From: Eledone cirrhosa
Lineage: Eukaryota
Assembly (NCBI GenBank): GCA_964016885.1
Contig: OZ024741.1
Coordinates: 279,496,001 to 279,560,000 of the forward strand
Length of the DNA: 64,000 nt
Direction of reading: 5' to 3'
Shown: positions 1 through 64,000 of the stretch, one piece after another
Position numbering within the stretch: the first letter of the stretch is position 1
Layout: every line of letters starts with the position of its first letter
Program-made: the position numbers and the translations under genes
The notes under the pieces: generated by a model
Seen by the model: the letters and a program-made list of their open reading frames with translations, nothing else
What the model was told of the DNA's origin: nothing
The model's database searches: none

Positions 1-30
1 CTGCCAATTCACCAGAACAATAATAATAAT

Positions 31-243
31 GATGGTTTCTTATATAGGCACAAGGCCAGTAATTTGGAGGAGGGGAAAGTCGATTAAATCGACCCCAGTA
101 CATTACTGGTGCTTTATTTTATAGATCCCGTAAGGATGAAAGGCAAAGCTAAGCTCGGCGGGATTTGAACTCAGACCATAAAGGGCCATAACTATGCTGC
201 AAAGCATGGCGTCCGACCCTCTATTGATACTACCAATACACCA
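31..243 (-). mobile_element. tRNA-derived SINE, family A (ATT tail)
   Basis: Minus strand reads GGTGTATTGGTAGTATC (A-box-like), GAGTTCAAATCC (B-box), core TTTGCCTTTCATCCTTACGGGATCTATAAAA, tail GGCCTTGTGCCTATATAAGAAACC(ATC/ATT)n. Flanked by (AAT)n on both sides, with many copies in the window. Confidence 0.85.
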
Positions 244-265
244 TAATAATAATAATAATAATAAT

Positions 266-1702
266 ACAGGAGAGTACGTGCAGTTCTGAGATCAGAACTA
301 ACCGCTTGTAACAAAGTGCTAGCCATAAATTCCTTGGCAGTCCCAGTTGTCACTTATAGCTTCGGTGTGTTGAACTGGAATATGAGTGAAATCAAAAGAA
401 TCGACACCAAAGTCTGTAAGCTACTGACCTGTAATAGAAGCACCACCCAAAAGCAGATGTGGATCGTCTTTACCTTCCTAGAACTCAAAGAGGCCGTGGC
501 CTGATCCAATTTGAACTTGCTTACAAGACCACCATCATTGGACTGGCCAAATACCTTGAAACAACTAACGACTGTATGCTGAAACTTGTTGAAAAGTGTG
601 AGAGAAGTAAGAAACTTCATTCTATCTTGAAGGAGAGCAAAAAATATGCTACTGATCTCGTGCTTGATACCCAGGCTGGACAGACTAAAGAAACTGTTGC
701 AACTGATGCTGCTAGGCACATAAAATCACTGGCAAAAGCAAAACAGCAAGGACAATTAGCATCAAATTGGGAGCAGAAACCTCTGCATGGCAAATATGTG
801 GCCCATAGCAAACAAGCTAATGTTGACCAAAAGCACACCCATCAGTGGCTACGTAGTTCAGGGCTAACAGCGGAGAGTGAAGGCTTCATCTTAGCTGCCC
901 AAGATCAAAGCTTCTTGATTCATAATTACCAGGCCAATGTGATGAGAAACGGAATAAACCCAAAGTGCCGATTCTGCAATGCTGAGGTTGAAACAGGCGA
1001 TCACTTAGTCTCTGGATGTAAAGTTTTAGCACCAGTAGAATACAAATATAGACATGACAGAGTTGGCCAATATCTACACTGGGTAATATGTCGGCATTAC
1101 AAAATCAAAGCTGAAGACAAGTGGTACACTCATCACCCTGAGGCTGTAACTGAAGGAAAAGTAACAATTCTCTGGGACTTTCCTGTACATACTGACAGGA
1201 CCATAAAAGCAAATAGACCTGACATCATTGTAAAATATCAACATAAGATCTGTTTAGTGATAGATATGAGCATCCCATGTGATCACAATATCGCGGCAAA
1301 AGGATTTGACAAGCTACGGAAATATAAAGATCTGCTAATTGAAATTGAGAAAATGTGGCACCTCAAGGCCGTTACAATACCAGTGATTGTGGGAGGACTG
1401 GGAATGATCAAGAAAGAAACAGAACAATATTTGCAAATGATTCCTGGTTTACCCTCTCTGCACGAGGTGCAAAATATTGTTTTGACTGGTACTGCACACG
1501 TATTGAGAAGAGCACTATCTCTGTAAGATTGATATCCCTCCTTGTATTTACATATGCACATGTGTATATATGTATACTGTTTTTTTGTTTTTTTTATAAT
1601 CAATGTGCTGTATTAACTGGCTTACCAATGTAAATTTATTTGCCCTAGGTGTCAGAAAGACACTCGGCATATATCGCAAACAATAATGAAAGAAAGTAAA
1701 AA
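266..1702 (+). mobile_element. 5'-truncated R4/Dong-clade non-LTR retrotransposon (RLE type), frameshifted
   Basis: ORF pieces 316-504 (AINSLAVPVVTYSFGVLNW) and 459-1526 carry a CCHC knuckle (CRFC...ETGDHLVSGC), RHD and PD-(D/E)xK endonuclease motifs (NRPDIIV, IDMSIP, KLRKYKDL). Bounded by (AAT)n at 243-266 and about 1704-1724; (TAA)n is the known Dong target. Confidence 0.85.
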
Positions 1703-1722
1703 CAATAATAATAATAATAATA

Positions 1723-1878
1723 ATTGTTTCTACTTTTGGCACAAAGCCAGCAATTACCCAGTACATTATTTTATCGACCCCGTAAGGATGAAAGGCAAAG
1801 TGAACCTCGGCGGGATTTGAACTCAGACCGTAAAGGGACGTATGGCATCCGACTCTCTTCCGATACTGCCAATCCACC
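1723..1878 (-). mobile_element. SINE family A copy
   Basis: Same head, core and tail as 31-243; (AAT)n on both sides. Confidence 0.85.
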
Positions 1879-1940
1879 GGTTAATAATAATAATAATAAA
1901 ATCAAAAATAAAAGACATAACAAATGTTCAAATCACTCAC

Positions 1941-2090
1941 TCGTTCTGTGTAGACATTAATATTCTTTAAACATTGCTCCCGCAATATACTGCGTAAACT
2001 ATCCAGATTTTTGGTTAGTGCTCGGGCCAAAGGTCGCATACTTGCACTTTCAACCTCCCGATTCATTATAGTCGATCCTGCTGCTAAACA
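1941..2090 (-). CDS. ZFYVE28: Internal coding exon of lateral signaling target protein 2 homolog (zinc finger FYVE-domain protein 28)
   Basis: 150 bp, TTTATTACAG acceptor and GTGAGT donor. Encodes CLAAGSTIMNREVESASMRPLARALTKNLDSLRSILREQCLKNINVYTER, which matches the LST2 segment that follows WFGAE and is in phase with the exon at 14239-14517. Confidence 0.93.
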
Positions 2091-2532
2091 CTGTAATAAA
2101 CAAAAGACAATATGAATTTTCAGAATATTTTTAATTTCTAATCTTAATTTTACCCACCACCTCACCACAAACACACCAGAACACTACCAAATATTTAAAG
2201 AATTTATAAAAGAACATAATAAAAAAACATTTTTTTGTAAAAGTTGCTGCCAAAACTGTGCATCTCAATGTGGCAAATTTTCAAATACTTGTCACCAGAG
2301 GGGGTGGTGGATGAAACCAATGTATTGTTTTATACATATATATATATAACCAACAAAAAGTTATGGTTCTACATGATGTAATCTGAGTTTACTTGCCAAC
2401 ACAAGAGCAAGAATGAGGGCCTCATTCTACTGACATGGCTTAGAAGAGGCTGTTTGCATAATTGTAAATGAATCGAAAATTATTATTAATATTCGAAAAA
2501 CTCAGATATAGTGTGTGTCTGTGCGTGTGCGT

Positions 2533-2563
<31 letters not shown>

Positions 2564-2686
2564 CATGTGTGTGCGTGCGCGTTCGTGCATATCAAAGATG
2601 AACTATTTAAGCATTAGGCCAAAACCATTCAGGGTGAGGGATTCATCCATGTGTAGCACACAAGTTGAGTTTGTACAGTATATATA

Positions 2687-2825
2687 ATTGTTTCTACTTC
2701 AGGCACAAGGCCAGCAATTACTCAGTACATTACTGGTACTTTATTTTATCGACCCCGTAAGGATGAAAGGCAAAGTTAACCTCGGCGGGATTTGAACTCA
2801 AACCGTAAAGGGACGTAACTATGCT
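2687..2825 (-). mobile_element. SINE family A copy, head truncated
   Basis: Tail, core and B-box present. Breaks off at ...GTAACTATGCT, where an RTE fragment begins. Confidence 0.8.
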
Positions 2826-3048
2826 AGATAATGGTTTTGATTTAGAAATGCCAGTTGAAGGAAGACGTGGTAGATGTAGACCACGAAAAACATGGGCGGA
2901 GGTGGTGAGAACAGACCTCAGATCATTGAAGCTCACGGTGGAGATGACGAAGGACCGTGACGAGTGGAGAGATGCTGTGCTGAATAAGACCTGTCCCACC
3001 CTTGCAAACAGGGAAAAGCGGACGTAAAATGATGATGATGATGATGAT
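2826..3048 (+). mobile_element. RTE-clade LINE 3' fragment
   Basis: Encodes VEGRRGRCRPRKTWAEVVRTDLRSLKLTVEMTKDRDEWRDAV, typical of an RTE ORF C-terminus. Short 3' end finishing in (ATG)n. Confidence 0.8.
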
Positions 3049-4189
3049 GTACAAAGCCAACAATGGGGGGGGGGGGGGTGATTAAATCAACCTCGGAGCA
3101 TTACTGGCACTCTCAGAACATAAGAGCTAGGACAAATTCTGCAGGGAATCTCCTGCTTGAATGCTCTAACAAAGTTTTGATATCAATCTGCCAAAAACTG
3201 GATGTTGGTTCTATGATACAAACCTACTTCTTAAAGGGTTCTTGTATAAAATTATTTTGGAAGATTTAAAATCTAAATAAGTTACTATCTAAAGCTAAGT
3301 TACTTATCTTAGTAATGAAATAATTTTAGTAAATCCTTCAAAATTCTTTGTGAATTAATTGAAATAATTTTAGTAAATCCTTCAAAATTCTTCATGAATT
3401 AATTGAAATAAAGAGTATTTTATTAAGTAATATGGTAATGAAAGGGTTAACCTCAGCAGTATTTGTACTCAGAGTGCATAGAACCAGAACAAATACTGCA
3501 AGGCATTTATCCAATGCTTTCATGACTGCCAATTTGCCATGTCATCAGGAAATCTGATTTTGACAACAATCATTGGATAGAAGAATTAATTCTTATATTG
3601 TGTGGTAGAACAAGGTATAACATTTATAAGGGTGGAGTGGTGGAGGATACAGCAAAACGACTAAATCACAGTATATACTTGGCAATTATTTTATAGATAC
3701 TGGAGAGGGGAGGGGGAATGAGCAGTAAACTTGAATCTCAACTTGATTTTTTTCAACTCAACATGGTCAGAAAAAAAAGGAAATAACTAAAGTGTGTAAA
3801 GCATTTAGTGGAATACTTGACCAATTCTGCCAACACAAGTGACCTAATTACTAAGTATTTCTTTATTGGCCACAGTTGTGATTTCTAACACTCTGGCACA
3901 AAGCCAGATAGTTTGTGAGATTAAATCAACCATCATAACAGTTTCTCATGTTTTGTTGTTTAAAATTGTAATTCTTACAACTAATCCTAACCTTAACCCT
4001 AACACATATTTGCAATGTAAAATTGTTGTTGGTTTGTTGAGACGAGCAGTAGAATAAACTACGATAGTATGAAACAACCAACTTACTTTTAAGAGGTTTA
4101 ACTGTAGACAGCTTGGAGGATATTAGTTGGTGTATCGGGCACAACTGAAACCTAAGAGCCATATCTTTCACAACGTAACGTTGTAATAA

Positions 4190-4390
4190 TGGTTTCTGAT
4201 TTAAACACAATGCTAACAATTTGAAGGGAAGGGGAAAGTTGATTAAATCGACCCCAGTGCATTACTTATTTTATCAACCCCAAGAAAGACAAAGCTAACC
4301 GACTGGATTTTAACTCAGAACGTAAAGGGCTATAATTATATGCTGCAAAGCATGTTGTCCGATCCTCTACTAATACTGGTAATCCATCGT
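4190..4390 (-). mobile_element. SINE family A copy, degraded
   Basis: GATTAAATCGACCCCAGTGCATTAC...AACTCAGAACGTAAAGGGC...GCAAAGCATG...GGTAATCC matches family A. Confidence 0.7.
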
Positions 4391-4482
4391 CCAGGCCACC
4401 TAAATCAACTATAACAACAATAAAAACAACATTATGTCTATTTAAAAGAGAATAGTAATCAACAATAAGCTGAACAATAACA

Positions 4483-4803
4483 TGTACGTATGTATGGACT
4501 TGTAACTCTTGATAGAGTCATAAGGAGGTGTCGTTATATCAACATAGGGTATGTCATGGGCATTTTAAACCTGGTGAAGCCTATCACTCTCCAGGTCTGA
4601 ACACAGTCAATTTCTTCCAGAAAAGGGGAGAGGGAGGAAGTGAGTGAGGAAAAAATCAACCCCAGTAATGGATTGGTACATTTTTTTTATTCACCTAGAA
4701 AATATGAAAGGCAAAATTGCCTTTGACAGAATTTGAACAGAGCAGAGAGCCAAAACAAATACTGTAAAGCAGCCTTAGTGATTTGACATCAACTCGCACC
4801 ACC
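4483..4803 (-). mobile_element. tRNA-derived SINE, family B (same head/core as A, different 3' tail ending in (ATAC)n)
   Basis: Shares TGAAAGGCAAA...ATTTGAAC with family A but continues into the TTTAAACCTGGTGAAGCC...TCTGAACACAG tail. Other copies at about 18025-18290(+), 32885-33120(+), 34450-34722(-), 39453-39781(-), 42965-43510(-), 46697-47023(-), 62253-62600(+), 63850-64000(-). Confidence 0.75.
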
Positions 4804-5819
4804 TTTGCCCTGGTCTTCTTTAGTCTTCCTCTATTGTGGCTTCCCTGTATTTGGATTTCTCGACACTTCTTCACCTAGCAATCATCATCCATGTGCATCA
4901 CATGTCCATACCATCACAGTCTCCTCTCTTGCATAAATATTTCTCTAACACCATCAAACAGACACATGAATAACTATGCTTTATTGAGAAGGTTTAATAA
5001 GAGCAAAACATGTCTGGAGTTGTCACCATGTCTGCTAAGAATCTGGCTATCCTTCACCCTCTCCACATTATTTCCAATTAATCGGGATTCTGATGTGTCG
5101 CCTCCTTTTTTTAAAAATTAATTTCCTTTTAGATTTGAATTGTTTCCCCTGCCTTTGGTTTAGGTCACAGGTTCTGAACCCATTTAGGCCAAACGCTCCC
5201 TTTTGTCCCTCAAAATCACGAAACGCCCCCTACCCTATTTTTCCATTTTTCAATATACTACTGATTTTGATATCTGTAGATTACTAAAAAATTGATTATC
5301 AATATTCCAAAGATACCATTACAGGCAGCTGAGAAAGGAAATATATAAATTTCAAAAAAAGGAACATAAATGTTCTTTTTTATGAATACAGACCAGTTAA
5401 ATTTGTTATATTCCCACCAGTCGATACCAACTATTTTGAACATTTATACAAGAACAACTCTGTCTATCCAAAGAGTGCTCTTATCTGGAAGAAAGTGGCA
5501 ATTATATCATTTCAAAGCTTTCCAATTTTCCCTTTAATGAAACAGACAGAATAAATGTTGATATCTAACTTGATGTCCCCTCTGCTTTGTGAGCTTAGAG
5601 ACCACGGAAGAGGGTTTTCATGGCCACGCGGGAGGGTATATTTATTAGTAAATGGTAAAATATATACAACAAATGAGAAAGTGAATTGAAGTAGATGGTT
5701 TCCAGTTCAGTCAGACTGAAACTACAAATAAAAAAAATTGTTAGTTTGCTTTGTGACAATAGCATATCTAAGTTTTCGGATAAATCAACTTACTTTAACT
5801 TTGATCTCATTTCAATGGT

Positions 5820-6880
5820 ACCCTTGAACTTTATGGAGTCCAGCTAACTCTTTGACGTCAGGCTGGATTTTCCTAAGATGTAGCCGGAGATCTCCACATG
5901 TAATTACATTGTAGCGGTTGCGAGCCTTACTGTGCAGTCTGGAAACAGCACCAAACCTCCTCTTGACTAAGTATGAGCTTGGAAAAGGCAGAGTAAATAT
6001 CTTAGTCTCTGCATGTAGGTGTGGAAATCAACGCTGAATTTCCTCTTGCATCCAAAAAAGGGGTTCACCTATTTTTGGAAATCTAATTTTGATCATGTCA
6101 TCTGCTTGAAGTTCAATGAATTCTTCCTGAAATATAACGTCCAAATCATCGACGTTAACTGTGATAGGGATCTGCTACCCACATTGGGATGTCCATCGAC
6201 AAAAGGTCGACAAACCGTTCTCTCGTGTTGTCTTGTAGCGCACGGAGGCGAGCGGTATAAATTTGGAGTTGGTCATCGCTTACAATGTTTTGAACATTGG
6301 CGACACTAGGAAAATTATAGAATTCCCGTCAACAAAGATTCCTTTCGATGACATTCAATTTGGCCAGGAATGTTTTCACAGCATTCCTTGCTTTAAGCAA
6401 GGTGATCTTCTTCCCCTGCAAAGCCAAAATGACGCTATTGCATTTGTCGACGATGTCGGTGAGGTAGGCGCAGTTTTGCCTCACATCGAGGGTTTTCTTG
6501 TACAGTTCTGTGTTGCGTCCTCGCAGAAACTCAATGATAGAGTCAAACAGTTCAAAGAAGTGAGTAAGGTACTTGCCCTTTGAAAGCCACCTCACTTCAG
6601 TATGAAGGAGAAACTTGACGAATTCTTCGTCATTATCTTGGCACAGTTGCCGGAAAATTCGTTCATTGAGGGAATGGCGTTTGATAAAATTGATGACATC
6701 AAGGGCCACCTGTAAGGACTTGCTCAGTGGCTTGCTGAGTTTCTTCACAGCCAAGTGTTGTCGATGAATGACACAATGAACAACAAATACAGATAGATTT
6801 TCTCTCTTCAGAAGAGTGACGAAATCCTTATGTTGGCCGACCATTGCTCTAGCGTCGTCCGTAGCACATGATACAATGTG
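5820..6880 (-). pseudogene. hAT (Buster/Charlie-like) transposase remnant, C-terminal half
   Basis: CATDDARAMVG (CTDGA-like catalytic motif), HCVIHRQHL (CxxH), LLHTEVRWLS, and a dimerization-domain-like PFPSSYLV...RNR...DLRL near 5870-5990. Interrupted by stops and frameshifts; N-terminus missing. Confidence 0.88.
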
Positions 6881-7125
6881 TGTTGTATTTGATCCTAGAT
6901 GTATGTATTACCTGCCTGTGTGTTGTAGGTAGTCCTAGATGTATGTATTACCTGCTTATGTATTGCATGTGGTCCTAGATGTATGTATTACCTGCTTATG
7001 TATTGCATGTAGTCCTAGATGTGTGTATTACCTGCTTATGTGTTGTATGTGGTCCTAGATGTGTATATTACCTGCTTATGTGTTGTATGTGGTCCTAGAT
7101 GTGTGTGCTGCCCGCTTCTGTGTTT
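6881..7125. repeat. 40-bp minisatellite, about 6 copies, inside the hAT element
   Basis: Unit GTATGTATTACCTGCTTATGTRTTGYATGTRGTCCTAGAT recurs at 6901, 6941, 6981, 7021, 7061, 7101. Confidence 0.95.
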
Positions 7126-7813
7126 TTTTTTTATTTTTTTTTATTTGTAATATTATTTATAGAATAGGAAATAAAAATAGATCTACATAGTGTTAACTCG
7201 TTACAGTTGAGTCAATAATCTCAGACAGGAAATACATTGTTATCGGTGAAATAAGACAAGATTCTAACTGGCTGCAATTGAAGTGTCCTTAACCCAGTTG
7301 ACTGTGGGTTTTTCCATTGTTAGGATCTCAATTGCCGGTTAATGTCTAAACACGCCTGCACACCTGCTCACAGCTGCAGTCAGACCATAGTTATGCTGTC
7401 TGCATGCTCATTCAAATGCATTCACACTGGCTGTCTCAAAGACATACAAATATGGCTTATAAAACTTACCAAAGTAAAGAGCCTTCCAGTGCACTCCAAA
7501 GCTCCAAACGCCTCCTTAATGCCCCCCTGGATTTCCGAAACGCCCCCTGGGGGTGCATATGCCCCCCGTTGAGAACCTTTGGTTTAGGTAAACATTGTTT
7601 AACAACGTTTACCTCTCTTAGATACAAGTATAAACAGGTTAATTAAAGTTACTGTGTTTACTATACTGAGTATGTTAGTACTTAACTTTACTGCTTAACA
7701 TATACTTTGATTGTGCATGCACATTACTGTGACCCACTTTAGTTTTGATATTTTAATTAAGGGATTGTTGCAGTTTGCTTGAAGCATTGTAGAAAATAGT
7801 GAGGCAGGGAGGA

Positions 7814-8252
7814 TAGAAAAGGCTACAACAATGCAAATAGGACATTAAATATTTAAAATTAATGAAGGCAAAGTTGTTGGAATGTTACCTTGAGGTGTTT
7901 AATTAATATTAAGGACTAATTAAACACCTTCAAGGTAACATTCAATCAACTTTGTTGTCAGGATTTTTAACATCTAATGTTCCAAGCTGGAGTATTTTGG
8001 ACACATATTGAGATACCAAGGATTAGAGACTGGCAAGAGATGTAATACATGGGCATGTTCCAGGCAGCAAGGGATGAGAGCAGTCAAGAAGGTCCTGGAT
8101 GAGCAACATCTGCGCATTCTACCGATATGAGTCACTGGGAGGCAATCAGAATGGCAGAAGTGAGAACTACTTCGACGAAATTGCAGAAGGCATCCATAGA
8201 CTCTTGGAATCTATAATGATGAATGTCCTATTTGCATTGCTGTAGCCTTCTA
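7814..8252. mobile_element. Fold-back (palindromic) MITE-like element interrupted by an RTE fragment
   Basis: Arm 7814-7905 is complementary to 7917-7980 plus 8222-8252. Insert 7981-8221 encodes a degenerate FGHILR...HGHVPG...RRSWMSNI and ends ATGATG. AATGT is repeated at both junctions. Confidence 0.75.
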
Positions 8253-8829
8253 AACAAAAACACAGTATTTTCTATTCTAATTGTTGTTTAGCCCCAGGTC
8301 AACTTGATCAAACAGACCTATGATGAAAGGTGTTCCAGTGGTGATCAATCTGATTTTCAAGACAATATCCAGGAATCCATTATCCACTGCATCTGTTGTA
8401 TTTTAAGACAGTAATTAGGGTGTGATTTGTGGGAGATTTATTATAGAGGGACTGTGGGATAATGGTTTTTGGTATTTGATTTTATTGATGTCAAAAACAA
8501 GGTGTGGAATGGAGGGTAAAATTGTACAATGATACAATCAAAAACTTAAGATACTGGGGTTGATTTCATTAACTACCCCCTCCATTTACAAAAAATTAAG
8601 ATATGTATAATTGTTAGTTCATTGGTGTGTTGGACAAAATAGTTTGGGGGTATTTCTGTTTGGTCTTTACATTCTGAATTAGAATCTTATTGAAGACAAC
8701 ATTGCCTTTCATCCTTCCAAGGTCAATCAAATAAAGTACCAATCAAGTACTGGGGTAAATACAATTGATTCTCCCCTACATCCCAAGTTAAACACCATTA
8801 TTAAAAATCTATTGGTTTAAAAATATTCC

Positions 8830-9782
8830 TTCTCTAACAGCATAGCAACTGATCCAATGTTGACACAGCAACCACTCCATTATAATCATGTATGGCCGAT
8901 TGGACCAGCAAAGGCCTTTTTGTCCCCCAGTATACAAATGTCCAACATAACTGGGACATCAACTGCAGGTCTACCTTCAGGCGGATTGAGTCTGGCTTAG
9001 ACCAACACTGCTTCTCCTGCCTCCATTCCTCCAAACAGCAACGTATAGCTCAGTTTGGTGCCCTCCTCATCAACAGGTACCCTGCTTGATGCCAAGTGCA
9101 CTCACATTGGAGTGACCCAACACCTCAACCTCTGCGTGTGTGAGCGATATAAATGCCTTTGTGGAGCCGTTATCGATGAGTTCGGCCTGCATCCATTATC
9201 ATACCACCAGAGCGCAGGCTGGTTTCCCTCTCAATGACATAATGAGAAGGAGCCTCAAACATGCTGACAGCAAGTGCCCCAACAGATGTAAATCTCTCAT
9301 CCGGGATGCAACATGCTGTGACACTGTCTCTGCCTCCAGCTTAGTCACCTCAGCCACAAACACTGGTACCATGGCTCAAAATGCAGAGAACAGGAAGACA
9401 AGCAAATACTGGAGCTTGTTCAGCTGCTTCCTCTTTGCACCAGTCACCCTCAAGATCTCAGGTGCCCTTGGACCTCTGACAGCTGGCCTCCTCGGTAAAA
9501 TCAAATCAATAGCCGCCCATCTGAGGAATGAGCCCTGTGAGGTGGGGTGGCTGTTGCAGTGGGAGTCACTGGCTATTGTCTGTGGAAATGGCTTTGCCAT
9601 TTTGTCCGTGGAGCACAGCCAAAACACTGCTCTGACCTAGGTATAGAGCATGTCACCCTATCCCCTTCCCCATTCTTTTGTCTAGTAGTCCTTGCTCTTC
9701 CCCTCCTTTTCCTCTCATGACATTTATAGTCCTTTTCTTTTTCTGTATGTTTAACCAATTTATAGTTATACCAACAATAAAT
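8830..9782 (+). mobile_element. Degraded CRE-like (RLE) non-LTR retrotransposon 3' part
   Basis: Frameshifted peptides CLCGAVIDEFGLHPLS, LNDIMRRSL, DATCCDT, AENRKTSKY, FAPVTLKISGALGP and LLQWESLAIVCGN resemble the CRE-clade C-terminus (zinc knuckle, RLE, QRLSxAIxRGN). Confidence 0.7.
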
Positions 9783-9799
9783 TCAAATTTCATCATGTA

Positions 9800-10188
9800 T
9801 TAACTTTTAACATCTTGTAACAATTTAGCAGAAGATATAAAAAAACAGGTTCGTCAATTCAAATGTTTATAGTATTTTTACTAAAGAACAAATCATTATG
9901 AAAATTTGCAGTATTAAATTAAAGAGTTTAAATTTTAATGTAATGCAGTCAGTGTTGATTTTTACTTTTCAAGAATGTTTTGCTGATGTGATTTAATGCA
10001 GTAAAGGGCATTAAGAATTAAAAAGCAATGAACAGCAACTTTTATGAGAATTTCAGTTATCGTAATATAGAAAAATGAATATGTATGTTCGAAATTTTCA
10101 TGTCATGCAGTCATAGTGTTTTTTTGTTTGTTTTTTTTTCAAGAATGTCCTGCTTTTGTGGTTTTGTGTGGTAAGGACATTAAGAGTT
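9800..10188. mobile_element. TTAA-flanked MITE (piggyBac-like), family P2, with internal duplication
   Basis: Ends TAACTTTTAACATCTTGTA and GGACATTAAGAGTT. Homologous to 25257-25438 and, in reverse, to 26806-27011. Confidence 0.6.
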
Positions 10189-10874
10189 CATATAGTGACC
10201 AATGCTGAAGATTTTAACACTTTTGTTCTTTTGATGTTATGCTTAATTCAACCATCTCGACTTTAATTTAGCCAGCCAGCTCCTCTGCTTATGTTTAAAG
10301 AAAACCTGCTTTGTCTGGCCAACTTATCTCATTTAAGCTTTATATTTAACAGCTGTTCATTTACACTAATTCATGCATACACAGACACACTAACACATAC
10401 ACACAGCTGACACAACTACTACTACTACTAATAATAATAATAATAATAATCTCCATGTGCCCCCCAACAACGAACTCTTTCTCTCAGTTCATTATGTTTT
10501 TAAATAGATGCAAAAGGATTAATATTACCCCCCCCCCCCCCCCCCCGACAGCTATGTCAGTCAGCCAGCCACCTCCACACACCATTCACATCTACCTATC
10601 TGTAAATAAACAAACCAAAACCCAAAACAACAACATAATGTTTTGTAAATCAGCAGCTTGTCTTCACAGTTCAAAATGATCTTCAGGGTGTCATCAGAAA
10701 TATTTACAACACTACCTACTATTACACAACACACACATACAGACTAATATGACAACACACTTCTCTGGTTTTCTTTCCTTGTTAGAGATACTTATATAAA
10801 CTCAGATCTAATTTACAGGTATATTAATAAACAAAGGAGGTCTGGAACATCTTAGGTCATAACTACATTTTTAC

Positions 10875-11101
10875 ACACACATTTATAGGTGAACAATAAT
10901 TATAGGTAAACATACTTATAGGTAAACAATAACTAAACACATACACACTTTAGGTAAAACAATAATCATACACACACACATACTTATAGGTGAACAATAA
11001 CTACACACATACACAGGTAAAACAATAATTACACATACACACACTTAGAAGTGACGAATTACACACACACACACTTATAGATATACAATAATTACACACA
11101 C
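10875..11101. repeat. Degenerate tandem repeat (ACACACTTATAGGTRAACAATAA-like)
   Basis: About 7 imperfect copies interleaved with (CA)n. Confidence 0.75.
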
Positions 11102-11698
11102 AGTACCAAGGAAGCAGAATATCTCAATCATGTTGACACAGAAGTATGAGCAATGACATTTTAACTTACTCTTTAACTCTTAAGCATCCAATAAGTATTT
11201 AGTAGAAAATATTCTAAACATAGATTTGTTAATTCAAATGTTTATGGTAATCATTACTAGTAGGCAGATCATAATTTGCACTAAACTAAAATAAAGACTT
11301 ATCTCTTATGTGAAGTGCTGTTTTGTACTTTTCAAGAACTTACAAATCATCATCATCACCATTTAGCGTCCATGTTCCCATGCTTGCATGGTGGGGGGGG
11401 GGGGGGGGGGGGGGTCGTCCACGTCGGGAGAGACAAGTCTGGCCAGAATTGGCCATGCTGTACCTTGCAAGTAAAGCCTTTGTATCAATTCCAAGACAGG
11501 TTGGTTGATCAGGAGCAAAATATTTGCTAAATATGCTTTAAAAAGACGTTTAACGCTAATTGGAGATCAATAACCAAACTGACAAATTAGTAGGTCAGAA
11601 TCAGATTAGATGAAGAACTTATTTTTTTCTCACCTACTTCATCTTCTCCACCTTCACATTTTCTTAAATTTTTTTCTTTTTTGTTCCTGTGTGTCTTA

Positions 11699-11830
<132 letters not shown>

Positions 11831-13165
11831 CTGTGTGTATGCATATACCATGTGTGTTTGAGTGTGTGTGTGTAATGAAAATCAGGTGATGATATATTAC
11901 TGAAATCTATAGAAATCAATTTCTCCAACTTTTATATAAAAAAAAAATAGATAATTATTTACTTAAAAGCTCATTTGAAGCAAACACATATCTTGTGATT
12001 TTAATAATTAGATTAAACCATTACGGTGTCTCACAGATTTCACCAAGTCAGTCAATAAAATAGAAAAATATACCATTTTATTTTAGTTTTATTTCATAGA
12101 ATTATTAAGTTTGTATGCCACGAGAAAAAGAATAATTTAGTTTTTTTTTCTTCTTTTTGTGTGTGTGGTGTGTGGGGGGTATTTGCCAGCAATGGTTAGG
12201 TGGGGAGGAGGTCGTCACAAACAGAGTCAGTACTTTAAGTGGAAACTACTGACCCCTTAATCGGGGGTTGGGTTAAGTGGGGTGTCCCGCATCTCACACA
12301 TATTTCCATGCTCTACCACAGGCATGGGCAACTTTTTTTTAAGCAGTGGACCACACAAGATGTAGCTCATCATAAAGTGGGCTGCACTGCTAAAATATTC
12401 AAGGCAATTTTGAAATTAGGCATTCGATTCAGAAATACAAACAGGCTGCAGTTTGCCCATGGCTGTTCTATCAAGTGCACCAAGCGTCCATTTCTTGTTC
12501 ATTAAACTGTTTCTGGCTTAGTTTCTATAGCTCGATGCCATTCCTAACATCAACCACATTACTGGACTGGGTGCTTTTTATCATGGCACCAAAATGATCA
12601 TCTGGCAGGTTGGTCTGGATATTTTTTCATCGTGGTACTAGCACAACCACCTTCCAGGGTGACCAGGTGCCTTTTGTTACAATAACCAGCATGACCACCT
12701 TACAAGATGGAGTGGATGCCTTTTTTTTTTATCATGTCACCAACACAACCAAAGGATTACGGGATATATGAACAATCATATAAACTGGGAAAATTGCATT
12801 TTGATAAATTTATGATTTGTATTAGAAAAACCTTATATATTATGTTGATTACTGAAACATGGAAGTGATTAAAGATAAAAATACAGTTCCATTTGAGCAA
12901 GGTATAGTGCAGCCAACTGGCTAGACATGTCTCATAACATGGACAACATGTGTAACCCATGCAAGCATGGTAAAATAAGACATTAAATGGTGATGATGAT
13001 GATACATATAACACACATGAAGCTCCAGGCCCAACCCAACTGCAAGGCACCTTGGGCAGGTTTCTTCTACTATAGCTACAGGTTGGGTAATGCTTCCTAA
13101 AAGGAATTTGATAGATAGATATATACTGTGCAGAAGCCTCCTCTGTGTGTTTGTGTGTTTGTGTT

Positions 13166-13267
<102 letters not shown>

Positions 13268-14238
13268 TATGTTTATGTTTACACTAACAATTAATGCGGT
13301 TTATTTATGTCCTGTAACGTAAGCAGTTTTGCAAAACAGAGATCAATGATATAAGTTCCAGATTTTAGAGGAAAAAAATTAAATTATATGATTGGCTAAT
13401 CCCATGAAGGTGGTGCCTCAACATAGCCACATTCCAATAACTGAAACCAGTGAAAAAGTAAGTGTAAACTTCTCCACAAGAATTTAGTCATGAATATCAT
13501 AATTTGTAGCAATTCTTATTTTATTGATCCCAGAGGGCTGACCAACCTTTTAACATTAGTTTCAATTCAGAACATAGATAAATGAAACTAAACATCAATC
13601 ATCATCACCATCATTTAATATCCATTTTCCCTGATAACAAGTATTAGGCAGGTCATCACAGATCAAGTCAATACTCAAGCAGTGCTACTGACCTCTCAGA
13701 CAAGTAGGGGGCCTGCATCTTGCTTAAGCATTCCCTCACTCTACCAAGTGCTTAGATAAACCAGGGGCCCCACATCTCACTTTCATGTGATCCATGCTTT
13801 ATCGAGTGCATGTTATCATACCATCAACACTAGGGAGGTTGTCATGTCTTTAACTAAAGAGTCCTCCCAACTCTGGCAGGTTTTCTACAGTTAGATGCCC
13901 TTCTTACCACCAACCATTTTATACAGTGTACTGGGTGCATTTATTGTGTAAATCACCAAAACTAGAGTGGTTGTCAGCTCTTGACACAACTGAAGTGATC
14001 ATCTCAACCTCTTTTTGGCATGATTTCTAGTCAGATGGCCCTCTTACCATCAACCATTTTATAGAATGTACTGGGTACATTTATTGTGGCACCAGTGACA
14101 AAGAAGTTGTCGTGTTGTAACTAGAGGGTCTCCTCAATCCTTTTTGGCATGATTTTTAGAGAGGTTGCTGGTCATAAACAGAGTAAAGCCATCTAGTCTG
14201 ACAGTTTCTACCATAACAACAACAAACAATCAGCTTAC

Positions 14239-14517
14239 CTCTGCTCCAAACCATAGTTGACCAGCAAGGCTTTCCTGCAAAACATCGTCTGGAAATTTTA
14301 CACGGAAATCTCTGTTAGCTCTATCAACATCAATGGCTTTATCCATTATCTTCTGGATAATGTTGAGCACTTTGTCCTGACATCCACGAAGCTGGTTGAC
14401 CAACAGTGTGCAGCGTTCAGGGTCTTTATGACCGTCAAAGCTGTCCAACTCTGCAGCCACCATGTTTAGCTCTTCATCTGCATAATAGAATTGAGCTAAA
14501 AGGGACCGATCAGACTT
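14239..14517 (-). CDS. ZFYVE28: Coding exon of lateral signaling target protein 2 homolog (ZFYVE28/LST2), N-terminal region
   Basis: 279 bp, TTTTCCATTTCAG acceptor and GTAAGC donor. Encodes [54 protein letters not shown]...[25 protein letters not shown], the conserved LST2 N-terminus. Confidence 0.96.
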
Positions 14518-15818
14518 CTGAAATGGAAAATAAAAGAAAAATAATATTAATTAAAACAATAAGACAAATAAATATAAATCCAAAAATAAAAAATAATGAA
14601 CATGGAAAATTAAAATTTCAAATTCTTTCTGTTCATTACTCTTGACTTATGTATGCTAATTAATACACAACTCATTTTTACAGACAGAATAAGTAATATT
14701 CAGTTTTCTTTACCAAACTTTAACAAGACTATGTTGGTGTGTGTGTGTGTGTTTATAGTGAATGCTTAATGGGTTCTATTTGTTTATGTCTTGTAGCTGT
14801 CATCAACCAGAGAGAGAGAGACTATAATTCATAATATTATTCAATCGATATACTAGTAATGAAAATATACAGCATATATATTGTGTGTATTATACACACA
14901 TACACACACACACATGACTAGACAAATTTGACAGTGAAATGCTGTCTTCTGGCATAGATTTACAACACTCAACAACCATCACCAATACCAGAACTACCTC
15001 CCTTGTTTTTTTTTATTGTTTCGTAAATTCTAAATATAATTTTAGTGCAATTTTGTCAGATCATGTTTGACAGGCAGACGAAAAACATTAAAACAAAAAA
15101 AAGCTGCACAATCATTATAATATGGTCCCTCGGTTAGAGTATAACTGCTGTGGTATCTTGGTATCTATCTTTGGTGAGCAAGAAACTTTAAAGCAGACTT
15201 CTTCACTCATGTATTCCTGGAAAGGTCCTGTCAAAAGCAACCATCTCCAAATCTTCTAGCTGGATCTCAAAGCTAGACCAACCAAGCTTATGGATGTTAT
15301 CTAACCATCTAGCATGTGGCACCACACTGGGTTTCCTGCAGATTGGTTCTGTCCAGCAATTCTTTCCTTATACATTCAGGCCATATGTCCATAGTACTGG
15401 AGCTGTGATTTCTTAATGCAGAGTAGTGGCTTTACCTGGAGTGACTCCCTGATCTCCGAGCTATGCACCCTGCTGAGTAATGTTACTTCAAAGACCCTTC
15501 ATAGGAACCCCATTTTGGTTACTTGTATTTGTGATCATATTATTTTAGTCATCAAGATCCATCAGATTAAATCACACTTTTCAAATGTTTCATATCAGTA
15601 AGATATAAAAAATTTTGCATGACACAATTTTTGTTTGCAAAACAAAATTAATGCAATTAATAATCAAATATATCTCGCTGACACTCACAACTTAGCTGTG
15701 AATGTATTGGCATGCTTCAAAAATTACTAGAGGAGAAACTCCAGCACCCCTTGTTGTGGCATGTGATTGAGTGAGAGGGGTGCAACCCCCTAATTTTTTT
15801 TAGTTGTGTGTGTGTGAC

Positions 15819-16030
15819 TTGGCTTAGTGGTTAGCACGGCAGGCTTACAACCGTGGGGTTGTGAGTTTAATTACCGGACCAGGCTGTGTGTTATGCTCTT
15901 GAACAAGACACTTTATTTCACATTGCTCCAGTTCACTCAGCTGTAAAACAGAGTTGCAATGCCACTGGTGCAAAGTTGCATCAGCTTTTGCCTTTTGGTC
16001 ACATGGAGAGGGGAGACTGGTATGCATGGG
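15819..16030 (+). mobile_element. tRNA-derived CORE-type SINE
   Basis: TGGCTTAGTGGTTAG A-box, GAGTTTAATTACC B-box-like, CORE-like CTTGAACAAGACACTTTATTTCACATTGCTCCAG. Confidence 0.75.
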
Positions 16031-18547
16031 CAGCTGCTGGTCTTCCTCAAACAACCTTTCTCGGTGCAAATCCCATGACCGAAGGGGGAGGGCGTGCGTG
16101 TGTGTCACAAGTCACGTTTTAAATTTACACTGTGAAATATCTGTTTAAATTAATCATCAATTTACCTAACTTTGCAACACACCTAGAGATTATTGATGAC
16201 ACACTACACTTCAGTGTTGTGACACAGTTGTGATGAAAGCTCTGTTTTAGATATAAGGAGATGGAGGGGGGGGGGGTATGATGTTTGTTTGTGTGTATAC
16301 ACAATACAAATGGAGTGAAATAACTATGGCTGAGAATCAAATTCAGATTGTGAACTAGATTCGGGTTGAGAGTTTACAACTTAAACCGTTCTTGACATAA
16401 ATCTCAAGGTTTATTTGAATATGCTTTTGAGAGTGAAATCATTTCCCATGACTCAGAGCATAGAAATCAAGGTATAGTGTTCTCCACCCATGACATACAA
16501 AAGTGACCAATATGAAAATAGTTCTTACTCTGTACTATTGTTATTTTTCACACAAAAATGACTATTATCAAGATATTTCTTATTCTGTATTGTTTTACAC
16601 ACAAAAATATCATACCATGAAACTCTACATCTAACCCTTCTGATACAAAGACCACCTGAAACTACTACAGGCTCTACGAGAAAAAACATGCCATATCCTT
16701 GACCTAACTGAATGGTCCTTCCAACCCTTTGTTTGCCAACTTTCTATGGCTGGATGCCCTTCCTATCATCACCAACCACTTTACAGCATGTACAGAAAAG
16801 CTTATACGTTGAAGTTTCTTACTCCCAGCCCATCCCCAACATATTTAGAGTAGATCACCTAATCCGGGTCAGCCATATCAACCCATTTGAAGGTTTATTT
16901 GTCTTTTCTTCATTTCTTTTTGGCTATCATTTACCTACAAAGTCTTTATCAGATTGTCAAAACTAAGCAACACTGATCACAAATAGTCAACTAAAAATAT
17001 GAGCTCTTTGACAAAGAAAACACCCATCCTTGGAAAGAGAGAGTGTGTGCTCTCACACACATACTATTTCCCTTCTACCTACACACAAACACTAGAGTAA
17101 GAACAAATACTTGTTTATATTCATGTCCACTGAAAGGTTGTTTACTTTTCAATTTTTTTAAATAATTAAGAATTTTGAGAGATTTAGCAATGTAACTAAC
17201 TTCCTCATTAAGTCATTGTTTAGAACAATGAAAGTTCCTTACAAAAAATTATGGAGTTTTAATTTAAAGATGAACTCTTAAATATATTTTTTTTTCTTTC
17301 AATCAAAGAACTGAGTGCAGTTTCAAACAGTTTGGTATCAAAATGACTTAGCTGAACATCACCCACATCAATTTCACTAGTTTGTGTGAGGGCTTCAAAA
17401 GGTTGTGGGTCCTGCACATACTCCTTGACTAATCTAGAGAGAACAATTTTTATAAAAAGACATTAATGCACTTTTCTGGTTTATATTGTCGTTTTCTTGT
17501 ATGAGCTGAATGAAACAATTGAAAATACATTGGCAATTAAAATACTTTTCCAGTATAATGGTCCAGATTTTGGCAAATTCCCAGTCAATGATCATTTCAG
17601 AAATATGTAGATTTCAAAGAAAAGAACTCTTTCACCGGATATTGCTTTATAGGAGGAAACATTAGGTCTATCTAGCCATTAATTCAAACAACCACTCCAA
17701 AACCTTAGAGACAGATGTTAAGATTATTTCACTTCTCTTGAAATTCTCTTTTTTCAATTTACATTTTTATGTATCACATATCCAGTTACACATATATTCA
17801 AGTTAACATAGTAAAATACTAGCAACATATACAGTTACACATACATACATTCAGGCTGACATAGTAAAATACTAGCACATATACAGTTTAACAATACTGT
17901 CAGTGACTTGAACATCTGTTAACAAGATTTGACTCAAATATGGTTTTGAGAGGAGGGTAGCACCACTCACTAACTTTGGGAAAGTAAATTACACGCAAAC
18001 GCACACACATATATACACATGAACATTGGATAGAATGCTTTGAGTATTCATTCTGCACACAGTTTAAATACTGTTGAAGTTAACTTTTGCTTTTCATAGA
18101 TTTTGAGAATGATAAAAAAGATACCAGTCCAGTACTGGGTCAATTCTTCCTCACTTACTCTCTCTCTCACACTCTTTCCTTCTTTGGAAGAAACCAGCTA
18201 TGTTCAGACCTGGAGAAGAGATGAGTTCTACTAGGTTTAAATGCCCAAGATCTCCTATGTAATACAGTGCTGCTTCGACTACATCAGGATTTATGAGTCA
18301 TCATCATCATCGTTTAACGTCCATATTCCACGCTAGCATGGGTTATACACATATACACATGCACACACAAGCACATTTATATGTATCTATGTTTATGCAT
18401 ATGTATATGTACAAGTGTGTGTACATGCACATGTGCTTTCAAATGATTTAAATAAGCTTGCCAGCTACTACACGCACACTAGATTTAGAGGCATAAATAC
18501 CCAACATGGATCTCTGATATACTACTACTTTGAATAATAATAATAAT

Positions 18548-19820
18548 GATTTCATTTATTAGCCACAAGGGCCGACATGTAGGGGACAATACAAAGACAG
18601 GGACAGTGGGGGTTTACAATAAGGTCGAGTAAAAGTGCACAATGGCAAGACTAATTTAACAATGAAAATATAAAAATATAAAATAAACTATGCATAAATA
18701 TAACAAAATAAATTCCCCGATAGGGGGTGGACAACCTGGGGTGATTCGGGTACCCCACCAATCCTGAACCACCCTGCGCTTCTAGGGCACCCAGGGAGAG
18801 CACCCCTCTCCTCAAGTTAGCCAGCCTATAGGCGCATGGTCAGAGCCATTCTCGCCACATTCACCCACCTTTTAGCAAATGTACTGGGGGGGCAGCACTT
18901 CTCTCTCTCTCCACCCTCACCCTCCTTTCCAGGTGAAACTTGAAGAAGTTGATGAGGGATTGGCCGAAGAGAAAAGTGTCTGTCTTTAGTCCTTTCAACC
19001 TGGTCCACCATATAATCTCTTTCGCACCTGCCACCAGACAGAGGAAAATTTCCTGCTCTTCCTGACCTAAGGAAGGCGGTGGATCGATCTTCACTATGGA
19101 CTCGGCCGATAGCCGGATTCGTTTCACACGCGACTGTAGCTGTTCGACATAACTCCACAAGTCAGTAATGCACGGACATTGGACAAGTGCGTGCAAAACG
19201 GTTTCGTCGTTCTGTGCGCATCTTGGGCAGGTCCGTCTGACAGCACTTCCGTGCCTGTAGAGTTTATCCCGAACCGGCAGTGCCCCCCGGTAGCACTGCC
19301 AAGCGAGGAATTTCTGGAAATTGTCCATCGTCCCCGGCTAGAAAGTCCTCCGGTACAGACTGGTCAGTTCGACTTCGTCGAGGCCCAAAGCTTCTCCGAG
19401 TGCGTCATCGCACTTGCCCACCACTAATCCTCTATAGAACTCGAGAGTGGAAGTTCCACTGATCGCGTTGCCCGCTTGGTAGAGGGCAGTGAGTGCCTGG
19501 CAACATTCCAGGTGCCAGTCACCCAGTCTCGGTCTCTTCTTGTCCCAGGACTGCAGCTCAGTCAAAGAAACGAGCTGCGGAAAGGCCCGTCTGATAAACG
19601 GCGACCACACCTGTTCACCATTGAGGCAGAATATCTGGAGATGTTGCAGCCTCAACGCATGTCTGCGCATCATTAGCCACGGCATGCCCAGCCCTCTGCG
19701 TAGAGGGTGCTGGCAGCAGATGGACCGCCTCACCAACGGAACTTGTCCCCTCCACAAGAATTTGAAGAGGAGCCGTTCCAACTTGACAAGGCGCGGACGG
19801 GGGCAAGGCATGGCAGGGCA
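18548..19820 (-). mobile_element. 5'-truncated L1/Tx1-like LINE with (ATT)n tail
   Basis: ORFs 19338-19853 and 18861-19328 encode LFKFLWRG...HPLRRGLGMP and a zf-RVT-like WQCYRGALPV...TCPRCAQNDETVLHALVQC. The 3' UTR ends GGCCCTTGTGGCTAATAAATGAAATC(ATT)n; the 5' junction abuts (ATT)5. Confidence 0.85.
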
Positions 19821-19835
19821 AATAATAATAATAAT

Positions 19836-20306
19836 GGTTTCTTTATTAGCCACAAAGGGCTTACATTAATATGACAATAAGGACAGTACAGTGTTGGTTT
19901 TTTTGTTTGAGGGAAAGGTTCATAAAGAGGACTAAAAAATAAACATTTAAAATAAAAACAAATTCTCTAAAAGTAGAGATACCTCTGAGGGTCCCTCTTA
20001 GAGATAGACCACAAAAAGCCATGGTAAGCTTGACCGCTAGGGTAGGTGCCCACTTTCAGTGTCCTCCTCCAATTTACAGAGCAAGCCCATTCACTCAGAC
20101 CATGCTTCCTTCTCTCACCCACTTTCCAACAAACAGGTTCGAAGGTGGCATTTCCTCTTCAGGTGAAATCTGAAAAAGTTAATCAGGGTTTTGCCGAAGA
20201 GGAAAGGGCTTGTCTTCAAACCTTTCAGGCGTGTCGACCACACAATCTCTTTTGTCATGGCCACCAGGCAGATAAAAACTGCCTATCCTTCCTCACTAAA
20301 GGAAGC
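19836..20306 (-). mobile_element. Second, shorter L1/Tx1-like LINE 3' fragment
   Basis: 20100-20306 aligns by eye with 18890-19076. Same 3' terminus, GCCCTTTGTGGCTAATAAAGAAACC(ATT)5. Confidence 0.8.
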
Positions 20307-20325
20307 TGACGATAGTAGTAATAAT

Positions 20326-20499
20326 TGTTTCTACTTTTGGCACAAGGCCAGTAATTATCCCAGTGTATTACTGGTACTTTATTTTATCGACCCCGTAAGG
20401 ATGAAAGGCAAAGTTAACCTCAGTGGGATTTGAACTCAGACCATAAAGGGCCGTAACTTTGCTGCAAAGCATGGCATCCGACCCTCTACCGATACTGCC
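20326..20499 (-). mobile_element. SINE family A copy
   Basis: Near-complete head, core and tail; (AAT)n at 20501-20512 and TAGTAGTAATAAT at 20313-20325. Confidence 0.88.
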
Positions 20500-20857
20500 T
20501 AATAATAATAATTTCACAATCATTATCAAAACACTAACCTTTCATAAAAATCCTTAATAAAACAACACATTATATCTTATAATCCATAGTTAAATCAAAT
20601 GAAGAAAACATGCATAGCAGCCCTTGGCTCTACCTACAATAAATCCCTCTAGTTATGATATCTCTCTAACATACAGATACCATGAGATCTCTAACATACA
20701 GATATCATGATATCTCTTACATATGGATATCATATCTCTGACAAAGATTCAGATATTAAAAATAGAAAAAATAAATAGTTGTGATATTCATATCATTCTC
20801 AAGAGCAATGTAAGTGAAAAACCTTAGTCAGGTTTATTTTATTAGATTGCAAGTTTT

Positions 20858-21073
20858 CACAGTATGTAAGTTGCACATACACACATACACAGTATGTAAG
20901 TACACACAGAATATGTAAGTAGTACACACAGAATATGTAAGTAGTACACAGAGTATGTAAATAATACACAGTATGTAAATAATACACAGAGTATGTAAAT
21001 AGTTCACAGAGTATGTAAATAGTAAAGTATGTAAGTAGTACACACACGGTATGTCAGTAGTACACACTGTATG
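20858..21073. repeat. About 20-bp degenerate minisatellite (ACACAGAGTATGTAAGTAGT-like)
   Basis: About 10 imperfect copies of CAGTATGTAA-containing units. Confidence 0.85.
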
Positions 21074-22828
21074 TCAAACTATTATGGGTGTGTTTAGAGC
21101 GCTCTCTAAGTAAAGGCATGGGCCTTAGTGGTTAGATAATTGAGGTTGGGAGTTTAATTCCCAGAGCCGACGCTGTGCTATTTCTGCCAGTAGTTGTGAT
21201 CAGTAGATGGTATCAGCAATGGTCCAATTTGATGAGTTCCACCCCAATTGGTAAGTGAATGAGGTCTGGGATCTTGATTGATTCGATTGATCTAATGAAA
21301 CTGTTAGAAACAAAATGTTTGTTTCAGATGAAGCTTCTCTGATCAAGAATAATGCTATGCTGATCTCGCATGTACATACAAGTATGCACGCACACACATG
21401 CAGACATACACACACAAAACAGTTCTGGGAACTTTTACTTCTACTGATGACAAAGAAATTTTCTCTCCAAGTGAAGGGCAGATTGCATGATGCTTGTAAA
21501 AGAAGTTTGACCGTTTAGTTGTGAGACATGGGCATTGAACGTGGATGCAGTAGCATGCAACAGCTGAAAAAAAAATGAGTGTGGTGTGCACCACTGGATG
21601 TGTAAAACACAAATAATCAGAAAAATTAGGTGCAAAAGGAGTCAGATGTGGTATAATAGACAGAGAGGACTGCACTGGTAAGGATATGAGATGCAGATGA
21701 ATGTGTCAAGAGATCCAAGTGGAAGAAACTTGCAGAGAACGAAGGTGAAAACAGATTTCAAGAGAGAAAAATAAAGGACTGCAACAAATGGTGAAGCAGT
21801 GTTTTAAGATTCATCTAACTTATGCAGGCATAGAAAAATATATAAAATGATGACAACATACATAACTCCAGATTATACTTTTTGAACTATTAACCTCATC
21901 CCTAGAGATGAAAAAACATTTTAATATTTACAACTTCACAAGTCTGATTGGCTTGATCTCTGTTCTTATTCTTGAATGTGTAATATAGTTTGAAATTAGG
22001 CATCTTTATTTCTAAAAGGTTAACACTGTTTTAATCCACTAAGCCTCCTCCTTTAGTTCTATTTTCTCCCTATGGAGCATTCGGTGATATGAGAGCTCCA
22101 TTCTGCATGGTTGCAAGCCTACTTCCTGACCAACAAGCCTTGTTACAGGCCTGCTCCCCAACTATGCCCATGTCAACCAGGTCTTCCTCCACAAACCTCA
22201 AACAGGTCTTGACAGGTCTGCCTAGTTTCCAGTTTCCTATGCCATTCTTCTGGTTTCCATTTGAGGGAAGCCTCTGCTGATTTGAAATTTGTAGTTTAGT
22301 TCTGGATGTATACATGGTACCAGATAAGAATTAAAATAGTTTGAAGGGCCAGAGTTTGAACTTATGACATTCATGTGAATCAAGTAAATATAGAAAAAAA
22401 CTTTAACCCCCACAACCACCAAACCCCAATAATTGTATTTTATCACTATGTGTGTGTAAAACAATTGATGCTAGTGTCAAGATTACAGTCTCAAATGAAC
22501 ATAGCATTGAATGCAACAGTGAAATATTAAAATTTAATGCCAGAAACACATGTCTACTTGCTAGTGTCCAACCAGCAGACATTAAAACACGAAAGAATGA
22601 AACAACATTTATTGTGGTATAACATCTAACAAAAAGTCAATCAATGTCCAGAGACCTAGATGATGGAAGCTACAAATTCAAATGACTTTATCGAGGAAGT
22701 TTGGCAAGAATTCAGTTGGAATTTTGTCCAGCAGGAAATTTAACAGTAAAATTGTGTGTGTATTGTAGTTGTTATGAGGTTGCATCTCATAGGTTTCTTG
22801 AGTGTTTTTTTATGATATGGGCCCACGG

Positions 22829-22882
<54 letters not shown>

Positions 22883-23790
22883 TGTTAAAGCTTAAACTTG
22901 TGCAGATTTAACCAATCACCTGAGGTTGCATCTCATAGGTTTCTTGGGTGTTTTTTATGACACCCCACCACCACCAGATGTGTGTGTCACATTTCACATT
23001 AATAAACCTTGAGACCAGGAATAAAATATGCATAGTCCTAAGACTGGATCACGGGTCAAGAAGGTCTCTGTATCTGCTCATGACTGCATGTGCACCTAAA
23101 ACCCTTAGTGAAAGCATCATACATACTACAAAGTCATACTCGATTGTGAGTGGCAGGTGTAGTTTAGTGTAGTGTAGCATAGTGTAGTGTAGCATAGTGT
23201 AGTGTAACAGTGGTGTAGTGTAGCACAGTGCAGTACAGCACAGTGCAGTGTAGCATAGTGTTGTCTATCCACCCCATCTTACTTACATTCAATGTCTCTT
23301 CTAAATTATCACTACACATCACTGAACCATTCTTAACTCACTCCTTACTCCTCACCAAGCAATGCAGAACCTCTGCAGCAGTACAAATACAATTCATTAA
23401 CATTGCTACTGTTTATTCATCAATATGTATGATGTATACAGATAAAATATATACATAAAAAACTGACCATTCATTCACAAAGAATGCTTATGTAAAGGTT
23501 ATCATGTATGACATTATATTATGTTGACTAGTAACTCCCCATATCTACTAGAATATTAAATAGCCTGCCAGTTTTTAGGTTTTTGTTTTTGTTTTGTTTT
23601 GTATTTTAATGTTTTACACAGAAGGGAGGAGCAGACCCCATGACCTTTGCATGGTATCTGAGACTGATATATGGTCAGTGTTCAGTTGGAACATATCTAA
23701 GTGGACATCTGCAGGAAAAATATGGATGGAAAGCAAATTCCAGAGAAAAAAGTAGTTGATGATACAAAGGAATCCAGCTGTAGAAAACCT

Positions 23791-23924
23791 GCGAAACAAA
23801 GGACTCTTCAGTTGTGTCAAAGACATAACTTCCAAAGTACTGGTGATCTATACAATTGCGAAACAAAGGACTCTTCAGTTGTGTCAAAGACATAACTTCC
23901 AAAGTACTGGTGATCTATACAATA
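23791..23924. repeat. 67-bp perfect tandem duplication
   Basis: GCGAAACAAAGGACTCTTCAGTTGTGTCAAAGACATAACTTCCAAAGTACTGGTGATCTATACAAT at 23791 and 23858. Confidence 0.95.
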
Positions 23925-24410
23925 AATGCACCCAGTATACTCTGTAGAGTGGTTGGTGATATGAAGGACATCCAGCTGTAGAAAACCTACCAAACAAAGG
24001 GTCAGTAGGACTCTTCAGCAGTGTCAAAGACATGACAAGTTCCTTAGTGTTGGTGCTATGATGAAATGCACTTGGTAGAGACCAGGATCATATGTCAGGC
24101 CTGGGCCCACCTAATGGTCAGACGCTCCATTTAAGGACTGACCAATCTGTGACAACACATCCAACCCTTCCTAACAGGGAAAAACAGACAAACAATGGTG
24201 ATGATGATAACATTCTGGAGAAGAAGGATTAAATAAAATGGTGAAAAAATGAAAGGGTTAAACAATGGTGAAATGATTGATGATGTATGCCAACCTCCTC
24301 CCCCTCCAAATCATTAAAATTGTTAATGCAGATTTTATCTAGTTAAGTAGCCAACATACACTCTGTGATAGGAAGATAAGTAGGTGTAGGTATACACACA
24401 CACACACACA

Positions 24411-25012
24411 CAGTAATCCCCCGCTATATCGCGGTTCACTTTTCGTGGTCCCGCTACATCGCGGATTTTTCTTTGGAACGTATCTAATTTTTTTATTGCG
24501 GTAACCTCGCTACATCGAGTATTTTTCGTTAGAGCATATCTATTTTCGTATCGCGATACGTACGTCTGAATAAAAAGTGTTCAAAATTTAAACTTATTAA
24601 ATAAGTTTCGATGTGATTGAAGTGTATAGCGTAAGGAAGGGGCATCTTAAGGCTGTAACTATAAAATGTTTTTATTTTTCATTCCATATCTGTCTTACTA
24701 ATTGTGTTTTTCTCTAATCTCCTACAAACCCTTCATAGACTGACAGCTAACGTGGTTAGTAATGGTCATCATTGGTAACTAGTGGTACGATGATTGGTGG
24801 AAGTTTCTATACGATTGCTACTGGCTGTTTTTTGGTGTATAAAAACAAAAGTGTGTTTTAATGAGTTTATATAGACTTAGAGCATGTAGGAGAGGTATTT
24901 TAAGGCTTAAACTATGAAAACAACGGTTGTCTTTATGGTATCTATATCACAGATTTTCATTTATCGTGGTTGGTTCTGGAACGTATCCTCCACGATAAAT
25001 AGGGGATTACTG
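24411..25012. mobile_element. Tigger/pogo-like (Tc1/mariner) non-autonomous element
   Basis: TIRs CAGTAATCCCCCGCTATATCGCGG and CCACGATAAATAGGGGATTACTG. TA on the right flank, (CA)n on the left; no ORF. Confidence 0.85.
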
Positions 25013-26011
25013 TATATATATTTGGAGTGACTCGCTGATCCAGTACATCAGCAGTATCCTATTTAGCCCCAATATTACCATATTTGTAATGAAATGCACT
25101 ATATTTGAGTTGGTTAATGCAGAAACTAGAGGAATTTTCCAAAATTATTTTAATATTATGAGGGTATTTGTAACATAACATATGACTCATATGAAATTAT
25201 ATTAGAAAATTTAAATTTAAATGGGAACTCTTTAAAATGGGTAGTTTTGTAAACTATTAACATCTTGTAATGATTTAATAGAAAATATCTAAAAACCTGG
25301 TGGTTAATACAAATGTTCATAGTATCTTAACTAGAGGACAATGTTTTGAAAATTTACAGTATTAGAGTAAAGGTTTCAAATGTTTATGGGAAACAGTCAT
25401 CGTGCTGCGGTTTATTGTGGTACAGGATGTTAAGAGTTTATATTACTTATGAAAATATCCCCTACTTTCAGGATTTCATTCCCACTCTCTAATTTTAGAA
25501 AGATTAAATTATTACTACAGTATTAATTCTCTAATCCACTGTCATAAGATAATAAGCAGTGGTATTTTAAGATAAGGATAATCTATCTCTACAGCTACAT
25601 AGTTATATAAATATATGAAATATAAGGAGTCCATTGGATTGTTGGGGTATGGATGGGGGAAATAATCAATGTATAAAAGGGAGCATTTAAAAAAAAGAAA
25701 TATGGCCATCAGTTGCAATAGAGTATGACTTGGTATTATGTACCATGTTTTTGCTAAGGGTTTGGAGTGATCGTGCAATCAGAAGCTGACACAGACACCC
25801 TCTTAAACCTGGTACCCTTGATGTGACAGCACCGGGGGGGGGGGGGGGGGGCAGAATTGGGCTGGTACTTTATCAACTCCAAAACAATGAAAGGCAAAGT
25901 GGACCATGATGGGATTCAAACTCTGAGCACATAGTTGAAAGAAATAGCCAATGCTCTAATGTATATTCTTGGGTATTTAATATGGTCATTTTACAGGTTA
26001 TTATTTAGTCC

Positions 26012-26210
26012 ACGGTGGTGGATTGGCAGAATGCTTTGCATCATTTAATTATGCCCTTTTACGTTCCTAGTTCAAATTTTGCTGAGTTTTGCCTTTAATC
26101 CTTACGGGATTGATAGAATAAAGAACCAGTGATGCATTGAGGTCGATTTACTTGACTTTCCTCCTTCTCTTCAAATTGCTGGCCTTGTGCCAAAAGTAGA
26201 AACAATTATT
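26012..26210 (+). mobile_element. SINE family A copy
   Basis: GGTGGATTGGCAG...AGTTCAAAT...GCCTTTAATCCTTACGGG...GGCCTTGTGCCAAAAGTAGAAACAATTATT. Confidence 0.8.
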
Positions 26211-26805
26211 AGAATTGCTTGCATCAAATAATTCCACACAGACTAAAGATCCAATTGTTTTGTTTCTTTGTTTTTTTTATAGCCAGCTGCCATTTTTAGT
26301 GGCAATATCAGAAGAGAGCAAGGAGTTATAGAAAAAGACCTCCCTCCAGAAAAAAGATAGTGTAGGTTGAAGGTCAAATACTGTCTACATGGAAGATGAA
26401 ATGAGGACACTAATGTGACATGCTTCATAAAACTATTTCTTCCTGAATAATGGGTGAACAGTGAATAATTTTTATTTACCTCATACTGTGTAAATGCGTG
26501 TGTGGCTGATAGGGGTGAAAGTGTGTGTGTGTGCGCACATGTCTATGTATGTGTATAAGTGTTTGTGTCTACAGACAACATGTTCAAAATGACCTAAATC
26601 TCTATTTTGTAACATAATCCAGTAGAGACACTGAAATAACTCACTAACACCTTATTTTATGATTTACTTTCCAGATAGGAGTTTAAGGGAAAAGAAAAAC
26701 TGTTTGCGTGATTGTGTGTGTCTATATGAGTGTCTGCATACAATTGCGTGTGTGTGTTAGCGTCTGCATGTGTGTATGCAATTGTGTGTGTGTTTTTAAT
26801 CCTAA

Positions 26806-27011
26806 CCCTTAATGTCCTGCACCACATAAAACCACATTAGCAAGATATTCTTGAAAAGTACAAAACAGTATCACATTAAAAATTAAAGTCTCTACATTAG
26901 TTTACTGCAAATTTTCTCAACAATCTGTCCACTAGTAAAGACATTATGAACATTTGAATTAACAAACCCACTTTTAGATATTTTCTAGTAATCCTTACAA
27001 GATGTTAAAGG
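26806..27011. mobile_element. piggyBac-like MITE, family P2
   Basis: CTAA|CCCTTAATGTCCTG...CAAGATGTTAAAGG|TTAA termini. Related copies at 9800-10188, 25257-25438 and about 41170-41480. Confidence 0.65.
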
Positions 27012-27243
27012 TTAATAATTTATTTTGATTTAACAAAGCCAATTTTGGTATGAAATGTTTATAGTTAAGTTAAATCCAGTATATTACTGAGAATTATTTT
27101 AATCCCAGGAGGAAGGCAAAAGACAAAGATTATATTCAAGTGAAATTTCAATGGAAAAGCTTACAGCACCAATTATATAGTCAGGTATTTTCTCTTGCAC
27201 CAATTAATCTGCCCAAATAATGATTTTCTGTTATACAGATGAT

Positions 27244-29572
27244 GACAGAGAAAACAGATATGAAGGGACCGGGAAAACAGATATGAAGGGACCGGGAAAA
27301 CAGATATGAAGGGACCGGGAAAACAGATATGAAGGGACAGGGAAAACAGATATGAAGGGACAGGGGAAACAGATATGAAGGGACAGGGAAAACAGATATG
27401 AAGGGACCGGGAAAACAGATATGAAGGGACCGGGAAAACAGATATGAAGGGACCGGGAAAACAGATATGAAGGGACAGGGAAAACAGATATGAAGGGACA
27501 GGGAAAACAGATATGAAGGGACAGGGAAAACAGATATGAAGGGACAGGGGAAACAGATATGAAGGGACAGGGAAAACATATGAAGGGACAGAGAAAACAG
27601 ATATGAAGGGACCGGGAAAACAGATATGAAGGGACAGGGAAAACATATGAAGGGACAGAGAAAACAGATATGAAGGGACAGAGAAAACAGATATGAAGGG
27701 ACAGAGAAAACAGATATGAAGGGACAGGGGAAACAGATATGAAGGGACAGGGAAAACAGATATGAAGGGACAGGGGAAACAGATATGAAGGGACAGGGAA
27801 AACAGATATGAAGGGACAGGGGAAACAGATATGAAGGGACAGGGGAAACAGATATGAAGGGACAGGGAAAACATATGAAGGGACAGAGAAAACAGATATG
27901 AAGGGACAGAGAAAACAGATATGAAGGGACCGGGAAAACAGATATGAAGGGACAGGGAAAACAGATATGAAGGGACAGGGAAAACAGATATGAAGGGACA
28001 GGGAAAACAGATATGAAGGGACAGGGGAAACAGATATGAAGGGACAGGGGAAACAGATATGAAGGGACAGGGAAAACAGATATGAAGGGACAGGGAAAAC
28101 AGATATGAAGGGACAGGGGAAACAGATATGAAGGGACAGGGAAAACATGAAGGGACAGAGAAAACAGATATGAAGGGACCGGGAAAACAGATATGAAGGG
28201 ACAGGGAAAACATATGAAGGGACAGAGAAAACAGATATGAAGGGACAGAGAAAACAGATATGAAGGGACAGAGAAAACAGATATGAAGGGACAGAGAAAA
28301 CAGATATGAAGGGACAGGGGAAACAGATATGAAGGGACAGGGAAAACAGATATGAAGGGACAGGGAAAACAGATATGAAGGGACAGGGAAAACAGATATG
28401 AAGGGACAGGGAAAACAGATATGAAGGGACAGGGAAAACAGATATGAAGGGACAGGGAAAACAGATATGAAGGGACAGGGAAAACATATGAAGGGACAGA
28501 GAAAACATATGAAGGGACCGGGAAAACAGATATGAAGGGACAGGGAAAACATATGAAGGGACAGAGAAAACAGATATGAAGGGACAGAGAAAACAGATAT
28601 GAAGGGACAGAGAAAACAGATATGAAGGGACAGAGAAAACAGATATGAAGGGACAGGGGAAACAGATATGAAGGGACAGGGAAAACAGATATGAAGGGAC
28701 AGGGAAAACAGATATGAAGGGACAGGGGAAACAGATATGAAGGGACAGGGAAAACAGATATGAAGGGACAGGGGAAACAGATATGAAGGGACAGGGGAAA
28801 CAGATATGAAGGGACAGGGAAAACATATGAAGGGACAGAGAAAACAGATATGAAGGGACAGAGAAAACAGATATGAAGGGACCGGGAAAACAGATATGAA
28901 GGGACAGGGAAAACAGATATGAAGGGACAGGGAAAACAGATATGAAGGGACAGGGGAAACAGATATGAAGGGACAGGGGAAACAGATATGAAGGGACAGG
29001 GAAAACAGATATGAAGGGACAGGGAAAACATATGAAGGGACAGAGAAAACAGATATGAAGGGACAGAGAAAACAGATATGAAGGGACAGAGAAAACAGAT
29101 ATGAAGGGACAGAGAAAACAGATATGAAGGGACAGGGAAAACATATGAAGGGACAGAGAAAACAGATATGAAGGGACAGAGTAAACAGATATGAAGGGAC
29201 AGAGAAAACAGATATGAAGGGACAGAGAAAACAGATATGAAGGGACAGGGGAAACAGATATGAAGGGACAGGGAAAACAGATATGAAGGGACAGAGAAAA
29301 CAGATATGAAGGGACAGAGAAAACAGATATGAAGGGACAGGGGAAACAGATATGAAGGGACAGGGAAAACAGATATGAAGGGACAGGGAAAACATATGAA
29401 GGGACAGAGAAAACAGATATGAAGGGACAGAGAAAACAGATATGAAGGGACAGAGAAAACATATGTAGGGACAGAGAAAACAGATATGAAGGGACAGAGT
29501 AAACAGATATGAAGGGACAGAGAAAACAGATATGAAGGGACAGAGAAAACATATGAAGGGACAGAGAAAACA
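27244..29572. repeat. 23-bp purine-rich minisatellite, about 100 copies
   Basis: Unit AAAACAGATATGAAGGGACAGGG with variants (ACCGGG, ACAGAG, ACAGGGG, and a 21-bp unit lacking GA). No spacers. Confidence 0.99.
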
Positions 29573-29703
29573 AAAATGTTCTGACATCTATACTATTTAA
29601 ATGAGTGTTAGCAAAGTGAAACTTTTCCAGTCAATAGTTCAGAGCAAGTCACAGGCTACATTGATACATAAAAACTCTGCTGAAGTAGACATAGCTGTAA
29701 AGT

Positions 29704-29941
29704 CCACTTCACAAACACACTGTTCAAGGTTTGATTGCAATAGTTCACTTCACAAACATACTGTTCAAGATTTGATCTCAGAATCTTACTTCACAAACAC
29801 ACTGTTCAAGGATTGATCCCAGAAGTTCACTTCACAAATACACTGTTCAAAGTTTGACCCATTAGTTCACTTCACAAACACACTGTTGAAGGTTTGATCC
29901 CAGAACTTCACTTCACAAATACATTGTTCAAGGTTTAATCC
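29704..29941. repeat. About 40-bp minisatellite, about 6 copies
   Basis: CACTTCACAAAYACACTGTTCAAGGTTTGATCCCAGAAGTT-like units. Confidence 0.9.
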
Positions 29942-30331
29942 AACCGTGTGGCAGTTTCAGCAAGTATCTTCTTTTCTAGTTAACCAATACCTTGTGAATG
30001 GAATTTAGTAGATGGCATGTGTGCAGAAGCCCCTCATATAAATGAGTGTGTGTGTGTGTGTGTTCCATAGCTTAGTAGTATGATAGATAGGGATTGATAA
30101 ATTAAACACTTGACTGAAATAAGTAGTGAGATTCAAAACAATTGACTAAATTACTTGGGGGCAGAACTCCAACATGGCAATAGTCCAATGGCAGAAACTA
30201 GTAAAGGAATACAGAAATATAAAAAGCTTTTTTTTTTTTTGTTTAGGCTATACTATATAGAAATTTAAATAGAACTTTCTAACAATTGTCTTCAATTGAC
30301 ATAGCAGCTGATGTGTATGTACTTATGGATG

Positions 30332-30413
<82 letters not shown>

Positions 30414-33400
30414 GAGCTTTTTAAGCAATGGCAAGGAAGCAAATCACATAAATACATGCAAATATATGGATGAGCACAGATGGAGAGATATACACACTGT
30501 GTTTTTATAAATAAGGGTGGTGGTTGTGGCAGCATTAAAGGCTTCAGTCCTCAACCACTATATAACTGTGTGTATGTGTGTGTGTTTAAAAATGTAATTG
30601 TTTGTAGCGGGTTAGTAAAAAATATATATTTACTGGAACATGAGTTTTTAGTGGAATGAAGGATATGTCAGTGCCAAAATACAGCATAAGTCACATGAAT
30701 TTTGGTTGAGGAAGGGGGTTGTTTTCAGTTTTCCATTTCTTTTTATAGATCCATGACTACACATTAAAGAACTGACTTAAAAAGGCTGTGAGAAGAGGGA
30801 GAGAGGGTCTCACACCACTACCCATCAAACAGCTTTTCATGGCAATCATCACATACAGTTCTTTTCCTTCCACACAGATCACAAAACTACTCCAACTCTT
30901 TTCTCCCATATGAAGAGCCCTTTTCCTCCACCTCACCCCCACTAAGCTCACAATTATCAGTGCCCCCCCCCCCCCCCCCTTCACTACTATCACCACAAGT
31001 GGCTATGCTATGTTCACCACTACAACAGTCACCGCCACCACCATATTATAGGTTGCCTTTTCTTTCTCCATGTCTTTAATTTCAAATTACTCAAGTTTAC
31101 TAATTTGGAGGTGTTGGGCTGGGGGTTATCTTTCTTCTTAAAAAGCAATGAAGTATTGGTTTGTACAAGACTAATAATTAGCCATCAGCCACAACCACCG
31201 TTCAAGAAACAACTACAGCTATAATTGAATTAAAGTTTTTTGTGTATTTCTACTATCTCTCTCTATTATTACATACACACAGTTCTCTCTCTCCCTCTAT
31301 CTCTCCACATATACGCAGTTCCCCTATCTATCTATCTACATATACGCAGTTCCCCTATCTATCTATCTACATATACACAGTTCCCCTATCTCTCTCTACA
31401 TACACACTATATACACAAACATCTTTTCTCACTCTCCACTGCCACACACTCATCCTCCCTCCATACAAACATTCTCTCTCTAAGATCCTTTGAGACTTTA
31501 CAACATCATTCATTCATCAATGTAAAACTAGTAGCAGTCATCTTTACTCTTTCTATTTTACATCATACATTCATGAACAATATTGTTGAGGGTTACAGGT
31601 ATTCAACTGACAACAAACGATGTCTTCCTCTAGTTCTCACACACATATTACACACAAAAGTTATCAGTTATATATATATATATATATACATACATGAATG
31701 TGTGCGTGTGTGTGTGTGTGCATACAAGAAGAGAGAGATTAGAGAGTATCTGAGCAACTTAGATGGGCTAAATACCACAAGGTATTTTTGTTCTACATAG
31801 TTTCTTGCTAACGTGTGTGTGTGTGTATATACATATAATATAAATATATATATACTGTATATATATAATGCAACACACAGGTTTCTGCCAACCCAAAGCT
31901 ATTCTAGAAGGCACTTACCCAAGGTGTTCTATATCCAACACACAGCATGCTTCTGCCAACCCAAAGCTATTAGAGAGGGAACTTACTTACCCCATTCTTC
32001 TAGCATGTCTCCACCCACTCCCACCACTAAACTCCACCCCAACTCCAATGGGTCATGTGCAGAAATAATACTAATAAATTTAATTCTCTATCTAGAGTTG
32101 AGGGATGGGAGAGGAAGTGTTAATTATTTAGAATAAATAAAAATACAGAGAGAGTTTAATCATTTATTTAGTTTTACATCCATTTTTCTGCAATAGAATT
32201 GCTTGCATCAAATAATTCCACAAAGACTAAAGATCCAATTGTTTTGTTTGTTTTATAGCCAGCTGCCATTTTTGGTGGCAATTTCAGAAGATGGGTTTGT
32301 TATTTCTCAGTTTAAAATAACATTGGGGAAAATACAGCAATGAGTTTAACAGTTTATTAAAAAAAAGAAAAGAATCTTTAAAGAAATAAAATAAAATAAA
32401 ATATAATACATTTTTTCTAAGCTAAAATCTATTCAATGCTCCTTATTGAAATATAAGTACACTCAGACCTCATTGTTGGACAATTAACTAACACACATAC
32501 ACACACGCACACAGTGTGTGCGCGTGTGCACGCCTGTGGTTTTATTCATTCTAAGAAGTAATTTCATAAATTCTATTACTACTCAAACAATATTGAAGTC
32601 AATGTTTTGTTTACATATCTAAAGATAATAATAACAACAATGACAATACTAATAATAGAATTGTTTTTTCCCACTTATTGAAAAATAGTGTACAAATAGG
32701 TCTAGCCCTGTTAATTATATACCTTCATCATTATTGCTACGCAACGCTTAGTGATATGTGAACCATGAATGAATGAATCTTTTTTTTTTTTTTTTTCCTT
32801 AACATAAACAGTTGTACACATCTCAAAAGCCCTGCATGAGAATAATTTGTTGGAAATTATATTTTCTTATACAGAATAAGGGAAGGTGGTAAATTGGCAG
32901 TCTTAGTAAGTTGGGTTAAAAATACCTTGGTATTTGTTCCGACTCACTGCATGATGAGTTCAAATCCAACCAGAGTCAACTTTGCATTTCGTCCTTTTTG
33001 AGGTCAATAAGTACCAGTCTAATAGTGGGGTTGATTCTTTCTCTTTATTTCTTTGGAAGGACTCAGCTGTGTTCAGACCTGGAGTGAGATGAACTCCACC
33101 AAGTTTAAAATGCCTAAGGAGTTAAGGGCTCTTTATATTACCTACAGGATGATGGCACTGAGAAATCAAGTTTCTTTGAATCATGTGACGCTTAGTCCAT
33201 AGACTTATGATACCAAACAGCCTGAAACCACCCTGGATTTATAATGTGAAACTGGTTATTTCATCATAATTTTATTTTAGAAAATTTTCTAAGTGGGTTA
33301 CTAATAAAAAAAAATATATATATATATTTTATTAAATTGCCACTAATTTTTGGTTAATGTCAAAATTAATTTAGACACATAGGTAGTGTATTAGAAATAC

Positions 33401-33702
33401 AGTAATGAAAAAGTTAATGTCAACTTGTTTCTGCTTCCTAAGCTAGCATGGGTTGTAATAGTCTGAGTCAGTTCGTATTCAGAGTTACTGCCCTCTTTTT
33501 AGAGACTACATCATGTTTACGTGATCATTCTTGGTATGGTTTCTTCATCTAAATGCTCTTCCTGACACCACCTACTTTAAGTGTAGTGGGTCCATTTTAT
33601 CATAGCAGCAACACTAAAAGCTTTTTATAAAAAATGATGTTGGAAGATACTATTTTACTTTAAACGGGTGGTTTTGTTTCAGGGAACCAGAGGTGGTTTT
33701 AA

Positions 33703-33909
33703 CCCTTTAGCATTTAAACCGGCCGTGTCCAGCAAGAATTCTCTCACCTCTTTCTGTTCAAACCAGCTGTAACCAGCCACTCATACTGGTGTTAAGATAT
33801 TGGATATTGTCCTCAAAATAAATAATATCATAGATTCGATATTATGTGAGGTAAAGCCTTTGTCACAAAAATACAATAGCAAATATGGAGTAATGTGAAT
33901 GCTAAAGGG
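33703..33909. mobile_element. piggyBac-like MITE, family P1
   Basis: TTAA TSD (33699-33702 and 33910-33913), TIR CCCTTTAGCATT/AATGCTAAAGGG. Reverse-oriented homolog at 47501-47716. Confidence 0.85.
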
Positions 33910-33964
33910 TTAAGCAGGTTGCTACCAAAGGGAATATGTTGAGATTGATATTATAAATGAATGC

Positions 33965-34310
33965 TCAACTGAGCTCCTGAAAAGACTGCTGATTGAGGAC
34001 CTCTAAGATGTGATTCACACGAGATGCATGCGCTGGTACGGCCATATCAAGCGTAGTGAGGGCTAGATCAACAAAGTGATGAATGTCGATCCAGGAGGCA
34101 GTAGAGGCCCAGGAAGACCAAAAAGGACTTGGATGGAGGATGTCCATTGGGATCAAGCTAGGCTTGGCCTGGCCCAAATGAGACCAGTGGACAGAAACAC
34201 ATGGAACAGGACGTTAAGGAGTGCTGTCAAGCAGGACCCACTCCTACTTAGGGATTAATTGTGTTCTGCATAATAATATTTAAAAAAAAAAAAAAACTGG
34301 ATGATGATGA
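33965..34310 (+). mobile_element. RTE-clade LINE 3' fragment
   Basis: RWYGHIKR...VDPGGSRGPGRPKRTWMEDV...DRNTW, ending GATGATGATG. Confidence 0.75.
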
Positions 34311-35489
34311 ATGTCATATTTGAAAGGTTTCATACTTTCTATGTCAAAATCGTTAGAATGCAACATTTCCAGTCACTAAATATTTCCACTCACTAAATTC
34401 TAATTATTTAGAAAATTTCAAGTAAATTTCAAAGTAACTTTAAAATCTCCCTAATCCTGATGGATTCGTAGAGGCAACATAAAGCGTGTTTTGGCAGTTT
34501 AAACCTGGCGAAGCCCACCCCCTCCTCATGTCTGAACACAACTGATTTCTGAGAGTGAGAGAGAGACACACACAACCCCACTACTGGACTGGTACTTTTT
34601 TGTTAACAGCCTCGAAAATATGAAAGGTAAAGTTGACCATGGCAGGATTTGAACTCAGAGTGCCAAGACAAATACCGCAATGCATTCTATCTGATATTCT
34701 AATAATTCTGCCAATTTGCCACTTGAATGTTACTTACAGCTCAGTCGCTAAATTATTAATTTTTTTTTTTTTATAAAGTTAAATTCTATGACCAGTTAAG
34801 ATACTAAAACTATTCATAGAAAATTTAAAATACACTTTAAATTTTTTTTTTTTCTTTTCTTAAATGTGTTTGATAATAGCAGCCAGTAGACATGAAGAAA
34901 ATAGTATGAAAAGAGAAGCTAATCACAGAATAATACACACATAAATGAATATTATTTATAGAGTGGTGCAAATGTGTAAAGCTAGAAAAGCTGGCTAGAC
35001 AAAAGTTATGGAAAGACAATAGACTGCAGCTCTCATTGTGAGTATATATATATAGGGGGGGGGGGGGGGGGGGATACACCTAAGTATGTGTACATACCTA
35101 TGAAGGTGTGTACATGTGTGTTTATAGATGGGTGTGTGGCTGTGTACACATTCATTTGTTTATATATATATGTATGTACATTTCCTTTATCTTCTTGGTT
35201 GGAGTTTTAAAGTTTGATTTCACCAGTGATGGGATTGGTGGCAAGGTTGTAAAAAGAAGTTGTTTCGTGTTTGTTTGTTTGTTGTTTTTTTTAAGAAAAA
35301 AAGGGGTTTTGTTCTCTTCATCTTTTGTGCAAACATTCACCCTTTGAATGCTAAGATCTTGGAAATTTTTATTTTCTCAGATAGCGTGGTGATTTGTAAC
35401 ATACAAATTATGGAGATATATTCTTTCTACAAAATCTAATTTCTGCCATTCTTTGAACTAGACAGGTTGGTACCTGCTGCTTACACACA

Positions 35490-35766
35490 CAGTGGAAGCT
35501 CAGTTCATGAACGCCTCTCAACATGAACAAATCGATTCACAAATGGTGTCTTAAGTAACAAACATGCAAGCCAGCAACAACAGTCGGCAACAAGCTTGCA
35601 GTATCAACAGGAAACCATCATTTGCAGTGGAGTTAGTTACTATGGTGATATCTATTCTGTCTTTCACATACAGTATCTCTCTCTCTCAACATTTCATATG
35701 GAAAAAAATAGTTTTGGTTTATAAAATTTCGGGAATGAATTAAGTTTGTGAACCGAGGTTCCACTG
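35490..35766. mobile_element. Tigger/pogo-like MITE
   Basis: TIRs CAGTGGAAGCTCAGTTCATGAAC and GTTTGTGAACCGAGGTTCCACTG; 277 bp. Confidence 0.8.
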
Positions 35767-36150
35767 TGTGTGTTTAGCTGCTATTTCCAGCATCAATATA
35801 AGCCCGTCATATTGTCCTAATACATTGAGTAGGAAATATTCATACAGTAATTCAGCATTGCAAAACGTTGTTTCACCATGCAGTCTACATGGTATATATG
35901 ATATATATTCAACTTGTCCCCTAGGTGCCATAGGCGGAATATATTCATATAGTAACTCAACGATACAATACCTTGTTCACCATATGGTCTAACAAAGAAA
36001 TGGTATGTATGATATATTTTCAACTTCTCTTAGACTCCTATATGAACGAGACACGGTCACCCGACCAAACTTGCCTCTAAATGGAACAAACCCACCTAAC
36101 ACATGCTAGCATGGAAGATAGACGTTAATCAATGATGATGATGAATTCAG

Positions 36151-36247
36151 CTCCCGATGAAGAAACTTCAATTCTTCCAATATTGGTTATTCCAATGTCC
36201 TTGAATTCCGGATGTTGCATCTTGAGTTTCAGAAACCATGGTCAGAG
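36151..36247 (+). ncRNA. Degenerate minimal hammerhead-ribozyme-like motif (Penelope-type)
   Basis: CCGATGA (core CUGAUGA with one change), stem II AGAAACTTCAA/TTGAGTTTC, GAAA, palindromic ACCATGGT stem III, GTC site, CTC/GAG stem I. Confidence 0.4.
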
Positions 36248-39200
36248 TATTATATAAGCTGACTTTCTTTAGTCAATTTGGCTTATATCACCCCAATATA
36301 TTTTGGCTTACATTTGATATATTTTAATACTTCTCTAAGTGGATAATTTATTAATATATCTTATCCTTTCAGATATTTACAAATTAGAGACAGTTAACTT
36401 TATAGAATTATAAACACACACACACAATGTGTGTTTCTGTTCTGTGTGTTCAGGAAAATTGTGGGACAAAAGCAATGCCCCTCTAGCAGGGCCCCAATGA
36501 TGCTAATGAATCCCCAAAAATGTAATTATTAATTTTCTAGCTTTGAGACAAAAGTAATGCTTCTGTGGAGCATACGCCTGAATATTTCACACCCACAAGC
36601 TTGTGTATGTATATTTACATATACATACATATTTATATATACATATAATACATATAATATATATATATATGTGTGTGTGTATGTATGTATATATATAATT
36701 TTTTTAAATGACAAACACAGAGATACAAAATCAATTAGTCTTAGTTTGACATACCAGACGTTACTCCTTCATCTGGAGTACAAGCGTTCAGAGGTTTTAT
36801 ACATTTTATACACACACACACAAACAAACACAACCAAAACAGTACTTTGAAGACAGGATTTGCAGACTTCTTACCAATGGTCCACAGAGGTCTTTTTAAT
36901 TGTATTTTTCTATCTGACTTCCACAAGAAAGAATGGTCTTTTTTTATTTTGTGGATACACACAACAATATCAGATTCTGCCTCAATTTTGTTATTAATGT
37001 TCACTAGTTACTACTTTCATGGAAAAGTAGTAATTAGAAGACATTCTCTCAAGGTTGGCAGTGGTGTGGCTAACATCTTCATTTCAGTTTTGCACAGCCT
37101 ACATTTGTTGTCAGATGATGCATTCAAGCTTTTATGTAGAGAAGTCTGAATGAAAATTTTGGTTAGGAAATTGAAAATTTCAACAATTTGTTTGAACTAT
37201 AAAGTTATTTATTTAATAAACTTGTGCCAATTTTGAAGAATTGCCAACTATCACAGGATTCCAAAACACAAAGCGAGATGGAAAAATTGCTTTAAATTAA
37301 GGTCATGATTTATGAGTTTGTAAGCTATGATAGGTGATGCATTATGCTAGAACTAGGCAGCTTACACAGTCTACTTGGCTTAGAAAATACAAATTTATTA
37401 GTGGAAAACCAAATTCTAGAGATAATTGGTCAATATTTTAGGTATCTTAAGAGCCCTCTGTTCAAATGCTGCCAGAGCTATCTACACCAGAATGAAAACA
37501 ATGGCAAACTTCCTTTATATTCAGCTCAGAAATTCTACTAGCAAATAAAGAACACACAAAGATGATAAAGTATAAAGAGATTTCCTTAAAAGCTGTTTAT
37601 GTCTAAACAGTACACAGACAGCCACAAATAAACGCTTTCACTATTTTCTCTTGATTATTAAAAGAATCAAAAAGTAAGCCTCAATCACTATTTATGGCTA
37701 ACGACCAACTTCTAAGCAATCTACTTGAACCAGTTTTTACTTCCACGTCAGAATTAATAAGCTTCATATCTCAAACTTCCAACCTAACATCAAAAAACCC
37801 TTACACAAATATTGTGTATCTAACACTAACCAATACTTCAATTAATTAATTCTTAGTAGCTATACTATCTACTCATCAATGCATTGATTCTAAACCGAAC
37901 ATCATTAGCATCCACAAGCTATACAAGAGAGCCTTGATGTGGTCACTTGAACTGCTACAAACAGTCGCCAACTACCCTCAAATCATACCCCATTATTTTA
38001 AGTGGTAGAACACATACATATTGGATGGTCATGGCAGGAATGTAGTGATTCAAAGAAAAACATCATCAAGGGTGCTTTATTTCTCTAGTTCGGTGGTTCT
38101 TAACTTTGTTGTATAACTATTCCACCATAACATCAACAAATTTGATGCTATCAATATAAATTTGATTCCTGTTAAAAAGATACAATGAATAACTTAGAAA
38201 AAAGTCGCCTCTCCCCTATCACCACCAAAAAATAATTTGAATTGTTGTCCTGATGGGTGTGCACTCCAATTTCAGAATCAATACTATAGCCCATGGGAAG
38301 AATTCACATTCAGCATAAGTTTGTTTGAAATGATTGGAATGGAATGACCCTCTTTCGGTTTCGACAATAAATATTCCCGTTGTTAAATCAACGAAACAGC
38401 CTGTTCATGAAATTAACATGTAAGTGGCTGAGCATTCCATAGACATGGGTATCATTATTGTAATTCTCAATGAGATTCAGCATTACAAAGTATGCGAGAA
38501 GGCTGTCTCTTTGAATTAGAGTTACAGACTAACTGACAATATTCCAAACAGTTTCTGTCTACCCAATTTCACTCATAAGACACAGATTGCCCTTAGGCTA
38601 TGGTAAATGACACCTGTCCAAAATATCATATTTTAGGAATCAAACCTAGGACTTTACAATTGTGAAGTGATCCTAACCATTTGGCACACTGTGTCCAGAT
38701 GAAATGAGTAGTATTTCACTTGAAATGTCCTCAACCTATTCCAAAGGATTTGAATGGCAGTGCGAGACCTAGTGGTAAGGGTATTGGACTTATGATCATA
38801 ATGTCATGGGTTTGATTTCTGACTGGGTTGTTCCAATATACTCAGCTGAAAATGAGTACCAACAACAGCTCGGGGTTTAACTGTGCGATGGACTGGTGTC
38901 TTGTCCAGGGGGTAGTCTTATACTTTCAGTCGCTTCATGCTACGGAAACTGGGATGAGCCCTGGCCTGATGAGCCTCTGGGGTTGAGACAGACTTTAGAC
39001 TTTTTTATATTCTATAAAGAAAAAGAAAATATCTTCCCTTTATAAAGCCTAACTGCTGCTATGGCTTGGAGAAAATAGACATTTCCCAACATTTGACACA
39101 CTTATCAGTCTCCAAAAACCAGCAGAGGGCACACCAAACCCTTAAAAAGCCAAATACACTGTCTTCAGTAATACAGTAATGCTCATAATATAAAACTTCC

Positions 39201-41507
39201 AGCAAATGTAGCCTATATCAATTATTTCATTTAGTAACATAACTGAAAGGGTTCTTATATCAAATTATGTTGGAAGATTTTAATTTGAATAGAAACTCTT
39301 TGAAAAGGGCAGATTGGTATCAAAAGGATTAAAATATTAAGTAAGACTATACACATGATTGCTATACATAAACATTATATACATGAATCCATATAAACCT
39401 CTGAGGTCCCCCTCCCCCACCTATGGACTTCCCTTTATTTATAGTACAAATGGTATGAACCCATAACTTCTGATGGAATCATAGGGGCACTGTAGTGACA
39501 TACAGCATTTCTTGGACACTTTAAACCTGGCAAAGCACATCCCTCACCATGTCTGAACACAGCAGATTTCTTCCCGAGAAGGGTAGAAAGTGAGAGAAGA
39601 AATGAGAAAGCAATATAGAGGAAGAATCGATCCCAGTACTAAACTGGTACATTTTTTTTATCAACCTGGAAAGGGTGAAAGGCAAACATGATCTCGGCAG
39701 AATTTGATTCAGAGAACAGTGAGCCAGAATGATACTGAAAAGCATTCTATCTGACATTCTAATGACTGCCAATTCGCCACCTTTAATACTAATAGTGAAG
39801 AAACACCCCAACAATCCTTCAATTGATAGGTGACCACTCCTATTGATACCAACTAGGAGTAATTTTATTAGTGTTGGCCGGGGGGGGGGGGGGGCTTCTT
39901 TGCCCACTTATTCCTGGGAGGGTCATGGGGGAAGAGTCCTGAAACACTCCTTCCAGCAGGTCCTGTCAGAAGCAACCATTTCCAACTGATCTGGCTGGAT
40001 CCCCAAGCAAGACCAACTGAGCTCATGGATGTTATCCAACCATTTTACAGACTATATCCAAAAATAAAGGAAACTCCATACATAGTAACATCATTTTGTA
40101 TTTGATGTAAAGAGCTTTGGCAGGAATTAGCCAAGTCATTTTTAGTATATCCAACATATTTCCTAGCATCTGCAGCTCTCCCAGAATTTATATATATTTT
40201 ATAGCACCTAAAAATAGTTCTCCCAGAATTTATATATATTTCATAGCACCTAAAGATAGCTCCCCCAGAATTTATATGAGAACTATCTAGAATACTATCA
40301 TCTCTGCTATTTTTGTCGTCACCATGTTCTGACCAACACAGATACAATCGTTTGCAGAAGTCAACTTATATTCCAATATTCTTCACATTGCCTACACAAA
40401 TTAAACTTTGCTAATGATTCTCTTTTCTTGTCAATCTGACAGCTATCAAAAGATAATTACATATAAGTTCCTTCCTGATCAAGACATTGATAGTCAACAT
40501 CATCATCTTCATCATCAACATCACTGTTTAACGTCTATTTTCCATACTTGCATGGGTTAGATAGGTCGTCATGTACATATTGGTCAGGTGACTACGTCTA
40601 GCTCATGCTCATATCTATCTAATGAAATCTTATCAAAATCTGACCTCATCATTAGACTGAAATCAACCTAGCTTACAGTGAGGGATGGGGGCAGGGTTTT
40701 ATGTGGTTGTTTGATATGCTAGAAATAGCACCTAAATCTCCCTCAAATCATGCCCTATTGTTTTATTAGTTTCAATGAATGATGCATATCTGAAAAGACA
40801 AGATGGCTAGCCATGGTTAGATCACCTTTTTGATCATAAATCTGCTTGATCAGGAGTTGACCTGGGGTTAAACAACAATTTTACCCATCATATCAGAGAA
40901 TCTAGACTTTTGTCCCACCTAAATAATTGAAGGTACTTCGTTAGGTGCAATGGTATTGATAATAAAGAAATTCAAAATAAAATGTGATTTGAAAAAGAAA
41001 AGGGGGGAGAGGGGAGTGAGAAAAGAACAATTCTGAGTAAACAACCACTGAATAGATATTCATTTCATTTTCAAAAGGGCAAAAGAAACAATCAGTTCCA
41101 ATGGGATTCTAAACCAAAGAGGAAACCAAATATTGAAATACATCTTCCTGTAACCTATTATACCAGTTAACCCAATATCCTGTACCACAGGAAACCACAT
41201 TAGTAAGACTTCTTGGAAAAGTACAAAACAACACTATGACTGCATCACATTAAAAATTAAAGTATTTACTCTAAAATTGCAAATTTTCACAATGTGTCCA
41301 TTGGAATTAACAAACCACATTTAGCAAAACATTCTTGAAAAAATACAAAACTACTATAACTACATCATATTAAATAGTATAGTCTTTACTTTAATACTGC
41401 AAATTTTCAAAACAATCTATCCATTAGTATATATAAACATTTGAATTAAAAAATACTTCTTAAATATTTTCTGCTAAATAATTATAGGAAGTTAAAATGT
41501 GCATGTG

Positions 41508-41539
<32 letters not shown>

Positions 41540-41885
41540 CATACGTATAATATAAAACACACACACACACACATATATATATCATCATCATCATACATTC
41601 ACTTTTCCTTGCTTGCAAGGGTGGGATATATAGATATATATATATATGATGATGATGATGATGATATATATATATCACATACATAACATTCATGGTTTGA
41701 AAAAGTATTTTTTTAAATTCTGTTGCTGTTCTAACAAAAATTCTTAATGTTCAACAATGTAAATATTCATTATTGTTGTTGTTTTTTGTTTGTTGCTGGT
41801 AATGTTCTTTCCATTGTTTATCATTACCTCAATATGTAAGATTCTAATTTTTTTGTTTTATTACCAGGATAATAATGGTTTAAGT

Positions 41886-41970
<85 letters not shown>

Positions 41971-42185
41971 TGTGAAGATTCTAATCAATGCTTAATACTA
42001 CATTTGAACATCCATGATAATTCAATAAGTAACTATCAGTTTGGGTGAATTCAATAACCATTTTATAGCTTACGCAGTATAAAATTATTTCAAGCCTGCT
42101 TCAAATGAGCTGCGTAAAATCGCTAGCATCAATTTAACAAGAAATATATTTCTTATGTTGGTATAGGTAAGACAAGTCTATATAA

Positions 42186-42410
42186 CAGACAGAACATCAC
42201 TTAATTTATGCCTGCGTTGGTGAAGATGAAACAAAACTACCTGACAGAACATCTCCAGTTATTTTTTACCTGTGTTGGTACAGGTGAGAAATCTACATTA
42301 CAGAACATCTCCAGTTATTTTTTACCTATGTTGGTACAGGTAGGACAAATTTACATACAGAACATCTCCAATTCTTTTTTTACCCGTGTTGGTACAGGTG
42401 AGACAAAACA
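42186..42410. repeat. 56-57-bp tandem repeat, about 4 copies
   Basis: CAGAACATCTCCAGTTATTTTTTACCTGTGTTGGTACAGGTGAGA at 42245, 42301 and 42358, plus a degenerate upstream copy. Confidence 0.85.
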
Positions 42411-45400
42411 TATCTTACTACAGTGAGTTATTTCTATTCTACATAATGTCACCAATCTAACTTCATACTTTGTAACACTTCCTTTACCTGTCACACAGTG
42501 ACTGTCTTTCTGTTATCAACCTCTGTTTACACAACACTCATCCACACATTACCTTAACCCTTTCATTACCGTATTTCTAATGAAAGAACATTGTCTATAA
42601 TGTTCAAATCATTTTGAAAATAATCAGGAATTTAACCAAATACTGGGACCTGACAAACTGTTCCCTTTTTATGCCGATCACCATCAACACCTCTAATGCC
42701 CTTCATCCCCGAACTGCTGTTTTTGTCTGCAAAATTGGGAAGAGTGCATCCCACCCGAGAAAGGAACTGTGCGAGTTAGAGTGGCTGATATAGTGGGCAT
42801 CACTGGCTGTTCTCTGCTTATTTGAGGAATATTTTGCTGTTATTTCTAATATGCCAAACACCACACAGGCTGTCTCATTGGCTAAAACCTCTTGTTACTG
42901 TGTTCCAATTAATTTACAAAAATATTTGGAGGAAATTAAAACAAATAACCAACTGTTTCATTAATATGTATGGTCCCATAACTCCTGAGGTAGTCGTAGA
43001 GGTACCACATTGACATACAGCGTTTCTAGGGTATTTTTAAACCTGGTGGAGCCCATCTCCTCTATAGGTTTGAATACAACAGATTTCTGCCAGAGAAGGA
43101 TAAAGTGAGGAAATGAAGAGATATAGAGGAAGAATCAACCCCAGTACTAGATTGGTACTTTTTTGTTAGTAACCAAGTTGTATTGTATGTATGATCCTGA
43201 ACTCCCGAGGGAGTTGTAGGGATGCCACATTGACATACAGCATTTCTAAGGAATTTTTAAAACTTGGCAGTCCATCTCCTCTCCACATCTAAATACAACA
43301 GATTTCTTCCAGAGCGAGAGTGAGAGAATGGAAGTGAGAAACAGATATAGAGGAAGAATCAACCCCAGTATTTGATTGGTACTTTATCAAACTCCAATGG
43401 ATGAAAGGCAAAGTTGACCTTGGCAGGATTTGAACTGAGAAGGCAGAGAACCAGAACAAATACCACAAAGCATTCTATCTGACGTTCTAATGACTGCCAA
43501 TTCACCACTTTGTATTTAATATAAACATTTTAATATGAGCAGTTTTGTATCATAAACCCAAGGTGGTTTCAGGTGGTTTGGTATGAAGGGTTAAAATGCT
43601 AAACATTCACAAATAGTAATAAAAATGATAGCTCAACTCAAATTACATGGAATTCTACTAATATAAACTATCCGGGTCAGCATTATATTTCTACAGAGCT
43701 AAACTTAAGTGGTAGCCTGGTAGCTAAAGTCAGTAGAGCAGTGAACAAAAAATGCCTGCAGTATTTAGTTGCAGTACTTTATGTTCATGATTCATATCCT
43801 ACTGAGGTCAACTTTGGTTTTCATCCTTCTAGGGTTGATAAAATAAAATGGTAGAGAAGTACTGAGGATAATTTAATATTTCTAAATGTGAATGGAATTA
43901 TAATAGAATAAAAGACTATCACTAACTAACTTAAGATTCTTATAAGTTCAATTTTTTTTTTTTTTTTTTTTTTTCAAGGGACTGAATGGATCGATCAACA
44001 AGCTCCCAAATTTCATCTGTTTACCAAGTTGAGTGTAACTTGTCAAATTGAACCAAAGAAACAATGTTACCATTGATCTTTCCATTGCTGATACTATCTA
44101 CTTGCAAACTATCGATTGTGAATCTAATTCTCCAACCACTAAGCCACACATGAGCCTTCACTTCAAGAGATTAGCTTGTTATGAAAATTTCATTTCTGTC
44201 TTTTCTCATTTACTTTCTGTGCTATTCCTTTCAGAATTTCTAGCCTTTTTTGTGGCATTTTTCTTTCTTCTAACTAATTGTAATAGACCAAGAAAAAACT
44301 CAAACTAAAAACAAGATTTATTAAATAAGTCAGCAAAAAGAGGCAAAACCCATATTCTTAGCTAACTGGTGAAATTAATGTCAAACATCTTCACAAGTCA
44401 ATGTTCACAGAAAAATCACCATCATTGTTTTAACGTCCGTTTTTCCATGCTTGCATGGGTTGGAAAGGTTTTTTACTGTACAGCATCTCTGCCTTCATCG
44501 CATTCCTTCATAATTTCTAAATATTATTTAGAAACAAATTTTTCGTTCAGTAGGTTACTCATATTAAATGAAATTACAGACTGACAATTACAGATTCTTA
44601 ATCATAATTTATCTTACTTTTGTTTTTAAGTTTTATAGATTTTCTTCCTGATAATAGATGCTTTATAATTCTAATTTAATCTCTTACTCATCATCATCAT
44701 TTTACATCCGCCTTTGCCATGCTGACTGACATGGACAAAATATTTATTTCTCCCAGTCCATTCTGTTGTGTGGCAGTACATGCCACAAAATGGTTAGCAT
44801 TATTAGGGGCATAGACGTCCCTTTACATTCTGAGTTCAAATTTCGTTGAGGTTAGCTTTGCCTTTCATCCTTACAGGGTCGATAAAATAAAGTACTAGTA
44901 ATACATCGGGATCGATTTAATCAACTTCCCCCTCCCACCAAATTGCTGGCCTTATGCCTAAATCAGAAACCAATATTTTGATATTTAAAATGTTTTAAGT
45001 GTCATTTAGAGTACAGTTTTTGTTTCACAACTCCATTACATAAGTTACTATTGTGTTAAGTTTCAACAAGTTGATTTTGTGTTAACTTCCCAGTCACTCC
45101 CAGTTTCAAAGCAAAAAAAAAAAATTGAATAAACGAACTTTGTATAGGGATTCATTGATTAGAAGAGTGAGGGAGAGACAGCGAGGGAGGGAGAGACAGC
45201 AAGGGGAGGGAGAGACAACAAGGGAGAGCGAATAGAAGCAGTGTGAGAAGAGCGAGCAAGAGTAATAAAAGAAAATCAAGAGATTGAAAGAAAAAAATAT
45301 TATCAGAGAAAAACGAGAGTGTATGTGTATGGGATATTCATTATGTGTTAAGTTCAAATTATAAAAAATTGTAAATATTTTCAAGGGAATGCATATATAT

Positions 45401-47219
45401 AATGCCAACAATGATGTAAATGTAGAAAAACAGTGTTTCATAGTAAAATAATCACTCCAGATAGTTTAGCACCTTATTTAGGTAGAATTTGAAATGTCAA
45501 AATATTGATCCCAACTTGTATTTATATATATATGGCCAGGCTTGCTTCTCGGCATGGATGACCTGTCTAACCCATGCAAGCATGGAAGAAGTGACACTAA
45601 ACAGAAATTATACACACACACACACAGGTTACTCATAACTAAACATACAATTCAGTTAGTCAACATTTATCTATATGGATGAAGGGTGGGGTGCAAATAG
45701 CCATGCCAGTTAACCTAGATAAGATGTTCCCACTCTTCCCCATGGCCTAAACAAGTAAGGTCAGCTCAGCCACTAAATAGGTTATCAAATTATAAATGGA
45801 GATTTTTTTTTCCTCCTCCTAATGTAAATTCAACACAACAAAGTTAAATTTGACAATAGTGAGAGATTTACTGCCAATGAGTTGTAAAGTTGTTTAGTTC
45901 TAAATCAATCACAATCCAGGAGAAAGTTTTCAATGGAAAAATGATAGAATGAGAAAAAACATCAAATAGTGAAAGTAAGGGAAAGGAAGGAGAAAGACTG
46001 CTCTGTGAACAAAATGACAAAGGTATTGCCACAGAGAACAGCCAGTGACACCCACGGCATCAGTCACTCTATTTTAATAGATTATAGTTAAGATTCTTTC
46101 ACAAAGGATGCACTGCTTCCAATTTTGTGGAGGAAAACAGCAGAGGTCATGTCCTGGTATTATCATAAAAGGCATTTCAGTATTAACTCCCCTCGTGTCA
46201 TTTTGTTATTTTAAATGGTTGGATGTGATTTGAGATTTGGTAGTTGTTTCTAGCAGGTCAAGTGACCATGTAGTGACACCTACATCGACTGTTGTACTGT
46301 TTTAATTGATGTTGTCAAATATCCAGCCCTACTTGAGCCAGATAAAAGTAACAAGCAAACATTTAGAAGTGACTCACAGCTTCATCACACTAAGTATACC
46401 ATGTTTCTGTCTAAGTGTTTGTATGGACATAAAGATAGAATTCAACTCATTTCATACCAATCTGCCCAAAATTTCTCCTGGTTCTACAATACCAAACTAT
46501 TTGTTTTAAAGTGTTTGTTAATATTTTTATAAAACTTTCCTTCATAATTAATTACATGTAAGAGCCTTTGTTAAGTTGTGTTCCAAACACCAGCTTGATA
46601 ATGAGAAAGTTAGTTATTAAATCCCTCCAAATTCTTGATAATTTTCAAAATTATTTGAAAATCATACCATAGGCAGTGTCTATTATATTGATGCATGCAT
46701 GGTCCTGTAACTCCTGAGGAAGCCATAGGGGCACCATATTGACATACAGCATTTTTAGGTCATTTTCTTTTTCAAAACCTCATGGAGCCCATATCTCCAG
46801 GTCTGAATACAGCAGATTTCTTCCAGAGAAGGATAGAGAGTGAGAGAATGGAAGTAAGAAAGAGATATAGAGAAAGAATCTATCCCAGTACTTGACTGGT
46901 ACTTATTATTATCAACCTTGAATGGATGAAAGGCAAAGTTGACCACAATGGGCTTTGAACTCGGAGAGAAGAGAGATGGATTGAATACTGCAAAGCATTC
47001 TATCCGACTGCCAATTCGCCACCTTACTTTATATTGATAGATTGGTTTAAAATAGTTGTTTTGCTGAAGTTCAGGGTCAATTTGTTTTAAATGGTGGTAT
47101 TCGTGTTTTGTGAAACTTTAAAATAGTAAGTGATAATTCAATGCAGGATCAAAACTAAAATATAAGTACTTTGAGCAAAGACATTTTAAATGGTAATAGT
47201 TAATAAATAAATAAATAAT

Positions 47220-47395
47220 TGTTTCTACTTTAGGCACAAGGCCAGCAATCACCCAGTGCATTACTGGTACTTTATTTTATCGACCCCGTAAGGATGAAAG
47301 GCAAAGTCAACCTCGGCGGGATTTGAACTCAGATCATAAAGGGACGTAACTATGCTGGAAAGCATGACGTCCGACCCTCTACCGATACTCCCAAT
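47220..47395 (-). mobile_element. SINE family A copy
   Basis: Well-preserved head, core and tail; AAT-rich on both flanks. Confidence 0.88.
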
Positions 47396-47500
47396 ATAAA
47401 TAATAATAGATTGAAAATATATATTTAATATATATTTATATGCTATGAATTAAAGATGTTGATTATATTTTTTCTGCAAATATCTAAAGGGACTTTTTAA

Positions 47501-47716
47501 CCCTTTAGCATTTATATTACTCTATATATACTATTGTATTTTCGTCGTAAAAGCTTTACCTCGCACTATCTCACATAATATTGAATCTATGAGAGTTTGA
47601 TATTTATTTTGAGAACAATACCTTAACATCACTATGAGTGGCCAGTTACAGCCAGTTTGAACAGAAAACTGGTGAGACAATTCTAGACAGATACCACCGG
47701 TTTAAATGCTAGAGGG
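47501..47716. mobile_element. piggyBac-like MITE, family P1 (opposite orientation to 33703)
   Basis: TTAA|CCCTTTAGCATTTA...TAAATGCTAGAGGG|TTAA. The interior is the reverse complement of 33703-33909. Confidence 0.85.
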
Positions 47717-49353
47717 TTAAACAACTGTGACAATTCATTGTTGATATTTATTTATCAGCTCAATGTGGTTTTGGCTAGAGACACGAAGGAATATTTTACT
47801 GCATATATTTAACTGTTTCACTGTTGTAAGTGTTCAATTCAAATCTGTATCACTTCAGGGAGGCGAGGGATATTGGCAGTTATCTACAACAGACATGTGT
47901 CCTTTCATTTGCCCAGGGATAAGTAAGTTGTAATAATTCTTTCTAGCATTGATACAAGGCCAGCGATTTGGGGGAAGGAGGAAAGTCGATTATATTGACC
48001 CCAATACTTAACTGGTACTTCATTTTATCAATGCTGAAAGGACAAAGGCAAAATTCACCTCAGCAGGATATAGAAAGTAATAAATACCGCAAAGCATTTT
48101 GTCTGACACTCTACTGATACTGCCAATTCACCACTATTAAGTTTTTTGTTGTTTTTTTAAACAATTGATAAGATTACCGAGTGGGGTGGAACTCATCAAA
48201 TCGGACCAAGGAAACAATGTTTCCATTAATCATTCCATTGTTGATATTATCTACAGGGCGCAACTCCTGGCAGAAAGAGCAATGTGAAAAAATGTTTTGC
48301 TCAGGGACATAACGCATCGCCCAGTCCAGGAATTGAACCCACAACCTCACGATTGTGAATCCAATTCTCTATCCACTAAGATATGCCCCTTCACAAGACC
48401 TAAGTCAATTGTAATAATTATTTCTGATTTAGGCACAAAGCCAATAATTGGGAGGGGAGGTCATTAAATTGAACCCATTGCATTACTTGTATTTTTGTTC
48501 AGTGCATTACTGGTGCTTTATTTTATCGACCCCTAAGGATGAAAGACAAAGCTATCCTTGGCAGGATTTGAAACCAGAACGTAAAGGGCCATAACTATGC
48601 TGCAAAGCATATTGTCCAATGTTCTACCAATACTGCCAATCCACCCTAGTAAGTTGTAATAGATAGAATTAGGGTTTAATTACCTGTATCCTCATACTTT
48701 TGACAAAAATAAAAAAATTGGTCAAGAAGCTGGTTGAAACAAATCAATTTTTGTTCAACTACAATGTGCAGACTTCCCCTCTTTCATTCCCGACCCTTCT
48801 TTGGAAGAAATCAGCTGAGTTCAAACCTGAAGAGGGGACGAGCTCTGCCAGGACCTGCTGTATATCATGACAACACCCTTCCAACTTCATCAGGAGTTAC
48901 GAACACACACACAATATGCAGAAATATTTTTGTGAGTTTACACACACAAATGTTGAACTGAAATTTTTGCAAAATGTGAGGATTCATAATCCCTGGTAAA
49001 TTAAAATGGCAACGACACTCCCATCACTTAAGCCAAATTACTGGACTGCACACTAAATACTACAGAGGATTATTTTTATGTTAAATATATTGTTATTTAA
49101 TGAGGAAATGGTGGTTAGGTGGTGGTAAGAATCTAATCAATTATCGGTTTGCTAACATATGTAGCTGTAATGCTAATTCTTATACACATTCAGAGTTGAT
49201 ATTAAATATAACTTAATAGTTTAGCCAAAAAATAGATATTAGTCTGTCTCTAATTGGTGAAAGTACTACAGATGAAATCCAGTAACTGAAAAATGCAATG
49301 AACCATTGCTCACCCATCCTTTTAAACAAGATTATGGTTGTTGTGGTTATTAT

Positions 49354-49775
49354 GGTGGATTGGCAGTATCGGTAGAGGGTCGGACGCCATGCTTTGGCGC
49401 ATAGAGTTATGGCCCTTGCCATTCTGAGTTCAAATCCCGCCGAGGTTAACTTTGCCTTTCATCCTTACGGGGTCGATAAAATAAAGTACCAGTAATACAC
49501 TGAAATAATTGCTGACCTTGTGCCAAAAATAGAAACAGTTATTATTATTATTATTATTAGTATTATTTTTGTAAGGCAGTAATGAACAACATGCTTTGCA
49601 GCATCTAGTTAAAGCCCTTTATGTTCTGAGTTCAAATCCCACCAAGGTTACTGTTGCCTTTCATTCTTACAGTGTCAATAAAACAAAGCACGAAACGCAC
49701 TGGGTCAATTTAACCGACTTTCCCTTCCCCCAAAATTGCCGGCCTTGTGCCTAAATCAGAAACTATTATTATTAT
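49354..49775 (+). mobile_element. Two head-to-tail SINE family A copies separated by (TTA)n
   Basis: Copy 1 at 49354-49537 (A-box TGGCAGTATCGG, B-box GAGTTCAAATCC), (TTA)n to about 49567, copy 2 at about 49571-49763 plus (TTA)n. Confidence 0.88.
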
Positions 49776-51223
49776 TGTTGTTATTTTTCTCTTTACTGAA
49801 AGTTGTCAAATTAATTAAATTTCTTTTCATGAATCAGAAAGAGCCACAGGGCCTATTATTCTCTGCAATGTTAAGTTTAATCACACCCTTGACTAGATAT
49901 TAGTCTACTGTATCTGTCAATACCATTCCCTAATGAATTAGCTCCTATACCTGATTGTTGGCTGTACTGAGATATACACAGAATTAATATATATTCTATG
50001 TCATAGAATTATCATCATCATTATCATGGGAATCATTTTATGTCCCTTTTTCCTCGCTGGCATAGGTTGGACAGGCTGTTACAGGCCAAATCAGTACTTA
50101 ATTAGGACTAATGTTCTATTAGATTGGTTAAGGGACAGGTCTCACATACATTCCAGTTTTGGCTTGGCTTTTACAACTGGATGCCCTTCCTAAAGCTAAG
50201 CATTTTACAGGGTGTATTCCTAAAATATGCAGAGAGAGCAATAAGTATAAAATAGACCACAACAAATGAGATATAACTTAAAGTCATCTTTTTTAGTCTT
50301 TTAATCAGCATCAGACTTTCTACTCTGCATCATATGAAACTGCATTAACAAGACATTCTTGAAAAATAAAAACAACACAATGACTGCCCCACATTGAAAT
50401 TTGAAGTCTTTAATCTAATTCTGTAAAATTTCATAAACAGCCCACCAGTAAAGATACTATAAACATTTGAACTAACAGACCTGTCAGAGCACTTATATGT
50501 CTGGATAATGATATTTCTATGAATTCAATTGGGTGTGTGTGTGTATGGATATATCTATGGATAATGATATTTCTATGAATGCAAGTGTGCGTGTGCGTGC
50601 GCTAGAAAATTGAATGTCCTATTTTCTGCTATAAAAAAATTAAGAGCGCCGTTAGTTTAAATAAACTAAAGTAAATGAGATTTTTTTAAATCAATAAATT
50701 GTAAACTGCAAATTTTAGTATTTCATTGATATTTAGTAATATATCTGAAAAGACATCTTTGTATAAGAAAGCAACATTAGTGGATGGATGGATTTAAGGA
50801 ATTAAGTAAGAGTTATTGGATTCAGTCTGTTTACATTAAATCTAACTCACTTCAAGATACTGTTTTGAAAAAAATCCACAGCAATGCTTCACTGATTAGT
50901 ATTTAAAAAAATATATATATATATATTTCTACCTGGAGTTGCGACCAATAGATAGTACTAGCAACTAGAAAGACCGCTGGAAGCATTGTTTCCTCAGTCC
51001 AATTTGACGAAAGTCGATCGAAGAAAATCTATATATAAATGCATGTTAACATTACTAAGTCCCCAAAATGGCCATCACAATTCTTTAAAGATATTCATAA
51101 CTGCAGATTCAATATTGCTGTGTTTAGAAATGCATGAAAGATATTTTCTTATATTACTAGACATAGATAATGAAAATAAAATGATATTCAAAAATCCAAG
51201 CATCACCAATTCTTAACCCTCCA

Positions 51224-51281
<58 letters not shown>

Positions 51282-51520
51282 CATACATAGAGAGAGAGAG
51301 AGAAAGAGAGATAAGGTTGAATTGATCCATGCCAAATTTTAATCCAAAATACTGGATATGTAAAATTGTGTCACAAAACGGACCAACCCACTCTATAAAG
51401 TGGTAGTATAATAATTTTAAAAAAAAAAAAAATTTTTTTTTAAATTAAAAAAAAAAAAAACACCCAATCCATCCCATTAGGTTACCAGTAATGTGGTTAG
51501 CATTGGGGAGAGCATCCAGC

Positions 51521-51555
<35 letters not shown>

Positions 51556-52463
51556 AATATATGAACTAAGCGTGGTCACCCAACCTATCTAGTCTCAGAA
51601 TGTAACAGCCCATCCAAGCCATGAAAAATAGATTTTACACTGACCCATATCTTAGTTAAATACATTCAGTATTATTTCATTTGTTACAACAGAGTTAGTT
51701 TAGGGTCTGGAATAGTTATGAAAAAAGTTTAAATTTTGCTTTTGGCAATAATTATATTGATGCTATGCCTTTCAGTTCAATCATATTACAGACTTCTAAA
51801 TTCATAGTTCCATAGTTGAAAGACATCTATCTTGTTTTCAGTTAGAAAAAAACCTCTGATTTTATCATGGATTTGTAGAAGCAGGCAACTCATAACATGT
51901 AAACAAACATTACAACACAAAATGTGAAGTCATCATCATCACTGTTTAATATTTATTTTCTTATTTCCTGAAAAAAAGTCAGGTCAGATGACCACATCTT
52001 GCTCATGAATTCCATTTTTGGCTCAGTTTCTATGACTGGATGCCCTTCCTAACACCAATCACTTTACAGCATGTAAATATCAGTTTTTAATAGATCTAGA
52101 TCAATAAATAACCTTGTTTTTCATCCATTTTATTGATTTATCATAGATTAATATTTCAAAGAAATTTGTGTAGAAATAATAATTTTGTGTTATGTTGTTG
52201 CTATGACACTGAGATCTGAATATATACATAATTTAACTGGAGCATAAAATATATAAGTTGTCTTGTTTGTTTCTTTGCTTTATTTTATCATAAAATATTT
52301 AAATTGAGAAGGCATGAGGAATGAACTGCAATAACTATCCTATTGCAAATAGCTCATTATATATATATGTGTGTGTATTAGCCAGGTGGTGCTATTAAGT
52401 TAGACATGGCCTGGGCCAATACTGGCCCAAAGTTATCAAAGTTTATATATATATATATATATA

Positions 52464-53293
<830 letters not shown>

Positions 53294-55813
53294 ATATATA
53301 TATATATATTTATAGGCAAAAGGGATGTCAATATTTATAAAACAAACTTTGTATTTTATCTGAAGAGAGTGTACCAAAGTTTTATAAATATAGTTTCCAT
53401 TTATTTAATATCATTGAATATATATATTTATATATATATCATCATCATCATCGTTGTTTAACGTCTATCTTCCACGCTAGCATGGGTTAGGCAGGAATTT
53501 TCCCACTTGATGCAAGATGTGTCTCGCTCGTATAGGACTATCTGGCAGGATACCATTCCTAACACCAACCACATATATATATATATATACAGACACACAT
53601 ACACATATCTCGTTTTTACGCCTATTCCACACTTGCATGGGTCCTTCTCAGTGCAGCATATCTCGACATGTCACATTCCTCAGTGAGCTTCAGCAATCTG
53701 AGATCAGTTTTTACCACTTCCATCCAAGTCTTCCTTGGTCTTCTACTACAGCTTCCTTCCATCCTTCCACTGAGGGATTACTTTGCATTTCTTCACCCAA
53801 CTATCATCATCCATGCACATCTCCATACCAATGCAGTCTCTTCACATGCACACTACTTCTGATTTCTCTTTCTTCTTCAGTTTATCCATGCTTTGTCTTT
53901 CTCGCTTCTATTGAAGCATGCTTGCCTCATTTCTCTCCATTCACTTTAAAATGGCATATGAACTCTATAAACAGAAGATCAAACTACAATTGGCACCAAC
54001 ACAGGAGCCCCTGTGTAGTCAAACATTCTACCAGAACCACAATTGGCACCAACACCTCTGTATGGTCAAACAACTTGCCAGAAATAAACTTTACTCAAAA
54101 TTACACCATACCATCTTTAAAAAACATTGAATTATAGGATCCAAGATACCTAATGACTGAAAGAAGACAGGGTGGACATGGCTGGAATATTTACTCTGAT
54201 CTCACCTAAGACTAAACAACAAATAAAACATATCACATGACATATATAAAGAGAATGAGGACAAAAAACGAGATATTGAAATCATTGGTGTAAAAATCAA
54301 ACTCCAAAAATGCTTAATTTAAAATTTATCTAAGTATTTAAATTAAAAAGAAAATCCTTAATGAAAAATGTTTTAACTTCTTTGGAATGTCAATGCAGAA
54401 GCAAAAAGCAGTATATTCTGTATCTTAAAGTAACATTTTTTTGTTGAGCAAATTCGTTTCACTTTTTTTTTTTTTTTTTTGTGGCTTTTTAAGTAAAGAA
54501 AATTGAAGGATTTACTAAAATTATTACTTATTTCATTACTAAGATAGTAATTTAACATATGGTTCTCATATAAAATTATAGTAGAGGATTTTGATTTAAA
54601 TGGGAACCCTTTATGATGTGTGAATTTATTTCATAGAACCAGAACCAGCTTGGGCCAAATTTCTAACGAAAGGGTTAAATATAAGTTGGTGTAAATTCGT
54701 TTCACATAGTTTAAACCCCTTCATTCTTACTGACATTCTAATCAGAATGATGTAAATGGTTGTGTACTAGAAAGGGTTAAATCAAATTGCTCTTGACTCT
54801 AAATATGAGTATTTTAATTTTTATTTTCTTTGTAGATAGATATTGTCTATCAAAGTTAATAGTGAAGCTGTTTTGTTTTAAGAGGAAAACATCTGGTAGA
54901 GACACCATAGTGTATTCCCAGAATAACTCATGATAAATATAGAAGGTATAAAAATAATACATCCTCAGTGGATTTGGTGGATTCTCGGTATTATTAGTAT
55001 AATTTTTTAGTAGATTGGGGGAAGGGGTGCGTGGGGGAGCTTTAGGTGAACCTTCACACTGCAATTACAAGATCTATTTATAGAGGTGAGTAAATATATG
55101 TCTTTAAGTAGGTATGTCTGGCATAGCAGGGTGGTCTGACTAAAATTGCATGCTTGACTATATATGTAACAGTGTGTGTCCATGTGTATGCATGAATATG
55201 TATGAATAGGTAAATACATTATATACTTTGCATTTCATTATATACATTTCTCTGTAATGTATATAATCTAAGTTTATATGCATCTCTATACACAAATTCC
55301 TTTTTCCGAAAGGATAACTATGCTCCAGTTTTGACTTAATTAATTAAGGATTTAAAAAACATTTCCTTATTAATTATTTGTGAAACAAATAATATATTTC
55401 TGAAGATCTTCACTTTGTTAAGATCTTCTCAGTCTTTATCTTCAGGATGAAATGACTTCAGAGACAGTTGTTATTATTGTTGTTTTATTGGAAGACATGA
55501 ATCTAGGAACATTACTGCATCTGTTTCTCATTCATTATCACTGAACTTGAAATCTATTTAAACTTTTAACATCAGATTCCATTCAGCAGCAATAGTGATG
55601 TCTAATCTAGGCACAAGGCCAGAAATGTGTGGGGAAGGATAAGTCAATTATATCAACTCCAGCACTTTACTGGCAGGATATGTTATCGACTCTGGAAGGA
55701 TGAAAGGCAATGATGACCTCAGAGGGGTTTATTTGTACTCAGAAGATAAAGGGCCATAAATAAATGCCATGTGTTTTGGGGTCATATTTATAAATTAATA
55801 TAGCTTCTATGAC

Positions 55814-56252
55814 CATCATCTAGATCAGTGGTAAAGAATTTCATTTCCCACTCCTGTGGTGTTGGATTCAAACTCTTTTCAAAGGTGCCATTAGACATGA
55901 CTTATCTGATGATCCGGCGAGTGTACAGGTGAAACTCCAGAGTAACAAGACTCACTGCTTAGCCATAATAAATGAAATTTAAACTTTATTTTGGTAGTGA
56001 GTACTTTTTCTCACGTCTGTCAACAATGCATTCGATGTTCAGAGAGTGGGATTGACCCCGTACAAAGCCTTTCCTCACTTAAGAAAGCTTCAAGCAGAGG
56101 CATCGCTTGATATGTGACATTTTTTGCGATGCATGGCATTGCTGGCCATAGGCAAGTCCCTAGCAAGACTAAAATGCCACATTCATGCTTAAGTATCAAG
56201 CGATGGCATTACTCAAAATTGAGTTTCAGTCATCATTCATTTATTCATTCAT
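55814..56252 (+). mobile_element. Candidate tRNA-headed SINE containing a hammerhead ribozyme core
   Basis: tRNA-like 55814-55890 (TAGATCAGTGGTAAAG, GGATTCAAACTC, ends GGTGCCA). CTGATGA at 55906 and GAAACTCCAGAGTA at 55931-55944. 12-bp stem 56101-56112/56194-56205. (CATT)n-like tail. Confidence 0.55.
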
Positions 56253-56962
56253 ATATATATATATAACCAAATTACACAAAACTTTGAAGCACTAATTTCA
56301 ATTTTGTTGTATGTATGTGTGTACATATGCACATATCTGTATGTATGTGTGTACATATGCACATATCTGTGTACCTATTAAATCACATGTGCACATATAT
56401 GTGTACCTATTAATATCACATCCTCACTTTTGATTAGCCTTTAGTACAGAAGGTGGGGCCTGAACTGCAGTATTTCCTGTACACACATACAAACTTGCAT
56501 CCATACAACATTCATAATAAAATCTGTAAATTTATTTAAAGAAAATATTATGTAACAAAGTTACAACCTTGCTAACATTTTCCATTTCATATAGGAATCA
56601 TTTCATTTTTTCCCATTGTTCTGTTAGAATCAAATGAGAACTTGGTTTCACTTGTTTTAGCTGAAGGCATTGTCATTTAACTTTATTCAGATTTAACACT
56701 ATATTTGATAACCTGACACACTTTTTTATTTAACCAAATGGTGATGTTTACAAATCATTCTTAAAAGTATTTTAATCATAATCAAAAATCACCACCAACA
56801 GTGCTATGAACACCACTACAACCACTAACACTACCATACACACCACTACAACCTGTTTAAAAGTGTTCCAGCCATGATGATTCCACCTTTCTCTATATCT
56901 AGGTGGGTAAACGGGCCATGGGTCCTTTTATTACAGCGGCATGGTGTAATTTGAGAGCGATT

Positions 56963-57545
56963 CATCATCATCATCACCGTTTTACGTCCGTTCTTCCATG
57001 CTAGCATGGGTTAGACGGGTTGTCCTGTTGTGGGCAGTGTCTGGTCGGCTGACCATGCCTTGCTCATACAGGAACTGATTTGGCTTGATTTCTACAGCTG
57101 GATGCCCTTCCTAACACCAACCTCATTTACAGTGAGTGCTGGGTGCTTTTTCGTGGTGCCTACACGTCCACTTTACAGTGTGGGCTGGGCGCTTTTTTGC
57201 CGTGGCACCTCCACGACCACCTTGCGGTGGGGGGTGTGGGGGCATATTGTCTATATGCTTCAGCTTGTACCCATGGGAGGTCGGGTACTCTGTATTACTG
57301 TGTGACGCCAGAGGTCACGGTCGTGTGTCATTGCCTTTGAGAGGTGTAATTGGGTAAGGTCGGCTTTTATCATCTCATCCCAGGTCATCTTGGGTCTCCC
57401 CACTCCGCGGTTTCCATCGACTTCTAGTGCTCTGCACCTTTTTATGCAGCTGTCATCCTTCATACGCATCACATGTCCATACCAGCGCAGCCGCCTCTCT
57501 TGCACACATCATTTGATTCCTCTTATGCTCAGTCTCTCTCTCATC
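56963..57545 (-). mobile_element. RTE-clade LINE 3' fragment with long 3' UTR
   Basis: ORF 57260-57505, QERRLRWYGHVMRM...EVDGNRGVGRPKMTWDEMIKADL...DRDLWR, then about 300 nt ending GGACGTAAAACGG(TGA)n. Confidence 0.85.
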
Positions 57546-58653
57546 GCAGTGGTAAACACCACTACCACCACCAACTGTTATACACACCACTACAACCACC
57601 AACACTGCCATACACACCACTACAACCACCAACATGATCATGGTCGGAATTCATTTAATCATTACATCTACTAAATCAGTCAAGCTGAGGTTAAACACCA
57701 TCACCATTAACACTAAAACTATCAACATAACTACTCCCCAAGCAAACAAAGTACACAACCCAATTTTATCTCCTAGCTTGATAAATATAACAGAATCTCA
57801 TATTTCTTGCCAAAGAAACTCCACTATCCAAGATCTTTAGTCACATGTAAGAAGATATCAGAAACATTTGACAATAGACCATCCTCACAATCACATAATA
57901 CCACAAACATTTATATTTCTAATCAAATACTTGTCCATATTTTAATTTTTTATATAATAAAGAATTTGGAGGATGTTTTCTTTTTACCTTATTAAGCTGG
58001 TATTTGGAACATAAAGGGTCCTTACATAAAATTATGATAGAAAGTTGAAATTTAGACTCAAACATTTCAAAATGAACAGTTTAGTATCATAGACCCAGTT
58101 GTGGTCTCATGTGAGTTGGCATCAAAAGGGTTAATGCAAGGGTTTTAAGGTGATTTTTCCTGTTAAAACAGGGCTTTGTAGGCCCCATGACAAGCTTCAT
58201 ACCCATCAGGGAAATCTTTTTGAGGCAATGTTTTATGACTGAATGCTCTTCCTAGTGCCAGCCCTTTTAGTAGTTACCTCATAATAAATGCAGGGACATG
58301 GTGTACCTATTCTAAACCTGACACACACAGCATCAAATATTAATACTCTACATAGACACATTGCAAGACAATATCCAGTTTTCATCCTTTTGAAACCAAA
58401 CTGCCTGAAACTGCCCTTGGCCCTACAATTCAAAACTTTTAAAAGCCTTCCATATAAAAAAATTACTTTAAAATCATAGGCAGTGTCTTTCATTAGAAAT
58501 ATGGTAATGAGTTAAAAAGTGGAAGGCATTGTATAATATAAGTTCCAGATATATCTAAATGAAATCACAATGGAATGTGTTTGATTATAGGTCTATTTGA
58601 ACAGAGCTGACTTTGGAGGTCAAAAACATTTTTTTTCTAAGAACATTTGTTAA

Positions 58654-58937
58654 CCCTTTCGTGACTGCATTTTTGCCTTTCATCCTTACAGGGTCGATAA
58701 AATAAAGTACCAGTAATGTACTGGATAATTGCTGGCCTTGTGCCTAAAGTAGAAACAATTAAAATTAATTAATGGGATTTACTAAAATTATTAATTGTTT
58801 CATTACTAAGTAGCTTAATGTAAGATTCTGATATTAAATCAAGTTGGAAGATTTTAATTTAAATTGAAAACCTTTAAAATGGGTGGTTTTATTTAATAGA
58901 AACAGAGGCAGTTTGGGGCAGGTTGGAAACTAAAGGG
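58654..58937. mobile_element. piggyBac-like MITE, family P3, with a nested SINE fragment
   Basis: TTAA|CCCTTTCG...CTAAAGGG ends, with SINE A core and tail at about 58672-58760. Related ends at 3430-3450, 42554-42640, 43520-43594, 54490-54678 and 57960-58134. Confidence 0.55.
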
Positions 58938-60361
58938 TTGGGTTAAGTTATGTTCCAAACACCAGCTTAATAATGAGAAAGTTTGTTATATTATTAAATC
59001 CTTCTAAATTTTTGATTATTTTCAAAATTATTTAAAAATCAAAGATGGTTTATTTAGAAATATGGTAGTAAAATATACCACACACAATGTCACTGCTTTG
59101 TGACATTGTATGTGGCATATTTTAAGGGCGTAAAAGAATAAAAAGTAGCAATAATATAAATCCATATCAAATGAACCAACTAACTGCACCCCACTAAAGA
59201 CAGACTATGGTTTTCAATCATTTGCTTCATAAACCATAAAATACTAGAATTTTGATTTTCTTTACAATGTCTTATTAACATTAACATTAAATAAAATTAG
59301 AATGTCTTGTAAAAGAAAGAAAGAAAGAATGATGGTGACGGCAGCAACGAAGAAGAAGAAAGGAACATGATTAAAAAGGACAAAAAAGTGGAAGGAAATG
59401 TAGAAAAAAAAACTGTGCACCAAGAATTTCTCTTTCATATCAACAGCTGCAGATTAATGTTAAAACTTTTCAATCTAAACTCAGAAGAAATTGATTAAAG
59501 AAAAATCAATAGCTAAGCAATTAGACATAAATACAAGTTCAGAAATTCAGTTAGGTATAGATTATGTGAGCTAGCATCATTCTAGATCTGACAGACTCAC
59601 CACTAAGCTTTTGTTTTTCTGAGTCTCAGAAAAGAGAATGAAAGAAGAGAAGAGCCAACAGACATTCCTTTGTATGCAAGAAATTATGGTAAAAAACATA
59701 AAAATGAATCTCATTCTCAGTTCATGAACTTTAAAGTATATATATATCAGTAATATATTCATGGAGGATAATAAAAAGAACTAAACTCCCCCAGTTCAAC
59801 ATTATACAGCAGTTAATAGGTGCAATTGAAAAGAAACTTGGCAAGCAGACATATGTAGTAAATAATATTAGACAGATATATCAATGTGAAATTGAAACAG
59901 CTAAGTCAATAGAATCATTATTGTGGAGGGTTGGGAGGGGGTGATTAAAGGATGGCAGAATCTATTGAATAATCTAATCCAATTTATAGACAATATTTTG
60001 ATTATCAGCGAAGGATGATTAACTAATTTTGTTTCACCAACCATGATAAATCTACAGATTGCATATTGTTTTCATCTAGGACAATGTCAATTTTATTGAT
60101 GGAAATATAATAATGATAATAATGATAATGATGGCGGTGGTGGTGGTGATAATGGTGATGGTTTCACCAGTTATTCCCTATTCTAGGCGATTACAAAGAT
60201 AAACAAATTACAAATATTTCTACAATGCAGTGTGTATCCCGATTTTTAGAATAGGTACACTACATCACTGCATGTCAGGTAAGATTAAAAGGGTTGGTGT
60301 CAGGAAGGACTGCAAAATATTGCCTCCAGTTCAACCCTTAAGGAGTTGTGTGTGCATGTGA

Positions 60362-60686
60362 AGGCTCATAGCCGAGTGGTTAGGCAGTTTGATTTATGAT
60401 TGTAAGGTCATGAATGATTTCCAGCAATGCGTTGTGTCCTTGAGCAAGACTTTATTTCTCATTGCTCCAGTCCACCCAACTAGCAAAATGAGTTGTACCT
60501 GTAGCTCAAAGAGCCAGCCTTGTCACATTGTGTCATGCTGAATCTCCCCGAGTTTCTTTTGAATGTCAAGAGTATGTGTGTCAGTGGAATGCTCAACCAT
60601 TTGCATGTTTAGTTGTTTCACAATCAGGATGTTTCATTGATTGCATCAACTGAGACACTTGGTACCAGAACCAATGAAGGTCCAAC
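60362..60686 (+). mobile_element. tRNA-CORE SINE with a different 3' tail
   Basis: TAGCCGAGTGGTTAG head and GTGTCCTTGAGCAAGACTT core. The tail is homologous, in reverse, to about 38340-38525. Confidence 0.7.
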
Positions 60687-60936
60687 ACACACACACACAC
60701 ATAAGTATGTACATTTTAATATAACACTTTAAAATAGGCAGGTTGATTGTCAAAATGGTTAAGTATCAAGGCATGGGAAAGGGATCAGTATCTTCATCAC
60801 CTACTATACATGCACACTTAAGTATGTATAACAATTTCTTTTAGTCCTTGTAAAAAAGAAGGGGAAGTACAGTCAGGTTAAGTATTTCCAAGTATTTCAC
60901 TTGGACTTTTGACTTGAAAAAAAACCCAAACTATGG

Positions 60937-61266
60937 ATGCACATGGCTTAGTGATTAGAGCATTGACCCTGCAATCAAAAGGTTGTAAGTTCAATTCTCA
61001 GACCGGGTGATGTGTTGTTTCTTTGAGCAAGACACTTTATTTCACATTGCTCCAGTTTACTCAGCTGTAGAAATAAGATGATAGGACTGGGGTCCCTATC
61101 ATTCCACTGCAAAGTGGTCGTGGAGGTGCCACAGCAAAAAAGCACCCAGCACTCACTGTAAATGAGGTTCGTGTTAGGAAGGGCATCCAGCTGTAGGAAT
61201 CAAGCCAGAATCAGTTCCCGTCCCACCCTTGCAAGCAGGGAAAAGCAGACGTAAAATGATGATGAT
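60937..61266 (+). mobile_element. SINE family C copy
   Basis: Colinear and near-identical to 52957-53293; ends AAAATGATGATGAT. Confidence 0.88.
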
Positions 61267-61930
61267 TTCTAACCTTGGCACCAAGCTGCAAAATATTTTC
61301 CTTACTAATAAACCCCAGTACATTATTATCATCATCACTGTTTGGTTGTTTTCCTTGCTAGAAAGGGCTGAATCTGTTATCATTATCATCATTGTCTATT
61401 TTCCATGCTTGCATTAATTAGATGGGCTGTCATGTTACAAGACAAGTCAGGTCAGATGAGGTGACCATGTCTTGTTCATATGGATCTGTATTTTGGCTTA
61501 GTTTCTACAGTTGGATACCCTTCCTAACACCAACCGTGTTCCAGTGTAAACAGTGCTTTTTTTGTAGTGTCACCAGCACAACCACCTTGCAAGATGGACT
61601 GGGTGTTTTTGTCAAGTGTCATCAGTACGACCCCATACAGGGCAGGCATATTTTTTTTTGGGGGGGGGGGGGGGGTCTGATCATTATTTTATTGATGAAA
61701 GATGAAATTTTCACCTGTAAATATTTCAAGGTAATACAGTTAAAGTCCAGTTCATCCTATATCTTGCAGTTCAGTGTTTTAGCAATGACAAAGTGAAGTT
61801 GGAAAGGCAGGACCTGTGTATTTATATACACATTACATACACATAGTAAATACTAACAAGTCATGGCTGCAGTTTTTAGTTTTTATAACAGTACAGTGGG
61901 TGGGAAGGAATTATCAAACATTGGAGTTTT

Positions 61931-62047
<117 letters not shown>

Positions 62048-62251
62048 CTACTGGGTTGTACTTGTTTGGCAAGTTGAGATCTGATACTGTATGGAAACTT
62101 AAACCACTACCTCAGGGAAGAATCATTTTAACACCATTTATTTATGAACACACAAAAACTGTTTTTATTCAATTTTTGTTTATTTCTTAACAGTTAAAGT
62201 CTATTATCAAGTGTCAAAACTTTGTATGCACCTTTGTAACCTGTTTACAAA

Positions 62252-62600
62252 GGTGATAAATTGGCAGAGTCATTAGAACATCAGATAGAATGCTTTGCAG
62301 TATTCGTTTCAGCTCTCTGTTCTGAGTTCAAATCCTACTGAGGTCAACTTTAGAGGTTGATAAAAAAAAAAAAGTACCAGTTTAGTACTGGGGTTGATTC
62401 TTCTTCTATATCTCTTTCTCATTTCCATTCTCTCACTCTCTATCTTTCTCTGGAAGAAATCTGCTGTATTTAGATGTGGAGAGGAGATGGACTGCCAAGT
62501 TTTAAAAATGCCCTAGAAATGCTGTTGTCAATGTGACACCCCTACAACTAACTCCCTTAGGAGTTACAGGATCATACATACAATACAACCTGGTTGCTGA
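62252..62600 (+). mobile_element. SINE family B copy, near full length
   Basis: TGGCAGAGTCATTAG head, GAGTTCAAATCC B-box, AAGTACCAG core end, long tail ending GGATCATACATAC. Confidence 0.8.
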
Positions 62601-63217
62601 CACAATCCTACACAATCTATTTCACATGGGAACAAGTCTTTTTTTGGGGGGGGGGGGTCTATTATGTAACTTAATATATTTAATAAATATTTTTTGTTTT
62701 AATCAGTTCCTGTAAGTGATGGAATCTCTAGGTAGATTTTTATTTTATTTTATCTATTTATTTATCTTATTTACCACATATACTTGAGTAATAGATGATC
62801 TCATGCCAACCCTCTTATTTTGGGCCAAAAAATCTGGAATTTTCCATAGACCTCATATAAAAGCCGACCCTAGTATTTCATGGATAATGGGTCAACATTT
62901 GTGAGTCAAGGTATCATCCTGTATGTAAAAATACCACTGTTACAAAATCATTCTGAATTTAAGTCAAATCTATATTATTGCAAATACATGTCTAAAACTC
63001 AAGATTTACCCAAACAGATGCCTGCCCTATAGCTGGAATGCTTCATGCTTATACCGGAATGCTTGGTGCACATAGTAAAAAAACATATAATAGCAAGCAC
63101 TACATCTGTAGATGGATGCTACATCTACATTATTAAAATCTAGCACAAGATGTGCTGCAAGCTTGCAGCCAATCTCATTTCCAAAAACAAACACATGCAT
63201 CAGCACTCATCTCATGG

Positions 63218-63313
63218 TCTGTTTACCTGGTGAGAAAGGTGTTTCACAGTCTGTTTACCTGGTGAGAAAGGTATTTCACAGTCTGTTTACCTGGTGAGAA
63301 AGGTATTTCACAG
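63218..63313. repeat. 32-bp tandem repeat, 3 copies
   Basis: GTCTGTTTACCTGGTGAGAAAGGTRTTTCACA repeated 3 times. Confidence 0.92.
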
Positions 63314-64000
63314 ACAGTGCTGTCAAGAAACACTAGCAAAAGTGTTTTGAAGCATAGAATAGGTAATATTTCCATAATTCATTGTTTTTGTTTTTATTTG
63401 TTTAGAAATCAATTGGGCTTCTACTACTGATATGGTACTTTTGATTCTAGTTTGAAGCCCCTCAAAAGTAGTATCCATGTAATTTAACCTTAAATTTGCT
63501 CCAATTTAACCTTTAAAATGGTCTAAAAAAATCCAAATTTTACACAAGTATATACAGTATTTTTACATTCATTTATTTATACATTTATTTATATATAATT
63601 AATTTATTCATTTGTTAAATTTTGGACCTGTAGGTCTACTGTACTGTTGATTTTTTAAACTTTAAACATGGAGCTTTTGTCACTTCCAAAATCAATTCTT
63701 CTGTTTTCTTTCCTCTCTCTTTCCATCTGTAATATATATATATTCTTTTTTAACTTGTCATATTTTATAAATAGAAGTATTTCTTAAGGTGTACTATACA
63801 ACAATAAATTCTATCAAGGAGATTATAAAAATTCACAATTGACTACCTACATGTATGTATAGACCTGTAATTTCTGAGGAAGTCATAAGGGCGTCATATT
63901 GAAATACAGCATTTCTAGGGCAATTTTAAACCTGGTGAAGACCATCTCCTTACAGTAAATTTCTTCCAGAGAAGGATAGAGAGCGAGAGAAAGGAAGTGA

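What the first reader, a model, noticed from the sequence alone, without database searches (positions are those of the whole stretch)
18533..20512. Tx1-like LINE and a SINE share one 3' end and stack head-to-tail in (ATT)n: a self-seeding microsatellite-targeting pair
Seen on the minus strand: (ATT)n, SINE A, ATT-like linker, Tx1 fragment, (ATT)5, longer Tx1 fragment, (ATT)5. Each 5' junction sits on the previous element's tail. The LINE ends GGCCCTTGTGGCTAATAAATGAAATC(ATT)n and GCCCTTTGTGGCTAATAAAGAAACC(ATT)n resemble the SINE ends GGCCTTGTGCCAAAAGTAGAAACA(ATT)n and GGCCTTGTGCCTATATAAGAAACC (34-57). Several SINE A copies have ATT/AAT on both flanks (31-243, 1723-1878, 20326-20499, 47220-47395, 49354-49775). 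Known: SINEs borrow 3' ends from the LINEs that mobilise them, and several Tx1-clade families are sequence-specific, including microsatellite targeters. Inference: an (ATT)n-specific Tx1 family mobilises SINE A, and each insertion regenerates its own target, building tandem arrays.
Basis: partly seen in the sequence, partly recalled or inferred. Interest (0 to 1): 0.72.

Follow-up and report, generated by a model that had tools for sequence, protein, structure and literature searches.

The report
ATT-targeting LINEs and their borrowed SINE
In what is likely an octopus-group genome, a family of jumping genes inserts into ATT repeats and ends in the same short motif as a very abundant short repeat, which likely borrows its copying enzyme but mostly lands in ordinary short ATTAT sites rather than in the repeats.

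Summary
The stack is real: (ATT)4, SINE, ATT-like linker, old Tx1-like fragment, (ATT)5, young Tx1-like fragment, (ATT)5, all on the minus strand. The two LINE pieces belong to different families. The young one is a 5.9-kb APE/RT/zf-RVT element. It targets (ATT)n: 29 of 55 5' junctions against 0.3% background and 0 of 55 for AAT, with filled and empty sites seen. Several Tx1-like families and the SINE share a 27-nt end: predicted 4-bp hairpin with CUUGU loop, then GAAA, then ATT. Four rival LINE ends scored no better than random DNA. In random regions only 1 of 50 copies has (ATT)3 upstream; its target duplications are unique and start with ATTAT. The array also grew in both directions, and other elements supply many ATT tracts. 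Microsatellite-targeting Tx1 and Tx1-mobilised SINEs are known; a shared structured tail in an animal L1/Tx1 pair was not found in six searches. Mobilisation is inferred. The scan reported this pair twice before, on other DNA of this genome.

The parts
20501..20512 (-). (ATT)4, upstream copy of the target duplication
20326..20500 (-). SINE, short subfamily, about 12 nt truncated at 5'; 150,743 exact copies of its 24-nt tail in the genome
20338..20350 (-). Predicted SINE 3' hairpin: TGGC / CTTGT loop / GCCA, 12 nt before the ATT tail
20314..20325 (-). ATTATTACTACT linker: degenerate ATT tract between SINE and fragment C
19836..20313 (-). Tx1-like family C, 478-nt 3' fragment (ORF2 C-terminus and 3' UTR); old family, other copies 70-80% identical
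19848..19861 (-). Predicted family C hairpin: AGCC / 6-nt loop / GGCT, followed by AATAAA
19821..19835 (-). (ATT)5, tail of fragment C and target of fragment A
19811..19820 (-). About 10 nt at the 5' junction of fragment A that do not match the family reference copy
18548..19810 (-). Tx1-like family A, 1.26-kb 3' fragment (positions 4636-5910 of a 5.9-kb element); zf-RVT domain; one in-frame stop and a frameshift, so a dead copy of a young family
18561..18573 (-). Predicted family A hairpin: GGCC / CTTGT loop / GGCT, followed by AATAAA, 13 nt before the ATT tail
18533..18547 (-). (ATT)5, tail of fragment A

Best explanation
A group of Tx1-like L1-superfamily LINEs inserts on one strand of ATT-rich sites, mostly (ATT)n tracts, and likely also copies the SINE, whose RNA ends in the same predicted CUUGU hairpin and ATT tail. 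Shown: domain content, target bias, filled and empty sites, shared 3' end, target duplications, same-strand stacking. Inferred: the ORF2 endonuclease nicks opposite an ATTAT site, ORF2 recognises the hairpin, and the AUU tail pairs with the nicked strand to prime reverse transcription. A 9-21 nt duplication then leaves ATT on both sides, so later copies can land in front of or behind an older one, always in the same orientation. The SINE uses any ATTAT site and piles up at (ATT)n only where such tracts exist. In this window family C came first; the SINE entered its upstream ATT and family A its tail.
For: Full-length 5.9-kb element with ORF1 (441 aa frame) and ORF2 (1143 aa frame: Exo_endo_phos, RVT_1, zf-RVT). 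Of the first 57 of 1,128 exact family A tails, 55 had the 5' junction in view: 29 have a perfect ATT-phase repeat of 9+ nt within 30 nt, AAT control 0, background 0.28%; near-full-length 8 of 8, truncated 21 of 47. Empty versus filled ATT tract in an RTE 5' UTR: 7 units (L234) versus 5+8 units around the LINE (L192). Tail scores against two SINE ends: four Tx1 ends are matched by 0.025-0.25% of random 27-mers, CR1-like by 5-14%, R4/Dong-like and Penelope-like by 55-87%. In 16 chosen ends the CxxTGTG core and GAAA are conserved; 3 of 4 stem pairs change on both sides. SINE duplications: 12 of 62 are 12+ nt against 0.33 in shuffled pairing; 17 of the 20 that are 9+ nt start ATTA/TTAT/TATT. SINE follows 18 of 57 family A and 14 of 23 family C tails.
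Against: No mobilisation assay. The shared stretch is only about 27 nt. The hairpin is no more stable than shuffles (z -0.71 to +0.31), its outer pair is broken in 8 of 16 ends, and the structure was read from these same related sequences. No LINE carries the SINE's exact stem: a pattern joining it to AATAAA gave 4 hits, all SINEs. LINE and SINE differ sharply in target: 29 of 55 versus 1 of 50 with (ATT)3 upstream; 45 of 57 versus 7.8% followed by (ATT)4. 26 of 55 family A junctions lack (ATT)3. The survey of rival LINEs covered only families met in my fetched loci; a LINE with up to a few thousand SINE-identical tails could have been missed.
Confidence: 0.7

Rival explanations
1. The SINE is copied by another ATT-tailed LINE (for example the CR1-like family), and its likeness to the Tx1 end is an old relic or convergence.
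For: A CR1-like family ends in (ATT)n with 4,520 exact tails, more than the 1,128 of family A. The SINE's loose targeting differs from family A's.
Against: The CR1-like end scores like random DNA against the SINE. Of 30 CR1-like copies, 16 had a usable 5' junction by my reading of the table (13 broke at an internal repeat or where the reference copy diverges, 1 was out of view): none had (ATT)3 upstream or an ATTAT-starting duplication. Of 162 SINE-type tails in fetched DNA, 155 had a SINE body; the other 7 looked like short or decayed SINEs. The one RTE 3' end followed to its end is unrelated by eye.
Confidence: 0.15
2. One reading: LINE and SINE are both (ATT)n-specific and form a closed loop, each insertion making the target for the next, stacking in order on the previous tail.
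For: Same-strand neighbours 18 of 57 against 0 of 57 opposite. A filled site has 4-6 more ATT units than empty ones. 11,766 SINE tails carry (ATT)4, ten times the family A tail count. 13 of 55 family A copies lie within 160 nt behind a Tx1 or SINE tail.
Against: 1 of 50 random SINE copies has (ATT)3 upstream and 0 of 17 duplications are pure ATT. Only 7 of 41 random (ATT)4+ tracts directly follow a SINE or Tx1 tail by pattern; a few more do by eye. The SINE also follows 4 of 30 CR1-like tails. The oldest element of the window's stack is in the middle.
Confidence: 0.1
3. No active targeting: elements insert widely and survive or collect in ATT-rich junk regions, and ATT flanks are just tails of neighbours.
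For: 26 of 55 family A junctions lack (ATT)3; many elements in this genome end in ATT.
Against: Strict strand bias (AAT 0 of 55), 8 of 8 near-full-length copies and 10 of 10 full-length top hits flanked by ATT at the exact 5' end, and insertions inside ATT tracts whose empty state is known.
Confidence: 0.05

Closest known systems
Kibi, Koshi and crocodilian microsatellite-targeting Tx1 families (PMC4494074, PMC3812793; passages read)
   Same: APE-type L1-superfamily LINE inserted preferentially into one microsatellite; passes that paper's 20% criterion for target specificity.
   Different: Those target (TC)n, (TTC)n, (TTCC)n or (TTTC)n in vertebrates; here the target is the ATT strand in a likely octopod. 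No named Kibi or Koshi protein was available for the tree.
SINEU with Tx1-Mar in crocodilians (PMC4494074; passages)
   Same: A SINE assigned to Tx1 machinery by shared target preference; tandem insertions around a target duplication; SINE preference can be weaker than the LINE's.
   Different: SINEU has a poly(A) tail and the paper found no LINE similar to the SINEU-1 3' half; here a 27-nt end with a predicted hairpin is shared and the target is ATT.
Stringent LINE/SINE pairs with a 3' stem-loop: zebrafish ZfL2 (PMC4176376, abstract); maize ZmSINE2/3 with LINE1-1_ZM (PMC3472496, passages)
   Same: Conserved loop, variable paired stem, short distance to a terminal repeat.
   Different: PMC3472496 found only 3 of 58 SINEs with L1-clade tails, all plant or algal. 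Here the pair is animal and Tx1-like; binding is untested and the hairpin is weak.
Dong/R4 elements targeting (TAA)n (PMC3812793, passages)
   Same: Same microsatellite; two R4/Dong-like families with TAA tails sit tail-to-tail with 7 of 57 family A copies.
   Different: Opposite strand, restriction-like endonuclease (motif recalled), unrelated 3' end.

Membership tests
L1 superfamily non-LTR retrotransposon | ORF2 with APE endonuclease, RT and C-terminal CCHC (zf-RVT) | tested here: met
   Pfam PF03372, PF00078, PF13966 above cut-off; best solved relative is LINE-1 ORF2p, E 3e-56, against R2 at 1e-18
L1 superfamily non-LTR retrotransposon | Separate ORF1, 5'-truncated copies, target duplications | tested here: met
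   ORF1 frame of 441 aa; 47 of 55 copies truncated; duplication of 9+ nt in 27 of 55, 20 of them pure ATT and so not diagnostic
Tx1 clade | RT groups with named Tx1 families (Tx1, Keno, Kibi, Koshi) | tested here: inconclusive
   41-row RT tree: families A and B form a supported group with an Argonauta hians protein and unnamed proteins, inside an unresolved 36-row L1/Tx1-like group that holds one TX1-annotated coral protein; no named Tx1 family or vertebrate L1 was in the tree
Tx1 clade | ORF1 with a CCHC zinc knuckle (feature recalled) | tested here: met
   CX2CX4HX4C visible in the ORF1 translation; no Pfam hit at E 0.01
Target-specific non-LTR element | One sequence type in more than 20% of flanks (criterion of PMC4494074) | tested here: met
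   Family A: 29 of 55
Target-specific non-LTR element | Endonuclease cuts the target sequence specifically | not testable with these tools
   Needs a cleavage assay
Microsatellite-targeting SINE | (ATT)n in more than 20% of 5' flanks | tested here: not met
   1 of 50 random copies with 9+ nt; 20 of 50 with 6+ nt against 4.9% background
tRNA-derived SINE | tRNA-related head with A and B boxes | tested here: inconclusive
   A- and B-box-like motifs seen by eye (recalled consensus); no Rfam tRNA match; ARAGORN 0 genes in 4 loci
Stringent LINE/SINE pair | Shared 3' end with conserved stem-loop | tested here: met
   only 27 nt and 4 pairs, folding not above shuffles
Stringent LINE/SINE pair | ORF2 binds the stem-loop and needs it for retrotransposition | not testable with these tools
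   Needs binding and cell assays
Octopus OK/OR1/OR2 SINEs (Ohshima and Okada 1994; name seen in PMC4758252 and PMC5804259) | Sequence identity to the published families | not testable with these tools
   No SINEBase, Repbase or Dfam sequences on hand

The most novel reading that the evidence does not exclude
One animal Tx1-type enzyme reads a CUUGU hairpin and yields two target ranges from two RNAs: long (ATT)n tracts for its own long-tailed RNA, any ATTAT site for the short-tailed SINE. Target specificity would then be set largely by RNA tail to DNA pairing rather than by the endonuclease, and a sister subfamily with the same hairpin but a TATC/TA tail would be a target switch caught in the act.
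Probability: 0.25. Interest if true: 0.72.

Novelty: new variant of a known kind. Interest (0 to 1): 0.45.

Why it matters
It names a likely driver for a SINE with over 150,000 exact tails in this genome. It would be a rare animal case of an L1/Tx1-type LINE sharing a structured 3' end with a SINE, which bears on the idea that relaxed RNA recognition in mammalian L1 is derived. The gap between LINE and SINE target ranges gives a natural test of endonuclease versus RNA-pairing control of site choice. It also explains compound ATT/AAT arrays in which Tx1-like and R4/Dong-like elements meet from opposite strands.

Tried and rejected
Rfam and ARAGORN on the SINE head: nothing usable. Single-strand folding of five tails: hairpin present but not above shuffles. 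Pattern for a LINE with the SINE's exact stem: 4 hits, all SINEs. SINE head pattern (31,312 hits) was not used for flank counts because many hits are 45-bp minisatellite units. The 5' ends of families B, D, E, G all had ATT upstream (14/14, 8/8, 3/3, 2/2), but most were found as neighbours of family A tails, so they are not independent evidence. Family C 5' boundaries were too uncertain to count. The top-scoring SINE and LINE hits were not used for the main flank counts; one locus was printed on the wrong strand. One random region (L268) was dropped because it touches a family A locus; L195 was a mistyped region and unused as a sample. Template jumping as the source of LINE-then-SINE neighbours was considered: several SINEs have their own duplications (L117, L292, L295), so separate insertions are more likely. 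Protein searches gave no named Tx1 family for the tree.
Full report
Observation. The minus strand reads (ATT)4, SINE (20326-20500), ATTATTACTACT, a 478-nt LINE fragment (19836-20313), (ATT)5, about 10 extra bases, a 1.26-kb LINE fragment (18548-19810), (ATT)5. The longer fragment carries a zf-RVT domain and an in-frame stop. The two fragments are 74% identical in their shared coding part and belong to different families, here called C and A.

Host and element. The genome is 3.0 Gb. The closest named relative of ORF2 is an Argonauta hians protein, 62% identical over about 500 residues, so the host is likely an octopod; this is inference. Family A is young: the 39 other listed hits are 95-96% identical to the window copy, and 1,128 places carry its exact 27-nt end. 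Ten of 20 extended top hits reached the 5' end of a 5.9-kb element with ORF1 and an ORF2 of APE, RT and zf-RVT. In an RT tree of 41 rows, families A and B form a supported group within an unresolved L1/Tx1-like set; no named Tx1 family could be included. I call it Tx1-like.

LINE targeting. I took the first 57 exact-tail copies in positional order on one chromosome; 55 had the 5' junction in view. Twenty-nine have a perfect ATT-phase repeat of 9+ nt within 30 nt of the junction, none has AAT, and the background is 0.28%. Near-full-length copies score 8 of 8 and truncated ones 21 of 47. An RTE family carries ATT tracts in both UTRs, which gives empty and filled versions of one site: 7-9 units empty, 5+8 units around a family A copy. 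So the tract existed before insertion and grew by about one duplication length. The other 26 junctions lack (ATT)3; among the top hits some such junctions are inversions, deletions or chimeras, but I did not resolve these 26.

Shared end. At least five Tx1-like families (A, B, C, D, F) end in a short stem, a CTTGT-type loop, AATAAA and GAAA; A to D continue into ATT. The SINE has the same loop and GAAA at the same spacing but lacks AATAAA. Against two SINE ends, four Tx1 ends were matched by 0.025-0.25% of 20,000 random 27-mers (a null that includes SINE copies); CR1-like, R4/Dong-like and Penelope-like ends by 5-87%. On 16 ends that I chose, 86% of stem cells pair and 3 of 4 pairs change on both sides. 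Against this: the stem was read from these sequences, they are related, the outer pair fails in 8 of 16, and folding energy is not above shuffles. The hairpin is a prediction.

SINE targeting. In 59 random 10-kb regions plus the window, 113 SINE-like segments gave 62 with a recognisable tail. Among the 50 outside the window, 1 has (ATT)3 upstream (background 0.27%, p=0.13) but 20 have 6+ nt of ATT phase (background 4.9%; AAT 7). Seventeen have exact duplications of 9-21 nt, 14 starting ATTA/TTAT/TATT and none pure ATT. Across all 62, duplications of 12+ nt number 12 against 0.33 in shuffled pairing. The window itself is unusual: 4 of 12. Genome-wide, 11,766 of about 150,743 exact SINE tails (7.8%; the two patterns differ by one base) are followed by (ATT)4, against 45 of 57 for family A. 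The SINE therefore targets ATTAT, not microsatellites as such.

Stacking. A same-strand SINE starts within 130 nt behind 18 of 57 family A tails, none on the opposite strand, about 1% expected. The same holds for 14 of 23 family C tails (23 of 29 had a readable tail) and 4 of 30 CR1-like tails. Other neighbours of family A tails are 5' ends of other Tx1-like families (6), R4/Dong-like tails on the opposite strand (7) and RTE 5' UTRs (2). Of 41 random (ATT)4+ tracts, 7 directly follow a SINE or Tx1 tail by pattern, 9 adjoin CR1-like, Penelope-like or Dong-like ends, and 22 got no label, a few of them decayed element ends by eye. Self-seeding is real but partial. In the window, family C is oldest (other copies 70-80% identical) while the SINE (93-97%) and family A (96%) are young, so growth most likely went both ways from the middle.

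Rivals. The CR1-like family also ends in ATT and has 4,520 exact tails. Its end does not resemble the SINE's, and none of 16 usable junctions showed (ATT)3 upstream or an ATTAT-starting duplication (14 of 30 set aside). Of 162 SINE-type tails in fetched DNA none sat on a recognisable LINE body. This survey is incomplete.

Mechanism. Shown: domains, target bias, shared end, duplications, orientation. Inferred from target-primed reverse transcription and from stem-loop recognition in ZfL2 (PMC4176376, abstract): nick opposite ATTAT, hairpin recognition by ORF2, priming through AUU pairing. The longer tail of the LINE (median 6 units against 2) may explain its stricter target, but older or looser Tx1 subfamilies, or selection against 6-kb insertions elsewhere, could do so too.

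What is known. Kibi, Koshi and crocodilian Tx1 families target TC-rich microsatellites, Dong targets TAA, and SINEU is assigned to Tx1-Mar without a shared tail (PMC4494074, PMC3812793; passages). Only 3 of 58 SINEs with LINE-derived tails had L1-clade partners, all plant or algal (PMC3472496, passages; also PMC3747384, passages). An Octopus vulgaris annotation lists 13 recently active L1-Tx1 and 5 Dong-R4 families; I read its first third, which says nothing on targets or partners (PMC13282606). Six full-text searches listed no paper on an ATT-targeting Tx1 or on this pair. I did not open the figures or supplements of these papers (Tx1 target list, table of 58 pairs) and had no Repbase, Dfam or SINEBase, so it may be catalogued there. 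Clade labels for CR1, RTE, Penelope and R4/Dong rest on recalled motifs plus Pfam RT/APE hits; the Penelope-like frame had no Pfam hit.

Earlier notes. Two unreviewed notes on other pieces of this genome reach the same pairing and hairpin. I had noted and tested both before the look-up. They are not independent support.

Verdict. A real and well-supported ATT-targeting Tx1-like group with a likely partner SINE: a new variant of known kinds. The added result here is that the SINE's target is much looser than the LINE's. Interest 0.45.

Noticed in passing
L145:4423-4472 (+), L280:5726-5775 (-): A Tx1-like subfamily with the same 3' hairpin and AATAAA is followed by TATC/TA repeats instead of ATT: possible target switch. 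Two copies seen.
   Followed up: no
L004, L009, L018, L050 and others: Two R4/Dong-like families with (TAA)n tails sit tail-to-tail with Tx1-like copies and form their own tandem arrays, so two unrelated endonuclease types use one microsatellite from opposite strands.
   Followed up: partly
L176 (G000:C1 about 1.767 Mb) and G000:C1 about 10.32-10.34 Mb: The first 45 nt of the SINE head form long tandem minisatellite arrays (sequence checked at L176; the other inferred from hit spacing).
   Followed up: partly
L232-L245, L192, L210, L114, L229: An abundant young RTE family carries ATT tracts in both UTRs, and these are repeatedly occupied by Tx1-like and Dong-like copies.
   Followed up: partly
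L034:3900-4100; L048: An RTE 5' part joined directly to a Tx1 family A 3' part (possible template switch or recombination); L048 has a 5' inversion.
   Followed up: no
L005, L007, L126: Some family A tails read ATT then (CTT)n instead of (ATT)n (L005 and L126 are the same place).
   Followed up: no
L320-L349: The CR1-like family has a 111-nt duplication of its 3' end separated by an ATT-like tract in 8 of 30 copies.
   Followed up: partly
window 27244-29572 and 29700-29941: A 23-bp satellite of about 103 copies and a 41-bp repeat.
   Followed up: no
window 6332-6907 (-): Open frame resembling a DNA-transposase fragment (by recall only).
   Followed up: no
window 4488-4771, 18021-18260, 33000, 34500, 39450-39780, 42950-43510, 46700-47000, 62250-62620: An older SINE family with a related head and middle but a longer, different 3' part, some copies with a duplicated segment.
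   Followed up: no
L046:464-2971 (+): Ty3/gypsy-like pol frames (by recall) upstream of two tandem family A copies; observed only.
   Followed up: no
P0044 cluster (Patella caerulea): Eleven near-identical related ORF2 proteins with consecutive locus tags, suggesting a tandem array of a related element in a limpet.
   Followed up: no
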